64,000 nucleotides of DNA from assembly GCA_000092065.1 (NCBI GenBank), contig CP000596.1. One strand, given 5' to 3'. Positions within the stretch are counted from its first letter, which is position 1; each line of letters starts with the position of its first letter. This DNA is from Ostreococcus lucimarinus. Lineage: Eukaryota. Below the pieces are notes generated by a model, which worked only from the letters and a program-made list of their open reading frames with translations, was not told the DNA's origin and made no database searches. Positions 1-64,000 of this stretch are shown here, in pieces. The translations under genes and the position numbers were made by a program.

Positions 1-881
1 TCACGCACGCGAAATGCGCGCCGGTGATGAAGGGGTACGGGCCGGACCTGATCGTGCACGAGGCGTGGTCGCGGGACGCGCGCGAGGCGACGCGCGGAGC
101 GAAGACGGAGACAGAGACGGAGAACGAACGATCGATCGATCTCGTCGAGGCGTTCGGGAGGTTTAGGATCGATAACGCGGTGATCGGACCGGGATTGGGG
201 CGCGGGGCGGCGCTGGAGGCGGTGGAGGCGCTGAGAGAGGTCGCGGCGGCGTGCGTCGTGGACGCCGACGGGTTGAAGGCGCTGGAACCGACGAGCGCGG
301 ACGAGGACGGCGCGGAGGCGGCGCGAGGGAGAAATCCGACGGCGCTGGCGACGCCAAATAAGATGGAACTGTGGCGATTGGTGCGAAAGGCGTCGGGGGC
401 GTTCGAGGGGGGGGTGACGACGATGGATTTGAGCGCGCGCGAGGACAGGGAGAAAATAGCGAGCGCTCTGCGACGGTACGCCGGCTATAATTTCCTCGTC
501 AAGGGCGAAGACGATTACTTATTCATTCAACACTGGGACGTCGCGCCGTCGGTGTGCGACAGCGAGCGCGCGGCGAGCGGCGACGCGTCGATCGTTCGGC
601 TCCGTTTCGACGGCGTCGGCTCGCCGAAACGTTCCGGCGGTCAGGGCGACATTCTCGCCGGCGTCCTCGCGGTTTTTCTCCTCTGGTCCCAGCGCACGGA
701 CGCCACGACCGCGAGCAATCGTTTAGACGATTACGTCGCCGCCGTCGGCGCGGCGTGTTTCCTCGTGAAAGCCGCCTCGAGCGCGGCGTATCGCGAGTAC
801 GGTCGCGGCGCGCACGCGCAAGACGTCCTCGCGCGCGTCGCCTCGACGTTCATGGCGCATTTAGAACCCGATCTCTCCTAG
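1..881 (+). CDS. 5'-partial CDS. ATP-dependent NAD(P)H-hydrate dehydratase-like, YjeF C-terminal (carbohydrate kinase-like) domain. The reading frame is open to the window edge.
   Basis: The ORF 24..881 frame has no stop back to position 1. It contains GPGLG and GGxGDxLAG motifs typical of the YjeF_C / Nnr dehydratase family. The N-terminal part of that domain is missing, so the gene continues upstream of the window. Confidence 0.55.
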   Translation, partial: THAKCAPVMKGYGPDLIVHEAWSRDAREATRGAKTETETENERSIDLVEAFGRFRIDNAVIGPGLGRGAALEAVEALREVAAACVVDADGLKALEPTSADEDGAEAARGRNPTALATPNKMELWRLVRKASGAFEGGVTTMDLSAREDREKIASALRRYAGYNFLVKGEDDYLFIQHWDVAPSVCDSERAASGDASIVRLRFDGVGSPKRSGGQGDILAGVLAVFLLWSQRTDATTASNRLDDYVAAVGAACFLVKAASSAAYREYGRGAHAQDVLARVASTFMAHLEPDLS

Positions 882-1002
882 TTAGCGTTTTGCGATAGTC
901 ATCGACGGCCTCCGCCGTCGTCCGCGATCGGTGATTCGTTCGTTTCTTCGTCTCGCCGCCGGCGCCTCGCCGCCGTCCCCAAACCTCGAAGCGCCGCCCG
1001 CC

Positions 1003-2358
1003 ATGCCCCCGAAAAAAGTCGTCCAAGAGGAAGTCCTCGGCCCGTGGTCGCTCGGTCGATTCTCGAGCAACCTCAAGGTGCGCTTCGACGCGCTCGATCG
1101 CGCGTCGTCGTCGTCGAAAATCGCGTCCCGAGGGTGGATGCGCGTCCCGATGACGATGCGCTTTTCGCGCGCGCGAACGACGCTCGACGACTGACGCGCC
1201 GCGCGTTTCGCGCTCTGACGCCCGGCGTAGGTCGGCATCGTCGGTATGCCCAACGTGGGGAAGTCCACGCTGTATAACGCGCTGACGAACTGCGCGATCC
1301 CGGCGGAGAACTTTCCATTTTGCACGATCGAGCCGAACAGCACGCGCGTCAACGTGCCGGACGCGAGATTCGATTGGCTCGTCGAGCAAAACAAACCCAA
1401 GAGCGTGGTGGCGCCGTATTTAGAGATTGTCGATATCGCGGGGTTGGTGAAAGGGGCGTCCACGGGCGCTGGACTCGGAAACTCGTTTTTGTCGCACATT
1501 AAAGCCGTCGACGGCATCGCGCACGTGATGCGATGCTTCGAGGACGCGGATGTCATACACGTCGAGGATCGCGTCGATCCGGTGGATGATATCGAAATCA
1601 TCACATCTGAGTTGCGGGCGAAGGATTTGGAATTCATGAGCGCGCTGAAGGAAAAAACGGAGAAGGAGGTCACGCGCGCGGCGAACGCGATGGCGGCCAA
1701 GGAGCAAAAGCAAGAGTTGGAGACGATTTGTAAGGTCGTCGATTGGCTCGAGAGCGGGAAGGAGGTTCGTCACGGCATGGAGCAGTGGACGTCGAATGAT
1801 GTGATGTACTTGAACAAGTATCAGTTGTTGACGGCCAAACCGGTGATTTACTTGGTCAACCTGAGCCGTAAAGATTTCGAACGCAAAAAGAATAAATTCT
1901 TGGTCAAGATTCACGAGTGGGTGCAGGCGCACGGTGGCGGCACCATAATTCCGTTTTCCGCCGAAGTCGAGAGCGAGCTTCAACACGTCGCGGAAGAGGA
2001 CAAGGCGCAGTGGTGCAAGGACCGAGGCGTGCAAACGATGCTGCCGAAGATTATCACGACGGCTTTCTCCACCGTGCACTTGATTTACTTCTTCACCGCG
2101 GGACCAGACGAGGTCAAGGCTTGGTGCATTCGTAAAGGATACAAAGCGCCGCAAGCCGCGGGCGCGATTCACACCGATTTTGAGCGCGGTTTCATCTGTG
2201 CCGAAGTCATGGCGTTTGACGATTTGAAAGAGCTCGGTTCCGAGCAAGCGGTGAAAACTGCGGGCAAGTATCGACAGGAAGGGAAAACGTATACGGTGCA
2301 GGACGCCGACGTCATCTTCTTCAAGTTCAACGTCAGCGGTGCGGCGAAAAAGAAATAA
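1003..2358 (+). CDS. OLA1: Obg-like ATPase 1 (OLA1/YchF), two exons: join(1003..1077,1231..2358).
   Basis: Exon 1 encodes MPPKKVVQEEVLGPWSLGRFSSNLK, matching the OLA1 N-terminus MPPKK...GRFG..LK. It is followed by a GT donor (aag|gtgcgc). An AG acceptor at 1229-1230 joins in frame to VGIVGMPNVGKSTLYNALT (P-loop). The rest aligns along its full length to human OLA1, including the TGS domain at the C-terminus. Confidence 0.9.
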
Positions 2359-2450
2359 TCGATCTATACGTACTTGAAATATTACACTACACACCGATGA
2401 TGCTCTATTGCGCTATCCTACGCGCGGTGGCTAAATTTTTACAACGACGT

Positions 2451-5051
2451 CTAACGCCGCCTCGTCGAACGGCGAAGAAGGCTGCTCGCGACGCCGACTT
2501 CGCCCGCGCTCCCGGCGCTGCTCGAGTCGTCGTCGTACGAAACATTGAGCCCGTAGTCGACGTTCCCTGGAAATGCATCTATGAAGTCTCGTTCTAACTT
2601 CATCAACTCCCTCAGCGCTATCTCGATGGAGTTGAATCGTTTTCCCTCGTCGAACGCGACGCAACGGTTGAGCCAGGCCTGCAGGCTCGGCATCATCCAC
2701 ATCGTGCTCGGCACCATGCGACCGGTGGAAATCAACATCACAAGCTGCGCGTCGACGAGCATCTGTCGTTCGTTTTCGTCCGGCACGACGTCTTCGATCA
2801 CGTGTTTGGCTTGCCCAAACTGCGCGTAATAGAGCAACTCCCACGCCGCCAAACCGATGCCGTACAAATCAGCCAGTCGATACTTATCGGGCGTGATTGA
2901 CCCTGGCACGATTTTCAATCGCTCGGGGGCGACGTAACACAGCGTCCCGGTGAGTCGCGCGCTGGAATCAAACATCATGTTACCCGCTTTCGCCAAACCG
3001 AGGTCTGAAATCTTAATCACGTGGTTGCGGCGGCATCGCCTCGAGAGTTGCGAGCCGCGATAGCCTTGACACTCGCACGCCACGAGAAAGTTATCCATCT
3101 TAATATCACGATGCACCAAGTTTGCGGCGTGCACGTGCGCGACGCCTTGAATCATCATCTTGATGGCTTTGAAAATCGTCGCCCCGTCGCGCGGGTACGT
3201 GTTTTCTTTCAAGCAATTTCTCAGCGACCCGTGCTGACACAACTCAAACATCATCATCCACGTTCGACTTCGCGGTTCCACGACGGGTCCGAGGTATTCG
3301 CACAAATAATCGCTCTTTTTGATCGTTTCCAAGAATCCAATCTCCGCCTTGGTCTTGTACCTGTCGTGCGGTTCCTTGATGGCGACCAAAGTCGTGACGG
3401 TGAAATCGTCCGGGTCGCGCACGGACGCCAGGTACACCACGCTATTCGCTCCCCGACCGATGATGTCTATGATCGAGTACCCCGCGATGTTGAGCGACTT
3501 GTGTGACGACGTGTCCCGACCGTAAGCACCACCGCCGCTCAGTTTCGAGTGTTGGATGGAATCCGCGTCGTCCAAGTACGAGTTGTCGAGGTCGAGGTCG
3601 GAGTGATCCCGCCCGGTTTCGAAATCAAATCTACCGACGGCGTAGACGACGATGAGGACGAGAAAGCCGGCGAAGATGGAGAACGGCACGAGCAAGGTCA
3701 ACTGTCGACCGTGGATGTACGAGCCGTACGTCCGAGCGACCGACGATGATTCGTCGTCGCGAATCGCCGCGCCCGCGAGATTTTCCGAGACGTCCGCGCA
3801 CCGCGAGACTTTCAGTGCCTCGACGAGTTCGAAGAACGCGCGATGGTTTCGATCGTCGTCGGATGATTCGGTAACGTTTTCCCCGAAAGCGCAAATCGAA
3901 TCGACCAAAGCGTCTGGCCAATCGATGTCGTCGAGGGATCGAAAAACCATCGGATTGAACACCGCGGAGAGCTTGTAATCGAGGCCGAGATACAAACCGT
4001 TGTGCCCGACCGCGGCGACGACGGCGGGCGCGGCGTTCGCCGCGCACCGCAAGGAATCGTAAAGATCACGCGAGCGTTTCCCCCACGCCCGTCGCGAAGT
4101 AAGGGCGCGGTCATCCCACGCAGAGACGACGCCGTGTTGAACGGCGGACGGGAGCCTGCGCCCGACGTAGTCGAGGACGTATTCCGGATACACGTTTTCG
4201 CTCGAACCCAAGCGCGCGATCGCCGAGGCGATCGACGATCCCGAGGCGATCGAGCCCAAGCCACAGTTCTCCGCGGTGTGTAACGCCGCCGTGGCGAATA
4301 TGAACGATTTCAAACGCCCCGAGACGTCGTAATACGGCGACGCGTCCGGCGACGGGTAATCGACGTCCACCGACGCGTCGTAAATCATCGAATACGAAAA
4401 CGTATCGCCGAGTCTTTCGAGAAGAGACGACGACGATCCGCGCGGCGCATCGTCCATGCCCCCGTCATCCCGCCGCTCCAGGATCAACGTCGCCAAATCG
4501 TCGTAAAACGTAATCGGGTGCTCTTTTGACTTCTTCTCCGCGTCGTCGTCTTCGCAACTCGGAATTCCGTCGCAATACTCCCACGCCGCCGTCCCCTCGT
4601 CCACGTAACACCACGGTCCGTACCGCAGCGGGTGTCCGCGCCGTCCGTTGCGACAGTAATTACGATCCGCGTCGTCGACGACCGCGTCGTCGACGCGCTC
4701 GACCCTCGACCACGCCGCGCACGTCTTCCCGCTCGCCGACGCGTCGCGCGTCCCCGCGTAGTCCGACCCGCGCCCCAACCGCGCGACGATCCCGCCGACG
4801 GCGTCGAAGTACGCGCACAGCGGCGTCGGCGGCGGCGCGCCGCGCGCGAGCGCGTCGGCGCACGCCGCGGTGCGCGCGCGAGGCGGGCCGTACCCGGCGC
4901 GAGGACGCGCGCACGACGCGCTCGACGCGCTCGACGACGACGCGACGCACGCGACGCACGCGACGAGGGCGACGACGACGCGCGTTCGCCGACGACCGCG
5001 CGATCGCGCGCGCGACGGCATCGCCGACGACCGCGCGTCGGCGGGTGTCAC
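2451..5051 (-). CDS. Receptor-like protein kinase with an extracellular Kringle domain. Order: signal peptide, Kringle, unknown domain of about 300 aa, TM helix, Ser/Thr (TKL-like) kinase.
   Basis: Kringle signature: C..YAGT..SGKTCAAWS...NYCRNGRRGHPLRYGPWCYVDEG..WEYCDGIPSC (compare plasminogen ITCQKWS...NYCRNPD..GPWCYT..YCDILEC). TM segment LTLLVPFSIFAGFLVLIVVYAV. Kinase motifs: VAIK, HRDIKMDNFLV, SDLGLAK, GTLCYVAPE. The start is 5051 or the internal Met about 30 nt downstream. Confidence 0.75.
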   Translation of the reverse strand: MTPADARSSAMPSRARSRGRRRTRVVVALVACVACVASSSSASSASCARPRAGYGPPRARTAACADALARGAPPPTPLCAYFDAVGGIVARLGRGSDYAGTRDASASGKTCAAWSRVERVDDAVVDDADRNYCRNGRRGHPLRYGPWCYVDEGTAAWEYCDGIPSCEDDDAEKKSKEHPITFYDDLATLILERRDDGGMDDAPRGSSSSLLERLGDTFSYSMIYDASVDVDYPSPDASPYYDVSGRLKSFIFATAALHTAENCGLGSIASGSSIASAIARLGSSENVYPEYVLDYVGRRLPSAVQHGVVSAWDDRALTSRRAWGKRSRDLYDSLRCAANAAPAVVAAVGHNGLYLGLDYKLSAVFNPMVFRSLDDIDWPDALVDSICAFGENVTESSDDDRNHRAFFELVEALKVSRCADVSENLAGAAIRDDESSSVARTYGSYIHGRQLTLLVPFSIFAGFLVLIVVYAVGRFDFETGRDHSDLDLDNSYLDDADSIQHSKLSGGGAYGRDTSSHKSLNIAGYSIIDIIGRGANSVVYLASVRDPDDFTVTTLVAIKEPHDRYKTKAEIGFLETIKKSDYLCEYLGPVVEPRSRTWMMMFELCQHGSLRNCLKENTYPRDGATIFKAIKMMIQGVAHVHAANLVHRDIKMDNFLVACECQGYRGSQLSRRCRRNHVIKISDLGLAKAGNMMFDSSARLTGTLCYVAPERLKIVPGSITPDKYRLADLYGIGLAAWELLYYAQFGQAKHVIEDVVPDENERQMLVDAQLVMLISTGRMVPSTMWMMPSLQAWLNRCVAFDEGKRFNSIEIALRELMKLERDFIDAFPGNVDYGLNVSYDDDSSSAGSAGEVGVASSLLRRSTRRR

Positions 5052-5197
5052 GCGCCGACGTCTCCGGCGCGCGCCCCCCCCTCTCCGGTCGGCGAAACCC
5101 GTAACAAAAGCGTTTCGACCGCGACCGGGGCGGGGGGGGTAAATTTACGCATCAACGAGTATCTATTCAAGGGTGTGAAACGCCCATGTATGTATAA

Positions 5198-5354
5198 GCT
5201 CGGTTAGCTCAGTTGGTTAGAGCGTGGTGCTAATACATTATACGTAGCATTCGATTCGAGCGCGATTCAGTTCGCGCTTCAGACACGTGGACGTTTGTAT
5301 TCAGTCTGATGAAGAGAAACGCCAAGGTCATCGGTTCGACCCCGGTACTGAGCA
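5198..5354 (+). tRNA. tRNA-Ile (anticodon AAU) with an intron of about 83 nt between positions 37 and 38 (about 5236..5318).
   Basis: 5' half GCTCGGTTAGCTCAGTTGGTTAGAGCGTGGTGCTAATA and 3' half ACGCCAAGGTCATCGGTTCGACCCCGGTACTGAGCA are nearly identical to eukaryotic cytosolic tRNA-Ile-AAT. The acceptor stem pairs (GCTCGGT / ACTGAGC, one G-U). The T-loop is TTCGACC. A TTTTTT run lies about 30 nt downstream. Confidence 0.85.
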
Positions 5355-5382
5355 TAGCGTCAGTGAACATTGTTCCCACTTT

Positions 5383-5389
5383 TTTAGCC
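5383..5389 (+). terminator. Oligo-T Pol III terminator downstream of tRNA-Ile.
   Basis: TTTTTT run about 30 nt 3' of the tRNA acceptor end. Confidence 0.4.
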
Positions 5390-5701
5390 TATCAATTTTT
5401 ATCACTTTTTTTATTTCATCTCACTGTATTCATAACCAATTGTCCGTTTCGAGCAGCACTTTTCGCGTTGTCGCGACGCTCGACGTGCGTTCGTCGGGAC
5501 CGACGAATGACTCCGGTCGGACTATTCATATCGCAATCGAATATCGTTGGCGTAGTAACTTTGTGCTCGCTCTTACAAAGGTGGTGTGGCTAAGAATGTC
5601 GGTGGCGGTGGTGGCGACGACACCGCGCGCCGACTTCGGGACAAACGACCGCGGTCGTCAATCGTTTTATCACTCCGCCGTTCAACGAAACGAACGGACG
5701 A

Positions 5702-6318
5702 TTAGTACGGCACTTGACCCGCGAGGATTTCCCCGGCCGAGATAATCGTCGCGAACGAACCCGCGGCGAGAACGTCGACGGCGGTGAACCCCGCCGGATC
5801 GCGCGAGCCGATGTTCTTCGTGCTCGCTTGTTCCACCATCGCCGTGTGGCTCGACGCGCCGTTGTAGTTCTTCTTCACGCTCGGCATAAGGCCGAAGCGC
5901 ATCGCGCCCATGATCGCGGCCGTGTTCGCGCACACAATCTAAGATTTCGAACGATTCGTCGTCAGTCAGTCGTCGTCGTCGCCTCGTCGCCCTAGCTCGA
6001 ATCCTCGTCTTCTCTCGTCCCGCTCGCGCGTCGCTCGCGTCGTCTCGACGCACCATGTTCTCCGTGGACCCGAGCGACCAATCCGCGCGCACGCGCACGT
6101 CGCGCTTCGCCGCCTGTCGTCGCGCGATCGCCGCGAAAGTCAGTCCAAAGTCGCAATCATCGTCAAGATACGCGTATCGTATCGCGATCCGATCGTTCGT
6201 CGCGTTCGGGCGTCGCGCGCACCTTTGCGACGCGAGACGCGCGCTTGACGGCGGAGACGTCGGCGATGGAGGTCTTGGAGGACACGATTTGCGTGCGTTG
6301 CGCGATGGAGGCGTGCAT
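5702..6318 (-). CDS. Photosystem I subunit of the PsaK/PsaG family (nuclear-encoded, chloroplast precursor), two exons: join(5702..5938,6223..6318).
   Basis: Exon 2 encodes ...AIMGAMRFGLMPSVKK...RDPAGFTAVDVLAAGSFATII..., matching PsaK GRFGLAPSANRK...DPAGFTLADTLACG and PsaG DPAGFTIVDVLAWG. On the minus strand an upstream exon, MHASIAQRTQIVSSKTSIADVSAVKRASRVAK (transit-peptide-like), ends at a GT donor (gcaaag|gtgcgc). An AG acceptor precedes ATTGTGTGCGCG; the intron is about 284 nt and phase 0. Confidence 0.7.
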
Positions 6319-6435
6319 GGCGACGAGTTTTGACGCGCGATTCGTCGCGCGCGCGGGACCGCGGACCGCGCGATGGGCCGTGTGTAATTTTGTGTGTTAC
6401 TTTACTTACATGTACAGAAACGCGCGCGGCGGCGG

Positions 6436-7509
6436 TCACGGCGCGGCGTCGCCGGCGACTTTGATCTCGAGTAAGCTCTCCACCGGATTGCGACAGATGG
6501 GGCAGACGTTACCCGTGAGCTGCGAGCGCAGTGCATGCGCGCACTCGGCGCACATGCACAGGTGGCGACACGGGAGCACGGTGGTGTCGCGAGGCTCGGT
6601 GAGACAGATGACGCACTCCTCGCCGACGTCGGCGGAGCTCAGCCCGACGTTGTCGCAACTCTCGATGCCGTAAATCTCTTGTAACTCGTACGACGAACCG
6701 TGGACGTAGATTTTTTGTTTCGTGACGTGGGCGGTCCACTTGCGCGGCGCGCTCGTCTCTCGGCGAAACTCGGCGTACGTCGTTTGACACTGAACCCACG
6801 GCTCGGGCTTCGCTAAGCCCCCGATCGGGTTCTCGGGAAGGTCCGCTAACGTCTTTCCATGATTCGCCTCGGCGTCGGACGAAACACACTCCAAACGAAT
6901 CACCACCGGGTACGTCTTCGCGTCGACGTTCGTCGTCGTCAGCTCGCGTTCGCCGCCGAACGATCGCACGTCCACGTAATCCTCCGCCCCTTGCGTGAAC
7001 CGCGCGCCGAGTCCGGCTTCCAAATGCGCCACGTTCGTTCCTTTCGGGTTCGTTCGCGCGATCGGGTTCGTCGACGCCGGTTCGAACGCTCCCCCGGGCA
7101 ACTCCCTCGCCACGTACGCCACCGACACCCGACACGCCTTGTCCGCGTCCACCTTGAACGTGATCCCGAACTTATTCGCCCCCGCCCCGGACGACAACGA
7201 CGGCGTTCCACCGGATCGTCCGCCCGCGCCGCCGTCGCTCGTCACGCACTCGAGCGTCGATTTGTTCAAGTTGACGTGATTGCGAATCGTCGTCGTCTTG
7301 TGCGTCCTCGCCGCGCTCGTCGTCGTCGTCGTCGTCGCGCCGCCGTCGCTCTCGACGATCGCACCGCGGCCGTCATCGTTCGACGCGCGTCGTCCTCCGC
7401 GGCGTCCTTCGGCGTCGGACGCGGCGTGCGCGCGCAGATCCGCGCGCGGGTCGAAATCGACGTCAGCGCGCGAAGTCGCGCGACGCGCGCGCGAGGACGA
7501 CGCGCCCAT
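6436..7509 (-). CDS. RING E3 ubiquitin ligase of the MGRN1 / LOG2 family, with an N-myristoylation signal.
   Basis: N-terminal MGASSS. Central region PVVIRLECV...YELQEIYGIE matches MGRN1 YLLQEIYGIE. C-terminal C3HC4 RING: CVICLTEPRDTTVLPCRHLCMCAECAHALRSQLTGNVCPICRNPVESLLEIKV. Confidence 0.85.
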   Translation of the reverse strand: MGASSSRARRATSRADVDFDPRADLRAHAASDAEGRRGGRRASNDDGRGAIVESDGGATTTTTTSAARTHKTTTIRNHVNLNKSTLECVTSDGGAGGRSGGTPSLSSGAGANKFGITFKVDADKACRVSVAYVARELPGGAFEPASTNPIARTNPKGTNVAHLEAGLGARFTQGAEDYVDVRSFGGERELTTTNVDAKTYPVVIRLECVSSDAEANHGKTLADLPENPIGGLAKPEPWVQCQTTYAEFRRETSAPRKWTAHVTKQKIYVHGSSYELQEIYGIESCDNVGLSSADVGEECVICLTEPRDTTVLPCRHLCMCAECAHALRSQLTGNVCPICRNPVESLLEIKVAGDAAP

Positions 7510-7742
7510 CGCGGTGCGCGCGCGAGCGCGCGCGAGCGATCGTTCGCGCGCGCGCGGCGGTCGATCGGATTCGCGGTCGCGAGGCGTCGTGTGCGGCGGA
7601 ACGCGAGCGGCGCGCGAGGCACGCGAGGCGCGCGAGGCGCGCGAGGAACGAGGACGCGAGGAACGCGAGGCGCGCGAGGACGCTCGTCTCTCTCGTTCGC
7701 TAATAAATCGCCGGGAACTACTCGTCGTCGCTATCGCTGCCG

Positions 7743-8184
7743 CTACTTTTCAGTCGACGCCGACCGAGCGAGATCGACGGCGGCGGCGGCGGCTCGCTCC
7801 GGCGCCGCCTCCGTGGCCTCGAGAACCTTCTCGAACGCGGCGACGAGTGCCGTCCAATGGCGCTCGTCCTCCATTTCCACGGATGGCGTGTTGACGTGGG
7901 CGTGGGCCAACTGCGCGCCGCGAAACTCGCGGGCGACTCTGAGGCAGTTCTTGCGCGAGACGCCGAGATTTGCGCCGAAATACGCCAAGGCTTCGACGAC
8001 GGCTTTGCGCGTCTTCAGACTCGGGTCTTGGAGCGAATCGCGCGCGCGCAATAACTCGTTGAGACGAGCTTCGAGGAGTCGCCGAAGGTCCGCGTTCCAG
8101 ACGAACCGCGCGCGGCGCGTTTGTCTCGTTCCTCCGGCGTCGGCGGACGCCGCCGCGCCGTTCGCGTCGCGACCTTCTCTCGTA

Positions 8185-8219
<35 letters not shown>

Positions 8220-9482
8220 CGCATCCATTTCATCGTTCTCTTTGCTGTCGTCATCGTCGTCTTCGCTCGGCGTCGCCAAATCCCAGCGACAGATGAGGCC
8301 CGAATCGCACGCCGCGACGACGACGTCGCCGTCGCGATTGATGGCGCACTGACGAACGACCGCGAAGCCGTCGAGCGCGATTTCGGGCGCAACGTTGTTT
8401 GACGCGCTACGCCTGACCGGAAACGCCGCCAATCTCGCGGGCGCGCGCGTCAACCCGCCGCGCGCGTCCAAGCGCCACACCAGCACCAAACCTTTAATGT
8501 TGCCCAAAGCGAAGGCGTTTCGCGATCCCGAGACGGCGAAGCGTATCCACCACAAATTCGCGTCTTTTTGCTCAAACGCCGACACCGAACGAAATTGGTT
8601 CCCTCGCGCGTGCACCACGCCCACGGGTTCGTCTGGCACCCAAAGCTTCACGATGCCGTCCACGCTCTTGCTCAACACCGCGTCGCCCAACCACCCGACA
8701 CAATCGACGTAATCGTCGTGCACGCTGCTGCTCGAAAACATCGGCGTATCGATGACGATCGTTTTGAAATTCGCGAGTGGTTTCGTCCAAGTCGCCGCCT
8801 TCGCCATGGAATCCGCGAGCGGCGGCGTGGCCCAAACCTTGACGCAGTTGTCCATCGCGCCCGTGACGAGCTTCATCTGCCCTTTCGCGTCGATGGCGGG
8901 ATGAAAATCCACGCTCAACAACTCATTTCTATGGCCTCGAGCCCCGGCTAATATCGCCATCGTCACCCCGGTGTTGACGTGCCACAGACGAACGCTCAAA
9001 TCCTTGCTCGCCGTCGCCACCACGCTCGGCCGCGACGGGTGCGACACGACGGAATTCACCGTCCCTCCGTGTCCCACCAGATTCACGTGCAGCCGCCCCG
9101 TGACGCAATCTACGACGCGCACCACCGCTCCCTCCCCCGCGAGCGCCAGGCACGGCCGCAATTTCCCCTTTCCCGTCGTCGTCGCGTCGGCGCCGCTCTC
9201 CCGTCGTCCCACCGAGTCAATCGCGCACCACTCGCACGCGTAAAACGCCTCATTCGCGTCGCGCGTCTCAAACGACGCCACGAGCACGACGTTTCCCGAC
9301 TTTTCGCACTCCCACACGTCCGCCCGCGTCCCCGCGCACGTGGCGAACGTTCGCTGAAACTTTCCATCGACGCCTTCGATGGCGCAAAATCGCGCGCAGT
9401 ACACGTGCGCGCGCTCCTGACCGTCCCGTATCGCGCACGTCGGCGCGTACGACGCCCGTTTCGCCTCCCGCGCGCGCGCCAT
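7743..9482 (-). CDS. EED: Polycomb PRC2 WD40 subunit EED / ESC / FIE homologue, with a C-terminal extension of about 200 aa containing a poly-Asp stretch.
   Basis: Aligns to human EED along the WD40 propeller: NEAFYACEWC, GHGGTVNSVVSHPSRPSVVATASKDLSVRLWHV, GHRNELLSVDFHP, DYVDCVGWLGDAVLSKSVDGIVKLW. Confidence 0.85.
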
Positions 9483-9545
9483 GTCGCGCGCGTCGCGCTC
9501 TGACGGTTTTCATTCGCCGCGAGCGCTTCATTCGTCGACGCCGCG

Positions 9546-10217
9546 ATGAGACTCGACGGCGACGCGCTCGACGCGCTCGACGCGCTGGAAAACCTGCTGA
9601 ACGCGGAGTCCGCAGACGTGGTGAACGACGTCCTGGACGACGCGTGCAAGGCGTGGTGCGACGGCGCGCGCGAAGGCGAAGAAAAACGAACCCAGCGTTT
9701 GAGGAAAAATTGTGAAAAAATCAAAGAAAAACTCGAAGTCGAGAGCGACGACGAGGCGCTGCGAACGACGCGGGCGTGCGAGACGGTGGTGAGGATGTCA
9801 GTCTGGGCGCTCGGCGCGAGCGGCGGTGAAAACGCGTCGATGGGGTTCGAACGCGCGGTGACGCACGAGAAGCTTCGAGCGCTGCTCGTCGAGCGCGCGC
9901 TCGAGCGAAGAGGAAAATGGCGCGAGAAAATCACGAGCGCGCGCGCGATGCCGGTGGAGGTGTTAAAAGATTTCGATTGGTGCGTGCGCGGGACGACGGG
10001 CGGCGCGGGCGCGGCGACGGGATCGATCTCGGTCGCGAACGCGCCGACGTGTCGCTTCGCGCTTCGGTTGCGGCGCGGCGGCGCTTCGGCGGCGGCGGCG
10101 GCGCGAGACGTGCACTTCAGCGTCGGAATCGATGCGCTGGACGTCATCGCGGATAAGTGCGCGGAGGCGCGCAGGGCGATCGAGACCTTGGCGCCGGGCG
10201 CGACGCCCGAATCGTAG
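9546..10217 (+). CDS. COMM-domain-like protein (tentative).
   Basis: The C-terminal roughly 70 aa (LKDFDWCV...FALRLRR...VHFSVGIDALDVIADK) resemble the COMM domain consensus LxDFDWRV...L.L. The family call is weak. Confidence 0.4.
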   Translation: MRLDGDALDALDALENLLNAESADVVNDVLDDACKAWCDGAREGEEKRTQRLRKNCEKIKEKLEVESDDEALRTTRACETVVRMSVWALGASGGENASMGFERAVTHEKLRALLVERALERRGKWREKITSARAMPVEVLKDFDWCVRGTTGGAGAATGSISVANAPTCRFALRLRRGGASAAAAARDVHFSVGIDALDVIADKCAEARRAIETLAPGATPES

Positions 10218-10501
10218 CGTTCGTAGCGAGCGTGTATACAGTGTAGAGTAAAATAGGACCCCACGCTTTCACTTTTTTCCACGAAGCGAATCGTCCCGCA
10301 CCGCGCGACGCGCGACGCGCGCGACGACGCGCGACGCGCGCGAACGGATCGCGATCCTCGCTGCGTCGTAAACCGACGCGCGCGACGAGCGACGACGACC
10401 GCGCGCGCAGCGACGACGCGAAACGCAAAAAGTTCAAAAACATAGAATCGCCGCCGCGCTGGGTCGAGGCGATCGGCGAGAAATCAGCGCGCGCTCGCGA
10501 C

Positions 10502-12112
10502 ATGGCGCGCGAACACTGGAGCTCGGACGCGTGGACGATAGATCCTGGTATATTTGACCTGCGCGCGCTCACGCCGACGCCGCAGACGGATGGAGGAGGG
10601 AAAGAGAAACAGAAAGAGGAGCTGACGAAGAGCGGACCGTCAAAGGCGTCGACGACGACGCAGGCGGGAACGAGCTCGCACGGGAAGGCGACGGAGGATG
10701 CGCTGCGATTGTGTGAGGTCGATGGGTGCGAAGAGCGAAGGAGCTCGCACCGCGGCGCGGGACTGTGCGATAAACATCGACACGCAGAGTCGTTCGTCGT
10801 GCGAGGGGCAAACGGAGGGAAACCGATGCGGTGGTGCTTTTATTGTCATCGCGCGCACGATTTGGGAAAGTTTACCTCGGCGAGTCGGTCGATTTGCTAT
10901 GAGAAATTCACGCTGAGACAGGGACGGAGGGCGGAGAAGAAGCATCAGGAGGCGCGAAAGGCGGCGTCGGCGTCGGCGGTGCTGGGAGCGTTCGGCGCGC
11001 CGGGCACGAACAGTGGCGGGGATAGCGGAGAGACATCGGCGATTGATACTTCGCTGTCGAAGGCTCTTAGTCAGGTGCCGCTCGTGGATGCGATTGTGAT
11101 GAAGCATCGCTCGCAAGTCGTCCCTCAGGGCTACGACACAAAGTTTTGGGTCGCGCATCCGCGTGAGCTTCAGGAACGCATGGACATGTGGGATCTCGTG
11201 CGTCGATTGAACTCCACGGAAGAGCCGGTGGGAATGTACGGGACTATCGTTCCAGGGTGCGTGCGTTTCACCGTTCGCGGTTGGCAAGGCACGGAAGCGA
11301 CGCTCGCGATGCAACCGTTGGATCGACGCGGCGTGTTCGCCCTCGGCGACGAGCGCTCCGTCTCCGTGAGCGAGATGGCGGCGTTGGACATGAAGCCGAG
11401 ACGCGTCTTCATCAATAAACGCGGGAGCGTCACGCGAGGCCCTGTCGGTGCGTGCGGAGAGGCGATCATCGACGCCGTCTTCGCGAGCGCTCGAGAAAAG
11501 CTGTACGTTCGAACACCGCGAGATCCACGCGTGAACAAAATCCCCGTGCGCTTCTTCTCCGAATACGTCGATCGTGAGGTGTCGTGCGTGGACACAGAGG
11601 AGTTTGTTTCAATCTGTCCGTTGTCCGATGCCGGAACGCGTGGCGCAGTGATAGATCACGTGCTGTCGATTCAGTGCGGCGGTTACGGCGCGCCTTACGA
11701 GCACGTCGCCGTCATCGAAGACGAAGACATCGCGCGCGAACTCGTCGAGTTAGACGCATCTACGACAGGTATCGAGGCGAGAAAAGCGTTGCGTAGGTTT
11801 GCTTTAGATTACGTATGGCTTTCGAGTAGCATCGAGACGGCGATGTTTTACGAGGAAGACGTCAAACGCGCGATGTACATCATCGACTCGGCGCGAAATA
11901 TTTTCGGCGCATGGGGACGGGCGCCGAGCGCGCTCGCTCGAGTGGAGACGCTGCGAACAGAAATCGTAGAGTTTGGCACGTCGATTTCGGATGAATCACG
12001 GTGTCGTCCGAGGGTTACCTCGTTTCTGGAGACGAAGAAAATAAGAGCGCGGCCACCGATTTTTTACGGCGCGACAACTTTGCTGCTCCGCAAAGAAAAC
12101 TCATCGATATAA
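10502..12112 (+). CDS. SBP-box (SQUAMOSA-promoter-binding-like) zinc-finger transcription factor.
   Basis: CEVDGCEERRSSHRGAGLCDKHRHAESFVVRGANGGKPMRWCFYCHRAHDLGKFTSASRSICYEKFTLRQGRRAEKK fits the SBP domain pattern (C-x4-C...H...C, then C-x2-C-x3-H-x11-C, followed by a basic NLS). Confidence 0.8.
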   Translation: MAREHWSSDAWTIDPGIFDLRALTPTPQTDGGGKEKQKEELTKSGPSKASTTTQAGTSSHGKATEDALRLCEVDGCEERRSSHRGAGLCDKHRHAESFVVRGANGGKPMRWCFYCHRAHDLGKFTSASRSICYEKFTLRQGRRAEKKHQEARKAASASAVLGAFGAPGTNSGGDSGETSAIDTSLSKALSQVPLVDAIVMKHRSQVVPQGYDTKFWVAHPRELQERMDMWDLVRRLNSTEEPVGMYGTIVPGCVRFTVRGWQGTEATLAMQPLDRRGVFALGDERSVSVSEMAALDMKPRRVFINKRGSVTRGPVGACGEAIIDAVFASAREKLYVRTPRDPRVNKIPVRFFSEYVDREVSCVDTEEFVSICPLSDAGTRGAVIDHVLSIQCGGYGAPYEHVAVIEDEDIARELVELDASTTGIEARKALRRFALDYVWLSSSIETAMFYEEDVKRAMYIIDSARNIFGAWGRAPSALARVETLRTEIVEFGTSISDESRCRPRVTSFLETKKIRARPPIFYGATTLLLRKENSSI

Positions 12113-12180
12113 CATTACTTAGACCTGACTGTAAAGTTGGATATAACATCAGTACTAGTGATCGTTTTCTTCTGCTACTT

Positions 12181-13599
12181 CTACTGTCTAACTCTATTTA
12201 AGAGACGCATCTCCTGCAGCCGCACGAGTTTTGCCGCTTGTCGACCGACGACGCCTCCGCCTGCGGGAGGCCGACCGCCTTCGTCGATCGTGTCTTCCGC
12301 CTCCGCACCGTAACGCGCCAGACGAGCGTCGATAATTGCTTCGAATACGTCATTTGTTTCAACTTTTTTGTTCTCCACCTCGACCAAGGCATCTTTGATC
12401 TTCTCCACGAGCGCGAAAAATTCGTCTTCGACGCCGTTCGCTCCCGTGATTTCGTAATACTTGCCCGCTTCAAAAAAATCGAGAAGCGATTGCTTTCGCT
12501 CTTCTTCTGCGGATTGCAAAGATACTTTCATTGCATCATACACCGCGTGCATCTTCTCTCTCCCGTACACGTCTTCGAAAAGGCTCACGTGCAAGTTTAC
12601 CGTGACGTTGTCCTCGTTGTGAAACTCGCAAAATCCATACTTGTGCAGCAAGCTCGCGTTACTCTGCTCGCCGAACGTGTTAAACAGCTCCTCCCCAGCC
12701 TTAGCTTCAGCCACAGCCTTGATTACCAACGAATCACCGCTATCTCCACCATCACTATCGTCACTATCGTCGTCGTCCTCGACGCCGTAAACCGCCACTG
12801 AATTCGTCCCCGTGCGGTGGTTGAACAAATCCGCACACGGCACGAGACACTCCCCATACTCCCCACCTACGTAAAACGCCCTCGATGCCGCGATCGACGC
12901 CGCCGCCTTGAAGGTTTCCAGCGTTAGCCCCATCGCATTCGCCGTTTCCTCCCCTAAAGCGTCGCGACACGTCTCAAAATCTTCATCAAACGCCTCGTCG
13001 TCCTCGCTCAAGTGCGCCGCGAGCTCCGTCCCGCGCAATTCGTCCCGAAGCTCCGCGTCCCAAAACATCGGCAAACTCCGCTCGCCACGGCGCGGCAATA
13101 TCGCCCTAAACCCATCCCAAAACCCTTTCGCCTCCCGTGCCGTCTCGTCGTCGCCAAACAACTCGCCGACGGCGACGACGTTGAGCGCCAAGCCGCCGCC
13201 CAGCCGCGCGCCTTCCACCGCTTCCCCGTGCGCGCGCGAGTTCTTCCCGCACAGCACGCACGATTTCGGTATTTCAAATAACGTTTCTCCGATCTCGATC
13301 GCTCGCTTCGCGAACACGGCGTAGTGTCGACGGTCATCCGCGAACTCGTCGTCGCTCTTCAGACTACGAATTTCCAACGCGTCGTCGTTCGTCACGATTC
13401 CCACGTCCTCGCACCACGCGCGGAAGCGTTCGAGGTTTTCATCGATCGCGATCGCGTCGCGCTTACGTTTGCGCGCGTCGTCGCGCATGTCGACGCACCG
13501 CGCGACGCGCAGTGCGGCGTTGAAGGCGCTTCCGCGCGGTTTCGCGAACCGAACGCCGTTCGAATTATCAACGAATTCCGCACACGCGCGCGCGCGCAC
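12181..13599 (-). CDS. SET-domain protein-lysine methyltransferase (SETD6 / Rubisco-LSMT-like class).
   Basis: FYVGGEYGECLVPCADLFNH ... ELFNTFGEQSNASLLHKYGFCE is the SETD6/LSMT-type SET core. The start may instead be the internal Met near 13491, since the ATG at 13599 lies only 5 bp from the divergent neighbour's ATG. Confidence 0.7.
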   Translation of the reverse strand: MRARACAEFVDNSNGVRFAKPRGSAFNAALRVARCVDMRDDARKRKRDAIAIDENLERFRAWCEDVGIVTNDDALEIRSLKSDDEFADDRRHYAVFAKRAIEIGETLFEIPKSCVLCGKNSRAHGEAVEGARLGGGLALNVVAVGELFGDDETAREAKGFWDGFRAILPRRGERSLPMFWDAELRDELRGTELAAHLSEDDEAFDEDFETCRDALGEETANAMGLTLETFKAAASIAASRAFYVGGEYGECLVPCADLFNHRTGTNSVAVYGVEDDDDSDDSDGGDSGDSLVIKAVAEAKAGEELFNTFGEQSNASLLHKYGFCEFHNEDNVTVNLHVSLFEDVYGREKMHAVYDAMKVSLQSAEEERKQSLLDFFEAGKYYEITGANGVEDEFFALVEKIKDALVEVENKKVETNDVFEAIIDARLARYGAEAEDTIDEGGRPPAGGGVVGRQAAKLVRLQEMRLLNRVRQ

Positions 13600-13604
13600 G
13601 CGCG

Positions 13605-16600
13605 ATGAGCGCGCGCACGCCCGGGAATCCGCTGTGGGATAAACTCAGGCGTCACGTCAACGCGCCCGGGTCGGCGGAATCGTACAGGTCGCGACAAACG
13701 AGCGGACGAAGCGAACGATTTCGCGACGATTACATCGAAGAGGAAGATTATCGACGCTCGGCGTCGTACGCGCGCGGACGAGACGACCAAAGGACGTACG
13801 ATCGATCGTATTCCTCGCCACGGTCGCGTGGACGGTCGCCGTTGCACGATGATCGAGACGAACGACGATCGGGACGACGGGACGAGTTCGATCGGCGCGC
13901 GCGGTCGCCGCTGGGCGAACGGGACGAGCGGTACGAGCGTGAACGCCGGCGAGGGTACGACGAGCGAGACGAAGATAGGACGGCGATGAGAGCGACGCCC
14001 GAGCGACAGAGGTCGTTTGCGAATCGAGGGGAGGAACGACCGGTGTTGGGTGGCGGAGCGACGGGGAGCGCGGCGGCGCGCGAGGAGCCGTTCGACGCGG
14101 CGTATTATAAGACGAGAATCGCGAGGTTGGAGGAGAAACTCGCGAAGGAGCATCAAAAGGTGAAGTCGACGGTCAAGTATTACGAGGATCAGTTCGAAGC
14201 TCAGGCGAAGAAGCTGAGCGAAAAACACGAAGAGGAGAAAAAGGCGGCGGAGGAGGAGGCGACAAAACTGAAATCGCAGGTGGAGTGGCTGAAGCAGGCG
14301 CAAGAGTCGTTGAAGAGCGAACGCGCGGCGCGCGAGGACTTGGAAAAGGAACTCGCGGCGCTTCAAGAAGAGTATGCTGGGAAGGAAAAGATCGCCACCG
14401 ACGTGAAGACGACAGATGCAAAATTGAAGAAGGAGATCAAGGAGCTCAAGGAGGCGGTTGAAATGGCCAAGCGAGAAGCCGCTGAGGCTGAAGAGAGGAC
14501 GAAGAGCGCGCCGCCAAAGCAACCCGAAGCTGACCCTGCAGAAATTGCCATCTTACAAAAGCAATTGGATGAAGAAAAGGCGCAACGCGACACCATCGAG
14601 AAGAAGTTTGCCGCATTGAAGGCGGAATCCATGGATCCATCTGAAGTCGGTTTGCTGCAAAAGAAAGTGTACACCGCGGAGTCCGAACTCGCGACCGTTC
14701 GTGGAGAACTTGATCGCGCGATGGAGGATAAGCAAGAAGCCACTGTGATTAAGGCGAGGTTGGACGTCGCTGAGAAGCTGGTGTATGAGCTCAAGACAAA
14801 GGCGCAACGCGTCGACGAACTCGAACGCTTTTACGCCGACGCTTCGAAGGACAAAGAGCATTTGCGCCAGGCGTACGACAAGATTCAAGAAATCACGGAC
14901 AAGTTGCTCGCGGTGACGAACGAAAAGGAGGTCCTCGTTCGCCACAGCGCGCAGCAAGCGCACGTTGAGGCTCAACTTGAGCAGACGCGAAGTGAACTCA
15001 ATCGAATCAAAAATGAAGTGCACACGGCGCAGGTGGATAAATCAAACAGCGAGATGAACTTCAAGTACGTCGTTGACGATATTTCCCGCACCCTTCGCGA
15101 ACATGCCATGACGTCGATGCGCTGGGAAGCCCGCATGGCGAGTGAGATAAGTGAAGCAAGCGAGGAACACGCGGAGATTCGCCGTCAAACGATGAATCTC
15201 GTATCCACCGCCGAGTCCGAAGCCCAACGAGTAATGCGAGACTCCATCACCGTCGTCAACGATGCTCGACGCATGTTACAGGATAATCACAAAAAGTCCG
15301 AAGATATCATTGAGGACGTCATTCGCGCTGAGCGTCATCGTATGTCGGACGAAACAAAGACGATGAAGAGCCAGCTTGTAGAGGCTGAACGTAGAGCGCT
15401 ACAGGCAAATGCGCAGATTGATGACTTATCTGAGCAACTGCGCCAAATGCGCATCGATTTGCATCTAGCAAAGGATGCACACGCGGCTTTAACAGCGACG
15501 AGATCAGAAGCGCCTTCTATCGTGGACACGGCGAGAGATTTCGGGAGCGACGGCGTGGCTTCGCCGAGTGGCGAAAAGGTTGATTCGCTTCGACAAAAGT
15601 TGCGCACAGCTCAGTTCCAGCTGCTCGCATTGAAAGCTCGACGTAAGTTTGAGATCGACCCGGATCGTGAGGAACTCGAGGAGAAACTACAGTTCATGCG
15701 TGAAGAGCGCGAGCAGCTTCTGGCGAATCGCCCTGCCGCCGCGTTTGAAGAAACCGCCGAAGTATTGGGGCTTCAAGACGAACTTCAATGGTGCCGTTCC
15801 AAGATTGCAAAGCTCGAGGGAGATCGACGAGAACAAAGCCGTGGCTCGTCAGAACGAGAAAAAAGTCTCGAGGATCAGCTCGAGCGCACTCGGTCGGAGC
15901 TGGAAGAGGTTGAGAAGACGATGAGGCAGCTCAAGAAGCAGCAGCTCGACGCATTTGAAGACGTCGCGGAAGACATGGAATCACATTTGCGAATCAAGCT
16001 GACTGAAATGCGCGAAGAGCTCATGCTCGCGAATGCACAACGTGAGAAGTCACGTAATGAGATGAATCACGCGCAAGATGAGCTGATCGTGCTTCGAAGC
16101 GAGCGCGATAACGCCATCACAAGTGTGAAGACAATGCGCGAAGAGCTCGCCGAGTTGCGCCAGACAATCTCAGAAATGTCAGCGTCAAGAGCGGAAATCA
16201 TGACGGCGGGTCGGGAAGAAGTTCGTGCGCGAGAGGACGAATTAAACGCCGTGCGCAGAGAGTTGAGTAATATTCGCGGTCAGAAAGAAAGTGCCTTACT
16301 TACTATGGAGGAGTTGAAGTCGCGACTGCTCGATACTGAGGCGCGGCTCAGTGAGGCGTCCGAGCAGCGTCAGCAATTGGAGCTCGCGCGTAACGACGAA
16401 ACGAGATCGTCGTCTGAGCGAAATAGATTAGAAAACAAGGTGCTGGTATTACAGACAGAGCGCGATGAGATGCAAACGAAGCTTGAGCAGGTGATCATCT
16501 CGCGAGAGGAATTGGAAGAGGAACTCAAAGTGTTGCTCACAAAGTTGAACCAGTCCGAGGAACAAACAACGGCAACGGTGGCGCAGAGCCGCTCTGAGGT

Positions 16601-18104
16601 ATTTATGGCGAACCAAACCATTTCATCACTTCGTGCACAGCTTGACGAGGTTGAATCGGAGTTCGCCTCGGCGAGCAAGTCGTTCGAGCGCGTTCGCGTC
16701 GACAGGGATGTCGCCACTAAGGCGCTTGAGGAAGTTCGCGAAGACCTCGGTCAATGCGAAGTCGAGCTTAAGCTATCTCAGAGGGAGACCGAAATCAAAG
16801 AACGCGAACGTCAAGAGGCGATCGCGATGATGCAACGGGCGCAAGATGCTCTTCAAGAGACGCGACAGGAGCTCGAAAAGACTGAAGCTGAGCTCGTGAA
16901 TTTGGTGGAAGTTGTCGAGCAAGGCGAAGAGACGTTACAACGCACCAAGGTCCAAGTCACGCAAAAGACTCACGATTTATCTACGGCGGAAGCACGATTG
17001 AGTGATTTGATACGCCAAGCGGATGCATATGAAGCCGAGAGGGACGTCGCAAATGAATTGTTGAGTGAGTCTCGCGGCAAACTCTCTGAACTTCAAGCGC
17101 TATCGCAGATCCGCGAAAACGACCTTCTCAACTTGCGAGTGCAACGCGATAAACTCGCTGAAAAGTATGACGAAACGGTGAACGAGTTGAAGCTGACTGA
17201 GGCGTACTTGCAAAAAGCGAGCGTGGCGGTTGAGAAACATCGCGCGGAGCGAGACGGTTTGAGCCAAGCGCTCGAAGCGGCCAACGACACGTTGAGCGCG
17301 ACAGAAAGCCAGCTTCAAACAGTTTCAGCGCAACTCGCGGAACTATACGAAGAAGTGGAAGAGTATAGAACGCAAGGAGGTAGCGAAGACGAAGAGCTGA
17401 TCGAAACTCAAAAAGCTTTGGACGCCGTCATTGACAAGTTCAAGATTTTGCGGGACGCGCACGAAGAGGCTTTGGGTAACTTGGAAGCTGAAATCGCCGC
17501 GCGACAACGCGAGCAACGCGAGCACAAGCAAGCTATTGAAGCTGCAAGAGTCGAATACGAAGAACACGTGCGAATATTGAAGCGTGCGGTGAATGCGAAT
17601 TCGGATCAAGGTGCACTCGCGAGCGAGCTCTTTGCCATCTTGAAAGATTTCCAGCAAGCTCGCGCAGACGCCGAGGTCGCCGGAGATGAAAGTGAGAAGA
17701 GAACCGCGGCGCAGTACTCAAGACAGATGGTCACATCCCCTAATGAGGCCGCGTTTGAGTCTTTGATGCGAATCAAGACGACTCTCGACGACCTCAAGCA
17801 ACGACTGCAAAGCGCCGCCGTCCGCTCGGGCGACGGAGCCGACGTCGAAACCGAAGCCCTTCGAACCAACCTCCGACTTCGCGTCTTGGTATTCGAAACC
17901 TTTATCGATCTTGTCTCCCAGCGTTCTCGCGTCGGCGCTTACAAAGGCCAAGTCGAGGTCGACGCTCGCGACCGCGCCGCCGAAGAAGACGTTCGATACG
18001 AGGGCGTCCCGAAACCCGCCCTCGTGCGCAAGCGCAGCATCGCCGGTTTCGCCCCGAACATCAACTTTGGCATCAAGCTCTTCGGCAACAACGATCGCGA
18101 TTGA
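13605..18104 (+). CDS. Large coiled-coil protein (1499 aa) with an N-terminal Arg/Asp/Glu/Ser-rich low-complexity region; function unknown.
   Basis: Uninterrupted 4.5-kb ORF whose composition (heptad-like, rich in E/K/R/L/Q) differs from the GC-driven spurious ORFs around it. No recognisable enzymatic motifs. Confidence 0.6.
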   Translation: MSARTPGNPLWDKLRRHVNAPGSAESYRSRQTSGRSERFRDDYIEEEDYRRSASYARGRDDQRTYDRSYSSPRSRGRSPLHDDRDERRSGRRDEFDRRARSPLGERDERYERERRRGYDERDEDRTAMRATPERQRSFANRGEERPVLGGGATGSAAAREEPFDAAYYKTRIARLEEKLAKEHQKVKSTVKYYEDQFEAQAKKLSEKHEEEKKAAEEEATKLKSQVEWLKQAQESLKSERAAREDLEKELAALQEEYAGKEKIATDVKTTDAKLKKEIKELKEAVEMAKREAAEAEERTKSAPPKQPEADPAEIAILQKQLDEEKAQRDTIEKKFAALKAESMDPSEVGLLQKKVYTAESELATVRGELDRAMEDKQEATVIKARLDVAEKLVYELKTKAQRVDELERFYADASKDKEHLRQAYDKIQEITDKLLAVTNEKEVLVRHSAQQAHVEAQLEQTRSELNRIKNEVHTAQVDKSNSEMNFKYVVDDISRTLREHAMTSMRWEARMASEISEASEEHAEIRRQTMNLVSTAESEAQRVMRDSITVVNDARRMLQDNHKKSEDIIEDVIRAERHRMSDETKTMKSQLVEAERRALQANAQIDDLSEQLRQMRIDLHLAKDAHAALTATRSEAPSIVDTARDFGSDGVASPSGEKVDSLRQKLRTAQFQLLALKARRKFEIDPDREELEEKLQFMREEREQLLANRPAAAFEETAEVLGLQDELQWCRSKIAKLEGDRREQSRGSSEREKSLEDQLERTRSELEEVEKTMRQLKKQQLDAFEDVAEDMESHLRIKLTEMREELMLANAQREKSRNEMNHAQDELIVLRSERDNAITSVKTMREELAELRQTISEMSASRAEIMTAGREEVRAREDELNAVRRELSNIRGQKESALLTMEELKSRLLDTEARLSEASEQRQQLELARNDETRSSSERNRLENKVLVLQTERDEMQTKLEQVIISREELEEELKVLLTKLNQSEEQTTATVAQSRSEVFMANQTISSLRAQLDEVESEFASASKSFERVRVDRDVATKALEEVREDLGQCEVELKLSQRETEIKERERQEAIAMMQRAQDALQETRQELEKTEAELVNLVEVVEQGEETLQRTKVQVTQKTHDLSTAEARLSDLIRQADAYEAERDVANELLSESRGKLSELQALSQIRENDLLNLRVQRDKLAEKYDETVNELKLTEAYLQKASVAVEKHRAERDGLSQALEAANDTLSATESQLQTVSAQLAELYEEVEEYRTQGGSEDEELIETQKALDAVIDKFKILRDAHEEALGNLEAEIAARQREQREHKQAIEAARVEYEEHVRILKRAVNANSDQGALASELFAILKDFQQARADAEVAGDESEKRTAAQYSRQMVTSPNEAAFESLMRIKTTLDDLKQRLQSAAVRSGDGADVETEALRTNLRLRVLVFETFIDLVSQRSRVGAYKGQVEVDARDRAAEEDVRYEGVPKPALVRKRSIAGFAPNINFGIKLFGNNDRD

Positions 18105-18340
18105 TTCGGCCTGTAATTCATTTCACTTCAAGCGCACGCGCCGTCGTCCGAGTCGAGTTCGCGTCTCGCCGCCTCGCCTGAAATAAATTCTCGAATGAAT
18201 CCAGCCGCCGCCGCCACGAAAAGTGACATTTTCGCGCACCGCACTTTTCCGCGCGCCGCACACGCGTCGACGCGCTCGACGACGCGCGAAAGCGATACAC
18301 AACTCCCCGAACACGCCTCTCACCGCACGCTCGACGCGCG

Positions 18341-19108
18341 ATGCCGAAGAGCAAGCGCGCCAAGGTGGTGTCCCTGACGCAAACCAAGAAGAAGGACCGC
18401 GAGTGGAAGTCAACGCTCATCGAACGCGTGCGCGACGCGCTGAGCGAAAGATCGTCCGTGTACGTGTTTAAATACGAAAACATGCGGAACGGAACGTTCA
18501 AAGAGATGCGGGCGGCGACGGAGGCGACGACGACGTTCTTCGTGGGGTCGAATAAAGTACTGCGAGTGGCGCTGGGGCGAGACGCGGAGAGCGAGGCGAG
18601 CGAGGGCGCGGCGACGCTTGGAGCGCGCGTGAAGGGCGATTGCGGCGTGATGTTTACTAATTTATCCCGAGAAGACGTTGAGAGCGTGTTTGAAAGGTTT
18701 GCGGTGAAGGATTACGCGAGAACCGGGGCGTTGGCTAGAGAGACGGTGACGGTGGAGGCGGGACCGGTGCACGGTCCGAGCGGGGCGCTCATGGAACACA
18801 CACTCGAGCCGACGCTGCGCAAGAATGGGATGCCGACGAAACTGAATCGTGGAGTGATTGAGTTGGAGGCCAATCACACGCTTTGTAAGGAAGGACAACA
18901 CATCTCTCCGCAAGGGGCGATTTTGTTGCGATTGTTTGGGCACGAGTTGGCCGAATTCAGGTGTCGTCTGACGTGTGGCTTGGTGAACGGCGAGCTCGAG
19001 GTGTACGAGGAAGATGATGAAGGCGACGACGGCGATGATGGACCCATCGACCGATTTGCGCACGACGGCATCACGGATTCCATGATGCTTCCTCCGGGAG
19101 TCAAGTAG
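18341..19108 (+). CDS. MRT4: mRNA turnover protein 4 (MRT4), a ribosomal P0-like pre-60S assembly factor.
   Basis: MPKSKRAKVVSLTQTKKK...MRNGTFKEMRAA...FFVGSNKVLRVALGR aligns to human MRPL/MRTO4 MPKSKRDKKVSLTKT...MRNSKLKDIRNA...FFGKNKVMMVALGR. Acidic tail. Confidence 0.85.
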   Translation: MPKSKRAKVVSLTQTKKKDREWKSTLIERVRDALSERSSVYVFKYENMRNGTFKEMRAATEATTTFFVGSNKVLRVALGRDAESEASEGAATLGARVKGDCGVMFTNLSREDVESVFERFAVKDYARTGALARETVTVEAGPVHGPSGALMEHTLEPTLRKNGMPTKLNRGVIELEANHTLCKEGQHISPQGAILLRLFGHELAEFRCRLTCGLVNGELEVYEEDDEGDDGDDGPIDRFAHDGITDSMMLPPGVK

Positions 19109-19168
19109 ACTGACGCGTACCTTCGTAATAAACACAACGTAGTTCAAATCGACAAACGACGTTCATCT

Positions 19169-20146
19169 CTACAAGGCATCACTGCCGCTATCGCTATAGT
19201 ACTTTTCAACAACCTCACGCACAAACCAGTCCAGCGAGAGTTGCATGTGTCTCGCGGCCGGCACGAGTCGCGCCTCCAGTCGACCGTCGGCGTCGAGCGC
19301 CGCCAAGCCAAGACTCTCGTACACGACGTCGTTCCTATCGTACGGGATTATTTCCGATCTGTTACTTCCGCCGACCACTCGCGATCCAAACCACGAACTT
19401 TCTTTCGGGAACACCATGTCATCGAATTCGAACATGAACATTACGAATCGCTCCAACGACGTCAACGCCTCGCGCCGAGACGCTCCGTCTCTCTCGTTCG
19501 CGGTCCCCTCGTTGTTCACCCACGGCAAGAACGCGTTCGTCTCCAAATAGCGCTGGTATTTTGCGTTCGTGGACGTATCCCGAAAGTACTGCGCCTGCAC
19601 GATGCGTCGCCGCGCGAAATCGCTCGCCGATAACGCGCTCGCCATCGCGTTCATCGCTCGACACGCGCGCGAAATCGTCGCCCAATCCCCTCCGCATCCC
19701 GGCAACGCATCCACGCCCAAATGCTGCGCCCCAAACGTCACCAACGTCGTAAACTTTACCCCGTCGCACGTCTCCACGAGCGCTCTCGCGAACTGCCCTC
19801 CCTGCGAGAACCCGAGCGCGTGCGTTCGCGTCGTCCCGCTCGCTCGCCGCGTCTCGTCCCCGACCACCGCCTCGCACACCGCGCTCACCTGCGCCGCGAC
19901 GTCGCCGACGTACGAGCTGTATCGATCCCCACCGCCACCATCGATTCGCACGCTTCGCGCGCACGCGCTCGGGCGTCGCGCGAGCGCCAGCGCGAGTTCG
20001 TCCAAGCCTTCGCCCGTGTCTCCCATCCCGTGCCAGAGGTAAAACCAATCGCGCGTCGTCTCGTCGCACGCGCCGCGCGAGACGAAGCTCGCGCGCGGCG
20101 TCGTCGACGCGAGCGCGCCGAGCGCGAGCGCGCCGAGCGCGCGCAT
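19169..20146 (-). CDS. PPT1: Palmitoyl-protein thioesterase 1 (PPT1-like) with an N-terminal signal peptide.
   Basis: LWHGMGD, the GFSQGGQF nucleophile elbow, GAQHLGV and [21 protein letters not shown] align to PPT1 ([48 protein letters not shown]). Start taken at [14 protein letters not shown]. Confidence 0.85.
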   Translation of the reverse strand: [325 protein letters not shown]

Positions 20147-20264
20147 GGACGCGCGCGCGGCGGTTTGTGGCGACGCCGGCGCTGCATCTAACCGTCCGGG
20201 ACGTGCGGCGACACAGCGTCGCGCGCGAGCGGAGCGCGCGCGCGCGGAGGGCGTCGAGCGGAGC

Positions 20265-21281
20265 ATGGGGTGCGCGTCGTCGCGCGACGACGTCGCGCGA
20301 GGCGAAAGCGACGGAGGGACGACGCGGCGGGGTCAAGATGATGACGATGATGTCGTCCTAGAAATCGTCCCGACGACGACGACGGCGAACGAAGACGACG
20401 CGAGCGAGCGAGAGGGCGGTGACGATCGCGCGATGGTGGCGGCGCGGCGCGCATCCGCGGATGAGGAGGAGCGGAGAGGACTGGTGGAGGTTGAACTGGG
20501 AGCGACGACGACGACGGCGGACGACGACGAGAAGGAAACGATTTTGCGACGACTGCGGGCGATGGAAAGTCTGGTGCAAGTGTTACCGCGAAAGTGTGAG
20601 GCGTTGGAGATGGAAAACGCGGCGCTGAGAGAGCTGCTGGACGACGCGAGACGGGATGCGAGACGGTTTTGCGGAGAGTGCGAGATTGAAACGGAAGTCG
20701 CGATGGAACGCGCGAGGACGGCGATTTCGGACGCGCGAAGGGTCATGCACGAGCAGCGCGTGCGGTATGAAGATACGATGGCGGAATCTGAACGCGAGGG
20801 GCGGCATCGACTCGCGATGGCGACGTTAAAGTCAAAATCAGAATACGCACGAGCAAAGTTACGCGCGAGCGAAGCCGTCGAGGAATGCGAAAGATATCGA
20901 GCAGAGATTGAGAGATTGAGGGACGAGTTGGAACGATTGAGAGACGAGCGTGTGAGAGATGCAGCACTTCCATCGACGACGAATCGAGAGGATGATTTGT
21001 CGACTGTGTCTGATTTTGGTCGCGATAGCGTCGTCCATCAGATGCGCTGGCGACTTTGGGCGTCAGAACTCACTCGAAATGACGAGCGAAGCTTGGTGCG
21101 CGACGCGGAGGATAGCTTAGAAATGTTTGCTCATTTGCAGGTGCAGCTGGATGAACTAAAGCGCGAGAAGCGAAGTGCGACATCCGCTTTGGAGGAGATG
21201 AATTCGCTGTTGATTGAATCTCGAGACGAGGTTTACGATTTGAAGCACGCGCTGAAGCTCGACCTAGAAGAGGACCTGTGA
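20265..21281 (+). CDS. Coiled-coil protein with an MGC N-terminus (possible myristoylation/palmitoylation site); function unknown.
   Basis: The ORF shares its promoter region with PPT1 in head-to-head arrangement. MGCASSRDD is followed by an acidic region and then heptad-rich sequence. No assignable domain. Confidence 0.45.
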   Translation: MGCASSRDDVARGESDGGTTRRGQDDDDDVVLEIVPTTTTANEDDASEREGGDDRAMVAARRASADEEERRGLVEVELGATTTTADDDEKETILRRLRAMESLVQVLPRKCEALEMENAALRELLDDARRDARRFCGECEIETEVAMERARTAISDARRVMHEQRVRYEDTMAESEREGRHRLAMATLKSKSEYARAKLRASEAVEECERYRAEIERLRDELERLRDERVRDAALPSTTNREDDLSTVSDFGRDSVVHQMRWRLWASELTRNDERSLVRDAEDSLEMFAHLQVQLDELKREKRSATSALEEMNSLLIESRDEVYDLKHALKLDLEEDL

Positions 21282-21339
21282 ACTAAGGACTAAGGATCGC
21301 AAGATACACTAATTGTAATGTACGGATTACACGCACCAA

Positions 21340-24300
21340 TCACCGCGGCGGTTGTCGACTCACCTTGACTGGGCTGAATGGTTCGCTGAATCGCCGGTCG
21401 CTATAGTACGTGCTCTTAGTTTGCTCCAATAGAGAAACAGAAGCCGACGTCGCTCGAGCAAACGTGGCGCGCAAGGCTTCATCGCGCGCGAGAAGGTCAA
21501 ATTGGTCTTGCAAGCTTTCTCGAACCGTCGACAGGGCTTCGACCTCAGCTTCCATGGTTTGAACGTCGCTCATCACGGCACGATATTGCTTTTCGTACGA
21601 ATCTGGTTCGACGACCGTCGGCATCGTTCGAGGCGATGCTGTCGGAGTTGAATATCGAGAGCCATACGCGAATTCCTTCGACGCCACCCGATTGCGTCCG
21701 AGAAGACGAATATTTTCTTCGTAAGACTTGTCAAAATCCCAACCTGTCGAAATCGTCGGGCGTTCATATTTGGTGAGCGAATACGTCTCCTGCGCGCCGC
21801 TGGGTGATCGAGCGTTCATTTTCCATTCGCTAAAAATCTTGCGAACGACTCGTTTCTGCCTATGCTCGGTTTTCAATCGATGGTACTTCATCACTTCCGT
21901 GAACTGTCGCCACGAGCGCAAAAACTTTCGTCGAGCTCTGTCTGCAAGAATATCGTGCATCTTCTTCACCGTGCGATTTCTGTGCTCAGAAATTCTTTGC
22001 GAGTACCGCACCCAGGCCATGAACATTGGGTTTCTGTAGATGCGCTCGTTACGAGCGAGCCCCCAGCGCATGGCTACGTTGACTCGGACCATGTCTGAAA
22101 CCGAGGAATGAGTCACGTGCAGTGGCGCTATGGCGCGCTCGACATTTTGCAGTCGCCGTTCGACGACACGGAAGGAACGTATTTGCTTCATGTATCCCGA
22201 CCAACTATTAAACGCTTTGACGAGAGCCCGACGGCGCATGCGTTGCAGGCTGGTAGAAACGAGCTCTTTTTGTCTGCGTATCATCAGCACGTGCGTGGAC
22301 CAACCATCAAAGGCCTGCGCCAGCGTTTTATTGCGCGCGCGGTGCAAAGACTTTGAAACGAGCGTCCTGTGACGCTTTTGTTCGATCATCTTGTAGTTCC
22401 ACGCGTTGAAAGCTCGAGAAAGCGTTCGATTCAGCACTTTTGTCAAAGACATCTTCACTGCGCGTTCGATGCGACGTTCGTACGCACGAGACGCGCGAGC
22501 TTCGTCCACGCTTTCAATCCAAGAGTAAAACGCCCTGACTGTGATTCTGTACCTCATTTTCCTCAAACTGTTCGCGACGAGTAGTCGATTTCGCTTCTTT
22601 TTGTGCACGGCGTCTAACCAACCGTCAAAGGCATACGCTAAGTGACGCTGCTTCACTCGAAGAATCACCATGTGAGCGGCGTCCATGACGCGTCGTCGTT
22701 CATCGATGAAAAATACCCAGCGGTTGAACGCACGGGCTACCGCGCGCATTCGCGCTCGCGCCAGCACACCGCGTGCTTTGCTTTCATTTACTTTCATTTG
22801 CTTGATTTCCTGTACATGATCGCGCCACTGCATGAATGCGTAACCGAGAGATTGCCGCTTCACGCTTCCTAAGATTTGCGCCAACTTGTTCGATCGAAGT
22901 TGCTCTTGTTTCATGTCAGCCATCCTACGCATTTTCGCCTCCTGCGTGGCGTGAACCCACGTTTTAAACGTTCCTCGCAAAGATCTGTCTCTAAATCTCT
23001 CGTAGAACCTGCCGATGATTGCTTGATAACGTTTCTTTGTTTGAACGTGGTCGAGCCAAGTATTGAAAGCTGTGAAAATGACTCGTTGCGTGAGACGTGT
23101 GAGAGCCCGATCCATCTTCCATCGATCGATTCGCTGCTCGCTCGCTCGTTGCTTCCACTGCTCAAACGCACCTGCCAAGAGTCTGTTCCTGATCCTTGAC
23201 ACGACTCTCTCGATCACTTGTCGTTGATGTCGCAGCGCCGCGGCGGTGCTCGACCAGTCGTAAAACGCCACGTGCAAACGTCTTCCTCTGAATCGAGAAA
23301 CGGCGCGGTTAAGCAACGCGCGTTGGGTCTTCTTTTCGCCGACGCGCGCAACCCATCCTGAAAACGCGTAATACAGCTTGCACTGCGACATCTTTTGAAT
23401 CGCTTTCTGGAAAATGACTCGATGCACCTTGGCTTCGTCGACACGTTCTGCCCAGGTATCAAACGCCATACGAAGATTGTTTCGTTGCATCTTTTGCGTC
23501 ACACGAACGAGCGTTCTTCGCTGCTGCGCAAATATTTTTGCCGACGCTCTCCATCGTGCGAAAGCTTTAGCTTGCGCCTGCTTGCGTATGGAAGTGATAG
23601 CCTTTGCCACCACCCGCCGCTGACGCCGCGTGTGGACAGCGTAGTCTTTCCACTGCAAAAACGTTCTCTTCAGTCGTTCTTTCGCGGCATTCTTCGCTTG
23701 AAGGTTGACGATATTTTCAATATTTTTCAAATGAATTTTTGCCGCGATCGAATCCGCGGTGACTTCGCGCCAAGCGTTGAAAGCGCATGAGATGAGACGA
23801 TTCGATGCGCGCATCAAAACGGTTCGCATGAGCTCACGTTGACGCTTCCTGTCCTCAACCACTTGCACCCACGTGTTGAATGCAGTGAACTGGAGTCTAG
23901 ACGTCATACGATTCAGTGCGAGAGTCAATTTCAATCGTTGATCTCGCTGGCTCATGGCATACTTGTACCAATACACGAAAGCTGCTCTCGCCTTGCGAGT
24001 CGCATGAATCTTGCAGAAAATGTCCAAACGCTGCTCCAAGAGTTCGTTCGCCAACTGCTCCGTCACGCGCACGTTGCGCGATTCTTGGGCGATAGAAAGC
24101 CATCCCCAGAAGCACATTGATAGTGCCGCTGTCGAGGAATTTATTCGCATTTTTTCAGCCATTTTGTGAGCTTGCACGCGCACGTACTTTTTGTGCTCCA
24201 CGACTTCGCTCCATTGCGCAAATGCCTTGGCGAGACGTCGCTGTTGCCAACGTCTGATTGCTTTTTCCATCGCAACCTTGTACACAGAACTTCGGTGTAG

Positions 24301-25701
24301 CATCTCTTTCCACTCATAAAATGCGTTGCACAGCTGTAAGGATGTTCGCCGGGTGATAAATCTCGCCGCCATTCGCTGTAAGCGCTTACTTTCTCGCGCG
24401 ACGCCGACCCACTGCGTGAAGACTCTTCTTTGCGTCGAGCACAAAAACCACGTGATGGCCTTTTTACCTTCCATCGCTTCCGCGCGCGCAGTGTCTACGA
24501 CTAAGCGCCACTCGACGAATGCCTTAAATATCAGTCTAGTCGACAGTTTCGCGACGCTCTGACGTGCCTTGGCATCGTTCATGCGACTCTGCGTCACGGC
24601 GTCTCGCCAACTGTAAAATGCCGAGTACAGCTTGTGGTTCATCATTTCCAGCATCATACGCTCGGCTCTTCGTTTCTTTTCTCGATCGACCTTTGATTTA
24701 TCAACATCGCTTTTCCACACACTCAAAACCGCGAGTTTCATTTGTCTTTCGGACTTTTTCAAGCATCGTTGCACGGCTAATCGACACCACTTGTCGCGAG
24801 ACAGACGGTTTTTCCACTCAAAAAAGTACTCGCGCAAAAATCTAATTCTAATTTTCTGATATCGCTCATCAGCCTTTAGCACCATGCGTTTTTTGCGATC
24901 GCATCGCTCCCTCCACTCATCGAAGACGTTCCGCACCGTCATGACGATGCGTTCGCCGAGAAAAGCACCGGCCCTTCGAACCGAGATGTTGTACGACTTT
25001 GATTTCATCGTCGAGTTACGCCACGCGAAAAAGACTCTGTACGCAATCTTATGATCTCTCTTTTGACGCATCGCGCGAATAATAACATTATTCAAATGCG
25101 TCAACTCGTGCTCGTGTCCGTCTCGCGCCTTTTGAAACGTGCGAACGAGATTTTCCATGGCGCCAAAGCCGTGTGTCACAGCCTTCTCCGTCGCCGCGTG
25201 CCAGTGCTCTTGAAACGATTCCTTTCGCGCGCTCACTTCGGCCGGAGTCTCCAAAGCCTTCAAAATCACCTCCCACGCCCCGAAGCACCGCCGATTGATC
25301 AACTTCAAGCTCCCGCGCTCGCCCTCGGTCGCATCAAACTGTTCGTTGACGCCAAACTTTGTGGAACAAAACACCAACTTTCTCGATCCGCGCTGTCGGC
25401 GCTGCAACAGCAATCCACTCTCCGCGTGTTCAAATCCGTAATAAGTCTTCATCACCTCTCCATTCGCGTCGTCGCTCGCCTTTTCCACGATCCTTCGCTC
25501 TCGCACGCGAAATCTCGTCCGAGGATCATGGCGTCCGCTCGTCGACGCCGCGTCGCTCGACGCCGTCTCCAACCACCCGCGCACAGTCCCGCCATCCTCC
25601 TCGTTCGCCGCGAACACCAGCGCCGTCCCGGACGCGGCGTCGACGAGCTGAACGTACGATTGACTTCGCAGCGCGTCCAGGGACGCGTTCGCCGTCGCCA
25701 T
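21340..25701 (-). CDS. Sfi1-like centrin-binding repeat protein (1453 aa).
   Basis: More than 20 tandem repeats with a 33-residue period carrying [L/I]xxAFxxW[K/R/x], for example AFNAWRE, AFARWRA, AFDTWAE, AFSGWVA, AFYDWSS, AFEQWKQ, AFNTWLD. I measured the spacing AFxxW to AFxxW as 33 to 34 aa across several consecutive repeats. Period and motif match the Sfi1 repeat LLxxxF/LxxW[K/R]. Coiled-coil C-terminus. Confidence 0.6.
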   Translation of the reverse strand: MATANASLDALRSQSYVQLVDAASGTALVFAANEEDGGTVRGWLETASSDAASTSGRHDPRTRFRVRERRIVEKASDDANGEVMKTYYGFEHAESGLLLQRRQRGSRKLVFCSTKFGVNEQFDATEGERGSLKLINRRCFGAWEVILKALETPAEVSARKESFQEHWHAATEKAVTHGFGAMENLVRTFQKARDGHEHELTHLNNVIIRAMRQKRDHKIAYRVFFAWRNSTMKSKSYNISVRRAGAFLGERIVMTVRNVFDEWRERCDRKKRMVLKADERYQKIRIRFLREYFFEWKNRLSRDKWCRLAVQRCLKKSERQMKLAVLSVWKSDVDKSKVDREKKRRAERMMLEMMNHKLYSAFYSWRDAVTQSRMNDAKARQSVAKLSTRLIFKAFVEWRLVVDTARAEAMEGKKAITWFLCSTQRRVFTQWVGVARESKRLQRMAARFITRRTSLQLCNAFYEWKEMLHRSSVYKVAMEKAIRRWQQRRLAKAFAQWSEVVEHKKYVRVQAHKMAEKMRINSSTAALSMCFWGWLSIAQESRNVRVTEQLANELLEQRLDIFCKIHATRKARAAFVYWYKYAMSQRDQRLKLTLALNRMTSRLQFTAFNTWVQVVEDRKRQRELMRTVLMRASNRLISCAFNAWREVTADSIAAKIHLKNIENIVNLQAKNAAKERLKRTFLQWKDYAVHTRRQRRVVAKAITSIRKQAQAKAFARWRASAKIFAQQRRTLVRVTQKMQRNNLRMAFDTWAERVDEAKVHRVIFQKAIQKMSQCKLYYAFSGWVARVGEKKTQRALLNRAVSRFRGRRLHVAFYDWSSTAAALRHQRQVIERVVSRIRNRLLAGAFEQWKQRASEQRIDRWKMDRALTRLTQRVIFTAFNTWLDHVQTKKRYQAIIGRFYERFRDRSLRGTFKTWVHATQEAKMRRMADMKQEQLRSNKLAQILGSVKRQSLGYAFMQWRDHVQEIKQMKVNESKARGVLARARMRAVARAFNRWVFFIDERRRVMDAAHMVILRVKQRHLAYAFDGWLDAVHKKKRNRLLVANSLRKMRYRITVRAFYSWIESVDEARASRAYERRIERAVKMSLTKVLNRTLSRAFNAWNYKMIEQKRHRTLVSKSLHRARNKTLAQAFDGWSTHVLMIRRQKELVSTSLQRMRRRALVKAFNSWSGYMKQIRSFRVVERRLQNVERAIAPLHVTHSSVSDMVRVNVAMRWGLARNERIYRNPMFMAWVRYSQRISEHRNRTVKKMHDILADRARRKFLRSWRQFTEVMKYHRLKTEHRQKRVVRKIFSEWKMNARSPSGAQETYSLTKYERPTISTGWDFDKSYEENIRLLGRNRVASKEFAYGSRYSTPTASPRTMPTVVEPDSYEKQYRAVMSDVQTMEAEVEALSTVRESLQDQFDLLARDEALRATFARATSASVSLLEQTKSTYYSDRRFSEPFSPVKVSRQPPR

Positions 25702-25937
25702 CGCGTCGAGATCGAGCGTTTCGCGTCCCTCGTCGAATCACGACCGTTCCCCTTCTGCGCCAATCGACACCGCGCGCGGTCGCGATGCGCGCTCGAGGGC
25801 GACGCGCGCGCGTTCGGCAGCGTCTACTCGAAGTTTTCTACGCGTGCGCGGTCGCGTGGCATGTCGAACGCGCGCGTTCGTGTGCGGGCGCGCGATCGAG
25901 TCGCGACGACGGCGATGCTTCGGGACAGCTCTAGAGG

Positions 25938-27344
25938 CTAAAATTTCAAGTCAAAGGCGCGGAGCGCGGCGGCGAAGTGCGGGGGAGGCTCGGCGACGAC
26001 GCGCGTCGAAACGCCCGATTCGGGATGAACGAATTGTAACGCGCGAGCGTGGAGGTGGAGAGGGATCTTGGAGACGCCGCGGAGGGATGCGCGACGAAGC
26101 TTGCGCCAGAAGTCGGATTCTTTTTCGGATTCGACATCGGCAGATTCGATGTCAGTGAAACGACTCTTCCACGGCGCTCGCCGATCGTTGAAGCCGTACT
26201 TGTAATCGCCGATGATTGGGGACGATAGGGCTTTGGCCAAGTGCACGCGAAGTTGGTGCTTGCGACCAGTGATCGGAGTAAGTTCTAGGAGCGTCGGCCC
26301 GTCCTCGCCGGCGCTGGCGAGCACCTTGAAGTGCGTCATCGCCGCCTTGGACGCGGGTGAGCCCGCGTCGTTGGATTTGTCTCTCATGGATTCTCCCGTG
26401 CCGACGACGACGCCGCCGCCTTTCGCATCGTACACTCGCCAGCCGCCGACGAGACGCGCCGTGGAGTAGCCGTCGCCGTCGCCCACCTCGGTGAGAGGCG
26501 CCTCGATCCATCCCGAGCGCGCGCCTCTCGGCGGCGGATTCGACGTCAGCGCCCAGTACGTCTTCACCACCGGATCGTTCGACAGCGAAGGCGCGTCTCC
26601 GCGCTCCATGTCCGCCCGCATTATCTCCGTAAAATCCATCCTCGATTTTTTGGCAAACATCGCGTTGAGCCTGTTCGCCGCAAACGCGGTCCGCGCCAGC
26701 ACCAACACCCCCGACGTGTCTCGATCTAATCTGTGCACGACGTACTCCGAATCCAACGCGTGTCTCAAATCGTACACCGACACGTCCACGCCGTTCCCTC
26801 GCGTCGTCGCCAGTCCCGGCGGTTTATCGACCACCGTCACGTGTTCGTCCGCGTGCAGAACGCGCGCTCGAATCGCCTCCACCAACGCCTCGCTCGCCCC
26901 GTCGCGATCCCTCGCGCGCCTCGTCGCGTCGCCGTCACCATTCGCGTCTTCATCGCCGTACTCTCGCCACGTCCATCCCTCGCGCGCGATCGGCACCGCG
27001 AGAAACTCGCCCGGCGCCAGCGTCCGCGCCCGTCCCGCGCGCCGCAGCGACCGCGCGTCGCGCTCGACGCCCTCCCCGAGCGCCCCGCGCCCGACTCGGA
27101 CGACGCGCGCGCGAAACAGCTGATGCACCGCGCTCCCGCCGCGCGCGCCGCGTCCTCGCGCGTCGCCCGCGCCGTCGTGGCGGAGGTACTTTCGCAGCCA
27201 GCGCAGCGCGGTGACGGCGTCGTCGCCGACGCGCCAGCGCGGCACGGGCGGCGTGACGACGCGGTGCGTCGCGTACGCCGCGCGCGCCGTCGCGCCCGCG
27301 CGCGCGAGCCGCCGCAGCGCCGCGAAGACGCGCGCCGTCGCCAT
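25938..27344 (-). CDS. RluA-family pseudouridine synthase with an organellar-type N-terminal extension.
   Basis: The catalytic motif HRLDRDTSGVLVLA, and GRKHQLRVHLA, are RluA/RluD family signatures. Confidence 0.8.
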   Translation of the reverse strand: MATARVFAALRRLARAGATARAAYATHRVVTPPVPRWRVGDDAVTALRWLRKYLRHDGAGDARGRGARGGSAVHQLFRARVVRVGRGALGEGVERDARSLRRAGRARTLAPGEFLAVPIAREGWTWREYGDEDANGDGDATRRARDRDGASEALVEAIRARVLHADEHVTVVDKPPGLATTRGNGVDVSVYDLRHALDSEYVVHRLDRDTSGVLVLARTAFAANRLNAMFAKKSRMDFTEIMRADMERGDAPSLSNDPVVKTYWALTSNPPPRGARSGWIEAPLTEVGDGDGYSTARLVGGWRVYDAKGGGVVVGTGESMRDKSNDAGSPASKAAMTHFKVLASAGEDGPTLLELTPITGRKHQLRVHLAKALSSPIIGDYKYGFNDRRAPWKSRFTDIESADVESEKESDFWRKLRRASLRGVSKIPLHLHARALQFVHPESGVSTRVVAEPPPHFAAALRAFDLKF

Positions 27345-27369
27345 CTGCGGTCGGCGAACGACGCGACAG

Positions 27370-28491
27370 ATGGCGACGCCGCGCGTCGTCGGCGACGCCC
27401 TCGACGCGCGCCGCGGCGCGCGCGCGACGTCCGCGCGCGTCGCGCACTACGGACGCGCGTTCGACTGCGCGTTCGCGCCGTGGGGGCGACGCGCGAGCGA
27501 CTCGTCGAGCGCGTGGGACGAAATCATCGTGACGTGCGGCGAGGACGCGACGGCGCGCGTGCACGGCGTCGACGCGCGCGACGCGAGCGCGCGGACGCTG
27601 GCGACGTGTCGCGCGCACCGAGAGGAGGTGGTGCGCGTGGCGTTCGCGCGCGCGAGCGGACGGTTCGCCACGGGGTCGGCGGACGGGACGTGCAAGGTGT
27701 GGGACTTTGACGCGCGAGAGCGCGTCGTGCGCGAGGCGCAGAGCCTGGACGGACACCCGGGGGAGGTGTACGGGTGTTGCTTTCTGGGCGACGGCGACGG
27801 AGGGGTCGTGGCGACGTGTTCGGAGACGGAGGCGCGGGCGTGGGACGTGGAGCGAGGGACGACGACGGCGAAGACGGCGCCGAGGGATGATTTAGGGACG
27901 TCGGGCGCGCGCACGCCCGAGCGTTGGTCGCCGGGATACTTGTTTTCCATGGCTCGAGGCGATGGGGTGCTGGCGTGCGGGTGCTCGGACGGGATCGTTC
28001 GAGTGTACGGCGACGGTTCGAGCGGGACGTTTGGAGAACGCGTGGCGGAGGTGACGGCGCATCCCAACGCCATCGTCGGATCGACGAGTTTTATCGATGG
28101 TGGGCGAGTGTTGTGCTCGGTAGGACTCGACGGGACGGTCGTGCTCACAGACGTGCGAACGTGGGGGATTTTTCGGCGGATATCCGCGGGTTCGACGCTG
28201 ACGAGCGCGTGCGGCGTCGGCTCGGGAAGTTGGTTAGCGATGGTTGGGGAATCGGGCGTCGTTCGAGCGATCGACGCAATCGGAGACGCGTCGTCAAGCG
28301 CACAGTGCGTTTTTGAGCCGAAAGGTGAACCCGTGCCGCTGTTTTGCGTCGCAGCGAACGAAAGCGGGACGATGTTAGCGTGCTCGGGCGCGGGCGTCCC
28401 GTCGAGCGCGCCGACGCTCGGCGCGACTTTCGGCACGAAAACACCCGATCCAAGTCGCTTGGACGTATGGATGGCGTCGAGCGAGGCTTAG
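27370..28491 (+). CDS. WD40-repeat protein.
   Basis: Repeated GH...WD-type blades (GSADGTCKVWDF, CGCSDGIVRVYGD, ...). Start taken at MATPRVV, only about 25 bp from the divergent RluA start. Confidence 0.6.
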   Translation: MATPRVVGDALDARRGARATSARVAHYGRAFDCAFAPWGRRASDSSSAWDEIIVTCGEDATARVHGVDARDASARTLATCRAHREEVVRVAFARASGRFATGSADGTCKVWDFDARERVVREAQSLDGHPGEVYGCCFLGDGDGGVVATCSETEARAWDVERGTTTAKTAPRDDLGTSGARTPERWSPGYLFSMARGDGVLACGCSDGIVRVYGDGSSGTFGERVAEVTAHPNAIVGSTSFIDGGRVLCSVGLDGTVVLTDVRTWGIFRRISAGSTLTSACGVGSGSWLAMVGESGVVRAIDAIGDASSSAQCVFEPKGEPVPLFCVAANESGTMLACSGAGVPSSAPTLGATFGTKTPDPSRLDVWMASSEA

Positions 28492-28565
28492 CGAATTTTC
28501 TAGAATTTTATCACATTTTTAGCGCGCCGCCTCGCATCTATCTATGACTATCCTAAGGTGATGTA

Positions 28566-29819
28566 CTAATCGAACAAGCCTTCGCGCGGAGGCGCCTTCT
28601 TCACTTCCTTCGGCTTCGTGGAGAAGAGCCCTCCGTCGTCGGAGTCTGAATCTGAATCAAACAATGCCGTTGGTGACTTTTTCGGCTCCGGTACCGCGAT
28701 CGACATGGACGCCACGGCGGACGACGGCGGCACAAGCGTTTTTGCGTCTGTTTTCTTAGATTCCACCGATTTCAACGCGTCGAGGGGATCGGTGATCGGC
28801 TCCGAAAACAAGTCGCCTCCCGACGGACGTCTGGTAATTCCGAACAAATCGCCGTCGTCGTCATCGGAATCGGAATCGAACAATCCTTTCGGCTTTTTCG
28901 GCGCCGCCGCGGGCGGTTTCGCAGGCGCAGACGCCAAAGGCGCGGGCGCGGACGCCAAAGGCGCTTTCCCGCTCGCGCCTCCGAAGAGACCACCGTCGTC
29001 ACCTTCGACGTCATCAAATAATCCGCCTTTTGATTTGCGAACGTCGTCTCCGAACACATCGTCGAAAGATAACGCGTAGGACGGCGCCGCCTTCTTCGCG
29101 GCTGTCGTCGCCGACGACAAACCGACGCTCGAAAACAAGCCATCGCCGCCGGCGCCAGCCAACGCATACGACCCATCGACGTCACCAAAGTTATTTTCAA
29201 CGTCCGCTAAGTTATCCTCCATGTCCGAATACTCCCCCTCGCTCGACGTCGAGCTCACGAATTCGCTCGAGATATCGCTCTCGAACTCGTCGCTCGAATC
29301 TTCGCTCACCTCGCTCGAGTCCTCGTCATCGCTCGATATGTACGTCCCCCACCGCGCCGGATTCGGATTTTTCGCCACCTTTGGATCCAACCCACAGCTT
29401 TCGTCGTGATAGTACGCCGTCGTGCCGATCACCGCCGGCAACGGTCGCCAATGCTCGTTCCCCGTGAGCGCCAACCCGCCGTCGCGCGTCTCCGCCCACC
29501 GTCCACGTATCGCCTCCATCGCCCGCCGCGCCGCCTCCGCGTACGCCTCCGGCGTTTCTCCATCCTCGTTTTCTTTCGTTTCGCTCGCCGAGCGCGCGCT
29601 TTCTTTTCCAACGCCGTCGACCTCGTCGTCGTCGTCGTCTCGTTCGTCGACGCGCTTTTCCAAAAACTGCGAATTGCTCAAGATTCTGAATCCACAGCTC
29701 ACGCTCGCGATCTCGCACGTCGCGTACGACGTCTCCAGCGCGTTTCCATCGACCGCGGTCGCCGTTCGCGCGCACCGCTCCAGCGCTCGCGCGTCGCTCG
29801 CGCGCGCGCGTTCGATCAA
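28566..29819 (-). CDS. Acidic Ser/Asp-rich protein with repeated LF-acidic motifs (GLFDD..GGLFG; KGLFDSDSDDDDGDLFGI; ALFDSDSDSDDGGLFS; EGLFD).
   Basis: Long ORF with strongly non-random composition and four repeats of a basic-G-LFD-acidic-G-LF unit that resemble LFa motifs of FAM21-type tails. No globular domain recognised. Confidence 0.5.
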   Translation of the reverse strand: MIERARASDARALERCARTATAVDGNALETSYATCEIASVSCGFRILSNSQFLEKRVDERDDDDDEVDGVGKESARSASETKENEDGETPEAYAEAARRAMEAIRGRWAETRDGGLALTGNEHWRPLPAVIGTTAYYHDESCGLDPKVAKNPNPARWGTYISSDDEDSSEVSEDSSDEFESDISSEFVSSTSSEGEYSDMEDNLADVENNFGDVDGSYALAGAGGDGLFSSVGLSSATTAAKKAAPSYALSFDDVFGDDVRKSKGGLFDDVEGDDGGLFGGASGKAPLASAPAPLASAPAKPPAAAPKKPKGLFDSDSDDDDGDLFGITRRPSGGDLFSEPITDPLDALKSVESKKTDAKTLVPPSSAVASMSIAVPEPKKSPTALFDSDSDSDDGGLFSTKPKEVKKAPPREGLFD

Positions 29820-29987
29820 CTGTCGTCAACGTCGTCATCGCCCTTCGTCAGTCCTCGCGCGCGATTCCGCGCGCGACGCGCGCGTCGACGCACCGCTCGA
29901 TCGTGTCCGAGTCGCCACGGCTCGCGCGTCGCGTCGAGCGCGTCGAGCGCGTCGAGCGCGTCGAGCGCGTCGTCGTCGCCTCGGGAC

Positions 29988-30962
29988 ATGGCGCGATGCG
30001 CCACACGGCGACGAATGGCGTCGCACCGAGACGTCGTGCGCGACGCGTACGCGCGCACCGCCCTGAGCGCGGGGCGCGAGGGATGCTGCGTCACCCCGCT
30101 CGACGCGCGCGTGAAGATCGGGTACACGCGCGACGAGCTGGCGCTCGCGGGAGGCGCGAATCTGGGCGTCGGATGCGGCGCGCCGCATCAGTTCGCCGAG
30201 CTGCAGGCGGGCGAGGCCGTGTGCGATCTGGGGTGCGGTGCGGGCGTGGACGTCGTGCTCGCGGCGCTGAGCGTCGGCGAGCGCGGCGTCGTCGTCGGGG
30301 TGGACATGACGCCGGAGATGTTGCGCGAGGCGCGAGCGCGCGCGGCGGAGGCGAGCGAACGCGCGAACGCCGACGGCCGCGAATGCGCGCGCGCGGAGTT
30401 TCGGTTGGGGGAGCTGGAGCGTTTGCCGTGTCGAGACGGCGAGTTCGACGTCGTGATGTCGAACTGCGTGATTAATTTGTGCGAGGATAAGCGCGCGGCG
30501 CTCGCGGAGGCGTTTCGAGCGTTGAAGCCGGGAGGACGGTTGTGCGTGGCGGACGTGGTGAGTCGAGGAAACGCGCTGCCAGAGGCGCTGAAGACGAACG
30601 AGGCGCTGGCGTGCTGAGTGTCGGGCGCGCACGAGCAGGACATTTTGCGGGATATGCTGCGAGACGTCGGTTTCGTGCGGGCCGAGATTCGCGTGAAGGA
30701 AGAGTCGCGCGAATACATCAAGCACTGGATGCCGGGTTCGGGGGCGGAAGATTACGTCGTCGCGGCGGAGGTGGTGGCGCATAAGCCAGGGACGCTGACG
30801 AGCGTCGTCCAGGGCGCGTGCAAGCGCGTGGGTGAATTGCTGTACGCCGCGTGGTTGGCGCAAGCGCGTCATCACGCCGCGCACACCGACCACTCCCAGG
30901 ACGACGACGAGCCCGAATGCTGCGCGCCGGGTCCGGCGAAAAAGCCGCTTCCCAAGTGCTGA
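29988..30962 (+). CDS. Arsenite S-adenosylmethionine methyltransferase (ArsM / AS3MT-like) with an in-frame TGA at 30615..30617; candidate selenoprotein.
   Basis: DVVRDAYARTALSAGREGCCV, GVGCGAP, VLDLGCGAGVDV, MSNCVINLCEDKRAALAEAFRALKPGGRLCVADVVSRG..PEAL align to bacterial ArsM ([78 protein letters not shown]). The ORF track splits the gene at a TGA (ORFs 29406..30617 and 30618..30962), but both pieces are in the same frame and the downstream piece (VSGAHEQDILRDMLRDVGF...) continues the ArsM alignment (LAGALDEADYVAKLAAAGF). The TGA sits beside or at the conserved catalytic Cys (..ALAC-TGA-VSGA vs ..WVGCLAGA). Confidence 0.7.
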
Positions 30963-31041
30963 CGATAATGCACCCCTTCGCGCGCGTCGCGAAGGGGTGA
31001 AACGGCTTCTGAAGGCCCTCTCGGACGATTTGGAGATTTTC

Positions 31042-31091
31042 GTGACGAAGCGACGGGTGAAACGGTTTCGCGCCGGCCGTCGCTTCCGACT
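31042..31091 (+). promoter_or_regulatory. Candidate SECIS element (form-2-like) in the 3' UTR of the ArsM-like gene.
   Basis: cgUGAc GAAGCGACGG gugAAAcgguuucgcgccgg CCGUCGCUUC cGAc. UGA on the 5' side and GA on the 3' side flank a perfect 10-bp helix. An unpaired AAA lies in the internal loop, followed by a 3-bp mini-stem (cgg/ccg). The element lies about 80 nt downstream of the stop codon at 30960..30962. Confidence 0.5.
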
Positions 31092-31187
31092 TTTTTCCAT
31101 CGCGAGAACGGTCGCTCAAAGGCTATGCCATCGTTCTAAATGGTGTTACAACATTGTAAGAATGTCTCAGAATTTTTTCAGATTTTT

Positions 31188-32177
31188 TCACGCGGGCGAG
31201 ATCACGTTAATCGGCTCACCTCTGAGAAACGCCTCCACGTTCGCCGCCACCATGTCCACGAGGCGTTGTCTCGTCTCCACGCGCTTCCACCCTATGTGTG
31301 GGGTCAAGTACACGTTCTCCAGCGTGTACAACGGCGAATCGTCGGACGGGGGCTCGTTTTCTTGCACGTCGAGCATCGCGCCGGCGATTCGCTTCTCTCT
31401 CAGCGCGACTATTAAATCTCTCTCGTTGACTACGGCGCCTCGCGCCGTGTTGATCAACCGCGCCGTCGGCTTCATCATCGCGAGCGCGTCCGCATCTATC
31501 ATCCCGCGCGTTTCCTCCGTCAGCGGACAGTGCACGCTCACAAAATCCGACGTCCTGAGCAGCGTCTCCAGGCTCACCGCCTCCCACAACCCCTCCTCGT
31601 CGCGCGCGCTCCTCGAGTGACACGTCGCCCGCATCCCGAGCGCTCGACACGCCCTCGCCACCGCCCTCCCGATCGATCCCGTCCCGCCGATCAGCCCGAT
31701 CGTCTTCCCTCGCAGCTCGAACATCGTCGGAAACGTCGTCAACCCACTGAAATCGCGGTTAAAATCTCGCCGATCCCCCTTCCGCAGCGCCGCGTGTCGT
31801 TCGCACAGCCCCACCGCGGCCGCGCTCGCGTACGCGACGACCAACGCCGCCACGCCGTCGGTCGAGTACTCCGGCGCGTTGCACACCGCGATCCCGCGCC
31901 TCGCCGCGGCGGTCGCGTCGATGTTATCCGTCCCCGTGCCCGCCTCCGCGATCAATCGCACGCTCTTCGGCAAGCGCTCGACGTCCACTTTAATCTCCTT
32001 CGTCACCAGCACCACCGCGCCGTGCTCTTCGCATCGCGTCGCGATCGTCGCGGCGTCGCAGTCGCAGTCGTCGTATCGACGCGCGTCGCCCACGCGCTCG
32101 AGCGAAGTCCAGTCGAGCGCGTCGTCGAAGTCCACGCGCGAAGCGTTGACGACGACGATCGTCGCGCGCGAATCCAT
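31188..32177 (-). CDS. D-isomer-specific 2-hydroxyacid dehydrogenase (glyoxylate/hydroxypyruvate reductase or phosphoglycerate dehydrogenase family).
   Basis: NAD-binding GLIGGTGSIGRAVA and catalytic-region INTARGAVVNERDLIVAL...TPHIG are characteristic of the 2-Hacid_dh family. Confidence 0.85.
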   Translation of the reverse strand: MDSRATIVVVNASRVDFDDALDWTSLERVGDARRYDDCDCDAATIATRCEEHGAVVLVTKEIKVDVERLPKSVRLIAEAGTGTDNIDATAAARRGIAVCNAPEYSTDGVAALVVAYASAAAVGLCERHAALRKGDRRDFNRDFSGLTTFPTMFELRGKTIGLIGGTGSIGRAVARACRALGMRATCHSRSARDEEGLWEAVSLETLLRTSDFVSVHCPLTEETRGMIDADALAMMKPTARLINTARGAVVNERDLIVALREKRIAGAMLDVQENEPPSDDSPLYTLENVYLTPHIGWKRVETRQRLVDMVAANVEAFLRGEPINVISPA

Positions 32178-32194
32178 GGCGCGCGCGGCAAATA

Positions 32195-33586
32195 ATGACG
32201 ACGGCGGATCGCGGCGCGACGACGATGCCGCGGTCGATCGCGCGCGAGCGCGAGGCGTTCGCGCGATGGCGCGACGCGCACGCGACGCGCGCGACGTCGC
32301 CGACGCGCGAGCGACGCGACGGGAGGTTCGAACGCGCGGCGGATTACCTCGCGCACTACCTGAAGCGGTCGAGGCGACGCGCGAGCGAGGACTACGAGGC
32401 GTACTGCCTGTGCATGTGCGAGCGCGCGAGGGACGAGAGAGACGCGGAGGAGGAGTTTTATTACTACGGCGAACTCGTGCGGGCGGGCGCGCGAGGGGCG
32501 CGGCGGGCGGGGCGACGGGGCGAGGGCGAACGCGAGCGAGGCGGCGCGCGAGAGCTCGTCGATTTACGGTTGAGACGGGTGATGGATTTAGGTTTCGCGT
32601 TGGAGGGGACGGACGCGAGCGCGGGAGCGCGGATGCACTTGGTGGCGAGCGAGTATTACGCGTGGTTTCGCGAGGATTGCTCGGAGGCGGCGCTCGAACA
32701 CGCGGGACTGGCGCTGCGATTGGCGAAGGCGTCGGCGGACGGCGCGGCGGCGGTCGAGCAACAGATCGACGCGCTCAGGGTGATGAAGAGCACGCAGGCT
32801 CGGGAGGGGAACATGTACGAAGCCGTGGCGCTGGGAGCGCGTTTCGTCGCGCTGGCGCGAAGCGCGTACCACGCCGAGGATGGCGACGAGCGAACGGTGG
32901 ACGACACCGTGCGCTTCGTCAAGCGACTGTTCGAGCACGCGATGATGCTTCGCGGATGGCGCGAGCGACCGGCGAGACCGTTGACGGCGCCCGAGTTAGA
33001 GCGATATGCCGCCGATATCCTCAAAGAGGCGAAATCCGCGCTCGAGGAGGCACCGGCTCACGCGTCCAAGGATTGGCGCAGTCACGCCGGCGCGCGCAAG
33101 CTGTACGTCGCCGTGCTGTGTCACCTCGCAGACTTGTGCGAAAATCACCTCGATTCGAGCCACGTCATCGTCGAAGACGACGACATCGAGGCGTTTTCGC
33201 ACAAGAGCCATCGTCTGCACCGCGCGCTCGCCGTCGGCTACCGAACCCTCGCGAGCACCGTCGCGCCGCGCTTATTCGAGCGTCCGTGCTGCTTCTGCGG
33301 TCTTCCCCTCGTCAAGAGTGGTACATGCATTCTCGACGACGCCTTCGACTCCGACCGCGACGCCGTCGCCCTCGTTACCCTCGCGTGCGACGCGCGCGAG
33401 CCGCACCACTTCCACGTTCGATGTCGTCTCGCCGCCGTCGACGCCGACGAGGCCCACGCGGACCGTTCGTTGGAGCGCGGTTTACCCTGTCGTTTCTGCG
33501 TCCACGGCGACGACGCGAGCGACGAAGACGAAGACGAAGACGAAGACGAAGACGAAGCGAGCGACGACGACGCGCGCTCGCCGTAG
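32195..33586 (+). CDS. Hypothetical protein with a C-terminal RING-variant / zinc-finger-like Cys-His cluster and an acidic tail.
   Basis: PCCFCGLPL..(x18)..LACDAREPHHFHVRCRL..(x22)..LPCRFC fits a C4HC3-like arrangement. Its ATG lies 18 bp from the divergent 2-hydroxyacid dehydrogenase ATG. Confidence 0.45.
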   Translation: MTTADRGATTMPRSIAREREAFARWRDAHATRATSPTRERRDGRFERAADYLAHYLKRSRRRASEDYEAYCLCMCERARDERDAEEEFYYYGELVRAGARGARRAGRRGEGERERGGARELVDLRLRRVMDLGFALEGTDASAGARMHLVASEYYAWFREDCSEAALEHAGLALRLAKASADGAAAVEQQIDALRVMKSTQAREGNMYEAVALGARFVALARSAYHAEDGDERTVDDTVRFVKRLFEHAMMLRGWRERPARPLTAPELERYAADILKEAKSALEEAPAHASKDWRSHAGARKLYVAVLCHLADLCENHLDSSHVIVEDDDIEAFSHKSHRLHRALAVGYRTLASTVAPRLFERPCCFCGLPLVKSGTCILDDAFDSDRDAVALVTLACDAREPHHFHVRCRLAAVDADEAHADRSLERGLPCRFCVHGDDASDEDEDEDEDEDEASDDDARSP

Positions 33587-33759
33587 ATTAGATAGCGCAT
33601 AGCACGTAGCGGACGCCGCGGCGGGGCCTGAAAAAAATATTCACATCTCAAATCTCGCCACGCGTCAAATCCGCGGAAAAGCGCCGTCGTCGACGCGAGA
33701 TCGCGATCTTAAATAGAGTTTCATGGCCTTCGACGCGCACTGAATACGTAAACAGCGAT

Positions 33760-34100
33760 CGACCGCGCTGACGCGGAATCGCGTCAGCGCGGTCGATCGA
33801 CGCGGACGCGACGCGCCGCACGACGCGACGCGCGAACGTGCGCGCGGTCGACGGCGGTGAAGGCGCGAGCGCGTAAATACGCGGACGCGGCGCGCGGACG
33901 CGGAGACGCGAATCGCGGAGAAGCGACGCGCGCGGACGCGAATCGTGAAGGACAATCACCCCCGCGTCGCGAACGAGACGGATTCGATTGACGCGGACTG
34001 TCGCCGACGCGACGACGGGCGACGCGCGGGAGACGCGGGAAACGAAGGGCGGAAATAGTGCGAATTTTGGACGCGGGTGAGGGCGAAAAGACGCGGGACG
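33760..34100. promoter_or_regulatory. Dense array of about 15 GACGCG / CGCG-box-like hexamers, plus two E2F-like GCGGGAAA / GGCGGAAA sites, upstream of the START-domain gene.
   Basis: Counted directly: gacgcg recurs about every 15-25 bp over roughly 340 bp. gacgcgggaaacgaagggcggaaat lies about 60 bp upstream of the ATG at 34104. Confidence 0.3.
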
Positions 34101-34103
34101 ACG

Positions 34104-35645
34104 ATGTCGAACGGGTTCGGCTTCGGCTTCGCCCCGAGCGGGGCGGCGACGGCGACGCCCGCGGCGCGCGAGGAACGCGGACGAGGGGCGAATGATCTGA
34201 GCGCGATGTTTGAATTGGCGGCGGGAATGCCGTTTCCGAGTAAGGAACACGTTGGGGAATCGCTCAAGGCGCTGGGGGAGGTGTGGCCGATGGTGTTCGC
34301 GAGCCTCGTGGCGGCGTTTTACGTGCTGTGGCACCCTCGATTCGGGGCGCTCGCGCGAGGGTTTCGGATGCAGATGCTGACGAGTTCGTGGCCGGGGGCG
34401 CGGTGGACGTGGATGGCGGTGAGTTCGGTGGTGACGACGCGATCGATAGTGATTTGGTTGGCGCACCGGAACGTGGTGGTGAGGAGAATCGTGGAAGTCA
34501 CCGGTCTCGCCGTGGCCCTGGACGCGAGGAGAGGTCGAAGACAATCGAGGAATAAGGAGCACTCGTCTAAGCGGTGTCACCAAGATAAGTACTCCGATGT
34601 CGGACACGAGCCGACGACTTTCGCGAGCGGAGTTACGGACGTGGTGCAAAGGATCGATTACGAGCGATTCAAAGCGCGCATAGGGTGCCTTCCGGCGGGC
34701 GTGCCTCGCGAAGACACGGGCGAGTGGCAGCTGATGATGGATCGTACTGAGGAAACGAATAATTGTCACTACAAGGCTTGGAGACACATTCTGCCGTACG
34801 GTGGCACGGAATATCTCTCGGTAAGCTTGTTCGAGAACGCCACGGCGGAGGAGATTTGTGACTTTTACAACTCTGACGTGACTCGTGAAAAATGGGACGG
34901 GTTGCTTCTGAAGCAACATTGCATCGACAAGGATCCGCGAACGGGCGCGGAGGTCTTATTCTGGGAGCGTCAGCTTCCAGTCATTAGCAATCGCGATTAC
35001 GTCTTTAGTCGACGTACGTGGAAGGATGGCGAGTGTTACTTCACCATCACAAAGGGCTTGCATCACCCGAGTCAACCAGAGAATCCGAAAGTGATTCGGG
35101 TCGATCCGTACTTTAGCGCTTGGCGCATGCGCACGATTCCGGGGAAAGTCCCCGGCACGTTCGCGGCTGAGTGCGTGTTGCTGCACTTTGAGGAACAAAA
35201 AGTGCAGCAAGACGTGGCGCGCATGGCGGTGAGACATGGAATGTGGGGCGTGGTGAAAAACCTGTGCTCGGGATTCCGTGACTTCCAAGACACGCGTAAT
35301 CAAGAAGAAGCGACGCAAGACGCTGGTGGCGTGAGTCTTAGACGCCCAGACGACTTGAGTAAGGAAATGAGAGGTTTCCGCACACGCATGAAGAAGACGA
35401 TTGGTTTCGCGCTACCCGTCCTCTTGGGCGTTTTGATCGCCCAGCAAGGCACTGGCAACCTCTTCGACGTCTTCACACATGCAAAACGTGGCTTAGTGGT
35501 GGTTCAATCCGCCCATCGGCGACGACGCACGCTCAAGGCTCTTCAAACAGCCGGCGTGGTCGCCGCCGCCGCAGTGGCCGAACGCGTCGGCGAACGAGCG
35601 GCGGAAGACTCGGCCGGGGAAGACTTCTCGGTTGAGCAAGTTTAG
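34104..35645 (+). CDS. START-domain (StAR-related lipid-transfer, PCTP-like) protein with an N-terminal membrane anchor.
   Basis: DYVFSRRTWKDGECYFTITKGLHHPSQPENPKVIRVDPYFSAWRMRTIPG matches the START/PCTP core. The N-terminal hydrophobic segment is WPMVFASLVAAFYVLW. Confidence 0.7.
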   Translation: MSNGFGFGFAPSGAATATPAAREERGRGANDLSAMFELAAGMPFPSKEHVGESLKALGEVWPMVFASLVAAFYVLWHPRFGALARGFRMQMLTSSWPGARWTWMAVSSVVTTRSIVIWLAHRNVVVRRIVEVTGLAVALDARRGRRQSRNKEHSSKRCHQDKYSDVGHEPTTFASGVTDVVQRIDYERFKARIGCLPAGVPREDTGEWQLMMDRTEETNNCHYKAWRHILPYGGTEYLSVSLFENATAEEICDFYNSDVTREKWDGLLLKQHCIDKDPRTGAEVLFWERQLPVISNRDYVFSRRTWKDGECYFTITKGLHHPSQPENPKVIRVDPYFSAWRMRTIPGKVPGTFAAECVLLHFEEQKVQQDVARMAVRHGMWGVVKNLCSGFRDFQDTRNQEEATQDAGGVSLRRPDDLSKEMRGFRTRMKKTIGFALPVLLGVLIAQQGTGNLFDVFTHAKRGLVVVQSAHRRRRTLKALQTAGVVAAAAVAERVGERAAEDSAGEDFSVEQV

Positions 35646-35772
35646 ACAATCTTATGACGTCGTAGCACATTCACGCACGCTATTTCACGCACATATCGCG
35701 ATGTCATGTACCAATAGCGCTTCCGTATTGAATACAAGAATTACACTCTCGTTGCACTCCTATTTGTTGTAG

Positions 35773-36663
35773 CTAAACGTCGCACTTGCGCTCGACGATT
35801 TCTATGAGCTCGCACAATTCAGAATCGTCTTCACCATCCGTTCGACGCTCGCGAGCCATTCCTTCCAACACGTTCAACAACCTGGGCGCCGTCGTGAACA
35901 CGTCTTCGTTTTCTTCATCCCCCCCCAGATCCTCTCCGTCCGCCGGCGGCGTCAACGCGTCCTCCACCGCCGCCGCGCGCTCCGCGCCTCGCGGTATCGT
36001 CAGCAACACCTCCGCTATCCTCCGCTCCGGCGCTACAGATTTCAAACTCTCGAACTCTTTCGCCCCGATCTTCGCCCGTCCCGCGATTTCCGTGATCGCA
36101 TTCCTTCGAGACGTCTCGTTTAACGCCGACTGCTTCGCCGCGTTCGACTCCCCCGTCGTCGCGAGCGCGCTCGCCATCGCCCCCCACCGTCGTCGCAATT
36201 CCTCGCCCTGCGCCGTCGTCAGCCCAGTCTCCGTCGTCGTTTCGTCCAGCATCGCTCCCGGAAGCGCGATCGCGGCGTTCGCGATGATCTCATCCATCGC
36301 GTACTCGGCGCGCGCCGCCGCCGCCGCGCACGTCTCGTCCAGCGCCCGCGCCTCGGCCGCTCTCCCCCCCCGCTCCAACGCGCGCACGCGCGCCTCCGCG
36401 ACGTCGAAGAACGTCACCGTGAGTCCATCGCGTCGCGCGCGCACCAGATCGTCGAACGCGCCGTCGCCCGCGTCCCGCGCGCGCGCGAGTTCGTCCAACA
36501 GCGTCGTCGCCGCCGTCGCGTCGTCGTCGTCGTCGTCGTCGCGTCGCGGCGCCGTCGCTCGACGCCGCGTCGACGCCGTCGCCGGCGCGCGCCTCGATCG
36601 CGCGCGTCGAGCGCTCGACGCATCGCCGCGCCTCGCGACGGCGTCGAGACGGGCGACGCGCAT
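35773..36663 (-). CDS. Hypothetical acidic protein; no family recognised.
   Basis: ORF with a poly-Asp stretch and an ordered-looking C-terminal half. Coding status inferred only from its length and compact placement between neighbouring genes. Confidence 0.4.
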   Translation of the reverse strand: MRVARLDAVARRGDASSARRARSRRAPATASTRRRATAPRRDDDDDDDATAATTLLDELARARDAGDGAFDDLVRARRDGLTVTFFDVAEARVRALERGGRAAEARALDETCAAAAARAEYAMDEIIANAAIALPGAMLDETTTETGLTTAQGEELRRRWGAMASALATTGESNAAKQSALNETSRRNAITEIAGRAKIGAKEFESLKSVAPERRIAEVLLTIPRGAERAAAVEDALTPPADGEDLGGDEENEDVFTTAPRLLNVLEGMARERRTDGEDDSELCELIEIVERKCDV

Positions 36664-36689
36664 CGCCGCGTCGAGTGCCGGCGAACGCC

Positions 36690-36800
36690 CGTGGCGTGGG
36701 AAACCTTCGATGCGTTCGATTCGTTCGATCGATCGATCGAATCGAACGAACGAACGAATCGAATCGATCCAATGAATCGCTCGAATCGCTCGAATCGAAC
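36690..36800. repeat. CGAA / GAACGA-rich simple-sequence tract in a divergent promoter.
   Basis: cgttcgattcgttcgatcgatcgatcgaatcgaacgaacgaacgaatcgaatcgatcc... Similar CGA-rich tracts occur at 46780..46850 and 60880..60920. Confidence 0.6.
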
Positions 36801-37042
36801 ACTACCTATATCTTTATACGTACACATGACACATACTGTACACCACCTTAATACCAACAAACCATCTCGCGAGAACACCCCGCGCGCTTTTTCGCACCGC
36901 GGAACCCTTTTCACTAAGACGACGATACACGCGCGTCTCATGGCGTTCGCGCGCGTCTCAATACGCGACGCGCGCATTGAGACGCGGACGCGCGTCGACC
37001 GCGAACGCGACCGCAGACGGCGCCGCGGCGCGCGCGCGCGCG

Positions 37043-39007
37043 ATGGCGCGACGGAAACCGCGCGACGACGACGACGACGACGACGCGAAGACCGCGAGCG
37101 ACGACGACGACGCGCGTCGCGATGGGATCACGCGGGCGCGGGTGACGACGCGCGACGACGAAAGGGCGAGGGGGCGAGACGAGCGCGAAAAGACGCGCGG
37201 GACGTCGGCGACGGGACGCGGCGACGGGAGCGCGACGACGAGCGCGAAGAGCTCGGAGGCGGAGGAGATGGACATCGTGCGAGAGATGATCGATATATCG
37301 GTGGGCGAGGCGCGAGGGCGCGGGAAGGGGGGCGGGACGCGAGGGGACGCGCGCGCGGAGAAGGCGACGACGCGGTCGGGGACGGCGCGGGCGCGGGAGA
37401 TGGCGAAAGCGGCGGCGGAGACGACGGGGGGGGGTAAGGAGACGTCGGCGATGGGGAATTCGAGCTCGGGGAGCGATGATAATAACGCGACGGCGACGAC
37501 GACGCGGTTGGGCGAGGGGAAGTACGCGCTCGGAGGACACCGCGCGTTTTCGCCCGCGTTATCGTCCCCGCGCAGGATGAATTCCGTGCTGAAAGGGTCA
37601 CCGAGAAACGCAGAAAAGGTGCGGACGTTGCTCAGCCGCCGTACCGGGAAGGATCTCGCGCAAGGAGGCGGAGGGTTTGATTTTAGCGCGTCGCCGCTCA
37701 AGCGAAGCGAGTCGAGCGTGGACATGGCGATGAGCGACGTGAGCGACGGTAGCGAAGCGTCGGCGACGACGGTTGCGGGTCATTCCGAGCATCAACGCGC
37801 GAATTATCTCAGAGGAACGGCCAGCGCTTTGGATTTACGAGAGTTGACGAGACAGCAACCCGAAGTCGCGCCGCTGCAGTTGTCGCACATCGGAGGTCAG
37901 GAGCGCGCCAAGCAGAGAGAAAAGCCGAAGACGCGAGAGGAACAGCGCGGAAACTTGGGTAGCGAATTTGTCGAGGCTGAGTACGCAGAAGGTGTTCCAG
38001 ACTCAGGAATGATGAAAAACGCGACGTTCAGAGACTTCATCATCCTTCGCGAGCTCGGGCGTGGATTGTGCGGCACCGTGTACTTGGCCAAGTATCGCTT
38101 CACCGATCAACTCGTGGCGTTCAAGGTTATGCGAAAGCAAAAGCTCATTGACGTTGGAGAGATTCGACACGCCGTTCGCGAGCGCGAGGTGCACGCGACG
38201 ATAAATCAAGGCCCGTTCATCGATAAGCTTTTGCATGCGTACCAGGACAAATGGGCGTTGTATTTAGTGCTCGAGTACGCCCCGTGTGGAGACTTGTTTC
38301 AGGCGATGAATTATCACGGTTTGCCCACGCTGCAGGACGCTAAGATGTACACCACCCAATGTGCGCTGGCGCTCGATTATATTCACAGATGCGGGTACGT
38401 TTATCGAGATTTGAAGCCAGAGAATATTCTGTTGGACGTCAACGGGAGCGTGCGACTCGCTGATTTTGGCATGGCAAAGAAGTTGGACGACGGCGAACGC
38501 GCGTTTACAATTTGCGGTACGGCGCAGTACATGTCGCCAGAAGTACTGACGCACCGAGGCTGTCGATTTGAAGCCGACATATGGGCGCTGGGGGTTTTGA
38601 TTTACGAGTTATGCAGCGGCGGAACGCCATTCGGCGCGGACAAAGACTCTCGCCAGGAGCTCTATCGTCGATTGATGCATCACCGTAACGAAAGCATGAC
38701 ATTTCCGCCCTGGTTCGACGCCGATACGTGTTCCATCGTCAAGTCTTTCCTACACGAAGACGAAACGCAACGCTTAGGTTATGGTGGCGCTTTCTCGCTC
38801 ATCTTTGACCATCCTTGGTTCGCGCCCACGCGAGCCATGGACGTCTTGAGCGGGGCGCGCGCACCTTTGCTTCAGCCTCGTCGTCGTAACATCGTGTACG
38901 ATATGAAGCTTCGCGAATGCATCACTCAAGGCGAAATTCCATGGGAGTGCGGTTCTGTCGTCACCGACCCAGCCCACTGCGAAATCTACCGCACGTTTGG
39001 CGCGTGA
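37043..39007 (+). CDS. AGC-family Ser/Thr protein kinase (PKA/PKG-like catalytic domain) with a long low-complexity N-terminal region.
   Basis: GRGLCGTVY, AFKVMRK, YRDLKPENILLD, DFGMAKK, GTAQYMSPE, and a C-terminal AGC-type extension. First ATG taken at 37043; the ORF track begins with a TTG at 36977. Confidence 0.85.
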   Translation: MARRKPRDDDDDDDAKTASDDDDARRDGITRARVTTRDDERARGRDEREKTRGTSATGRGDGSATTSAKSSEAEEMDIVREMIDISVGEARGRGKGGGTRGDARAEKATTRSGTARAREMAKAAAETTGGGKETSAMGNSSSGSDDNNATATTTRLGEGKYALGGHRAFSPALSSPRRMNSVLKGSPRNAEKVRTLLSRRTGKDLAQGGGGFDFSASPLKRSESSVDMAMSDVSDGSEASATTVAGHSEHQRANYLRGTASALDLRELTRQQPEVAPLQLSHIGGQERAKQREKPKTREEQRGNLGSEFVEAEYAEGVPDSGMMKNATFRDFIILRELGRGLCGTVYLAKYRFTDQLVAFKVMRKQKLIDVGEIRHAVREREVHATINQGPFIDKLLHAYQDKWALYLVLEYAPCGDLFQAMNYHGLPTLQDAKMYTTQCALALDYIHRCGYVYRDLKPENILLDVNGSVRLADFGMAKKLDDGERAFTICGTAQYMSPEVLTHRGCRFEADIWALGVLIYELCSGGTPFGADKDSRQELYRRLMHHRNESMTFPPWFDADTCSIVKSFLHEDETQRLGYGGAFSLIFDHPWFAPTRAMDVLSGARAPLLQPRRRNIVYDMKLRECITQGEIPWECGSVVTDPAHCEIYRTFGA

Positions 39008-39590
39008 AGCGCGCCTTTATTCTTTCATTTTTCCCGCCGCATCAGCGTGCGGCACGAGCGAAACCACTACAGACGACGACGACGACACGTCTCGTCAATT
39101 TTCAACATTGATTCGATTTTTTCAACGTCTGCTGCGATGCATCACGCAGCAGACGTCCCACGACGAAGATGAAGACTACGGCGCTTCGCGTTCGCCGCTT
39201 CGTCCCGCCGCGCGGCGCGGCGTTAGACGCCCGCCCATTTTTGTATAGAATGTCAAACGCATTGTGCCACGCGTCGCGCCGTCGCGCATCGCCTTTCGTT
39301 CTCGCCCGTTTCCCTCGTCGTCGCTCGTCGTTCGCGCGCTCGACGCCGCGCGCGTCGTCGTCGAGCTCGAATCGTCCAATCGTCGCCGATCCGCGGCGAC
39401 CGCGTCCAGCGCTCGATCACGCGCGCGCGCGAGAAACCTCCGCGCGCGCGATCGATCGCGGCGTCGTGTGGGCAAACAGTTCGAGCGCGGCGACCGACCG
39501 GAAGATTTGACCGTTCGAAAAAAAACTCGCAGGCCCCGTGGCGCTGACGTCGCCGCGCGCGCGCGGCGACGTCAAACCCGCGCGCGCGCC

Positions 39591-40683
39591 ATGGACGCGA
39601 ACGAACACGACGACGCGATGGAGGACACGCAGCGCCAGATCGCGAGACTGCTCCCGGACATCATCCGCGGCGCAGACTTGGAAAAGGCGACCGTGCGGAC
39701 GCTGCAAAAGTCGCTGGAGGATTCGTTGGGACGGGATTTGGGCGAACACAAAAACTTTATACGCGCCGAGGTGCGAGCTCGAGCGCGCGCGCGATCGAGA
39801 AGAGACGCCCGCGCGATGATTGATTCGCGGTTTGGTGCGGTTTGGGAGGGATTCGACGCGCGACATCGACGACGTTGCGTGAATTTTGGTTTAAGATCGT
39901 TGAGAGGAATGATTGAATTCGCCGCGCGACGACGGCGGCGCCGGCGCTCTCGGACGAGCGCGCGGTGTGGAACGCTCGATGACTGACGCACGCGATGCGC
40001 TTTAACCGTGGCAGGTGGAACACTTCTTGAAGGGTGCGGTAACGAAGAAAAGGGCGGCCTTGGATGAGGAGGGTTCGAAGGGCAAAAAGGCCAAGGCGCA
40101 GAAAAAAACGGGTCGGGGCAAGACGAAGGAATTAGTGGACCCAACTCGACCGAAAGGACCGAAAGGGGCGTACATGTGTTTTGTGAGTGCGCGAAGATCA
40201 CAAATTAAGGATGCAAACCCCGATATGACGTTCCCAGATATCGCTCGCGAGCTCGGTGTGGAGTGGAAGACGATGTCGGAGGCGAGTCGCCATCGGTACG
40301 AACAAATGGCAGAGTTGGATAAAGATCGATACACGCGGGAGATGTTGTCCTACGTTCCCTTGAGTGATGAAAAGATGCAGGAATTGAGAGAACAACAAAG
40401 CAGGCGAAAGGCCGCGGGGGGTCTCCAAGTCATGTACCACTGTTCGCCCGAGCTCACAGCGTTTCTCGGCGGCGCGAAGACGATAAACCGCAAGGAACTC
40501 ACGACGAGAATCTGGAAGTATTTCCGTGAGCATAATTTGATGGATCCAATCAACAAGCGATTCATTGTCCCAGATACGAAATTGTCCAAGCTTTTGAAGC
40601 TTCAAGACGGCGAAAGATTCCTTGCGTTCACCGTCAGTCGCTACCTCAATCCGCACTTGGTGAAGAAAGTTGAGAGTCAGTGA
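39591..40683 (+). CDS. DEK-C + HMG-box + SWIB/MDM2 domain chromatin protein, two-exon model: join(39591..39770,40015..40683).
   Basis: Exon 1: MDANEHDDAMEDTQRQIARLLPDIIRGADLEKATVRTLQKSLEDSLGRDLGEHKNFIRAE is a DEK C-terminal domain. It ends at a phase-0 GT donor (gag|gtgcga). An AG acceptor (ccgtggcag|GTGGAACAC) joins in frame to the ORF 40015..40683. That ORF carries a Lys-rich linker, an HMG box (PKGPKGAYMCFVSARRSQIKDANPDMTFPDIARELGVEWKTMSEASRHRYEQMAELDKDRYTREMLSY) and a SWIB domain (LQVMYHCSPELTAFLGGAKTINRKELTTRIWKYFREHNLMDPINKRFIVPDTKLSKLLK). Confidence 0.6.
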
Positions 40684-40962
40684 TACCAACATTGGTCACT
40701 ATTTTTAAGAACCCTAGGGTGCGAGTAATGAGTTTTCAGTTTGACTTGCGGTAGCATGAGTTTGAGTCGACGAACCAAGTTTTGAAATAAACACCGATTG
40801 AGCACCATATCCACCAAGCCCTCCTTCATTCGACATTCCGAGGTGTTGTCGCCAACGACGCGTTTCCTCGTGAATACGCGAGGGAGCTTCACTCCAAGGC
40901 TCGTCGACCTGAATTCAGTTTCGTGGCGACTTAATCTTGATAATACGATCATTCCTGGCATT

Positions 40963-42714
40963 ATGCACGTTCCACCGGCGAAATCACCGCCGAAATCGTC
41001 GTCTTGGAGAGCGTTCATGTTTTCCTTTGTCTTCACGCTGTTTGCGTTGGGAGTTTTCACACACCCAAAAACCATGGTTGTGGCACACGAAGCGGTCTCG
41101 CGCGCGTCAACGCAGGGAAAAATGTTGCATAAAATCGTTACCGATCCTGAGCGGAGACAAGAGGCGTGGATGAGCGCGAACGAGCGAGCAAATGTCATCA
41201 GCGAGGGCATCACCGCTGTGCGTTTTCTTTGGATTTCGCCGTGCGTGCAATTTGCCGTCGGCGTGCTTGCCCTTCTCTCGTCGCTCGTCGCTGCGGACAG
41301 ATTCTTTCACTGCTATGTTGCATTCTATTGGCGGTATATATCGCGCAAAAGCGCTCTCAAAAGGTTCGACTATTTCGAGTTGGAGGGCGACGAGGCTAAG
41401 TATCCGTCCGTCGTCGTTCAGCTGCCCATGTTCAACGAGACGGACGTCTGCGCGCACGTGATACAGTGCGCTCGTGAAATCCAATGGCCAAGAAATAAGT
41501 TTTTGATCCAAGTTCTCGATGATTCCACGTGCGCTGAGACGCGCGAGACGATCGAAGAGTGTTTGCATACGTGCAACGAGCAAGGTGTGCAAACCCAATA
41601 TCGATGGCGTTCCAATCGAACCGGCTACAAAGCGGGAGCGATGGCAGAGGCGATGGATGACATCGTAGATTACGACTACGTGTGCGTTTTCGATGCAGAT
41701 TTCAGTCCCGAGCCAGACTTCTTACTTAAGACGATACCGTGGATCCATTCGAACCCCCAATGCGGTTTCGTTCAAGCGCGTTGGGTGTATGCAAATGCGT
41801 CTGAAAATCTGTTGACGCGCGTGCAAAGTATTTCGCTCAACTACCACATTCGTTGCGAACAATTCGCTCGATTTTCAGCAGGTCTTTTCTTCAACTTTAA
41901 CGGTACCGCGGGAGTTTGGCGGAGAACGTGCATCGAGGACGCAGGAGGCTGGGATTGTCGCAGCACGGTGGAAGACCTCGACTTGTCCTTGCGCGCGCAT
42001 CTTCGTCGATGGAAGTTCATTTTCCTCGATCACGTCACGTGCTTAAACGAAATACCCGCGCAGTACGACGCATTTCGTAAGCAACAGCATCGCTGGAGCG
42101 CCGGACCGATGGCGCTTTGGCGCAAAGCTATGACATCGATTTGGGAGGCGGACATTCCGTTCGCGTCAAAGCTGTATTTGAACATTTTCTTCTTCGGCAC
42201 TCGCATGGCGGCGACGCACTTGGTTTCGTTTTTCTTCTACCTCTTGCTCATCCCCCTTTGCGCGACGATGCCCGAAGTCGTCGTCCCGTTCTGGGCGTTG
42301 GTCTACGCCCCCGTGCTCGTCACGATCAGCACGTGCACGTTCACGAAAAATGGCTTATTGTACGCGATACCGTACGTTTTATTCGAAAACGCCAACACTC
42401 TGGTCAAGCTCAACGCCATGATCAGTGGCTTACTCGGCTTGGAGCACGCCAACGAGTGGGTCGTCACCACGAAACTCGGCAAGTGGGTCGCTCAAAAAGT
42501 GGAACGAGCCAAAACCACCCGTCTCGCCCGGCGTCTCGCCCCGACGCTCCGCGCCAAACCGTTTCACTTCAAAGAGCTCCTCATGTCCGTCTTTTTCCTA
42601 TTTTGCGCCGTTTGGGGCGTCCTCAGGCATCGTCTCTTCGGTTACAGCGTCTTTTTGTGTCTCCAATCCGTCGTCTTCGCCGTCTTCGGCTTCAACGTCG
42701 TCGACGCCCTGTGA
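40963..42714 (+). CDS. GT2-family glycosyltransferase of the cellulose-synthase-like CslA/CslC type (mannan / glucomannan synthase-like).
   Basis: DDS, DxD (VFDADF), QxxRW (QQHRWSAGPM) and multiple C-terminal TM helices. The overall order VLDDSTCAETRETIEE...YKAGAMAEAM...VCVFDADFSPEPDFL...FNGTAGVWRR...EDLDLSLRAHL...QQHRWSAGP is diagnostic for CslA-like GT2. Confidence 0.85.
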   Translation: MHVPPAKSPPKSSSWRAFMFSFVFTLFALGVFTHPKTMVVAHEAVSRASTQGKMLHKIVTDPERRQEAWMSANERANVISEGITAVRFLWISPCVQFAVGVLALLSSLVAADRFFHCYVAFYWRYISRKSALKRFDYFELEGDEAKYPSVVVQLPMFNETDVCAHVIQCAREIQWPRNKFLIQVLDDSTCAETRETIEECLHTCNEQGVQTQYRWRSNRTGYKAGAMAEAMDDIVDYDYVCVFDADFSPEPDFLLKTIPWIHSNPQCGFVQARWVYANASENLLTRVQSISLNYHIRCEQFARFSAGLFFNFNGTAGVWRRTCIEDAGGWDCRSTVEDLDLSLRAHLRRWKFIFLDHVTCLNEIPAQYDAFRKQQHRWSAGPMALWRKAMTSIWEADIPFASKLYLNIFFFGTRMAATHLVSFFFYLLLIPLCATMPEVVVPFWALVYAPVLVTISTCTFTKNGLLYAIPYVLFENANTLVKLNAMISGLLGLEHANEWVVTTKLGKWVAQKVERAKTTRLARRLAPTLRAKPFHFKELLMSVFFLFCAVWGVLRHRLFGYSVFLCLQSVVFAVFGFNVVDAL

Positions 42715-43110
42715 CGTCGGCGCCGCGTCGTCATCCGCGTCGACATCACTTCGACCGCTCGCGCGCCCGCTTCCGCGCGCGCGCTCGAGTCGACGGTGGT
42801 CAACGTAGTCACGCGTCATCCCATCCATCGCACATCCGTTCCAGTACCGTTTCCCGTCCCTGATCGCGCGCACATCGACGTATTCAAACCCCGGTTTCCC
42901 GCGACAAAGGCGCCGATCGCGCTCCGCGCGCGCCTAGCATCGCGATCCGCCGTCGCGCGCGCGTCGCCGCGCGTTTGCGATCCGCGGCGAACCCTCGCGC
43001 GCGGCGGAGCGCGACGCGCGCGTTCGAGCGCCGCGTCGTTCGCGCCGACGTCGAGCGCGAATCGCGACTCGAGCGCGCGCGCGACGGTGACGCGAACGAC
43101 GACGGACGCG

Positions 43111-44349
43111 ATGCTCGCGCGCGCGACGCTCGCGACGCGCGCGACGCGCGCGACGACGACGACGACGACGACGCGGCGAGCGCGACGCGATGGGCGAGCG
43201 CGCGCGACGGCGGCGACGCGGGCGACGACGAGGACGCGCGCGAAGGTCGAGGGGCGGGACGCTGACGACGACCGAAGCGCGATGGTGCGGACGCGCGGGA
43301 CGACGCGCGGGACGACGCGCGCGCGCGGGACGCGAGGGACGGCGACGCGCGCGGTGCTGGGAAGCGGCGACGCGGACGAGGACGACGCGGCGGCGACGCG
43401 AGCGACGAATCAAGGACGGTTGCTGCTGGTGCTGGTGGCGATGGCGTACGGATCGCTGAGCGTGTCGTTGAAATTGGTGTTCGAATCCGCGGGCGCGCCC
43501 ACGGCGGGCGTGCTCGGCGGCGTGCGAGGTTTGATGACGATTTTGTGCTTCGCGCCGATGTTGATGGCGAAGGATTCGAAGGGGGGGGAAGGTTTCGAAA
43601 CCGGCGCTGGATTTTGGCGAAGCGCGGCGGAGTTGGCGTTTTGGAATCTCGGGAATCAGGGATTGTGTAACGTCGCGCTGTTGTTCACCGACGCCACGCG
43701 CGTGAGCTTCTTCACGCAAGCCTCCATCGCGTTCACGCCCTTCATCGCGAGCTTGGGGGGCGATAAGGTGAAGTCCATGACGTGGCTTGGGTGCGCGTTG
43801 GCGTTCTGCGGCGTCGCCGTGCTCGGCATGGATGGTGGCGCGGCGGCTGAACTCGGTGGGAATTTCAATCTCGGCGATTTACTCGCGCTCGCGGGCGCGG
43901 CTTCGTATTCCATGTACGTCTATCGCATCGGGCAATTCGCCAAGCAGGGGTTTTCCGGACAAGGATTGCAGGTGTGGAAAAACGTTTTTCTGGCGGCGAT
44001 GTACGGCGGTTGGATGCTGTATGATGTGTTCGCCTTCACTTCTGGCGTGCCTGGAGCCGCCGTCCCGTGGGCTGGTTGGCAAAATTTGAAGATTTGGGTC
44101 CTGCTCGCCTTCACCGCCATCGTTCCCGGTTGCCTCGCCGATTTGGGGCAAGCCAAAGGGCAAGAAACCGTCTCGGCTTCTGAGAGCTCGGTCTTACTCG
44201 CGGGCGAACCATTGTTCGCCGCCGTGTTCGGTGCTGTCACTTTAGGAGAAATCCTCGGCCCTATGGGTTACGTGGGAGGAGCGCTCATCGTCTTCGGTGG
44301 GCTGGTCGCCGGCGACGTGTTCGCGTCGAAGAAATCTTTGACCAAGTGA
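43111..44349 (+). CDS. EamA-like (drug/metabolite transporter superfamily) membrane transporter with an Ala/Thr/Arg-rich, transit-peptide-like N-terminus.
   Basis: Ten predicted TM helices in two EamA halves (LLLVLVAMAYGSLSVSLK...; ...SESSVLLAGEPLFAAVFGAVTLGEILGPMGYVGGALIVFGGLV). The start is uncertain; the ORF track begins at 42796. Confidence 0.65.
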   Translation: MLARATLATRATRATTTTTTTRRARRDGRARATAATRATTRTRAKVEGRDADDDRSAMVRTRGTTRGTTRARGTRGTATRAVLGSGDADEDDAAATRATNQGRLLLVLVAMAYGSLSVSLKLVFESAGAPTAGVLGGVRGLMTILCFAPMLMAKDSKGGEGFETGAGFWRSAAELAFWNLGNQGLCNVALLFTDATRVSFFTQASIAFTPFIASLGGDKVKSMTWLGCALAFCGVAVLGMDGGAAAELGGNFNLGDLLALAGAASYSMYVYRIGQFAKQGFSGQGLQVWKNVFLAAMYGGWMLYDVFAFTSGVPGAAVPWAGWQNLKIWVLLAFTAIVPGCLADLGQAKGQETVSASESSVLLAGEPLFAAVFGAVTLGEILGPMGYVGGALIVFGGLVAGDVFASKKSLTK

Positions 44350-44443
44350 AGTCACCTTCATTCGTGAGAACCATTTTTGTACGCATCATACGATTGCATA
44401 TTATTTCTAGTTCTAGGTGACAATAGATTGATAGATCAGTTTT

Positions 44444-46246
44444 CTAATCGATACAACGTATGTCTAATACCGCCTCATTACCTAGTATCGTCGGACACTC
44501 GACGACGCCCCGTTCATTTGGTTTTAATTGGCCGTGCTTGTTCGAGCCGAACCCCCACACGCGATTGGTTTCATCGACTCCTACGACATGTTTCGTACCG
44601 GCGCTCACCGACACCAACTTGGGGAGGCCTTCGAGCTTCTGAGGCACGTACACTTTCGACCCGACATGCCCGCACGCATAGTCGTCGTTCGAGCCCCACG
44701 TGAAAAGCTCGCCTTCGTCCGTGAGGCACGCGGAGTGCGCCCCACCCGCCGCGCACGAAACAATCCGATCCGAAACGTCGATTATCGCCATCGCTGGCCA
44801 ATTCCTAGGGCCATCTCGCCCGAGCTGTTTCATCGAGTTGTCGCCCCACGAGTACAAGGCGCCGTCGGTCGTCACCGCCAACGTGTGCTTGGCGCCCATG
44901 TCAAAATCAACCACGCCGTCGATCGTCGCGACGAGCACTGGAGTGTCTCGCACGCATAAGTTATCACCAAGTCCTAAGTTTCCATTTCGATTGTCTCCAA
45001 AGCAATAAAGTCTACCGTCGATGGTTTGGCAGCCCGAGGAATACCGGCAAGCCCGTATTTTAGCGATACGTTTATCCTCGAGCGCGACAATCTGTCTCGG
45101 TGCGCTCGGTGTGTCGAACAATAAAAAGCTCTGGTGCGGTGGCGGCGAACCGCCGCCGTACGTGCGCGATTTTCGTCTACCACCGCCAGCCGTCGGGGAC
45201 CCGCCCAGAGAGATGCGAGACATCGCTTCGCCCATGCGAAACCTCCCGTGGCCGCATTGCCCAGCGGCGTCGCCGCCCCACGACCACACTTTCCCATCAT
45301 CCGTGAGCGCTAAAGCGTGCACTCGTCCCAGCGCAAGCTGAACCACACGTGCGTTTGGACCACCAAAATCACGAGGCGACGGCGGCGTCAGGAGCCCCCG
45401 CAGCTCGTCGCGCACCGCGGACGAGTGCCCAAACATCCCCGGTGGCGAGCCCCTCCGCCCGAAACGCGCCTCGTCGTTGGCGCACTCTGTCGCCGTGACT
45501 AAAACCTCACCGTTATGATTCACTCGAATCACGCACGCGTGTCCAGCCACCGCAATCATCGCGCGACCTAACGCGTCGTCGTCCGCCTCGGTCCCGCAGC
45601 CTCGCGTTCGCGTTCGCCCATCCCTCGTCGTCGTCGTCGTCGCGTTTTCGTTCGCCACCGCCACGACGTTTGGAACATTTTTATCGTCCCCCCACATCCG
45701 CTCTCGCGCCTCGACGAACTTCAGAACATCGATCCACGTCTCTCCGCGTCTCGGCGTCTCCTCCGCGCCGCGTCTCCGCGCGCGCCGCTCCGCCGCGCGC
45801 GCCGCGTCTTCCCCGAACCCCATCCGCGCCAGCGTCGCCAGCGCGTCCGCCGCGCAAAACGACAGCGCGTGTATCCGCACGTCTCTCGGCAGCGCGTCGA
45901 GCGCGCCGAGCTCGGGCGCGTCGTCGCCGTCGCGTCGTTCGTTATCCCGGCCGCGTCGTCCACCCCTCGACGTCGTCGCGGCGTCCCCATCGCGCGCGCG
46001 CGCGTCGTCTCGACGCAGACTCGCGCGAAGCATCGACCGCGCCGTCGACGCGCGCGCGCGTCGCGTTCCGCCGTCGCGCGCCGCGTCGACGGCGCGCGCG
46101 CGCCGAACGAACGGACGCCGCGCGAGGCGAAAATCAGCCGCGATCGCGCGTAACGAAGCGTCGAAACGGCCCATGCGAAACCGCGGCGCGCGGAACGATA
46201 AAAAGTGACGCGCGGCGCGTTCGGGGCGCGGCGAGTCACGGTTCAT
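44444..46246 (-). CDS. RCC1-repeat (regulator of chromosome condensation-like) protein.
   Basis: C-terminal tandem RCC1-type blades (ALYSWGDNSMKQLGRDG; LFTWGSNDDYACGHVG; VWGFGSNKHGQLK). The annotated ATG lies inside the dispersed repeat described below. Confidence 0.7.
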   Translation of the reverse strand: MNRDSPRPERAARHFLSFRAPRFRMGRFDASLRAIAADFRLARRPFVRRARAVDAARDGGTRRARASTARSMLRASLRRDDARARDGDAATTSRGGRRGRDNERRDGDDAPELGALDALPRDVRIHALSFCAADALATLARMGFGEDAARAAERRARRRGAEETPRRGETWIDVLKFVEARERMWGDDKNVPNVVAVANENATTTTTRDGRTRTRGCGTEADDDALGRAMIAVAGHACVIRVNHNGEVLVTATECANDEARFGRRGSPPGMFGHSSAVRDELRGLLTPPSPRDFGGPNARVVQLALGRVHALALTDDGKVWSWGGDAAGQCGHGRFRMGEAMSRISLGGSPTAGGGRRKSRTYGGGSPPPHQSFLLFDTPSAPRQIVALEDKRIAKIRACRYSSGCQTIDGRLYCFGDNRNGNLGLGDNLCVRDTPVLVATIDGVVDFDMGAKHTLAVTTDGALYSWGDNSMKQLGRDGPRNWPAMAIIDVSDRIVSCAAGGAHSACLTDEGELFTWGSNDDYACGHVGSKVYVPQKLEGLPKLVSVSAGTKHVVGVDETNRVWGFGSNKHGQLKPNERGVVECPTILGNEAVLDIRCID

Positions 46247-46312
46247 GACTCGTCATGTGTGTAGGTACTCTCTCAAGGGGCGATATACATTTTTCCGGCG
46301 AGATCTCGAGTA
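46233..46312 (+). repeat. Dispersed promoter-associated repeat, copy A (about 60-80 bp: cacGGTTCATGACTCGTCATGTGTGTAGGTACTCTCTCAAGGGGCGATATACATTTTTCC).
   Basis: Near-identical to copies at 46627..46716 (same orientation) and 61036..61125 (inverted). It contains divergent ATGs (ATGAACCG on one strand, ATGACTCGTCATG on the other) and a TATA-like motif. Confidence 0.6.
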
Positions 46313-46626
46313 TTTTCGACATTTTTTATCACGGTTAAACAGTCTTAACAGGTGATATAGTACGTACATACAAAATGATAAAAAGTTGCTTCCCGGTGTG
46401 ATTTAGCCACCCCCAGATCTCGCGTCGACGTAACTTTTTATCGATCACGAGATACGCATTGAAGTATCATCCGAGACCATGTATATAAAGTAAATCGTAC
46501 AACATTCGGTGATGCTCGAGCAAACAGTCCGCGAGTGGTTTGAAACTCGCGGTCGGACGGACATCGCGATGCACACGCGCGCGCGACGCTGACGTCTGCG
46601 TAAACAGTGTGTTCGGACATGCGGTG

Positions 46627-46716
46627 AGTGGTGTAAAATACGTACATATCCACGGTTCATGACTCGTCATGTGTGTAGGTACTCTCTAAAGGGGCGATAT
46701 ATAAATTTTTCCGCGT
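46627..46716 (+). repeat. Dispersed promoter-associated repeat, copy B (about 85 bp, full length, with a TATATAAAT motif).
   Basis: ggtgtaaaatacgtacatatccacggttcatgactcgtcatgtgtgtaggtactctctaaaggggcgatatataaatttttcc. Copies A and B are direct repeats flanking an AT-rich segment of about 330 bp (46320..46640). Confidence 0.6.
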
Positions 46717-46779
46717 CTCGGCACCTCGCGCGGCGCGGTCTCGGCACACGACGACGCTCGACGACGACGCGAACGCGAA

Positions 46780-47135
46780 CGCGAACGCGCGAACGAGCGA
46801 ACGAACGAGCGAACGAACAGCGAACGAACGACGAACGACATGGCGCTCTCGACGACGGTGCGACGCGAGCGCGAACGCGCGAACGAACGCGACGCGAACG
46901 CGAAGATGCGCGAAGATGCGCTTTCGGTGCCCAGAAGGACTGACGGCGGACGCGCGACGACGCAGATGGCGCGAGACGCCGATAGCTTTTTTCGTGACGT
47001 CTTCAGAGACGCCGACGACGTGCGTACGCGGTCGCGCGCGTGGGGGGGGCGAGGGCGAAGAACGCGCGAGGGTTCTTCGGTTCGACGTCTCGTCTCGACT
47101 CGTCTCGTCTCGTCTCGTCTCGTCTCGCGCGCGCG
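46780..47135. repeat. GC-rich microsatellite-like tracts: (GAACGMG)n at about 46780..46850 and (CGTCT)n at about 47090..47130.
   Basis: Direct reading: cgaacgcgaacgcgaacgcgcgaacgagcgaacgaacgagcgaacgaac... and cgtctcgactcgtctcgtctcgtctcgtctcgtctcgc. Confidence 0.7.
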
Positions 47136-47275
47136 CGAGAAGCGATGCGCGATATTTCCTTTCACGGAAAAAACTTGATCAGAAAGGACATCAAAATGAC
47201 TTGATGACTTTGTTGATTTCTTCAGGCACAAGGGTAGAGATGGACTGACTGAATGCACGCATCGCTGCGCAGTGG

Positions 47276-47288
47276 TTTTCGAATTTTC
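47276..47288. promoter_or_regulatory. Possible minimal heat-shock element (TTCGAAttTTC, which contains GAAnnTTC) about 15 bp upstream of the sHSP ATG.
   Basis: Only two properly spaced nGAAn units. Suggestive because of its position directly upstream of an Hsp20 gene. Confidence 0.25.
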
Positions 47289-47302
47289 ATCTCGCGCCCG
47301 GA

Positions 47303-47719
47303 ATGGGTAACCCGTGGATGCCGTTGGCGCAGCGCACGCCCGGGGCGAGCGGTGCGTTGGCTCCGCTTGCGGGCGGCTTGCGCGTCATTCCTGTCGACGT
47401 TTTAGAGGATGAGAAGTCTTACGTCTTGCGTGCGGATCTTCCCGGGATGAAGAAAGAAGACGTCAACGTCGAAGTTGATGGACAGATCGTTCGAATCAGC
47501 GCGACGAAGAAGGACACGAAGAAGTGGGAGGACGAAGGATACAAGTACCATCGCGCCGAACGCCGAGACACGATGGAGTACTCGCAACGCGCGTTGAGAA
47601 TGCCGCAAAATACTGATTTCAGCAAACTCGATGCGGCGTTCGACGATGGCACTTTGACCGTGACGTTCGGTAAGCAAGCGACCTCGACGCCGACGGCGAA
47701 GCAAATCTCAATCAAGTGA
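47303..47719 (+). CDS. Small heat-shock protein (Hsp20 / alpha-crystallin domain).
   Basis: Alpha-crystallin domain: VDVLEDEKSYVLRADLPGMKKEDVNVEVDGQIVRISA...YKYHRAERRDTMEYSQRALRMPQNTDFSKLDAAFDDGTLTVTF. Confidence 0.85.
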   Translation: MGNPWMPLAQRTPGASGALAPLAGGLRVIPVDVLEDEKSYVLRADLPGMKKEDVNVEVDGQIVRISATKKDTKKWEDEGYKYHRAERRDTMEYSQRALRMPQNTDFSKLDAAFDDGTLTVTFGKQATSTPTAKQISIK

Positions 47720-47769
47720 CCTGCTTCGCGTTTGTGAGGGATCGAAATCAAGACCATGAGCCTCGATAC

Positions 47770-47975
47770 GTCGTTAGCATCTTTTGTTTTTGATTTTTGA
47801 TTGTGATACACAAACGATCAGCACTTTTACAACTCCTAGAGAATTTCCTCTTCCTAATAACGTAACGGTGGCATCTTTTGTTTTTGATTTTGATACACAA
47901 ACGATCAATATTTTTACAAATCTCCTAAAGAATTTCTTCTATCTCTTCCTAATAATGTAACGCTCACTCTCCATC
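47770..47975. repeat. Tandem duplication of about 100 bp (2 copies) in the AT-rich convergent 3' region between the sHSP gene and the sugar-transporter gene.
   Basis: catcttttgtttttgattt..gatacacaaacgatca..ttttacaa.tcctagagaatttc.tcttcctaataacgtaacg occurs twice in succession with a few substitutions and indels. Confidence 0.6.
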
Positions 47976-49075
47976 TAGCTACCCAATAGCGGAGCCGTAT
48001 CCATCGGTCCCCGCTTTGCACCAAACCACGAACGCGGCAAGCAGGGACAAATCGTGTCGCGAGAATATCCCTGACCTGGAACGCGGAGCGGAGCTTGCTC
48101 GTAGAATATACCGCACGTCATGATTGCTAAAATCGCGTACGTTCCTTCGATGGTCGTGTGCTTATCCCAAATCATCCAATTGACGAGTTCGGAGATGAAC
48201 TTGTTGCACGTCGCCACGACGGAGACTGAAGTCGCGGAGAGCGTCTCGCGGATCCACATCGTCGAAAAACTCATTCCCAGTCCCATGAAACACGTCGCAG
48301 TTAAAACACCAAGTGCCTTCGACGTTAATGTTGTGTCCATGAGCGCCGTGCTCTCGCCAGAGAGCGCAAACAGCACCACGGCGAGCGGGATGCTCAGCAC
48401 GTTGATGTTGAACGACCTCGACCAGTTGTTGAGCGGAATCTTATCAATCGTATGCTTGGCGATCAAGCCTTCCGACACCGCGGCGACGATGAAGAGTGCG
48501 CAGAACGCGTACGCGGTCGCCGTGGAGAAGATGTCTAGATTCACGTAAAATACCGCCCCGACGACGATGCCCACCAGCGCGAGCGCCGACTTGGGTGTCG
48601 GCAGCGCTCGACCTAGGAACAGATATTCATTCAACGAAAACACCACCGGCGTCAGCGACTTGACCGCGATGAATGTTTCTAACGGTGCGCGCTGCATCAC
48701 CTCCATGCCAGCCAGTAACAGCGCGAAAAAGCTCAACGTGAGGGGCAGGAACGCCAACGCAATCTCCTTTGTGAGCGGCTCCACGGTGACTAATTTCAAA
48801 CCGTGCGCCGCGAGCAAAAGCAACGTCGTCGCCGCGAACTGGCAAAACAAGATGAAGTTCGGTGCCGGTATCATCGTCACCGCTACCTTGTTTAAAACGC
48901 TCAGCGAGCTACCGATGGCGCAGTATAAAACGATAATCCCGAGCACGCGCGCGTTGGCCCACAAGTACGTCGTCGTTTGCGCACCGTCGCGTCGCTCACC
49001 ATTCGCGCTCGGCGACGTGGGCTCTAAATCAGAGTCATCGCTCTTGTCTTGCCGAATCGGCGCGTATTTCGCCAT
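47975..49075 (-). CDS. Nucleotide-sugar transporter of the TPT/NST family (GDP-mannose-transporter-like).
   Basis: About 10 TM helices; the overall pattern resembles VRG4/GONST-type transporters. The N-terminal cytosolic tail is MAKYAPIRQDKSDDSD. Confidence 0.7.
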   Translation of the reverse strand: MAKYAPIRQDKSDDSDLEPTSPSANGERRDGAQTTTYLWANARVLGIIVLYCAIGSSLSVLNKVAVTMIPAPNFILFCQFAATTLLLLAAHGLKLVTVEPLTKEIALAFLPLTLSFFALLLAGMEVMQRAPLETFIAVKSLTPVVFSLNEYLFLGRALPTPKSALALVGIVVGAVFYVNLDIFSTATAYAFCALFIVAAVSEGLIAKHTIDKIPLNNWSRSFNINVLSIPLAVVLFALSGESTALMDTTLTSKALGVLTATCFMGLGMSFSTMWIRETLSATSVSVVATCNKFISELVNWMIWDKHTTIEGTYAILAIMTCGIFYEQAPLRVPGQGYSRDTICPCLPRSWFGAKRGPMDTAPLLGS

Positions 49076-49360
49076 CTTCCGCGCGCGTGGCGTCGACAAG
49101 TGCCGTCAAGCCAAGCGCAAGAGCCAGGGTGTTGAGACCGGGACGACGACGAGACGATGACGCTTTGCGCGACTCGTCTCACGCGCGCGACGGACGATGC
49201 GACGCCGCGATGGCGAAGAAATTTTTATACGATTACTCGAGCTTACAACCTCGACTGAATCTACCGACTCCCACCACACTAAGAAAGAGCGCGAAGACCC
49301 GTGCTAATACGTGCGTCTTCGCGCGCGAGACTTTTGAATCCCGGACGCACGACGCGCCTA

Positions 49361-50019
49361 GTAGTTCGTCGTCACGTGCTTCTTCTTGTCACCGCCGATT
49401 TCGAACATCTTGCAACGCTTGATCGGGTGCATGTGGACTTGTTTGCACGTACCGCACTGCAAGCGCAAGACAATCTTCTTCGTCGTCTTCGCCTTCTTGT
49501 GGAACACCGGCTTGGTTTGGCCACCGTACCCCGCTTGTTTGGAATCGTAACGACGCTTCCCTGTGTTCGGTGTGCGAATCGCGCATCGAGTCGTCAGTCA
49601 CGCGTGTCGACGAGAAGAATACGTTTCACGCGCGCGTCGTCGCGCGCGTCGCATCCGCGCCATAGCTCGAGCGCGCGCGCGATCGCGCGCGTCGACCGTC
49701 ATCCGTAGGGTTTTCGCGCGCCACGCACCTTGCGCGTACAGGCTCGCCTTGCCCGTCTTGTACTGCGTCACCTTGTGCGCGGAGTGCTTCTTGCACCCCT
49801 TGCAGAACGTCTTCTTAGATTTCGGCACCTGTTCGCGTTCGCGCGCATCGGATCCGTCGTCGTCGTCAGTCATCACCGTCTCGAGCGCGATCGCTCGCGA
49901 GCCCTAACGCGCGCGCGTCCCGCGCCGTCCCATCGCGCGCGCGCGCGTCGCGTCGCGCGTCGAGCCGCCGCGTCGAACGCGTCGAGTGCGTCGCCATCGT
50001 CTCGACGTACGTTCACCAT
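49361..50019 (-). CDS. RPL36A: 60S ribosomal protein L44e (RPL36A), three exons on the minus strand: join(49361..49560,49729..49828,50011..50019).
   Basis: Exon 1 is ATGGTGAAC followed by a GTACGT donor. Exon 2 encodes [34 protein letters not shown], ending at a G|GTGCGT donor (phase 1). Exon 3 encodes [67 protein letters not shown] after a cag acceptor. The spliced product of about 103 aa aligns end to end with eukaryotic L44e. Confidence 0.9.
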
Positions 50020-50285
50020 TTTCTCAACCCCACGCGCGCGTCAAAGAGGCGTCACGCGGCGTCGCGCGCGCGCCATTTGTCGCGCCCGGGATGGACATTT
50101 GCTGAACCCTGGCGCGAGGTGAATTTCCAACGACGCCGCGCGCGTCACACGACGACGCGACGCGGCGGTGCGTCCGATCGTCCCGAGCGACGCGCGACGC
50201 GAGCGAAGAGCCGACGACGACGACGACGACGACGACGCGCGCGCGCATCGACGCGCGTTCGAACGCGCGATAACGCGCACGAAGC

Positions 50286-50726
50286 ATGGAGAAGCACCAC
50301 AAACTGCGACGACCGCAAGGGTCGTCCATACACGGGTGTAACATATGCGGGATCGAGGGACATCAGGCGGCGTTTTGCATGAATGGGAACGTGGATTGGG
50401 CCAATCGATGGCCGCGCGAGTGCTTCGTCATAGAGCCGCCGCAGAGCGCACCAAAGGCGAGGAAGGAGCCAGACTTTAGGAAGATGGCGCGCGAGGCCAA
50501 GGCGTACGCCAAGAAAAAGATGCGCAAGGAGGAACGAGAGAAGCGACGGGCGGCGGGGGAGGAGGTGTCTGAGAGCGAAGAAGAACCAGCAAAGACGGAA
50601 ACCGCGACGGGTGGTGCGAAGGGGGCGATGGTGGAGGGATGGGTGATGTATTACGACAAGCTCGGACGGCCATATTACCACAACAAGCTGACGAACAAGA
50701 CGCAATGGACGGCGCCTACGGCGTAG
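50286..50726 (+). CDS. CCHC zinc-knuckle + WW-domain protein.
   Basis: CNICGIEGHQAAFC (C-x2-C-x4-H-x4-C), a basic linker, and a WW domain EGWVMYYDKLGRPYYHNKLTNKTQWTAP. Confidence 0.7.
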   Translation: MEKHHKLRRPQGSSIHGCNICGIEGHQAAFCMNGNVDWANRWPRECFVIEPPQSAPKARKEPDFRKMAREAKAYAKKKMRKEEREKRRAAGEEVSESEEEPAKTETATGGAKGAMVEGWVMYYDKLGRPYYHNKLTNKTQWTAPTA

Positions 50727-50875
50727 AGAACGCGATGTGGGAGAGTTTCGAGATGTGTATCGATAGTTAGATAGTCAAAGCGGAAGATCGAGTGTAAAAC
50801 GTTGAAAGCAACACGATTAAGGCTACAAATTCCCCGCCTCTTACACAAAGCTATTCGCGACGTCGCCGCGCAATT

Positions 50876-51643
50876 CTAAAGCATTCTCTTCAACAAATCG
50901 TGATGATCGGCGTCAAAGTATTCACCTAGCTCCTCTTTCGTCACCCACGCGTGCTCGACGTAACCATCTTGCAATTCTAACTCACCCTCGATGTATGAAC
51001 CGCGGTAATAAAATGTCGTGCCGTCGGCGGTTTCGTAGTGACCCTGCGGCGCATTCCCGACCACCCAACACTCTAAAGAATCTCCCGCGAAAGCTTTCAG
51101 CGATCGCTCAGCCGTTTGGCGCATCGTCTCTCCGTCATCGTGTTTAGACTTTGGGAAGCCCCACTTGCCGTCTTTTTCCTTGACGACGAGGAAGAGGAAC
51201 TCGGGAAGTTTGCGATGCAGCGTACTTCTGTCGCCCGTGCGATCCGCCTCCGTCTCTCTCGGTGCCGGCTCAAAATCCGGCAAGTTGTCTAATAAACCTT
51301 TCGCTTCGACTATTTGATCGGGGAGTTTCACCCTAAACTTGTCGCGTCGCGCTTCGCTCCATTCCTTGTACTCGCGCTCCCACGCCGGGGCTTCGGGAAT
51401 TACGACTGGGATGCGCTCGACGAGCATAGAGCCGTACAACGAGTTATTCGCCGCCGCGCTCGCCGCGACGTACGATCGTGCGCTTGACGCCGCGGTCGAG
51501 CGTCCATCGCGGCAGGCACCGAGCGCGGACGCCGCGCACGACGTCCCACGATTGGCGTTGGCATGACCACGACGCTGAGCTAAACTGTGACGAAACGCCT
51601 GCGCGCGAGCGCGTCGCGCGGCCTTCAGCGCCTGACGAAACAT
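50876..51643 (-). CDS. Mitochondrial ribosomal protein L46-like (Nudix-fold) with an N-terminal presequence.
   Basis: Presequence MFRQALKAARRARAQAFRHSL, and the core KLPEFLFLVVKEKDGKWGFPKSKHDDGETMRQTAERSLKAFAG, similar to MRPL46. Confidence 0.6.
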   Translation of the reverse strand: MFRQALKAARRARAQAFRHSLAQRRGHANANRGTSCAASALGACRDGRSTAASSARSYVAASAAANNSLYGSMLVERIPVVIPEAPAWEREYKEWSEARRDKFRVKLPDQIVEAKGLLDNLPDFEPAPRETEADRTGDRSTLHRKLPEFLFLVVKEKDGKWGFPKSKHDDGETMRQTAERSLKAFAGDSLECWVVGNAPQGHYETADGTTFYYRGSYIEGELELQDGYVEHAWVTKEELGEYFDADHHDLLKRML

Positions 51644-51824
51644 GTTTTTGACAGTGCGCGCAGGCTACCGAGCTAGTATCGAATCCGTCGCCGACACGTC
51701 TCGAGTTGAAGAGTGAGGAGGCACTGAAGACCTCTGCCGCCCTACTTTGAGCTTGTCAAAATCGAGGACGCGCTGCATCTAAATCTTCTATGATTGATTT
51801 CATGGCTACGTCTAATTGATCAAT

Positions 51825-53582
51825 CTATGAATTTTCTTGCGTCGCTGTCTTCTCAAAGTCAGCGTACGCCTGAGGACGACGAGTTTTCTCGTCATCATAA
51901 AACGTCAACGCAGAATCAAACGCACCGAGCAGCGGCCTAAGGCGCTGAGAAGCGATATGTCGGTGGGCGGAAGGGAGCGAACTTTTCACTCCTTCGAGTT
52001 TATCGTACAAGATCTCGACGGATTTGCAGACCTTCGTCGCTTTCTCCCATCGCACAGACGTTATCATCGGCGTGGACATCCAGAACTGACGTAGCAGCTC
52101 CCCACCAGTCGCCGCGCTCCGTCTCAGTTGCTCGTTCACATTCTCAGGAAACGCAGCCACATCATCAGCGTTACTAAAACTTTGCTGTGACGCAAATTGA
52201 GCGCTCAAATCTTCAACTTTAGCGAGTGATTGCGTGACCTCTTTCAACACTTGCAGTGCGATGTCGGGATCCAATGCGCGTTTTTGCTTCTTTTCGGGAT
52301 GCTGGAGCGTACTCAGAGCCGACGTCACGGCCTCTTTGAACGGTTCGATGACGACATGCGTCTTCGAAGGCTTACTCACCACGGGTTCTTCCGCGATAGA
52401 TGAAAAGTATTGATGCGAATCACGAATTTTGAGCTCCTTTGGCGGCGCCGCGGGCTTCGGTGCGGCGAGGTCGTCAATCGAGTAATCGGGCTCTTCGAAC
52501 CCTATTCTCGCGCTCTCTGCGCTCTTTTCATGATCTCTTGCGGCGATCGCCGCGGTGCGAGCATCGACGATGTTCACTTGCGGCTGACCTCGAAGCACAA
52601 CGGCGGCGTGATGGTTGAGCTCCAAGAATACCTCGGGTAACGGACCAGCTTCTTTCGGTCGGCGATCATCTCGAGAGCCGTCTCGTAGCAAACCATATCC
52701 CTCTCCGAGCCCGTCATCGAGGTCCGCTTTTAAGTTCACACCGGGCTCGATCGCTTTGATTTGTGCCTTAACCGTGGTTGCATCTGGTGGTTTTCGCGCA
52801 AAGAGAGCCAAATCTGCAGCTTCCTCTTCTCCTTGCGGTGGTGCTCCCGCGCGCATCTGTTTGAAATACTCCGATCGTAAGAATCTCGTCCAAAACTCGC
52901 GTTCTGTCATCTTTTTTGGCACATTATTCAAAAATGCTTCGCGCACCGAAGGTCTTTCGGCGAAGATTCTGTGCATCTTTTCGTTCGTCAAGTTACACGT
53001 CACCGTGTCTGACATCCCATCGCGTGCGCCTTTGAGATCGCCATCTAGCGTATTTTCGATTCCATGTTTCTGTCCAGTCGCTTTTCTCGCCACTACGTCG
53101 CTGAATAAATTCCTACGTGCTTCCCAGAAGTCTTCATTGCTGATCACTCCGGCTTTCACCGTCTCCTCGTACAGCTGCGCAATCTCTACGTTCGTCTTCA
53201 GCAACTGGCTTCGCGCCTCCAGCTCCGCCGCGCTCGGCACGCCTTTCATCTCTTCCTCTAATTTTCTTATCTGCGCCTTTATCGCATCGCTTAACCCATC
53301 TCTGTCGCTCTCCGCATCGAACGTCAGCACAAGCGCCCGCTTGGCGTCGTTGTCCGGCACCAACCTCAGGCTCGCCGTGGCGCTACCCGGTTTATTCCTT
53401 TGGTGCGCGGTAACGCTTAGCAAAGTCACGGTCTTCGCACCGGTGAGATTCCCGGTATCCGCGGGCGTCCACGTCACCGTGCGCGTGCGCACGCACGCCT
53501 CACCGCGCGTCTTCGCCCCAGCCACCGTGGACGCGCACGCACAGCGGTGGAAGACGACGTCGTCCACGTCGGCGTCGATCAT
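51825..53582 (-). CDS. GTF2H1: General transcription factor TFIIH subunit p62 (Tfb1/GTF2H1), with a PH-like N-terminus and two BSD domains.
   Basis: BSD motifs ISNEDFWEARRNLFSDV and PKKMTEREFWTRFLRSEYF (human: [20 protein letters not shown]), and a C-terminal helical region. Start taken at MIDADVDD. Confidence 0.8.
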   Translation of the reverse strand: MIDADVDDVVFHRCACASTVAGAKTRGEACVRTRTVTWTPADTGNLTGAKTVTLLSVTAHQRNKPGSATASLRLVPDNDAKRALVLTFDAESDRDGLSDAIKAQIRKLEEEMKGVPSAAELEARSQLLKTNVEIAQLYEETVKAGVISNEDFWEARRNLFSDVVARKATGQKHGIENTLDGDLKGARDGMSDTVTCNLTNEKMHRIFAERPSVREAFLNNVPKKMTEREFWTRFLRSEYFKQMRAGAPPQGEEEAADLALFARKPPDATTVKAQIKAIEPGVNLKADLDDGLGEGYGLLRDGSRDDRRPKEAGPLPEVFLELNHHAAVVLRGQPQVNIVDARTAAIAARDHEKSAESARIGFEEPDYSIDDLAAPKPAAPPKELKIRDSHQYFSSIAEEPVVSKPSKTHVVIEPFKEAVTSALSTLQHPEKKQKRALDPDIALQVLKEVTQSLAKVEDLSAQFASQQSFSNADDVAAFPENVNEQLRRSAATGGELLRQFWMSTPMITSVRWEKATKVCKSVEILYDKLEGVKSSLPSAHRHIASQRLRPLLGAFDSALTFYDDEKTRRPQAYADFEKTATQENS

Positions 53583-53755
53583 GACGTCAAAGATCGATCG
53601 CGCGAGCGTCGTCGGCGGCGATCGACGCGCGCGATCGAATCCACGCGATTCGCTCCGCCGCGTCGGCGAGGAATGGGGTCGACCGCCTTGCGTCGCAAAC
53701 GAAAATCGAATCGCGCCTCGAACGCGCCGCGCCACTCGAGGCCGCGTCGCGTGCG

Positions 53756-54337
53756 ATGTTCGCGCCGATGACGTCGCCCACAGCCAACAGGGCGATGACT
53801 TGGAGCGCCAACAGGCGAGCGCCCGGTCGAACGCGAGGTCGCCCGACGTGGTCGTCCAACGGATCGAGGACGCGCATGGAGGGCGGGTGGGTGAAGAATA
53901 AAGCCACGGTCGTCGCCCCGGTGCCGATTCAAGTGGCGTGGGAGCTGTGGCAAGATCGAACGAGGATCCCGAATTGGATGCCTTGGATCTCCTCGGTGTC
54001 GTATTTGCCCGACGACAAGACGAAGACGAAGTGGACGCTGTCGACGGATCAATTCGGCCAGCACTTTGAGTTTTCGTGGCTCGCGCAAGATTTAGAACCG
54101 GTCAAGTACGAGCGGATCTCGTGGGAGTCTTTGGAGGGATTAAAGAACAAGGGCTCGGTGAACTTTAGCAAGGAACCCGCCGGGACGAAGCTGGAGATGG
54201 AGATTAGCTACGAAGTCCCAGCCCCGCTCGTGCCGTTCGGCGCCGCGGTGTCGCCGCTCGTGGAGTCCATCCTGAGCGCCGACCTCAAGCGGTTCTCGAC
54301 GTTCTCGGAGAAGGTGGCCAAGGCCATGTCCAAGTGA
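53756..54337 (+). CDS. SRPBCC (Bet v1 / polyketide-cyclase-like, COQ10-like) lipid-binding-fold protein with a transit-peptide-like N-terminus.
   Basis: VAPVPIQVAWELWQDRTRIPNWMPWISSV...FEFSWLAQDLEP...SVNFSKEPAGTKLEMEISYEVP fits the polyketide_cyc2 / SRPBCC pattern. Confidence 0.5.
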   Translation: MFAPMTSPTANRAMTWSANRRAPGRTRGRPTWSSNGSRTRMEGGWVKNKATVVAPVPIQVAWELWQDRTRIPNWMPWISSVSYLPDDKTKTKWTLSTDQFGQHFEFSWLAQDLEPVKYERISWESLEGLKNKGSVNFSKEPAGTKLEMEISYEVPAPLVPFGAAVSPLVESILSADLKRFSTFSEKVAKAMSK

Positions 54338-55304
54338 TGGACGGCCCCAGTAAGTAGAGTATCGCCGCGAATGACTTTATTATTATTGTAAATCGAATGA
54401 ATCATACACACAAGAGCTTGTCCGCGACCGCGACGCAAACGTTATCGAGCATCACAAAACGCTCACGAACGGGCGCGAAACGCGCCAGATTCGTATCCAC
54501 GTACACGCAAATAAATTTCAGTAAAATCTGAGACATACACGACCGAATTCTACACGCGATCGAAAGCATACGCTCGAGATGATAGTGTTCGTTTACTTCA
54601 GGCCGTGGAATTAATTAATTAATTCAATCACTCGCGCACGTGCTTCGACGAATGCGATAAACGACCATAAGCGCACAGACCTGTTCAAAAACAATAGTGT
54701 GGCACATAGATTTACTCAAAGCTCGCCCGAACGCGAGAGAAGTACGTGTCCGCGATGTACTTTGGATGAAATAATTCGAGATATTACTTGCAATTATTGA
54801 AATATTTTGTTTTTCACAGCGCCACTCGATGTTTACAGTGTGACGAAAATCCAGAGAGTATTCACACATGTCGTCATGGTAAGTGCGCGCTCTAAAAACT
54901 AATCTCGATCGTTTACGTCGTCTACGCGTGAGTTTTTAATAATTAATTGTTGTCCAGAATTTTATTAATTAAATGTGCGCTCACGCGCACAGCCACTACG
55001 ATCGACACGCGCTGCACGTGTTCGCCGTGTTCTACTTTCTCGGCACTTGAGCTCCAGTGCGTCTTCGGGTGCACGGGCGTCGTGTTGAGCGAAGAACACC
55101 ACTCACGTCTTTCGAGCAATATTTATTTCTTCTTTCGATGTGCAATTAATTATAGGTCCATCGTCACTTCTTCGTTGTCTACGCGCGTATGGACGCGAAA
55201 AGGCGCAGTTATTTATCCGACTTATATTAAAACCCAAGGCTGTGCGTGGGGCTTCCTTCGCTCGATCACGAGGACGCAAACAGTTTACGCTCGTTCTCAT
55301 TAAA

Positions 55305-57404
55305 TTATTCGTCAACAGCGAACGGGTGTGTGTCTACGTCGTCTAAGTCGATATCGAACGCAGATGCGTTCTGCCGTGCGCTACTACTATCTTTAGGGAT
55401 CCCGAATACGTTACTTTTATCGTCTTGGCCGTAGTTCACGAAGAAGTTGGACAGGAGCGAATGAGGTTGCGAGCTGAACGTTTTCGCAACAGACCGAAGA
55501 CGGGCGCATTCGCCGCGGAGTTCGCTTGTGGGCTTGGGAACTGGGAATCCGATGGCGCACTTCACCCCTTTTGCGTCCTCGGGACCACAAAACCAAGATT
55601 CCGCTTTTAGCGCGATGTTCATATCCGAATCAAAGCTTTTCGCCGCGGGAGAAGATGCTTCGCTGTCAAACGCACAAAACGACGTCAACGCACCATCGAC
55701 GACGAGCACTCGCTCTCGGGCAGAGCCTAGAGATTTCAGAACCTGCGTGTCGGTCGCAAACGGACCGAGTGCGTATTTTGCTTCTGAATCTTTGTCTACT
55801 GTCGACACCTCCGCGACGCTGTTTCTTATGGCGTCTGACGTTCGCGCGTTGTCGAGAAACGACCACTCTCTAAAGTTTGCCCCACCCTTCTCCATCGCCG
55901 GCAGGTTCATGATGTGATCCTGCGGACATCCTACGAACGGTGGATGCAGGTAACCTATCGCGCACGAAGGTAACGCATGGCCCCAATACCTATCGCACAT
56001 GCACGTGATGCGTGGCAAAATCACCGTACGATTCAACACTCGACCGAGCGCTAGAAGGTTTCTAATCGAGGCGCGATACCACGCGGCGGCGAGGAGATGA
56101 TTATGCACGCCAGTCGCGTTCCAGACGCTCGGTAATTCATCGCTCATGGCGATAAAGTTGCCTTGTGTGTAATAATCGTCCTCTTCGACATCCCACAAAC
56201 CGTGCTCGCGGAAACGTTGGCGTTTGCCGTGTACTTGCGAAAATTGAAAAGTTGCGTGCGCGCACAGCGGCTGTTCATCCAGTCTTGTTTCGCGCTCGTG
56301 TAATCGTTGAACGAAATACGTGTGTCCCGAAGCGAAGAGACGCATTGGCAACAGCGCAAACTGAACGCCTCCCTCGAGTCGTTTCACGCGCACGCGCCTT
56401 TTGATCTCGCGCGATTCCGATGTGGAGGATCGTTTGATGAGCAGTTTATTGAAAATCTCTTGGTCTCTCTCCGTGGTATCTTCCGTGGCTTTTTCCATCC
56501 CATCGACCCAATCAGCTATGAACTTTTTCGCCGGCTCCGTGGCGTTAAAGTAAAGAATCCCCGTGTTTGTCGGCGCTCCCCAACACTTTCCTTCGTCGTC
56601 GTCGCGAGCGTTGAGACAATCCGTGCTCGCGGCGACGTCGACGTCTGTCATCGCCTCGCGCATCCATTCCCTGGGATCTCTCAACCAAGCCACGTCAGCA
56701 TCACTCACTAATACATCGTGTCCACGGTCGAGAAGATCGAGCAAGAGCTTCACCCGCAGCGTCGTCATTTCGCGCATCGCCTTGGCGGCTTCTGCCACGC
56801 TCGCCGCCTGTCGCGCGCCGGAAGCGTCGCCGAGCGCCGTGCCTCCGGTGGCCATGACCCCTCCTTTGTACCTATAATTCGCGCCCCCAAAACATGGCAT
56901 GGAGTGCCGCTCGCAAAATCGCTCCGTGGCTTCGTCCAGAGCGAGCATGACGATGTTCTCATCCTTTTCGTTCGGCTGCGCTCCCTTGGCCTTGCGCAAC
57001 AACTTCAGCCAATTCAACGCGAACTCGTGAAAGCCGTCCGAGACATAGGACACGAAAACCAAACCATCCCGCGCGAGCATCGCGCTCAAAACGTCACCGC
57101 TCGCATCGCTCTCGTTAAACTTCGCCACCGACTTCGTGACTTCCTCGCCGGCGGACGCGACGTCCTCGACAGTCGCCGCGTAGTCGACCTCGACTTCGAC
57201 TTTGCCCGCGCCTTCGCTCGCCGCCTCGCGCGTCGTCTTCCTCGTCGCCATCGCCGCCCCTCCCGCCCGTCTCTCGCGCATCGTCCACGCCACAAAGATC
57301 CCAACGCACATCACGAACAAAATTCCGCTCATTCGTCGTCGTCGTCTCCCCTGCGCCGGCGCCATCGCGCGATGGTTGGGATGTCCTTCGCTTCGACGCG
57401 CCAC
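55305..57404 (-). CDS. Type-II membrane glycosyltransferase with a nucleotide-diphospho-sugar transferase (GT77-like, arabinosyltransferase-type) domain.
   Basis: N-terminal signal anchor MSGILFVMCVGIFVAWT. Nucleotid_trans-like region FVSYVSDGFHEFALNWLKLLRKA...DVLVSDADVAWLRDPREWM...GILYFNATEPAKKFIADW. The C-terminal half is also GT77-like. Confidence 0.65.
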   Translation of the reverse strand: MARRSEGHPNHRAMAPAQGRRRRRMSGILFVMCVGIFVAWTMRERRAGGAAMATRKTTREAASEGAGKVEVEVDYAATVEDVASAGEEVTKSVAKFNESDASGDVLSAMLARDGLVFVSYVSDGFHEFALNWLKLLRKAKGAQPNEKDENIVMLALDEATERFCERHSMPCFGGANYRYKGGVMATGGTALGDASGARQAASVAEAAKAMREMTTLRVKLLLDLLDRGHDVLVSDADVAWLRDPREWMREAMTDVDVAASTDCLNARDDDEGKCWGAPTNTGILYFNATEPAKKFIADWVDGMEKATEDTTERDQEIFNKLLIKRSSTSESREIKRRVRVKRLEGGVQFALLPMRLFASGHTYFVQRLHERETRLDEQPLCAHATFQFSQVHGKRQRFREHGLWDVEEDDYYTQGNFIAMSDELPSVWNATGVHNHLLAAAWYRASIRNLLALGRVLNRTVILPRITCMCDRYWGHALPSCAIGYLHPPFVGCPQDHIMNLPAMEKGGANFREWSFLDNARTSDAIRNSVAEVSTVDKDSEAKYALGPFATDTQVLKSLGSARERVLVVDGALTSFCAFDSEASSPAAKSFDSDMNIALKAESWFCGPEDAKGVKCAIGFPVPKPTSELRGECARLRSVAKTFSSQPHSLLSNFFVNYGQDDKSNVFGIPKDSSSARQNASAFDIDLDDVDTHPFAVDE

Positions 57405-57683
57405 CGACTTCGTCCCGGTTCGCGCGGTCCTCGCGCGTCGCGCGCGCGTCGCCGACGCGGTTCGTCGGTCCCGGCGCGCGCGTCGCGTCGCGTCCCGTCA
57501 GCGACTCGACCGGCCATCGTCGCGCGCGCCGTGCGAGGGGCGCGCGCTGGCGCCTCGATCCCCATCGCGCGCGGCGTCGAACCGTCGAATCGTCGTGCGG
57601 TCGCGGATACGACGCGATCCGACGACGCGGGCGGATAACGCGATAAAACGAGACGCGACGACGCGAGACGCGCGGGTCGGCGA

Positions 57684-57720
57684 TGACGACGACGACGACG
57701 ACGACGACGACGATGATGAT
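57684..57720 (+). repeat. (ACG)n / (ACGATG)n trinucleotide microsatellite (encodes poly-Thr in one frame).
   Basis: acgacgacgacgacgacgacgacgatgatgatg. Confidence 0.7.
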
Positions 57721-57772
57721 GCGTCCGACGACGCGCGCGACGACGCGACGGACGACGACGGCGAGGCGCGCG

Positions 57773-58102
57773 ATGGCTTTGGCGAGACGCGAGACGCGCG
57801 CGATGGGCGTCGTCGCGCGCGCGCGCGCGGGCGCGGAGGAGAAGGTGGCGGTGACGTCGGCGTGCGGCGCGGTGGCGCTGGCGACGATCAACGCGATGTT
57901 CCCGGAACACGCGAGCGCGCTGTCGATTCGGGACCCGGTGTTCGGGGACATCGAGGTTTGGCAGTTCTTGGTGCTCACGGCGGGATACTTCATCGGGATC
58001 GAGATTTACTTGGATAAGAAGTACGACGATAACAACAAGACGGTGATGCCGACCGTGCAAAAGAAGAAGGAAAGCGACGAGGAGACGAGCGCGGAAGAGT
58101 GA
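57773..58102 (+). CDS. Small single-TM protein with a presequence-like N-terminus (about 110 aa); family not recognised.
   Basis: MALARRETRAMGVVARARAGA... followed by one hydrophobic helix VWQFLVLTAGYFIGIEIY and an acidic C-terminus. Coding status inferred from composition and position. Confidence 0.4.
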   Translation: MALARRETRAMGVVARARAGAEEKVAVTSACGAVALATINAMFPEHASALSIRDPVFGDIEVWQFLVLTAGYFIGIEIYLDKKYDDNNKTVMPTVQKKKESDEETSAEE

Positions 58103-58230
58103 ATCGGGGCGCCGCGCGGAAGAATGTAGAGTGAAAAGAAGAAATTTAGTTGTTATGGTTGAACTCGATTGCACACAAACGCCGCGTCGAACGATATATA
58201 CACACTTTACTCCGCACGAACGCGCGCTCC

Positions 58231-60873
58231 TCATCTCGCGAATGGGTTTGACGCGACTTTGGACTTTTTCGCCGCCTTTGAGGGCGTCGGCGTCGCCACA
58301 GCGTCTCTCTTACCTTCCACAGTCGCGCGCTCGTTTGAGTCTTTGTTTTCGTCGCCCGAGCTGACGAGAGGCGGCGCCGCGCTCTTACGAGCGAGCGGAT
58401 TGCCTTTGGGAGCCGTTGGCGTCGATCGAACCATCGGCGCCGGAGTGTAGCTTTCGGGTTGCGTGTACCCTTGCGTCGGTTCTGGGTCGATTGTCGTTTC
58501 GATGAGCTCATTGATTCGCTCGACGAGCTCGGGTTGACGCGCCACCGCCGGGAGCTTGAGCACCGCTCGCAAACTGTTCGGCTGTCGGAACGTCTCCGCG
58601 ATGTCTGACGCGCGCGAGAGCTTGTTCGCCTTGCAGGCGGTGTGAAAGAGCTTGATGGCTGCTTTTTCGTTTGCTCCCAAAGCCAATCGAGTGTCTTCTC
58701 CGGCACTTTGTGCGACGGACAAAGCCAAGCTCGCTCGGGCGGCTTCGTCTTCGAGGTCACCGACCGATTGTTCGGGAATGATGATCGGCAAAGACATCGG
58801 AAGCATAGAAAGCACAGGTCTTGGGTTCGGCACCGGTCCCGCGCTCGTTCTTGTGATGATGCAATATAAGGTGGAAGCGCAAGATGAAACAATCCAGTGG
58901 TGCTGACCATCCGTGGCCCGCGCTGACGAAGAACGGAAGACGGGCGTCCATGAGCCACCGAATGCGTCGGTGCGCATACGAACGACACCTGCACTATCGC
59001 GAGTAACCAACATGCCTTCCTCAGAAAAGCCCAAGTACGTTAAAGTCGATTGGGTAGATAAAGCAACGCGACCACGCGCGAGTTCCGAGGAGTATCGCAC
59101 GTTGTACACGGCGTACGCGAGAACTTGACTACCTGGGGCTGGTCCGATCGGCGCCGCTTCGTGCCAGACGACAGCCAACGCATCGTCGCTACCGGAAATT
59201 GACACCGCGTCACCTTCGAGGGAGATTATTTGTCGCTGCGCACCACCTAAAGAGTAAATGCGAAGGTAACGCTTGGACGTCACAGCGGCGACCCAAGTCG
59301 AGCCGGTGGCGATTGAAAGTATATCCTCTCCCGCTGGCATCGTCACTTGCCACTCACCATCGTTCGCCCAGTTGTCATACTGTTGAAAGTAAAGCACGCT
59401 TTCGTTTTCGGAATCCTTCATCGGACTCGCGAGCGCGCATCCCTTCTCCCCCGCGACGCCCATCGTGTACCCGTTGTAGTCGGTGATGGTAGGGATGCGT
59501 CCCATGCGCGACGTGTCGTGGAACTGGAATTCAACAGAGTTGAATCCTCCTTCGACAGTGCTCGTAATAGATCCAACCATGGTGTAGGATAAAAACCGAC
59601 GGTTGCTTCCCGGAACCGCGGCAACGGATCCACTTTGGAACGCCGGTTGCGGCTTGGGACCGGCTTCGACGTGCACCACCGACTGCTTCACGTGACTCTG
59701 ACGGCGTCCTTTGACGTCATCGTCGTCGTCGTATTCGACGAAGTCATCTTCTTCATCCAAATCTTCATCCATACCGTCTGCTTCATCGTCGACGAAATCG
59801 CTCGCATTCGTCTCATCGATAGCGCTCACAAAGTCTATCTCGGAAGGCGAAACCTTCGCCGAGGGCGACGAGTACTTGGATGGAACGACGTCGTTCCACA
59901 TCGCCCACTCGCCGTTAACGTTGATGAGCGCCAAAGAGTTACCAGTAGGGTCGAACGAGGCGCCGCAGACGAGCTCGGTGTCCGTCATCTTCGCAATCGC
60001 CAACTTTTTCTTGACGTCCCACACGATGACACTCTTGTCCGCGCTCGCCGTGACCAAGTATTTCCCGTTCGGGGACCAACGGATGAGGGAAATCGCGTCG
60101 GTGTGCCCTTTCAGCTCCCATTCAATCTGTTTAAACGTACCACGCTCGAAGAACGTCACGTCGTTCTCCCGCCCCGGCACGGCTAGGATTTGTCCATCCG
60201 GTCGCCACGCCACGGCGTTCAAAAGCGGCGACTCGCCCGTGGCCAACGGCGCCTCGGTGGCGTGTAGTTTTACATCCCCAGCCTCCTCGTCCTCGCTCGT
60301 GGGCTTCAACAGCCACACGACAACCATGCCGTTCTCATCCGTTGCCGCCAAGTAATCTCCTCGCGGATCGAACGCCACGCTCTTGATGCACTTGCTTCGC
60401 TGACACGGAAACACGTGCAAGACGGTTTTGTCCTCCATCTTGATGACTTTCACCTCGGCGTCCTCCCCCCCCGCGGCGACGTACTTCCCGTCCGCGCTCC
60501 ACGCCACGCAGTGCACTGGCAATGAAAATCTCGTCACGTTCGCCTCGAACGCCTTCTTTTCCAGCGAAAACAGCTTCACCGAGTAATCCGAGCTCGCCGT
60601 CGCCGCGAGCGTCCCGCACGGCGACGCCGCGCACGCGTTGACGCAGTCCGCGTGCGCGTCGTCGAAGTTCTGTTCCACCTCTCCCGTCTCCGCGTCTCGC
60701 ACGATCACGAACGAATCCGCGCCGCACGTCACGATCTTCTTCCTCCCATCCACCGCGCCGCGCGCGACGTCGCACGCCCCCGCGATGTGGGCGTATTCGA
60801 ACGCGCCCTCGCGCGTCTCGAGCGCCGTGACGACGGCGTTCGCACATCTATCCATCGCCCCGCGTTCGAGCAT
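58231..60873 (-). CDS. WDHD1: WDHD1 / AND-1 / Ctf4 homologue (N-terminal WD40 propeller, central SepB domain, disordered C-terminus; no HMG box seen).
   Basis: N-terminal WD repeats, an acidic linker, a central beta-propeller/helical region (…YTMVGSITSTVEGG…RYLRIYSLGGAQRQIISLEGD…) and the overall length fit Ctf4/AND-1. Confidence 0.75.
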   Translation of the reverse strand: MLERGAMDRCANAVVTALETREGAFEYAHIAGACDVARGAVDGRKKIVTCGADSFVIVRDAETGEVEQNFDDAHADCVNACAASPCGTLAATASSDYSVKLFSLEKKAFEANVTRFSLPVHCVAWSADGKYVAAGGEDAEVKVIKMEDKTVLHVFPCQRSKCIKSVAFDPRGDYLAATDENGMVVVWLLKPTSEDEEAGDVKLHATEAPLATGESPLLNAVAWRPDGQILAVPGRENDVTFFERGTFKQIEWELKGHTDAISLIRWSPNGKYLVTASADKSVIVWDVKKKLAIAKMTDTELVCGASFDPTGNSLALINVNGEWAMWNDVVPSKYSSPSAKVSPSEIDFVSAIDETNASDFVDDEADGMDEDLDEEDDFVEYDDDDDVKGRRQSHVKQSVVHVEAGPKPQPAFQSGSVAAVPGSNRRFLSYTMVGSITSTVEGGFNSVEFQFHDTSRMGRIPTITDYNGYTMGVAGEKGCALASPMKDSENESVLYFQQYDNWANDGEWQVTMPAGEDILSIATGSTWVAAVTSKRYLRIYSLGGAQRQIISLEGDAVSISGSDDALAVVWHEAAPIGPAPGSQVLAYAVYNVRYSSELARGRVALSTQSTLTYLGFSEEGMLVTRDSAGVVRMRTDAFGGSWTPVFRSSSARATDGQHHWIVSSCASTLYCIITRTSAGPVPNPRPVLSMLPMSLPIIIPEQSVGDLEDEAARASLALSVAQSAGEDTRLALGANEKAAIKLFHTACKANKLSRASDIAETFRQPNSLRAVLKLPAVARQPELVERINELIETTIDPEPTQGYTQPESYTPAPMVRSTPTAPKGNPLARKSAAPPLVSSGDENKDSNERATVEGKRDAVATPTPSKAAKKSKVASNPFAR

Positions 60874-61035
60874 CGCTCGCTCGGTCGCTCGATCGCTCGA
60901 TCGATCGCTCGCGATCCGTCGCGCGCGCGTCGCTGCGGCGTCGGACGCGCGTCCCGATCGACGCCCGTCGTCGTCGCGGATTCAAATCAATCGAATCGCG
61001 CGCGCGAGCTGTCCCGCGCGTCCGCGCGTCCGACC

Positions 61036-61125
61036 GGACTTTGGAAAAATTTATATATCGCCCCTTGAGAGAGTACCTACACACATGACGAGTCATGAAC
61101 CGTGGATATGTACGTATTTTACACC
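61036..61125 (-). repeat. Dispersed promoter-associated repeat, copy C (inverted relative to copies A and B).
   Basis: Its reverse complement is ggtgtaaaatacgtacatatccacggttcatgactcgtcatgtgtgtaggtactctctcaaggggcgatatataaatttttcc, 84 of 85 identical to copy B. It lies between divergent genes (Ctf4-like, ATG 60873, minus; coiled-coil gene, plus). Confidence 0.6.
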
Positions 61126-61280
61126 GTTTAGTGCCATCTACAATAGAGTATTCCTACCTCGGTGAAAAACACGTTCGCCTCGCCGGCGGACGGGAACGAG
61201 CGCGCGCGTCGCGGGCCGGGCGGGGCGTCGACGCCGACGCGAGTGCGCGACGCCGCGCGGCGAGACCGAGGCGCGCGAAC

Positions 61281-63090
61281 GATGACGGTGACGGTGACGC
61301 GAGCGACGACGTCGCGCGCGACGTTCGAGCGGCGACGCGCGCGCGACGGCGCGACGACGCGCGCGCGATGGACGCGGACGACGACGACGGGGGGACGAAG
61401 GCGCGCGGCGGTGACGACGCGAGCGACGACGGGGGAGGCGCTGCGAGCGCTGCTGGACGCGGCGAGCGCGAACGGGGAAGAGGGCGCGCGAAGCGTGGCG
61501 GAAGCGCGGGCGCTGATCGATCGCGCGCGGGCGGAACGAGCGCGGAGAGAGGTGACGGCGCCGACGAGCGCGCGATTGGCGGCGCTGGAGGGCGAGGCGA
61601 GGGAGTTACGAGCCGAGGTGCGACGATTGAAGGATGAGAATCGAGAGGCGATCGATGCGCTGCTCGAGGAAGCGGCGGAGTTGGCGGAACAAACGGCGCG
61701 GACGGAAGAAGTGGAGGGCGAACTCGAGGAGGCGCGACGAATGAACGCGCGACTGGTGAGCGCGGCGAAGGAGCTCGCGGAGCTCGTGGACGACGGCGCG
61801 ACGGAGGCTCTCGAGGCCGATCTCGCGGTGAAAGATGCGGAGATTGAGGTCTTAAAGGCGAGCATGCGTGAGCTTGAGCATAAACTCGAGGATCGCGACG
61901 CCTTGTTGGCGACGATTCGCGGGTTGGAAATCGAACTCGCCGACAGCGTCACGAACGCCGAGTTGATGGAACTTGCCGCGGGCAAGCTCAACTCGCCCGA
62001 TTTGATCATCGCCCTGGAGGCCGAAAACAAAGAAATGCGTGCACGCATAGCCGCTCTCCTCGCAGACGGCGGAGAGCTTCCGGCGGTGACGAAGAAGTAC
62101 GAGGCGGCGGCGCTCGAAGTCGTCACCCTCAAGTCGCGCATTCGCCTGCTCGAGGTTCAGATGGCTGACATGGTCGATCAAGAAGAGTTGAGCGAAATTC
62201 TCGAGCAAGAACGAAGCAAAGACTCGGAACTCGCAGAAGTCACTGCACAAAAAGATAGTTTATTGAAGCGCATTCGCGAATTGGAGGTGGCGATGTCCGA
62301 CATGGAGGAGGCCGACGTGTACCTCAAGGCGAAGAAGGAAGCGGAGTCGGCCAAGTTGCGCAACATGGACTTGTCTACGCTCATCGAATCGCTCACCGCC
62401 AAGCTCGCGGAGCAAGTGGATGCGACGCAAAAAGCAAAGATAGTGACAGACGAGGCATTGGCCAACGTTCGCGCCCTCGAAGGCGACATGGCGTACATGG
62501 ATTACGCTCCCGGTATCGCGAGCGCGATGAAGGCTGCGAAGCAAATGGAGAGCGCTGCAGAACGCGCGGTCGAGCTCGCTGCTGGGCTCCAGCAGTTGGA
62601 AGTTGGCATGACGAAGAAGAGCAGCAGTCGCAAGACGCCGTTCAAACGCGGTGGTGAGAGCTTTTCCCTTCGTAAAAAGGTCTTCAACGCGAGCGACGAG
62701 CAAGCGCCCGTCGACGGCGGTTTCAAACGCGCTCCTGCAGAAGCGTTCACCCTCCGCAAGCTCGACTTCACCAAGATCAAGGCCGAGTCATCCGTGAATA
62801 AAAGTCCATTCAAGCGCGCTCCGGAGAGTTCGTTCAAGCTGCGCAAGATGACGTTCCCATTCTCCGCTCGCACGGCCGCCGTGCCGAAGAGCGTGTTCCA
62901 GCGTACCGGCAACTTTGAGTTACGTCGGTTCATCTTCACCTCCGATCCCGTGGACGTCGTCGCATCGGCGTCTTTCGAACGAAACGGTGAGTTTACTTTG
63001 AGAAAATTAAAGTTCCCTCCGCCCAATCGCGGCGCGGACGGCGTGAAAACCTGGGACCGAGGCGAGAAGGGAACCGTCTTCAAATTTTAA
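61281..63090 (+). CDS. Coiled-coil protein with five C-terminal basic-aromatic repeats (x-F-K/Q-R-x3-5-F-x-L-R-K/R-x-x-F), of roughly 30 aa each.
   Basis: TPFKRGGESFSLRKKVF / GFKRAPAEAFTLRKLDF / SPFKRAPESSFKLRKMTF / VFQRTGNFELRRFIF / SFERNGEFTLRKLKF follow about 400 aa of heptad-rich sequence. First ATG at 61281; the ORF track starts at a GTG at 61162. Confidence 0.55.
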
Positions 63091-63405
63091 ATCTTTCAAA
63101 ACGCCCGACTCCCGAGCGCGCGCGTTGAAATTCCGCTGTAACGACTAGTCATTGGTTCACTCCACGAGCTTGCACGCAGCGTTTCTCGAATCATCCAATC
63201 ATCCACCCTCTCTCGATCGAGCGCGACGCGCGCGCGCGTGCACTCCGGACATTTTTCTGGACCCTAGGCGCCGCGCGCGCGCGCGACGTCTTTGCCTTGT
63301 TGTCGCCCATTTCCCACGCATCGCCTCCGCGTCCCCCCGCGACGATGTCAGACCGGCGCGCGCGTCTCGCTCGAGCGCCGCGCTCGAGCGCGTCGTTCGC
63401 TCGTC

Positions 63406-64000
63406 ATGGAGCGCGCGTTCGAGCGAATCAAGCCCGGCGAGGACCCGCCGCCGCCGCCGCCCGAGCTCTTGCAGTGGGCGCGCGAGACGACGTACGGATT
63501 GTGCGGTGGGATCGTCTACGGCGCGGCGTCGGCGCACTACGCCGAACGACGACGCGTCGTGGACGCGATGGAGAGCGCGACGAAGCGTAAACATCGAATC
63601 TGGACGCGAACGATCTCCGACGTCACCCTGCACGGGATGCGACTGGGAAGCTTTGTGTCCGTCTTCAGCGCGGCGCGCTTGGGATTGGAAAAGCGACGCG
63701 ACGCGAGGGACATGTGGAACGTCGTCGGGGCGGGAATGTTGACGAGCGCGCTCACGGGGATGGCCATACCGGGCGGTGTCGCGGTGCGAGCGCGAGGAGC
63801 GGCACTGGGCGTGGTCGTCGGCGGCGCTGCGACGCTGCCGTTCGGGTACGCGATGCAAGAGTTGGAAAAGCTCGTGCCGGAACTCGTCGCGCCGGCGGCT
63901 GCGGCGGCTATGAGTGAGGGCGAATCTAGGAAATTAGACGTAACTGAGATGTTCATAGAGCAAGTAGAAGCAGAATTAGAAGAGTACAGGCGAGAGGAGC
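63406..64000 (+). CDS. 3'-partial CDS. PRAT-family (Tim17/Tim22/Tim23/OEP16-like) membrane protein; runs off the window end.
   Basis: MERAFERIKPGEDPPPPPPELLQWARETTYGLCGGIVYGAASAHY...GSFVSVFSAARLGLEKRRDARDMWNVVGAGMLTSALTG fits the PRAT consensus [G/A]x2[F/Y]x10Rx3Dx6[G/A/S]Gx3G approximately. It is not in the ORF track because no stop occurs before position 64000. Confidence 0.55.
   Translation, partial: MERAFERIKPGEDPPPPPPELLQWARETTYGLCGGIVYGAASAHYAERRRVVDAMESATKRKHRIWTRTISDVTLHGMRLGSFVSVFSAARLGLEKRRDARDMWNVVGAGMLTSALTGMAIPGGVAVRARGAALGVVVGGAATLPFGYAMQELEKLVPELVAPAAAAAMSEGESRKLDVTEMFIEQVEAELEEYRREE

What the first reader, a model, noticed from the sequence alone, without database searches (positions are those of the whole stretch)
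29988..31091. Candidate selenoprotein: ArsM/AS3MT-like arsenite methyltransferase with in-frame UGA plus downstream SECIS-like hairpin
The methyltransferase aligns to ArsM across its whole length. It is interrupted by a single TGA (30615..30617) that is in frame on both sides, and conserved ArsM sequence resumes right after it (..EALAC-U-VSGAHEQDILRDMLRDVGF vs bacterial ..LLWVGC-LAGALDEADYVAKLAAAGF). The TGA sits at or next to the position of the conserved C-terminal catalytic cysteine (the one corresponding to human AS3MT Cys206). About 80 nt past the real stop codon there is a hairpin with UGA/GA flanking a perfect 10-bp helix, unpaired AAA and a mini-stem, which is the architecture of a eukaryotic form-2 SECIS. 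The picoalgae this genome resembles are known to have large selenoproteomes, so UGA-to-Sec recoding is plausible. I cannot say from memory whether a Sec-containing arsenite methyltransferase is already catalogued in those selenoproteomes. If it is not, this would be a new selenoenzyme class with a Cys-Sec dyad at the As(III)-binding site.
Basis: partly seen in the sequence, partly recalled or inferred. Interest (0 to 1): 0.8.

Follow-up and report, generated by a model that had tools for sequence, protein, structure and literature searches.

The report
Known algal selenoprotein arsenite methyltransferase
This is a real selenocysteine-containing arsenite-methyltransferase-like gene of the picoalga Ostreococcus lucimarinus, but this exact gene and its selenocysteine were already published in 2007; the only fresh lead is that its apparent stop codon may encode a second selenocysteine.

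Summary
An ArsM-like ORF (ATG 29988, or more likely 30015) carries an in-frame TGA at 30615-30617. Coding sequence continues in frame after it, and a GUGA-type form-2 SECIS lies at about 31026-31102.

The window is O. lucimarinus CCE9901 Chr_16. The UGA aligns exactly with the As(III)-binding Cys224 of CmArsM (by established numbering, human AS3MT Cys206), not merely next to it. It is TGA in all 31 orthologous loci examined. The SECIS shows clear covariation: 9 of 15 pairs carry changes on both sides.

This is not new. Lobanov et al. 2007 list this locus (Chr_16 125451-126959) with the sequence "...NEALACUVSGAHEQD". Zhang & Gladyshev 2008 name the family arsM (PRK11873) in prokaryotes and eukaryotes. 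NCBIfam holds bacterial Sec-ArsM models.

One further point is unproven. The annotated stop, TGA 30960-30962, always follows a conserved Cys. It is always followed in frame by zero or one variable codon and then TAA/TAG, and a covarying hairpin starts 5-9 nt downstream of it. This suggests a second, C-terminal Cys-Sec. The 2007 supplement writes "KCUQ" for O. tauri only.

The parts
29988..30968 (+). Coding sequence of the ArsM-like SAM-dependent methyltransferase selenoprotein. The first ATG is at 29988. The conserved and more likely start is ATG 30015 (M10). The frame reads through UGA 30615 and, if the second-Sec reading is right, through UGA 30960 to TAA 30966-30968.
   Evidence: Searches show the ORF. 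Pfam Methyltransf_31 matches at 7.7e-29 and NCBIfam NF008823 arsenite methyltransferase at 240.3 bits. P0001 is 100% identical: the NCBI O. lucimarinus protein, starting at M10 and truncated at the UGA. The M10 start is conserved in P0003 and L010, whereas the upstream ATG is not.
30615..30617 (+). In-frame UGA decoded as selenocysteine (U210 counted from ATG 29988, U201 from ATG 30015). It follows Cys codon 30612-30614 and forms the motif C-U-V-S-G (UxxG).
   Evidence: It aligns with Cys224 of CmArsM and Cys202 of bacterial P0006. It is TGA in all 31 orthologous loci. It is published as U in Lobanov 2007 Additional file 2.
30960..30962 (+). The annotated stop codon UGA. It is a candidate second selenocysteine, giving a C-terminus ...PKC-U-R followed by stop.
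   Evidence: It is always TGA and always preceded by Cys. It is followed by CGA, CAA, AAC or GAT and then TAA/TAG, or directly by TAA in the GC-rich L028/L029/L031 group. Lobanov's alignment writes the O. tauri C-terminus as KCUQ.
30966..30968 (+). TAA. This is the true stop codon under the two-Sec reading, or a tandem back-up stop otherwise.
   Evidence: An in-frame TAA/TAG at this spot is conserved in all Mamiellales-type loci, while the codon in between varies at all three positions.
30971..30999 (+). Conserved 12-bp hairpin (CACCCCUUCGCG / CGCGAAGGGGUG, 5-nt loop). It starts 8 nt after UGA 30960-30962 and 2 nt after the TAA. It sits where a Sec-redefinition-element-like (SRE-like) structure would.
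   Evidence: RNAfold predicts it in every orthologue, starting 5-8 nt after the UGA where it folds alone. Stacked positions are paired in nearly all sequences, with changes on both sides at 4 positions. A hairpin is also predicted in L028 and L031.
31026..31102 (+). SECIS element, form 2, GUGA type. Helix I is 31031-31036/31094-99, with a possible extension at 31026-28/31100-02. The core is G31042-UGA31043-45 opposite GA 31088-89. Helix II is 31047-56/31077-86. The unpaired AAA is 31060-62. The mini-stem is 31063-65/31073-75.
   Evidence: Searches give the fold and one search shows the same architecture in 13 orthologues. Covariation: 89.9% of cells are paired against 31-45% for slid controls, and 9 of 15 pairs carry changes on both sides. 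It is the only SECIS-architecture hit in the window. A G before the core and type II structure are the published Ostreococcus norm. Rfam gives no SECIS hit.
31146..31159 (.). Palindromic TTACAACATTGTAA, which gives UGUAA on both strands. It is a putative shared poly(A) signal of the two convergent genes (this gene on +, the 2-hydroxyacid dehydrogenase gene 31188-32177 on -). This is an inference.
   Evidence: The sequence is. A TACAAC..TTGTAAGAAT-like motif recurs in the orthologous 3' regions. Its role as a green-algal poly(A) signal rests on my own knowledge and was not tested.

Best explanation
The locus is the Ostreococcus lucimarinus CCE9901 (Chr_16) gene for the known 'SAM-dependent methyltransferase' selenoprotein, a bacterial-type ArsM (PRK11873-like) enzyme. 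UGA 30615-30617 is recoded to selenocysteine, directed by a GUGA-type form-2 SECIS in the 3' UTR (about 31026-31102). By inference this uses the standard eukaryotic machinery: SBP2 binding the kink-turn core and eEFSec delivering Sec-tRNA. The Sec replaces one of the two As(III)-binding cysteines of ArsM/AS3MT (CmArsM Cys224; the other, Cys174, corresponds to C160 in SNCVINL). The metalloid would therefore be held by a thiolate/selenolate site, next to a conserved neighbouring Cys209. Shown here: the homology, the exact Cys/Sec correspondence, conservation of the UGA, purifying selection downstream of it, and SECIS covariation. Inferred: actual Sec insertion in this species, arsenite as the substrate, and the catalytic advantage of Sec.
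For:: P0001 is 100% identical and named O. lucimarinus CCE9901. Lobanov 2007 Additional file 2 gives Chr_16 [125451,126959] (window position = chromosome position - 96000) with ...NEAL-ACUVSGAHEQD.... [quoted passage not shown]: a 2026 review lists arsenite methyltransferase NF008823 with motif UxxG, citing Fomenko et al. 2007 as its reference 87. MTase domain, NF008823 at 240 bits, and an alignment putting U210 on CmArsM Cys224, C160 on Cys174 and C63 on Cys72. TGA at this codon in 31 loci spanning several Ostreococcus-like lineages, a GC-rich Micromonas-like group and Pycnococcus; third-position excess after the UGA. SECIS architecture and covariation; the O. tauri orthologue ostta17g00710 was detected at protein level; papers citing the report that O. 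tauri methylates and volatilises arsenic.
Against: Rfam's SECIS models give no hit, even at E<=10 on the 351-nt 3' region. I attribute this to the GUGA core and algal divergence, but no dedicated SECIS caller was available here. NF008823 scores 240.3 bits, below its curated cut-off of 263 (with U replaced by C), so assignment to arsenite methyltransferase proper is close but not formally met. There is no direct evidence here of Sec insertion in O. lucimarinus or of the enzyme's substrate. The O. tauri proteomic detection does not show which peptides were seen.
Confidence: 0.95

Rival explanations
1. The protein has two selenocysteines. UGA 30960-30962 is also decoded as Sec, giving a C-terminal Cys-Sec-Arg tail that ends at TAA 30966-30968. 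The conserved hairpin 30971-30999 acts like a Sec redefinition element and favours recoding over termination at this UGA, which lies close to the SECIS. The flexible C-terminal Cys-Sec pair would serve as a redox or metalloid-shuttling arm, by analogy with the GCUG tail of thioredoxin reductase. This extends the best explanation rather than excluding it.
For: Searches cover about 13 distinct sequences from at least 7 lineages. In all of them the first stop is TGA, never TAA or TAG, and is always preceded by Cys, although the tail is otherwise highly variable (..PKC..SQC..KSC..AGC..ESC; 113-150 aa). The next codon varies at all three positions (CGA, CAA, AAC, GAT, or absent). An in-frame TAA/TAG is always kept, and it toggles between TAA and TAG; a hairpin 5-8 nt after the UGA with four compensatory positions. 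Lobanov's alignment prints KCUQ for O. tauri; bacterial ArsM-like double selenoproteins with a near-C-terminal Sec exist (NF047649, UXPK-star).
Against: There is no direct evidence. The lineages are related, so part of the conservation is inherited. The Pycnococcus locus L030 lacks the Cys-TGA-TAR pattern. The published O. lucimarinus model and all database models end at the Cys. The UGA lies only 82 nt upstream of the SECIS core.
Confidence: 0.65
2. UGA 30960 is an ordinary stop. The nearby in-frame TAA/TAG is a fail-safe tandem stop, selected because a SECIS-bearing mRNA makes UGA stops leaky. The hairpin has another 3'-UTR role, such as stability or spacing of the SECIS.
For: Tandem stops are a known fail-safe (my own knowledge). 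All database models end at Cys. Lobanov's O. lucimarinus entry ends at PKC.
Against: This does not explain why the first stop never switched to TAA/TAG, which would remove the leak, while the second stop did toggle. It does not explain the invariant Cys immediately before the stop in an otherwise fast-evolving tail.
Confidence: 0.3
3. The internal TGA is a sequencing error or a pseudogene lesion, or it is removed by splicing as in the O. tauri gene model P0004, so no Sec is inserted.
For: The NCBI O. tauri model (P0004, 278 aa) skips 31 codons around the UGA.
Against: TGA is present in 31 independent assemblies. The stretch skipped by the O. tauri model is in frame, conserved, and contains the catalytic-Cys-equivalent motif. 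There is purifying selection on both sides. A covarying SECIS lies downstream.
Confidence: 0.02
4. The enzyme is a Sec-dependent methyltransferase of the ArsM fold, but its physiological substrate is not arsenite. It could be another soft metalloid or a chalcogen species.
For: NF008823 scores below its cut-off (240 against 263 bits). The closest solved ArsM structures are only moderately similar (E=1.5e-25 to 1e-18). There is a lineage-specific His/Cys-rich C-terminal tail (HHAxHTD...CCxPGP...C).
Against: All four ArsM cysteine positions are kept. NF008823 is by far the best family hit. O. tauri is reported to methylate arsenic (cited).
Confidence: 0.2

Closest known systems
Ostreococcus 'SAM-dependent methyltransferase' selenoprotein (Lobanov et al. 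2007, Genome Biol 8:R198; O. tauri ostta17g00710)
   Same: It is the same gene. The published coordinates Chr_16 125451-126959 map onto window 29451-30959, and the published sequence ...ACUVSGAHEQD... is identical.
   Different: The published model starts further upstream (window 29451), at a start that is probably not used. It ends at ...PKC, whereas the same paper's O. tauri sequence is written ...KCUQ.
Prokaryotic Sec-containing arsenite methyltransferase (PRK11873 / NF008823, motif UxxG; Fomenko et al. 2007; Zhang & Gladyshev 2008)
   Same: Same fold and the same Sec position (U-x-x-G). It is the best-scoring family, at 240 bits.
   Different: In bacteria the SECIS lies inside the coding region just after the UGA (established knowledge). 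Here it is a 3'-UTR kink-turn SECIS. The algal protein also has a lineage-specific C-terminal tail and a Cys directly before the Sec.
Cys-type ArsM/AS3MT (CmArsM PDB 4FR0/4FS8; Chlamydomonas ArsM 5EVJ; human AS3MT)
   Same: The SAM-binding Rossmann domain and the conserved cysteines Cys72, Cys174 and Cys224 (CmArsM numbering) align with C63, C160 and U210.
   Different: Sec replaces the Cys224/Cys206 position. The protein is shorter and lacks the large C-terminal domain of the 380-aa eukaryotic enzymes.
NCBIfam bacterial double/triple selenoproteins built on ArsM (NF047649 MTase/UXPK-star; NF041537 ArsM/AhpD; NF041536 ArsM/DUF2284)
   Same: An ArsM-like domain with UxxG plus at least one further Sec, near the C-terminus in NF047649. 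This parallels the proposed C-terminal Cys-Sec here.
   Different: Scores of 130-137 bits are far below the cut-offs of 460-575. There is no AhpD or DUF2284 domain and a different tail, so this is not a member.
Thioredoxin reductase C-terminal GCUG and the SEPN1-type Sec redefinition element (SRE)
   Same: A penultimate Cys-Sec pair at the C-terminus, and a stem-loop a few nucleotides 3' of the UGA. Both comparisons rest on my own knowledge of those systems.
   Different: The protein family is unrelated. Function here is untested, and the hairpin lies in what is currently annotated as 3' UTR.

Membership tests
Eukaryotic selenoprotein gene | In-frame UGA at a position occupied by Cys in homologues | tested here: met
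   U210 aligns with CmArsM Cys224 and with P0006 Cys202.
Eukaryotic selenoprotein gene | UGA and downstream coding sequence conserved in orthologues | tested here: met
   TGA in 31 of 31 loci. Third-position excess downstream of the UGA. Mean column identity of 79% in the C-terminal alignment.
Eukaryotic selenoprotein gene | SECIS in the 3' UTR: (A/G)UGA...GA quartet, helix II, unpaired AAR, and (form 2) a mini-stem | tested here: met
   Architecture. Covariation (9 of 15 pairs with double changes; 89.9% paired against at most 45% for slid controls). The GUGA type matches the published Ostreococcus consensus.
Eukaryotic selenoprotein gene | Recognition by a curated SECIS model (Rfam SECIS families) | tested here: not met
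   No SECIS hit at gathering threshold over the window, nor at E<=10 over 30900-31250. SECISearch3/Seblastian were not available. Lobanov 2007 identified its selenoprotein genes with SECISearch.
Eukaryotic selenoprotein gene | Direct demonstration of selenium incorporation | not testable with these tools
   The only indirect evidence is a 75Se labelling pattern in O. tauri and proteomic detection of ostta17g00710.
ArsM / AS3MT arsenite methyltransferase | Class I SAM-dependent methyltransferase domain | tested here: met
   Methyltransf_31 at 7.7e-29, Methyltransf_11 at 4e-20.
ArsM / AS3MT arsenite methyltransferase | Score at or above the curated family cut-off (NCBIfam NF008823, 263 bits) | tested here: not met
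   240.3 bits with U replaced by C. It covers profile positions 4-269 of 272 and is the best hit by 100 bits. This is a near miss.
ArsM / AS3MT arsenite methyltransferase | Four conserved cysteines (CmArsM Cys44, Cys72, Cys174, Cys224) | tested here: met
   C63 aligns with Cys72, C160 with Cys174 and U210 with Cys224. The C33-C34 pair lies 2-3 residues from Cys44 in an ungapped HMMER alignment, so that position is approximate.
ArsM / AS3MT arsenite methyltransferase | As(III) methylation activity | not testable with these tools
   There is only a literature report that O. tauri methylates arsenic (Zhang et al. 2013, cited).
NF047649 / NF041537 / NF041536 bacterial multi-Sec ArsM fusions | Score at or above the curated cut-off, and the second domain or motif | tested here: not met
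   137.2 against 460, 136.5 against 510 and 129.5 against 575 bits. The matches cover the MTase domain only.
Sec redefinition element (SRE)-type recoding stimulator | Phylogenetically conserved stem-loop a few nt 3' of a Sec UGA | tested here: inconclusive
   After UGA 30960 a conserved, covarying hairpin starts 5-8 nt downstream, but it is not proven that this UGA encodes Sec. After UGA 30615 only a weak structure is predicted, with an unfavourable covariation term of +0.88.

The most novel reading that the evidence does not exclude
The Mamiellales ArsM-like selenoprotein carries two selenocysteines. The UGA annotated as its stop codon (30960-30962) would be a second Sec in a C-terminal Cys-Sec-(X) tail, and its decoding would be helped by a conserved hairpin immediately downstream that acts like a Sec redefinition element. 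The enzyme would then have two Cys-Sec dyads, one at the As(III) site and one on a mobile tail, resembling the redox relay of thioredoxin reductase. Only an unremarked 'KCUQ' in a 2007 supplementary alignment for O. tauri hints at this in the literature I could read.
Probability: 0.6. Interest if true: 0.45.

Novelty: already known. Interest (0 to 1): 0.2.

Why it matters
The main finding adds nothing new. It independently reproduces a catalogued selenoprotein. It also shows that current public gene models mishandle it: the NCBI O. lucimarinus protein is truncated at the UGA, and the O. tauri model splices out the catalytic Sec region. If the second, C-terminal Sec is real, the protein would be a small example of a metalloid-handling enzyme with two Cys-Sec dyads, together with a conserved recoding hairpin in a green alga. 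That would bear on how UGA-Sec is told apart from UGA-stop near a SECIS, and on why Sec is used in arsenic biochemistry.

Tried and rejected
Rfam scans found no SECIS family, either at gathering threshold over the whole window or at E<=10 over the 3' region. They returned only a tRNA and two chance sRNA hits.

A covariance model built from the 12 orthologous SECIS sequences (R1) found only its own site in the window (63.5 bits). It missed the divergent SECIS candidates in L028 and L031, so it could not reveal other selenoprotein genes.

A generic architecture scan found only the one SECIS. Because shuffles give 0.68 per window, the scan has little power on its own.

I looked for an SRE-like structure after the first UGA. 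RNAalifold gives a weak G.U-rich helix with an unfavourable covariation term, which I treat as inconclusive.

A second protein search aimed at naming the taxon of the divergent loci L019-L025 returned no named source for them. Their identity as a separate Mamiellales lineage, and the 'Micromonas-like' label for L028-L031 (GC 0.67, conserved synteny with the 2-hydroxyacid dehydrogenase gene), are therefore inferences.

Pseudogene, sequencing-error and intron explanations for the internal TGA were considered and rejected, because of conservation in 31 independent assemblies.

No structure prediction was run. It would not discriminate between any of the hypotheses.
Full report
**Observation.** Reading the window confirms an ORF from ATG 29988 with an in-frame TGA at 30615-30617 (codon 210). 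The same frame stays open for a further 114 codons up to TGA 30960-30962. Long open frames are common in this GC-rich DNA, and one search lists many overlapping spurious ORFs, so openness alone is weak evidence. Three results show the downstream part is coding. Its first 58 residues align at 50% identity (E=5e-18) to a Cys-type bacterial ArsM, beginning directly after that protein's Cys202. Nucleotide differences from three orthologues concentrate at third codon positions: [28,13,45], [26,18,41] and [20,12,50]. An alignment of five orthologous C-terminal parts has 79% mean column identity.

**Identity of the locus.** The best database match, P0001, is 100% identical and is the NCBI 'predicted protein [Ostreococcus lucimarinus CCE9901]'. 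It is a 200-aa model that starts at the second Met (ATG 30015) and stops at the UGA.
- Pfam finds a class I SAM methyltransferase domain (Methyltransf_31, 7.7e-29).
- The best NCBIfam family is NF008823/PRK11873 arsenite methyltransferase, at 240.3 bits. This covers the whole profile and is about 100 bits above the next family, but lies just below the curated cut-off of 263.
- Against solved structures, the best hits are Chlamydomonas and Cyanidioschyzon ArsM. The HMMER alignment puts query C63 on Cys72, C160 (SNCVINL) on Cys174, and position 210 on Cys224 (query CC[U]VSGA against ECLGGA).

The UGA therefore replaces the conserved As(III)-binding cysteine exactly. By the established AS3MT numbering this is human Cys206. 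A Cys directly precedes it (C209), and this Cys-Sec dyad is present in every algal Sec form I saw.

**Conservation of the UGA.** I fetched the O. tauri locus and several metagenomic and genomic orthologues by exact-protein look-up, plus 21 further loci from a metagenome scan. All 31 loci have TGA at the homologous codon, in the context ...EAL(A/S/V)C-TGA-V(S/T/A)GA.... They include several Ostreococcus-like lineages, two more divergent lineages (L019-L024, L025), a GC-rich group I call Micromonas-like (L028, L029, L031) and Pycnococcus provasolii (L030). Gene callers truncate the protein at this codon again and again: P0001-3, P0005, P0007, P0089, P0123, P0130, P0168 and P0179 all end in ...AL(A/S/V)C. 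The O. tauri model P0004 avoids the UGA by 'splicing out' 31 conserved in-frame codons, which I regard as an annotation artefact. Sequencing error, pseudogene and intron explanations can be dismissed.

**SECIS.**
- G31042-UGA-C at the 5' core;
- a perfect 10-bp helix II (31047-56/31077-86);
- unpaired AAA (31060-62);
- a 3-bp mini-stem (31063-65/31073-75);
- C-GA-C (31087-90);
- a helix I (31031-36/31094-99) in the minimum-free-energy fold.

The same architecture sits at the same place in all orthologues. On a 12-sequence alignment (A2), the structure pairs 89.9% of cells, against 31-45% when the 3' partners are slid by 1-3 columns. Nine of 15 pairs carry changes on both sides, and no shuffle out of 500 reaches the observed covariation score.

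A generic SECIS-architecture scan of both strands of the window returns only this site. Shuffles give 0.68 sites per window, so its location within about 220 nt of the 3' UTR of a UGA-containing gene, together with the covariation, carries the weight.

Rfam's SECIS models do not detect it, even at E<=10. This is a formal negative. However, Lobanov et al. report that all but one of the O. lucimarinus SECIS elements have a G rather than an A before the core and that none is type I. This element fits that description, and it probably lies outside the animal-dominated Rfam seed.

**Comparison with what is known.** The finding is already published.
- Lobanov et al. 2007 (PMC2375036) list a 'Methyltransferase' selenoprotein in O. 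tauri, O. lucimarinus and T. pseudonana as a homologue of bacterial selenoproteins.
- Their Additional file 2 gives 'O. lucimarinus (Chr_16 [125451, 126959])' with the aligned sequence '...ALKTNEAL-ACUVSGAHEQDILRDMLRDVGF...'. Their model starts at the MLVPRERQ Met, which lies at window 29451 in the upstream ORF. This fixes the offset: window position = chromosome position - 96000.
- Zhang & Gladyshev 2008 (PMC2398784) name the family arsenite S-adenosylmethyltransferase (PRK11873, arsM). They state that it occurs as a selenoprotein in both prokaryotes and aquatic eukaryotes.
- A 2026 review lists arsenite methyltransferase NF008823 with motif UxxG and cites Fomenko et al. 2007 (Science 315:387) as its reference 87. 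From memory, that paper used exactly this kind of Sec/Cys pair to pinpoint catalytic cysteines, with AS3MT as the verified case.
- NCBIfam also holds three bacterial multi-Sec ArsM families. This protein scores far below their cut-offs, so it is not a member.
- The O. tauri orthologue ostta17g00710 is detected in proteomics, and O. tauri is reported to methylate and volatilise arsenic (cited).

**Mechanism.** The best-supported account is standard eukaryotic Sec recoding of UGA 30615 by the 3'-UTR SECIS. This would give an ArsM whose As(III) site is formed by Cys160 and Sec210, with Cys209 adjacent and the N-terminal cysteines (C33/C34, C63) playing the usual redox role. The recoding signals are shown here. 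Sec insertion in this species, arsenite as the substrate, and any catalytic benefit of Sec are inferred.

**A further lead: the stop codon.** The annotated stop, TGA 30960-30962, shows a consistent pattern across the Mamiellales-type loci.
- The tail ends in a Cys codon followed by TGA, although the tail itself evolves fast (..PKC, ..SQC, ..KSC, ..AGC, ..ESC; lengths 113-150 aa).
- One codon follows that varies at all three positions (CGA, CAA, AAC, GAT), or none in the GC-rich group.
- An in-frame TAA or TAG then follows.
- The first stop is never TAA or TAG, whereas the second toggles between the two.
- Pycnococcus does not show the pattern.

Directly after it comes a hairpin, at 30971-30999 in the window (12 bp). 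In the Ostreococcus-like sequences it begins 5-8 nt after the UGA where it folds alone. Stacked positions are paired in nearly all of them, with compensatory changes at four positions. A hairpin is also predicted after the UGA in L028 and L031.

The simplest reading is a second Sec in a C-terminal Cys-Sec-(X) tail, with an SRE-like stimulator. Lobanov's alignment prints the O. tauri C-terminus as '...KCUQ' but ends the O. lucimarinus sequence at '...PKC'. I found no mention of two Sec residues for this family in the text of that paper or in the 2020 algal selenoproteome paper.

The rival reading is an ordinary UGA stop with a fail-safe tandem stop. It does not explain why TGA persists or why the preceding Cys is invariant. 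I put the two-Sec reading at about 0.6-0.65. It is untested.

A search for a comparable structure after the first UGA was inconclusive.

**Verdict.** Novelty is nil for the main claim: this is an already known gene, published with this Sec. Interest is low, apart from the modest C-terminal Sec and hairpin lead and the fact that public gene models for this protein remain wrong.

Noticed in passing
window 30960-30999: The annotated stop TGA is always preceded by Cys and followed in frame by 0-1 variable codon plus TAA/TAG in all Mamiellales-type orthologues. A covarying hairpin begins 5-8 nt downstream. This may be a second selenocysteine (C-terminal Cys-Sec) with an SRE-like element.
   Followed up: partly
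window 30995-31009 and 31055-31069: Direct repeat GGGTGAAACGG(C/T)TTC. One copy flanks the post-stop hairpin and the other forms the AAA loop and mini-stem of the SECIS. It is seen in the window and in its close relatives L007-L010, but not in O. tauri or the more distant orthologues.
   Followed up: no
window 31146-31159 (and the T-rich 31172-31186): Palindromic TTACAACATTGTAA gives UGUAA on both strands between two convergent genes. Together with the motif TTTTTTCAGATTTTTT, it recurs in the orthologous intergenic regions. It may be a shared bidirectional poly(A)/termination signal.
   Followed up: no
window 29932-29969: Four tandem copies of the 9-nt unit GCGTCGAGC lie immediately upstream of the first ATG of the methyltransferase gene, in the 5' UTR or promoter region.
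   Followed up: no
window 5198-5354 (+): A tRNA gene (Rfam tRNA, 42.9 bits) is interrupted by an 86-nt insertion at the anticodon-loop position. This is presumably an intron.
   Followed up: no
window 28566-29819 (-): The upstream neighbour is a 417-aa acidic, Ser/Asp-rich ORF with repeated GGLF/GDLF/GLFD motifs and no Pfam family recorded in orthologous loci. Its position next to the selenoprotein gene is conserved in O. tauri and the metagenomic orthologues.
   Followed up: no
L001 3001-3930 (O. tauri) and P0001 (O. lucimarinus): Public gene models mishandle the Sec codon. The O. lucimarinus protein is truncated at the UGA. The O. tauri model removes 31 conserved in-frame codons, including the catalytic Sec, as a false intron.
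   Followed up: yes
L030 about 2173-2240 (Pycnococcus provasolii): After the apparent stop TGA of the tail, the frame reads GPPPPPKPEPVSACGPGG-TGA-GAT-TAG. That is another TGA-NNN-TAG ending 19 codons further on. It could be coincidence, an intron effect or further recoding.
   Followed up: no

What the first reader, a model, noticed from the sequence alone, without database searches (positions are those of the whole stretch)
46233..46716. Dispersed ~85-bp repeat with divergent ATGs and TATA motif at three promoters (46233, 46627 and inverted at 61036)
The same element (ggtgtaaaatacgtacatatccacGGTTCATGACTCGTCATGtgtgtaggtactctctMaaggggcgaTATATAAAtttttcc) occurs three times in 64 kb. Two copies are about 84/85 identical; the third is a shorter (about 60-80 bp) copy with a few substitutions. 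Each copy sits in a 5' intergenic region between or upstream of genes. It carries ATGAACCG on one strand, which serves as the annotated ATG of the RCC1 gene in copy A and begins the ORF toward the coiled-coil gene in copy C. It carries ATGACTCGTCATG on the other strand and a TATA-box-like motif near that end. Copies A and B are direct repeats bracketing a 330-bp AT-rich insert-like segment (46320..46640) in an otherwise roughly 68% GC genome. This looks like either a small mobile element (TDR-type MITE or introner-like) that supplies promoter/TSS sequence, or a conserved bidirectional core-promoter module.
Basis: seen in the sequence. Interest (0 to 1): 0.55.

Follow-up and report, generated by a model that had tools for sequence, protein, structure and literature searches.

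The report
Leftover ends of a Mutator-like transposon
The three copies of the ~85-bp repeat are leftover terminal inverted repeats of a Mutator-like DNA transposon family in the green picoalga Ostreococcus lucimarinus; they vary between wild strains and sit just upstream of genes, which is ordinary transposon biology with a possible promoter side-effect.

Summary
The repeat is real. Copy B (46630-46712, +) and copy C (61043-61125, -) match at 82/83. Copy A (46237-46296, +) is a 5'-truncated 60-nt copy.

It is not a host promoter module, an introner, or a direct-repeat MITE. It is the ~90-bp terminal inverted repeat (TIR) of a Mutator-like element (MULE) family of Ostreococcus lucimarinus.

- **Dispersal:** a metagenome scan found about 25 or more distinct sites. 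All share one sharp outer end (...GATATATAAATTTTTCC), with variable truncation on the inner side.
- **Complete elements:** these carry two inverted copies and 8-9-bp target-site duplications.
- **Transposase:** internal ORFs are deletion derivatives of a protein whose fuller relative hits the Pfam MULE transposase and Ulp1 protease domains.
- **Window copies are immobile remnants:**
  - A is a TIR stub with a partial target duplication.
  - B is a solo TIR that replaced 292 bp of native promoter DNA upstream of a small heat-shock gene.
  - C is one TIR plus about 50 bp of internal sequence upstream of CTF4.
- **Polymorphism:** A and B are absent from some wild haplotypes.
- **The "AT-rich insert":** it is an unrelated small polymorphic MITE plus native intergenic DNA.
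- **Position bias:** 16 of 17 informative TIR ends face a gene's 5' end.

Promoter donation by the TIR's TATA box is plausible but untested. This is a new member of a known kind, of modest interest.

The parts
46237..46296 (+). Copy A: stub of the right-end TIR (family positions 1-62, outer end at 46296). The TATA is degraded in this strain (GATATACA). GGCGAG at 46230-46235 and GGCGAGAT at 46297-46304 are the remains of a target-site duplication.
   Evidence: BLAST against the TIR consensus. The empty site GGGGCGCGG|CGAGATCTCGCG is seen in haplotypes L001 and L007.
46309..46414 (.). Unrelated small MITE ('MITE2'). Its right TIR CCCGGTGTGATTTAGCCACCCCC is intact and its left TIR is lost in this strain. 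It is flanked by the 8-bp target duplication AGATCTCG (46301-46308 and 46415-46422).
   Evidence: A full 126-bp copy with 23-bp TIRs is at L004:8987-9112. It is absent from L001, L002 and L006-L010.
46415..46629 (.). Native intergenic DNA between the RCC1 and HSP genes. It is not part of any repeat.
   Evidence: Present and alignable in all 11 haplotypes, including those without A and B.
46630..46712 (+). Copy B: solo right-end TIR (family positions 1-83, outer end at 46712, TATATAAA at 46698-46705). It takes the place of 292 bp of native promoter-proximal DNA.
   Evidence: L001 and L007 carry the unique 292-bp GC-rich segment instead. The junctions show GGTG and C microhomology.
46840..47719 (+). 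Small heat-shock protein gene downstream of B. Probable two-exon model: 46840-47019 + 47273-47719 (208 aa). The deposited model is only 47303-47719 (138 aa, XP_001421852).
   Evidence: This is the only in-frame GT..AG join. The end of exon 1 (MARDADSFFRDVFRDADD) is conserved in the homologue P0087. Pfam HSP20. Identity of the protein.
61043..61182 (-). Copy C: half element. It comprises the TIR (61043-61132, outer end at 61043, TATA at 61050-61057) plus about 50 nt of subterminal element sequence (61133-61182). The second TIR is missing.
   Evidence: 140-nt match at 97% to the 'type 1' end of the complete element in L022. Present in all nine CTF4-linked haplotypes whose sequence is readable there, with allelic variants.
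58231..60873 (-). CTF4/WDHD1-like WD40 gene. Its ATG lies 169 bp beyond the outer end of copy C.
   Evidence: ORF, source name and Pfam, distance.
44444..46246 (-). RCC1-repeat gene ORF. Its first ATG falls inside copy A, but the Arg-rich N-terminal ~70-85 codons are probably not coding.
   Evidence: ORF. Variable start calls of 515-607 aa across haplotypes.

Best explanation
The ~85-bp repeat is the terminal inverted repeat (TIR, about 90 bp, outer terminus 5'-GGAAAAATTTATATATCGCC...) of a Mutator-like DNA transposon (MULE) family. The family lives in Ostreococcus lucimarinus, and a related form lives in O. tauri.

Intact or internally deleted elements carry two inverted copies and are flanked by 8-9-bp target-site duplications. 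The three copies in this window are immobile remnants left after insertion followed by deletion:
- **A** is a 60-nt TIR stub that keeps 6 of 8 bp of one target duplication.
- **B** is a solo 83-nt TIR. The rest of its element, together with 292 bp of adjacent host promoter DNA, was deleted.
- **C** is one TIR plus about 50 nt of internal sequence.

They lie upstream of genes because this family, like other MULEs, inserts into or is tolerated at gene 5' regions.

Shown: the repeat family, its sharp terminus, TIR architecture, target duplications, presence/absence polymorphism and linkage to MULE/Ulp1 protein remnants.

Inferred: the order of events (insertion, then deletion). Also inferred: that the TIR's terminal TATA box now acts as the core promoter for the HSP gene (B) and possibly CTF4 (C).
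For: **Dispersed family with one fixed end.**
- A 20-mer core finds 37 metagenome loci, and about 25 or more distinct flanks.
- Every copy starts at family position 1, while the inner end varies (62, 65, 72, 80, 82, 83 or 90+ nt).

**Complete elements with two inverted copies.**
- L022:3842-4648 has the target duplication TCGGATCG.
- L013:1366-2499 has the target duplication CTCTTGACG.
- Short MITE-like forms exist at L011:239-459 and L044:5860-6127.

**Empty and filled sites in wild haplotypes of the same locus.** L001 and L007 lack A and B. The right-hand boundary of each difference coincides exactly with the TIR terminus.

**Transposase link.**
- Internal ORFs share N- and C-termini with longer proteins.
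- L060 has a TIR plus a protein with DSTF, CxxH, ESFH and CSC motifs.
- The related contig L061 hits Pfam MULE (E=2.9e-11, 44 bits against a cut-off of 27.6) and Peptidase_C48/Ulp1 (E=2e-17).

**Related families.** A homologous element with 85-90% identical TIRs is present in O. tauri. Motifs conserved across subfamilies are ACGGTTCATGACTCGT, GGACTCTCT and the terminal ATATAAATTTTTCC.

**Position bias.** 16 of 17 informative termini face a gene start 100-560 bp away.

**Negative searches.** No Rfam family hits the region. No viral contig carries the core.
Against: - No single contig shows both TIRs around an intact transposase gene.
- The MULE-domain hit comes from a diverged relative without TIRs on its short contig. 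It was obtained from a translation that I stitched by hand across three frameshifts.
- Only two elements show clean target duplications. Several paired-TIR elements (L011, L044) show none, so rearrangement or recombination between copies must be invoked.
- The polarity of the B event (insertion then deletion, rather than replacement of B by 292 bp) is inferred from boundary logic, not from an outgroup.
- Promoter use of the TIR TATA has no transcript evidence.
Confidence: 0.88

Rival explanations
1. Exapted promoter. The TIR remnants B and C persist at high frequency because their terminal TATA box, and perhaps the ATGAC..GTCAT palindrome, now supply the core promoter of the downstream HSP and CTF4 genes. 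The element would then work as a portable, possibly bidirectional, promoter module. This extends the transposon origin rather than contradicting it.
For: - B replaced 292 bp that ended in a native AT-rich TATA-like stretch 12-25 bp from the junction. It puts its own TATATAAA 8-15 bp from the same junction, so TATA spacing to downstream DNA is kept within about 10 bp.
- The B allele is the majority: 8 of 10 HSP-linked contigs, plus the window and L028, L035 and L036.
- C is present in all nine CTF4-linked contigs whose sequence is readable there, 169 bp from the ATG.
- 16 of 17 TIR termini face gene starts, and genes also start 50-650 bp inward of the TIRs.
- From my own knowledge: Mu TIRs carry promoters, and an outward-reading promoter in Mu1 rescues hcf106 (Barkan and Martienssen 1991).
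Against: - There are no transcription-start or expression data.
- The MULE preference for inserting in 5' regions explains the position bias on its own.
- Haplotypes without A and B exist, so the genes work without them.
- Copy A faces no gene on its outer side, and its TATA is mutated in the reference strain.
Confidence: 0.4
2. A conserved host cis-regulatory module (bidirectional core promoter) that is not mobile, and is shared by a few co-regulated genes.
For: All three window copies are in 5' intergenic DNA and contain a TATA motif and a palindrome.
Against: - 97-100% identity runs over 60-90 contiguous nt at about 25 or more unrelated sites.
- The terminus is sharp.
- Copies occur as inverted pairs with target duplications, and empty sites exist in wild haplotypes.
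- The repeats are linked to transposase remnants.
- The downstream genes are functionally unrelated (HSP20, CTF4, sugar transporters and others).
Confidence: 0.03
3. A and B are the terminal direct repeats of a single ~480-bp inserted element (a TDR-type MITE), or the two copies arose by local segmental duplication.
For: A and B are in the same orientation, 334 bp apart, around lower-GC DNA.
Against: - The DNA between them is native and is present without A and B (L001, L007).
- A has its own target-duplication remnant, and B is a replacement allele.
- The extra AT-rich piece is a separate MITE with its own TIRs and 8-bp duplication, and it segregates independently.
Confidence: 0.02
4. The family belongs to another 8-bp-duplication superfamily (hAT, P or Merlin-like) rather than Mutator. 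The MULE/Ulp1 protein remnants would then be captured cargo or an unrelated neighbour.
For: - One of the two clean duplications is 8 bp.
- No contig has intact TIRs plus an intact MULE transposase.
- Pfam finds nothing in the TIR-bounded ORFs themselves.
Against: - TIRs of about 90 bp and a 9-bp duplication are typical of MULEs.
- The TIR-bounded ORFs are homologous over their N- and C-termini to proteins whose central part is a MULE DDE domain.
- The Ulp1 protease is a known MULE passenger (KI-MULEs; my own knowledge).
Confidence: 0.07

Closest known systems
Mutator / MuDR and Mutator-like elements (MULEs) of plants, fungi and algae
   Same: - Long TIRs (about 90 bp here).
- 8-9-bp target-site duplications.
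- A DDE transposase with the Pfam MULE domain in a related copy.
- Many internally deleted non-autonomous derivatives that share only the ends.
- Insertion next to gene 5' ends.
- TIRs containing promoter-like sequence.
- Deletions that extend from the element into flanking DNA.
   Different: - The TIR is shorter than MuDR's ~215 bp.
- A TATA box lies only 8 nt from the terminus.
- No intact autonomous copy was recovered.
- The window copies are single TIRs and cannot move.
KI-MULEs (Kaonashi) / CUMULE: MULEs that carry a Ulp1-like protease
   Same: The related contig L061 encodes a Peptidase_C48 (Ulp1) domain directly upstream of the MULE transposase domain.
   Different: - Those are land-plant families; this one is in a prasinophyte alga.
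- Linkage of the Ulp1-bearing copy to this exact TIR family was not shown.
- Whether the protease and transposase are one protein or two is not resolved.
Pack-MULEs and MITEs (non-autonomous TIR elements)
   Same: - There are short 221-1134-bp elements with the family TIRs and variable internal sequence.
- They show a strong bias toward gene 5' regions.
- Partial tandem duplication of TIR ends occurs (L011:11509, L012), as in MULEs with multiple TIRs (PMC3310237, abstract).
   Different: - Copy number is low (tens, not thousands).
- Internal sequence is mostly transposase remnant rather than proven captured host genes.
Mu-suppressible alleles (outward-reading promoter in the Mu1 TIR, hcf106)
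   Same: A TIR placed just upstream of a gene could supply transcription initiation, which is what is proposed for B and C.
   Different: - That case is demonstrated experimentally in maize.
- Here it is inferred only from TATA position and allele structure.
Introner elements of Micromonas
   Same: Both are short dispersed repeats in a Mamiellales genome.
   Different: - Introners sit in introns, carry splice sites and lack TIRs.
- None of that applies here.

Membership tests
Mutator-like element (MULE) superfamily | Long terminal inverted repeats (tens to hundreds of bp) bounding the element | tested here: met
   Elements with two inverted ~90-nt copies occur in L022, L013, L011, L044, L032 and L063. 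All copies share the same outer terminus.
Mutator-like element (MULE) superfamily | Target-site duplication of about 8-11 bp (typically 9) | tested here: inconclusive
   - Clean duplications of 8 bp (TCGGATCG, L022) and 9 bp (CTCTTGACG, L013).
- A 6-of-8-bp remnant at window copy A.
- An imperfect 7-nt match at L032.
- None at L011 or L044.
The sample is small.
Mutator-like element (MULE) superfamily | Encodes, or derives from an element encoding, a DDE transposase with the MULE domain (PF10551) | tested here: inconclusive
   - PF10551 hits at E=2.9e-11, above the cut-off, in a hand-stitched translation of the related contig L061.
- TIR-bounded ORFs are homologous to the N- and C-terminal parts of that protein family.
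- No contig shows TIRs plus an intact transposase.
Mutator-like element (MULE) superfamily | Mobility: presence/absence polymorphism at precise element boundaries | tested here: met
   Copies A and B are absent from L001 and L007, with boundaries at the TIR terminus. Site C has alternative alleles.
MITE (complete miniature inverted-repeat element) | Both TIRs present, under ~800 bp, flanked by a target duplication | tested here: not met
   Each of the window copies A, B and C has only one TIR. The family does include MITE-like members elsewhere (L011, 221 bp). The separate element at 46309-46414 is a MITE of another family.
Terminal-direct-repeat MITE formed by A + insert + B | The two direct repeats and the DNA between them are inserted or absent as one unit | tested here: not met
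   The intervening DNA is present without A and B. A, MITE2 and B segregate independently.
Introner element | Located within introns and carrying splice signals | tested here: not met
   All window copies are intergenic.
Known structured RNA gene (Rfam) | Match to a covariance model | tested here: not met
   Nothing was found at gathering threshold in the region. Only chance-level hits appeared at E<=10.
Functional core promoter (TATA-dependent) for HSP and CTF4 | Transcription initiates about 25-35 bp downstream of the TIR TATA | not testable with these tools
   No transcript 5'-end data were available.

The most novel reading that the evidence does not exclude
The TIR remnants are more than debris, in two ways.

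First, B is a naturally segregating promoter swap. A transposon end replaced the native TATA-proximal 292 bp of a heat-shock gene and now drives it. C does the same for CTF4.

Second, the inverted copies (A or B against C, 14-15 kb apart) recombine to flip the intervening 10-gene segment in wild populations. Contig L049 hints at this: it joins RCC1-A directly to C-CTF4.

Together these would make a recently active MULE family a driver of regulatory and structural variation in a genome that has been described as nearly transposon-free.
Probability: 0.15. Interest if true: 0.6.

Novelty: new member of a known kind. Interest (0 to 1): 0.33.

Why it matters
For annotation, it removes a false lead. 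The repeat is transposon debris, not a new regulatory module.
- The ATG in copy A should not be used as the RCC1 start.
- The HSP20 model (138 aa) is probably missing a first exon.

For Mamiellales biology, it documents a recently active MULE family, with copies 97-100% identical and sites polymorphic among metagenomes from several independent samples. A 2026 preprint describes O. lucimarinus as largely lacking transposable elements (10.1101/2025.04.21.649811).

It also provides a concrete natural allele pair (B versus the 292-bp native promoter). That pair would let someone test whether a transposon end can take over a core promoter in a very compact eukaryotic genome.

Tried and rejected
- **Rfam.** I searched the whole window at gathering threshold and the region at E<=10. 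Only a tRNA far away and chance hits appeared, so an RNA gene was rejected.
- **Viral contigs.** A scan with a 20-mer core found 0 hits, so there is no sign of a prasinovirus origin.
- **Pfam on TIR-bounded ORFs and their closest homologues.** Only a sub-threshold DUF7739 hit appeared. My visual 'SWIM-like' CSC...C motif was not confirmed by Pfam.
- **Autonomous copy.** A homologue search with the N-terminal MULE-region fragment gave only four short proteins. An intact autonomous copy was not found.
- **Spliced HSP product.** The homologue search gave only indirect support for exon 1.
- **B and C as two ends of one insertion.** I tested whether their outer flanks are reverse complements, as a shared target duplication would require (GCGTCTCG against AAAGTCCG/CGAGTCCG). 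They are not.
- **Recombinant junctions.** I looked for them (C's inner flank joined to A's or B's outer flank) among all 64 copies. None were found apart from L049.
- **Other copies in the window.** nhmmer and BLAST with extended element ends found only A, B and C.
- **The 292-bp alternative allele.** It is not a repeat.
Full report
**1. Observation**

The window is nuclear DNA of a eukaryote. It contains a tRNA gene with an 86-nt intron. Two of its proteins are exact matches to Ostreococcus lucimarinus CCE9901: the 22-kDa heat-shock protein XP_001421852 on a 428,333-bp record, and a CTF4-like protein.

- A 34-nt core occurs exactly three times, with none in 100 shuffles.
- B (46630-46712, +) and C (61043-61125, -) are 99% complementary over 83 nt.
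- A (46237-46296, +) lacks the first ~21 nt and has a damaged TATA motif.
- Window G+C is 59.7%, not 68%.

**2. What the repeat is**

A scan of public metagenome contigs with a 20-nt core returned 37 loci. I oriented and lined up all 64 copies. They end at one sharp boundary...GATATATAAATTTTTCC. Beyond it, about 25 or more different flanks follow.

On the other side, similarity continues into a few shared subterminal sequence types, or is cut off at variable points (62 to 90+ nt). That is the signature of a transposon end.

Complete elements are present.
- L022:3842-4648 is 807 bp, with two inverted copies flanked by the direct repeat TCGGATCG.
- L013:1366-2499 is 1134 bp, flanked by CTCTTGACG.
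- Miniature forms of 221 and 268 bp occur at L011:239-459 and L044:5860-6127.

The repeat is therefore a ~90-bp terminal inverted repeat (TIR), with 8-9-bp target-site duplications.

**3. Which transposon**

The ORFs inside the short elements have no Pfam domain. They do belong to a family of about 50 proteins, including one from O. tauri.

Longer members keep the same N-terminus (MEDECDDDPFDD...) and C-terminus (...KASKGEQISIRNYLS). Between these they add sequence with DSTF, CxxH and ESFH motifs. One such copy (L060) ends in the TIR.

A related contig (L061) carries the fullest version. I stitched its translation by hand across three frameshifts. It hits the Pfam MULE transposase domain (E=2.9e-11, 44.1 bits against a cut-off of 27.6). 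The ORF just upstream hits the Ulp1 protease domain (E=2e-17).

An O. tauri locus holds a homologous element with TIRs 85-90% identical. Across diverged subfamilies, the conserved TIR blocks are ACGGTTCATGACTCGT, GGACTCTCT and the terminal ATATAAATTTTTCC.

The best assignment is a Mutator-like element family with a Ulp1 passenger, as in plant KI-MULEs (my own knowledge). The caveat is that no single contig shows both TIRs around an intact transposase.

**4. The three window copies, read against wild haplotypes**

Looking up the HSP20 and CTF4 proteins returned 20 contigs of the same species from independent samples, about 99.5% identical in the flanks.

*Copy A.* Two haplotypes (L001, L007) have the empty site GGGGCGCGG|CGAGATCTCGCG. 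Filled alleles read ...GGCGAG-[TIR 62 nt]-GGCGAGAT.... This is one full and one partial copy of an 8-bp target duplication around a TIR stub. That is what an insertion followed by an internal deletion would leave.

*Copy B.* The same two haplotypes carry a unique 292-bp GC-rich segment in place of B. The right boundary of the difference is exactly the TIR terminus. The left boundary shows GGTG microhomology. The simplest history is an insertion, followed by a deletion that removed the rest of the element plus 292 bp of host DNA.

*Copy C.* It is a TIR plus about 50 nt of 'type 1' internal sequence (61043-61182). It is present in all nine CTF4-linked contigs whose sequence is readable there. 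Two of them (L052, L055) have a different inner part, in which the element's other 11-nt terminus is fused to the right end.

**5. The 'AT-rich insert' between A and B**

This is two things.
- 46309-46414 is a different small MITE. A full 126-bp copy with 23-bp TIRs is in L004. Its 8-bp duplication is AGATCTCG. It is present in only some haplotypes.
- 46415-46629 is native intergenic DNA found in every haplotype.

A, this MITE and B segregate independently, so A and B are not the ends of one element.

**6. Relation to genes**

B ends 127 bp before the ATG at 46840. That ATG most likely opens the first exon of the heat-shock gene. The two-exon model is 46840-47019 + 47273-47719, giving 208 aa. 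The end of exon 1 is conserved in a homologue. C ends 169 bp before the CTF4 ATG.

Family-wide, I looked at the outer flank of each distinct terminus. In 16 of 17 informative cases, the nearest long ORF starts 100-560 bp away and points away from the TIR. Against a 50% expectation, the one-sided binomial p is about 1.4e-4. This is a crude ORF-based call, and the null expectation is approximate.

The pattern fits two explanations, and I cannot separate them:
- the known MULE preference for gene 5' regions;
- promoter donation.

One detail favours a functional take-over at B. The deleted native segment ended in an AT-rich TATA-like stretch 12-25 bp from the junction. The TIR puts TATATAAA 8-15 bp from the same junction.

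**7. Mechanism, committed**

The window copies no longer transpose, because each has a single end. They are scars of MULE insertions into promoter regions (confidence about 0.88).

I put about 0.4 on the further claim that the TATA box of B, and perhaps of C, now serves as the core promoter of the downstream gene.

- The one in A merely opens a long GC-rich ORF. Gene callers start that ORF at different places in other haplotypes.
- The one in C opens a 180-aa ORF out of frame with the coiled-coil gene.

**8. Possible inversion**

One contig (L049) joins the RCC1-A flank directly to the C-CTF4 flank, through a hybrid TIR. It then runs backwards through the window to 52227. That is what recombination between inverted copies A and C would produce.

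I leave this open, for these reasons:
- the assembly is scaffolded, with Ns 60 bp from the junction;
- its sister sample has an N-gap over the same TIR;
- by my arithmetic from the coordinates given, the contig stops within about 200 bp of B;
- no other recombinant junction was seen among 64 copies.

**9. Known or new**

MULEs have been annotated in Mamiellales, especially O. tauri. O. lucimarinus has been described as largely lacking transposable elements (bioRxiv 10.1101/2025.04.21.649811). Transposon-related genes have been suggested as agents of rearrangement on outlier chromosomes (PMC5082852).

I found no description of this TIR family or of these alleles in three literature searches. 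This is a new member of a known kind. Most family members lie in low-GC (45-50%) DNA, unlike this window.

**10. Verdict**

The pure promoter-module reading is rejected. Interest is modest and rests mainly on the natural promoter-replacement allele and the evidence of recent MULE activity.

Noticed in passing
window 46309-46414 (TSD 46301-46308 and 46415-46422); full copy L004:8987-9112: A second, unrelated small MITE lies a few bp from copy A's insertion site. It is 126 bp with 23-bp TIRs (GGGGGTGGCTAAATCACACCGGG) and an 8-bp target duplication (AGATCTCG). It is polymorphic among haplotypes, and in the reference strain its left TIR has been replaced by other AT-rich sequence.
   Followed up: partly
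L049:5778-5837 (JGI Ga0101440_100301) against window 46237-46296 and 61043-61104: This contig joins RCC1-copy A directly to copy C-CTF4. The result is either a ~14.7-kb inversion between inverted TIR copies or a scaffolding chimera. Ns lie 60 bp away, and the sister sample L048 has an N-gap over the TIR.
   Followed up: partly
window 46840-47719: The deposited HSP20 model (138 aa, 47303-47719) is probably truncated. A GT..AG intron (47020-47272) joins an upstream exon to give a 208-aa protein, which fits the name '22-kDa heat-shock protein'.
   Followed up: partly
window ~47085-47140 (inside the putative HSP intron): A CGTCT/CTCGT-type short tandem repeat varies in length among haplotypes (alignment columns 1520-1600).
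   Followed up: no
window ~46035-46095 (RCC1 upstream ORF region): A ~61-bp deletion polymorphism occurs in haplotypes L002 and L008, in the Arg-rich 5' part of the RCC1 ORF. This supports the view that this part is not coding (columns 239-299).
   Followed up: no
L052 and L055, about 5700-5835 (site C alleles): At the same site as copy C, these alleles have the element's opposite 11-nt terminus (GGAAAAATTTA) fused to a 'type 2' right end. This shows several independent internal-deletion or recombination derivatives at one locus.
   Followed up: partly
L011:11509-11634 and L012:8627-8726: The terminal ~35 nt of the TIR (GGTACTCTCTAAAGGGGCGATATATAAATTTTTCC) is tandemly duplicated at the element end. 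This is reminiscent of MULEs with multiple TIRs.
   Followed up: no
L037, 3735-4388 nt inward of its TIR: A fragment of a PIF/Harbinger-type DDE transposase lies near a family TIR in low-GC DNA (Pfam Plant_tran E=6.5e-17, DDE_Tnp_4). It is probably a different transposon.
   Followed up: no
L042:3317-8300: A family TIR lies next to a nucleotide-sugar transporter, a GT29 sialyltransferase-like gene and a methyltransferase-like ORF, in 45% GC DNA. No partner TIR was found within 8 kb. Whether MULE ends bound or move such glycosylation-gene blocks was not examined.
   Followed up: no
window 5198-5354: A tRNA gene with an unusually long 86-nt intron (Rfam tRNA, 42.9 bits).
   Followed up: no
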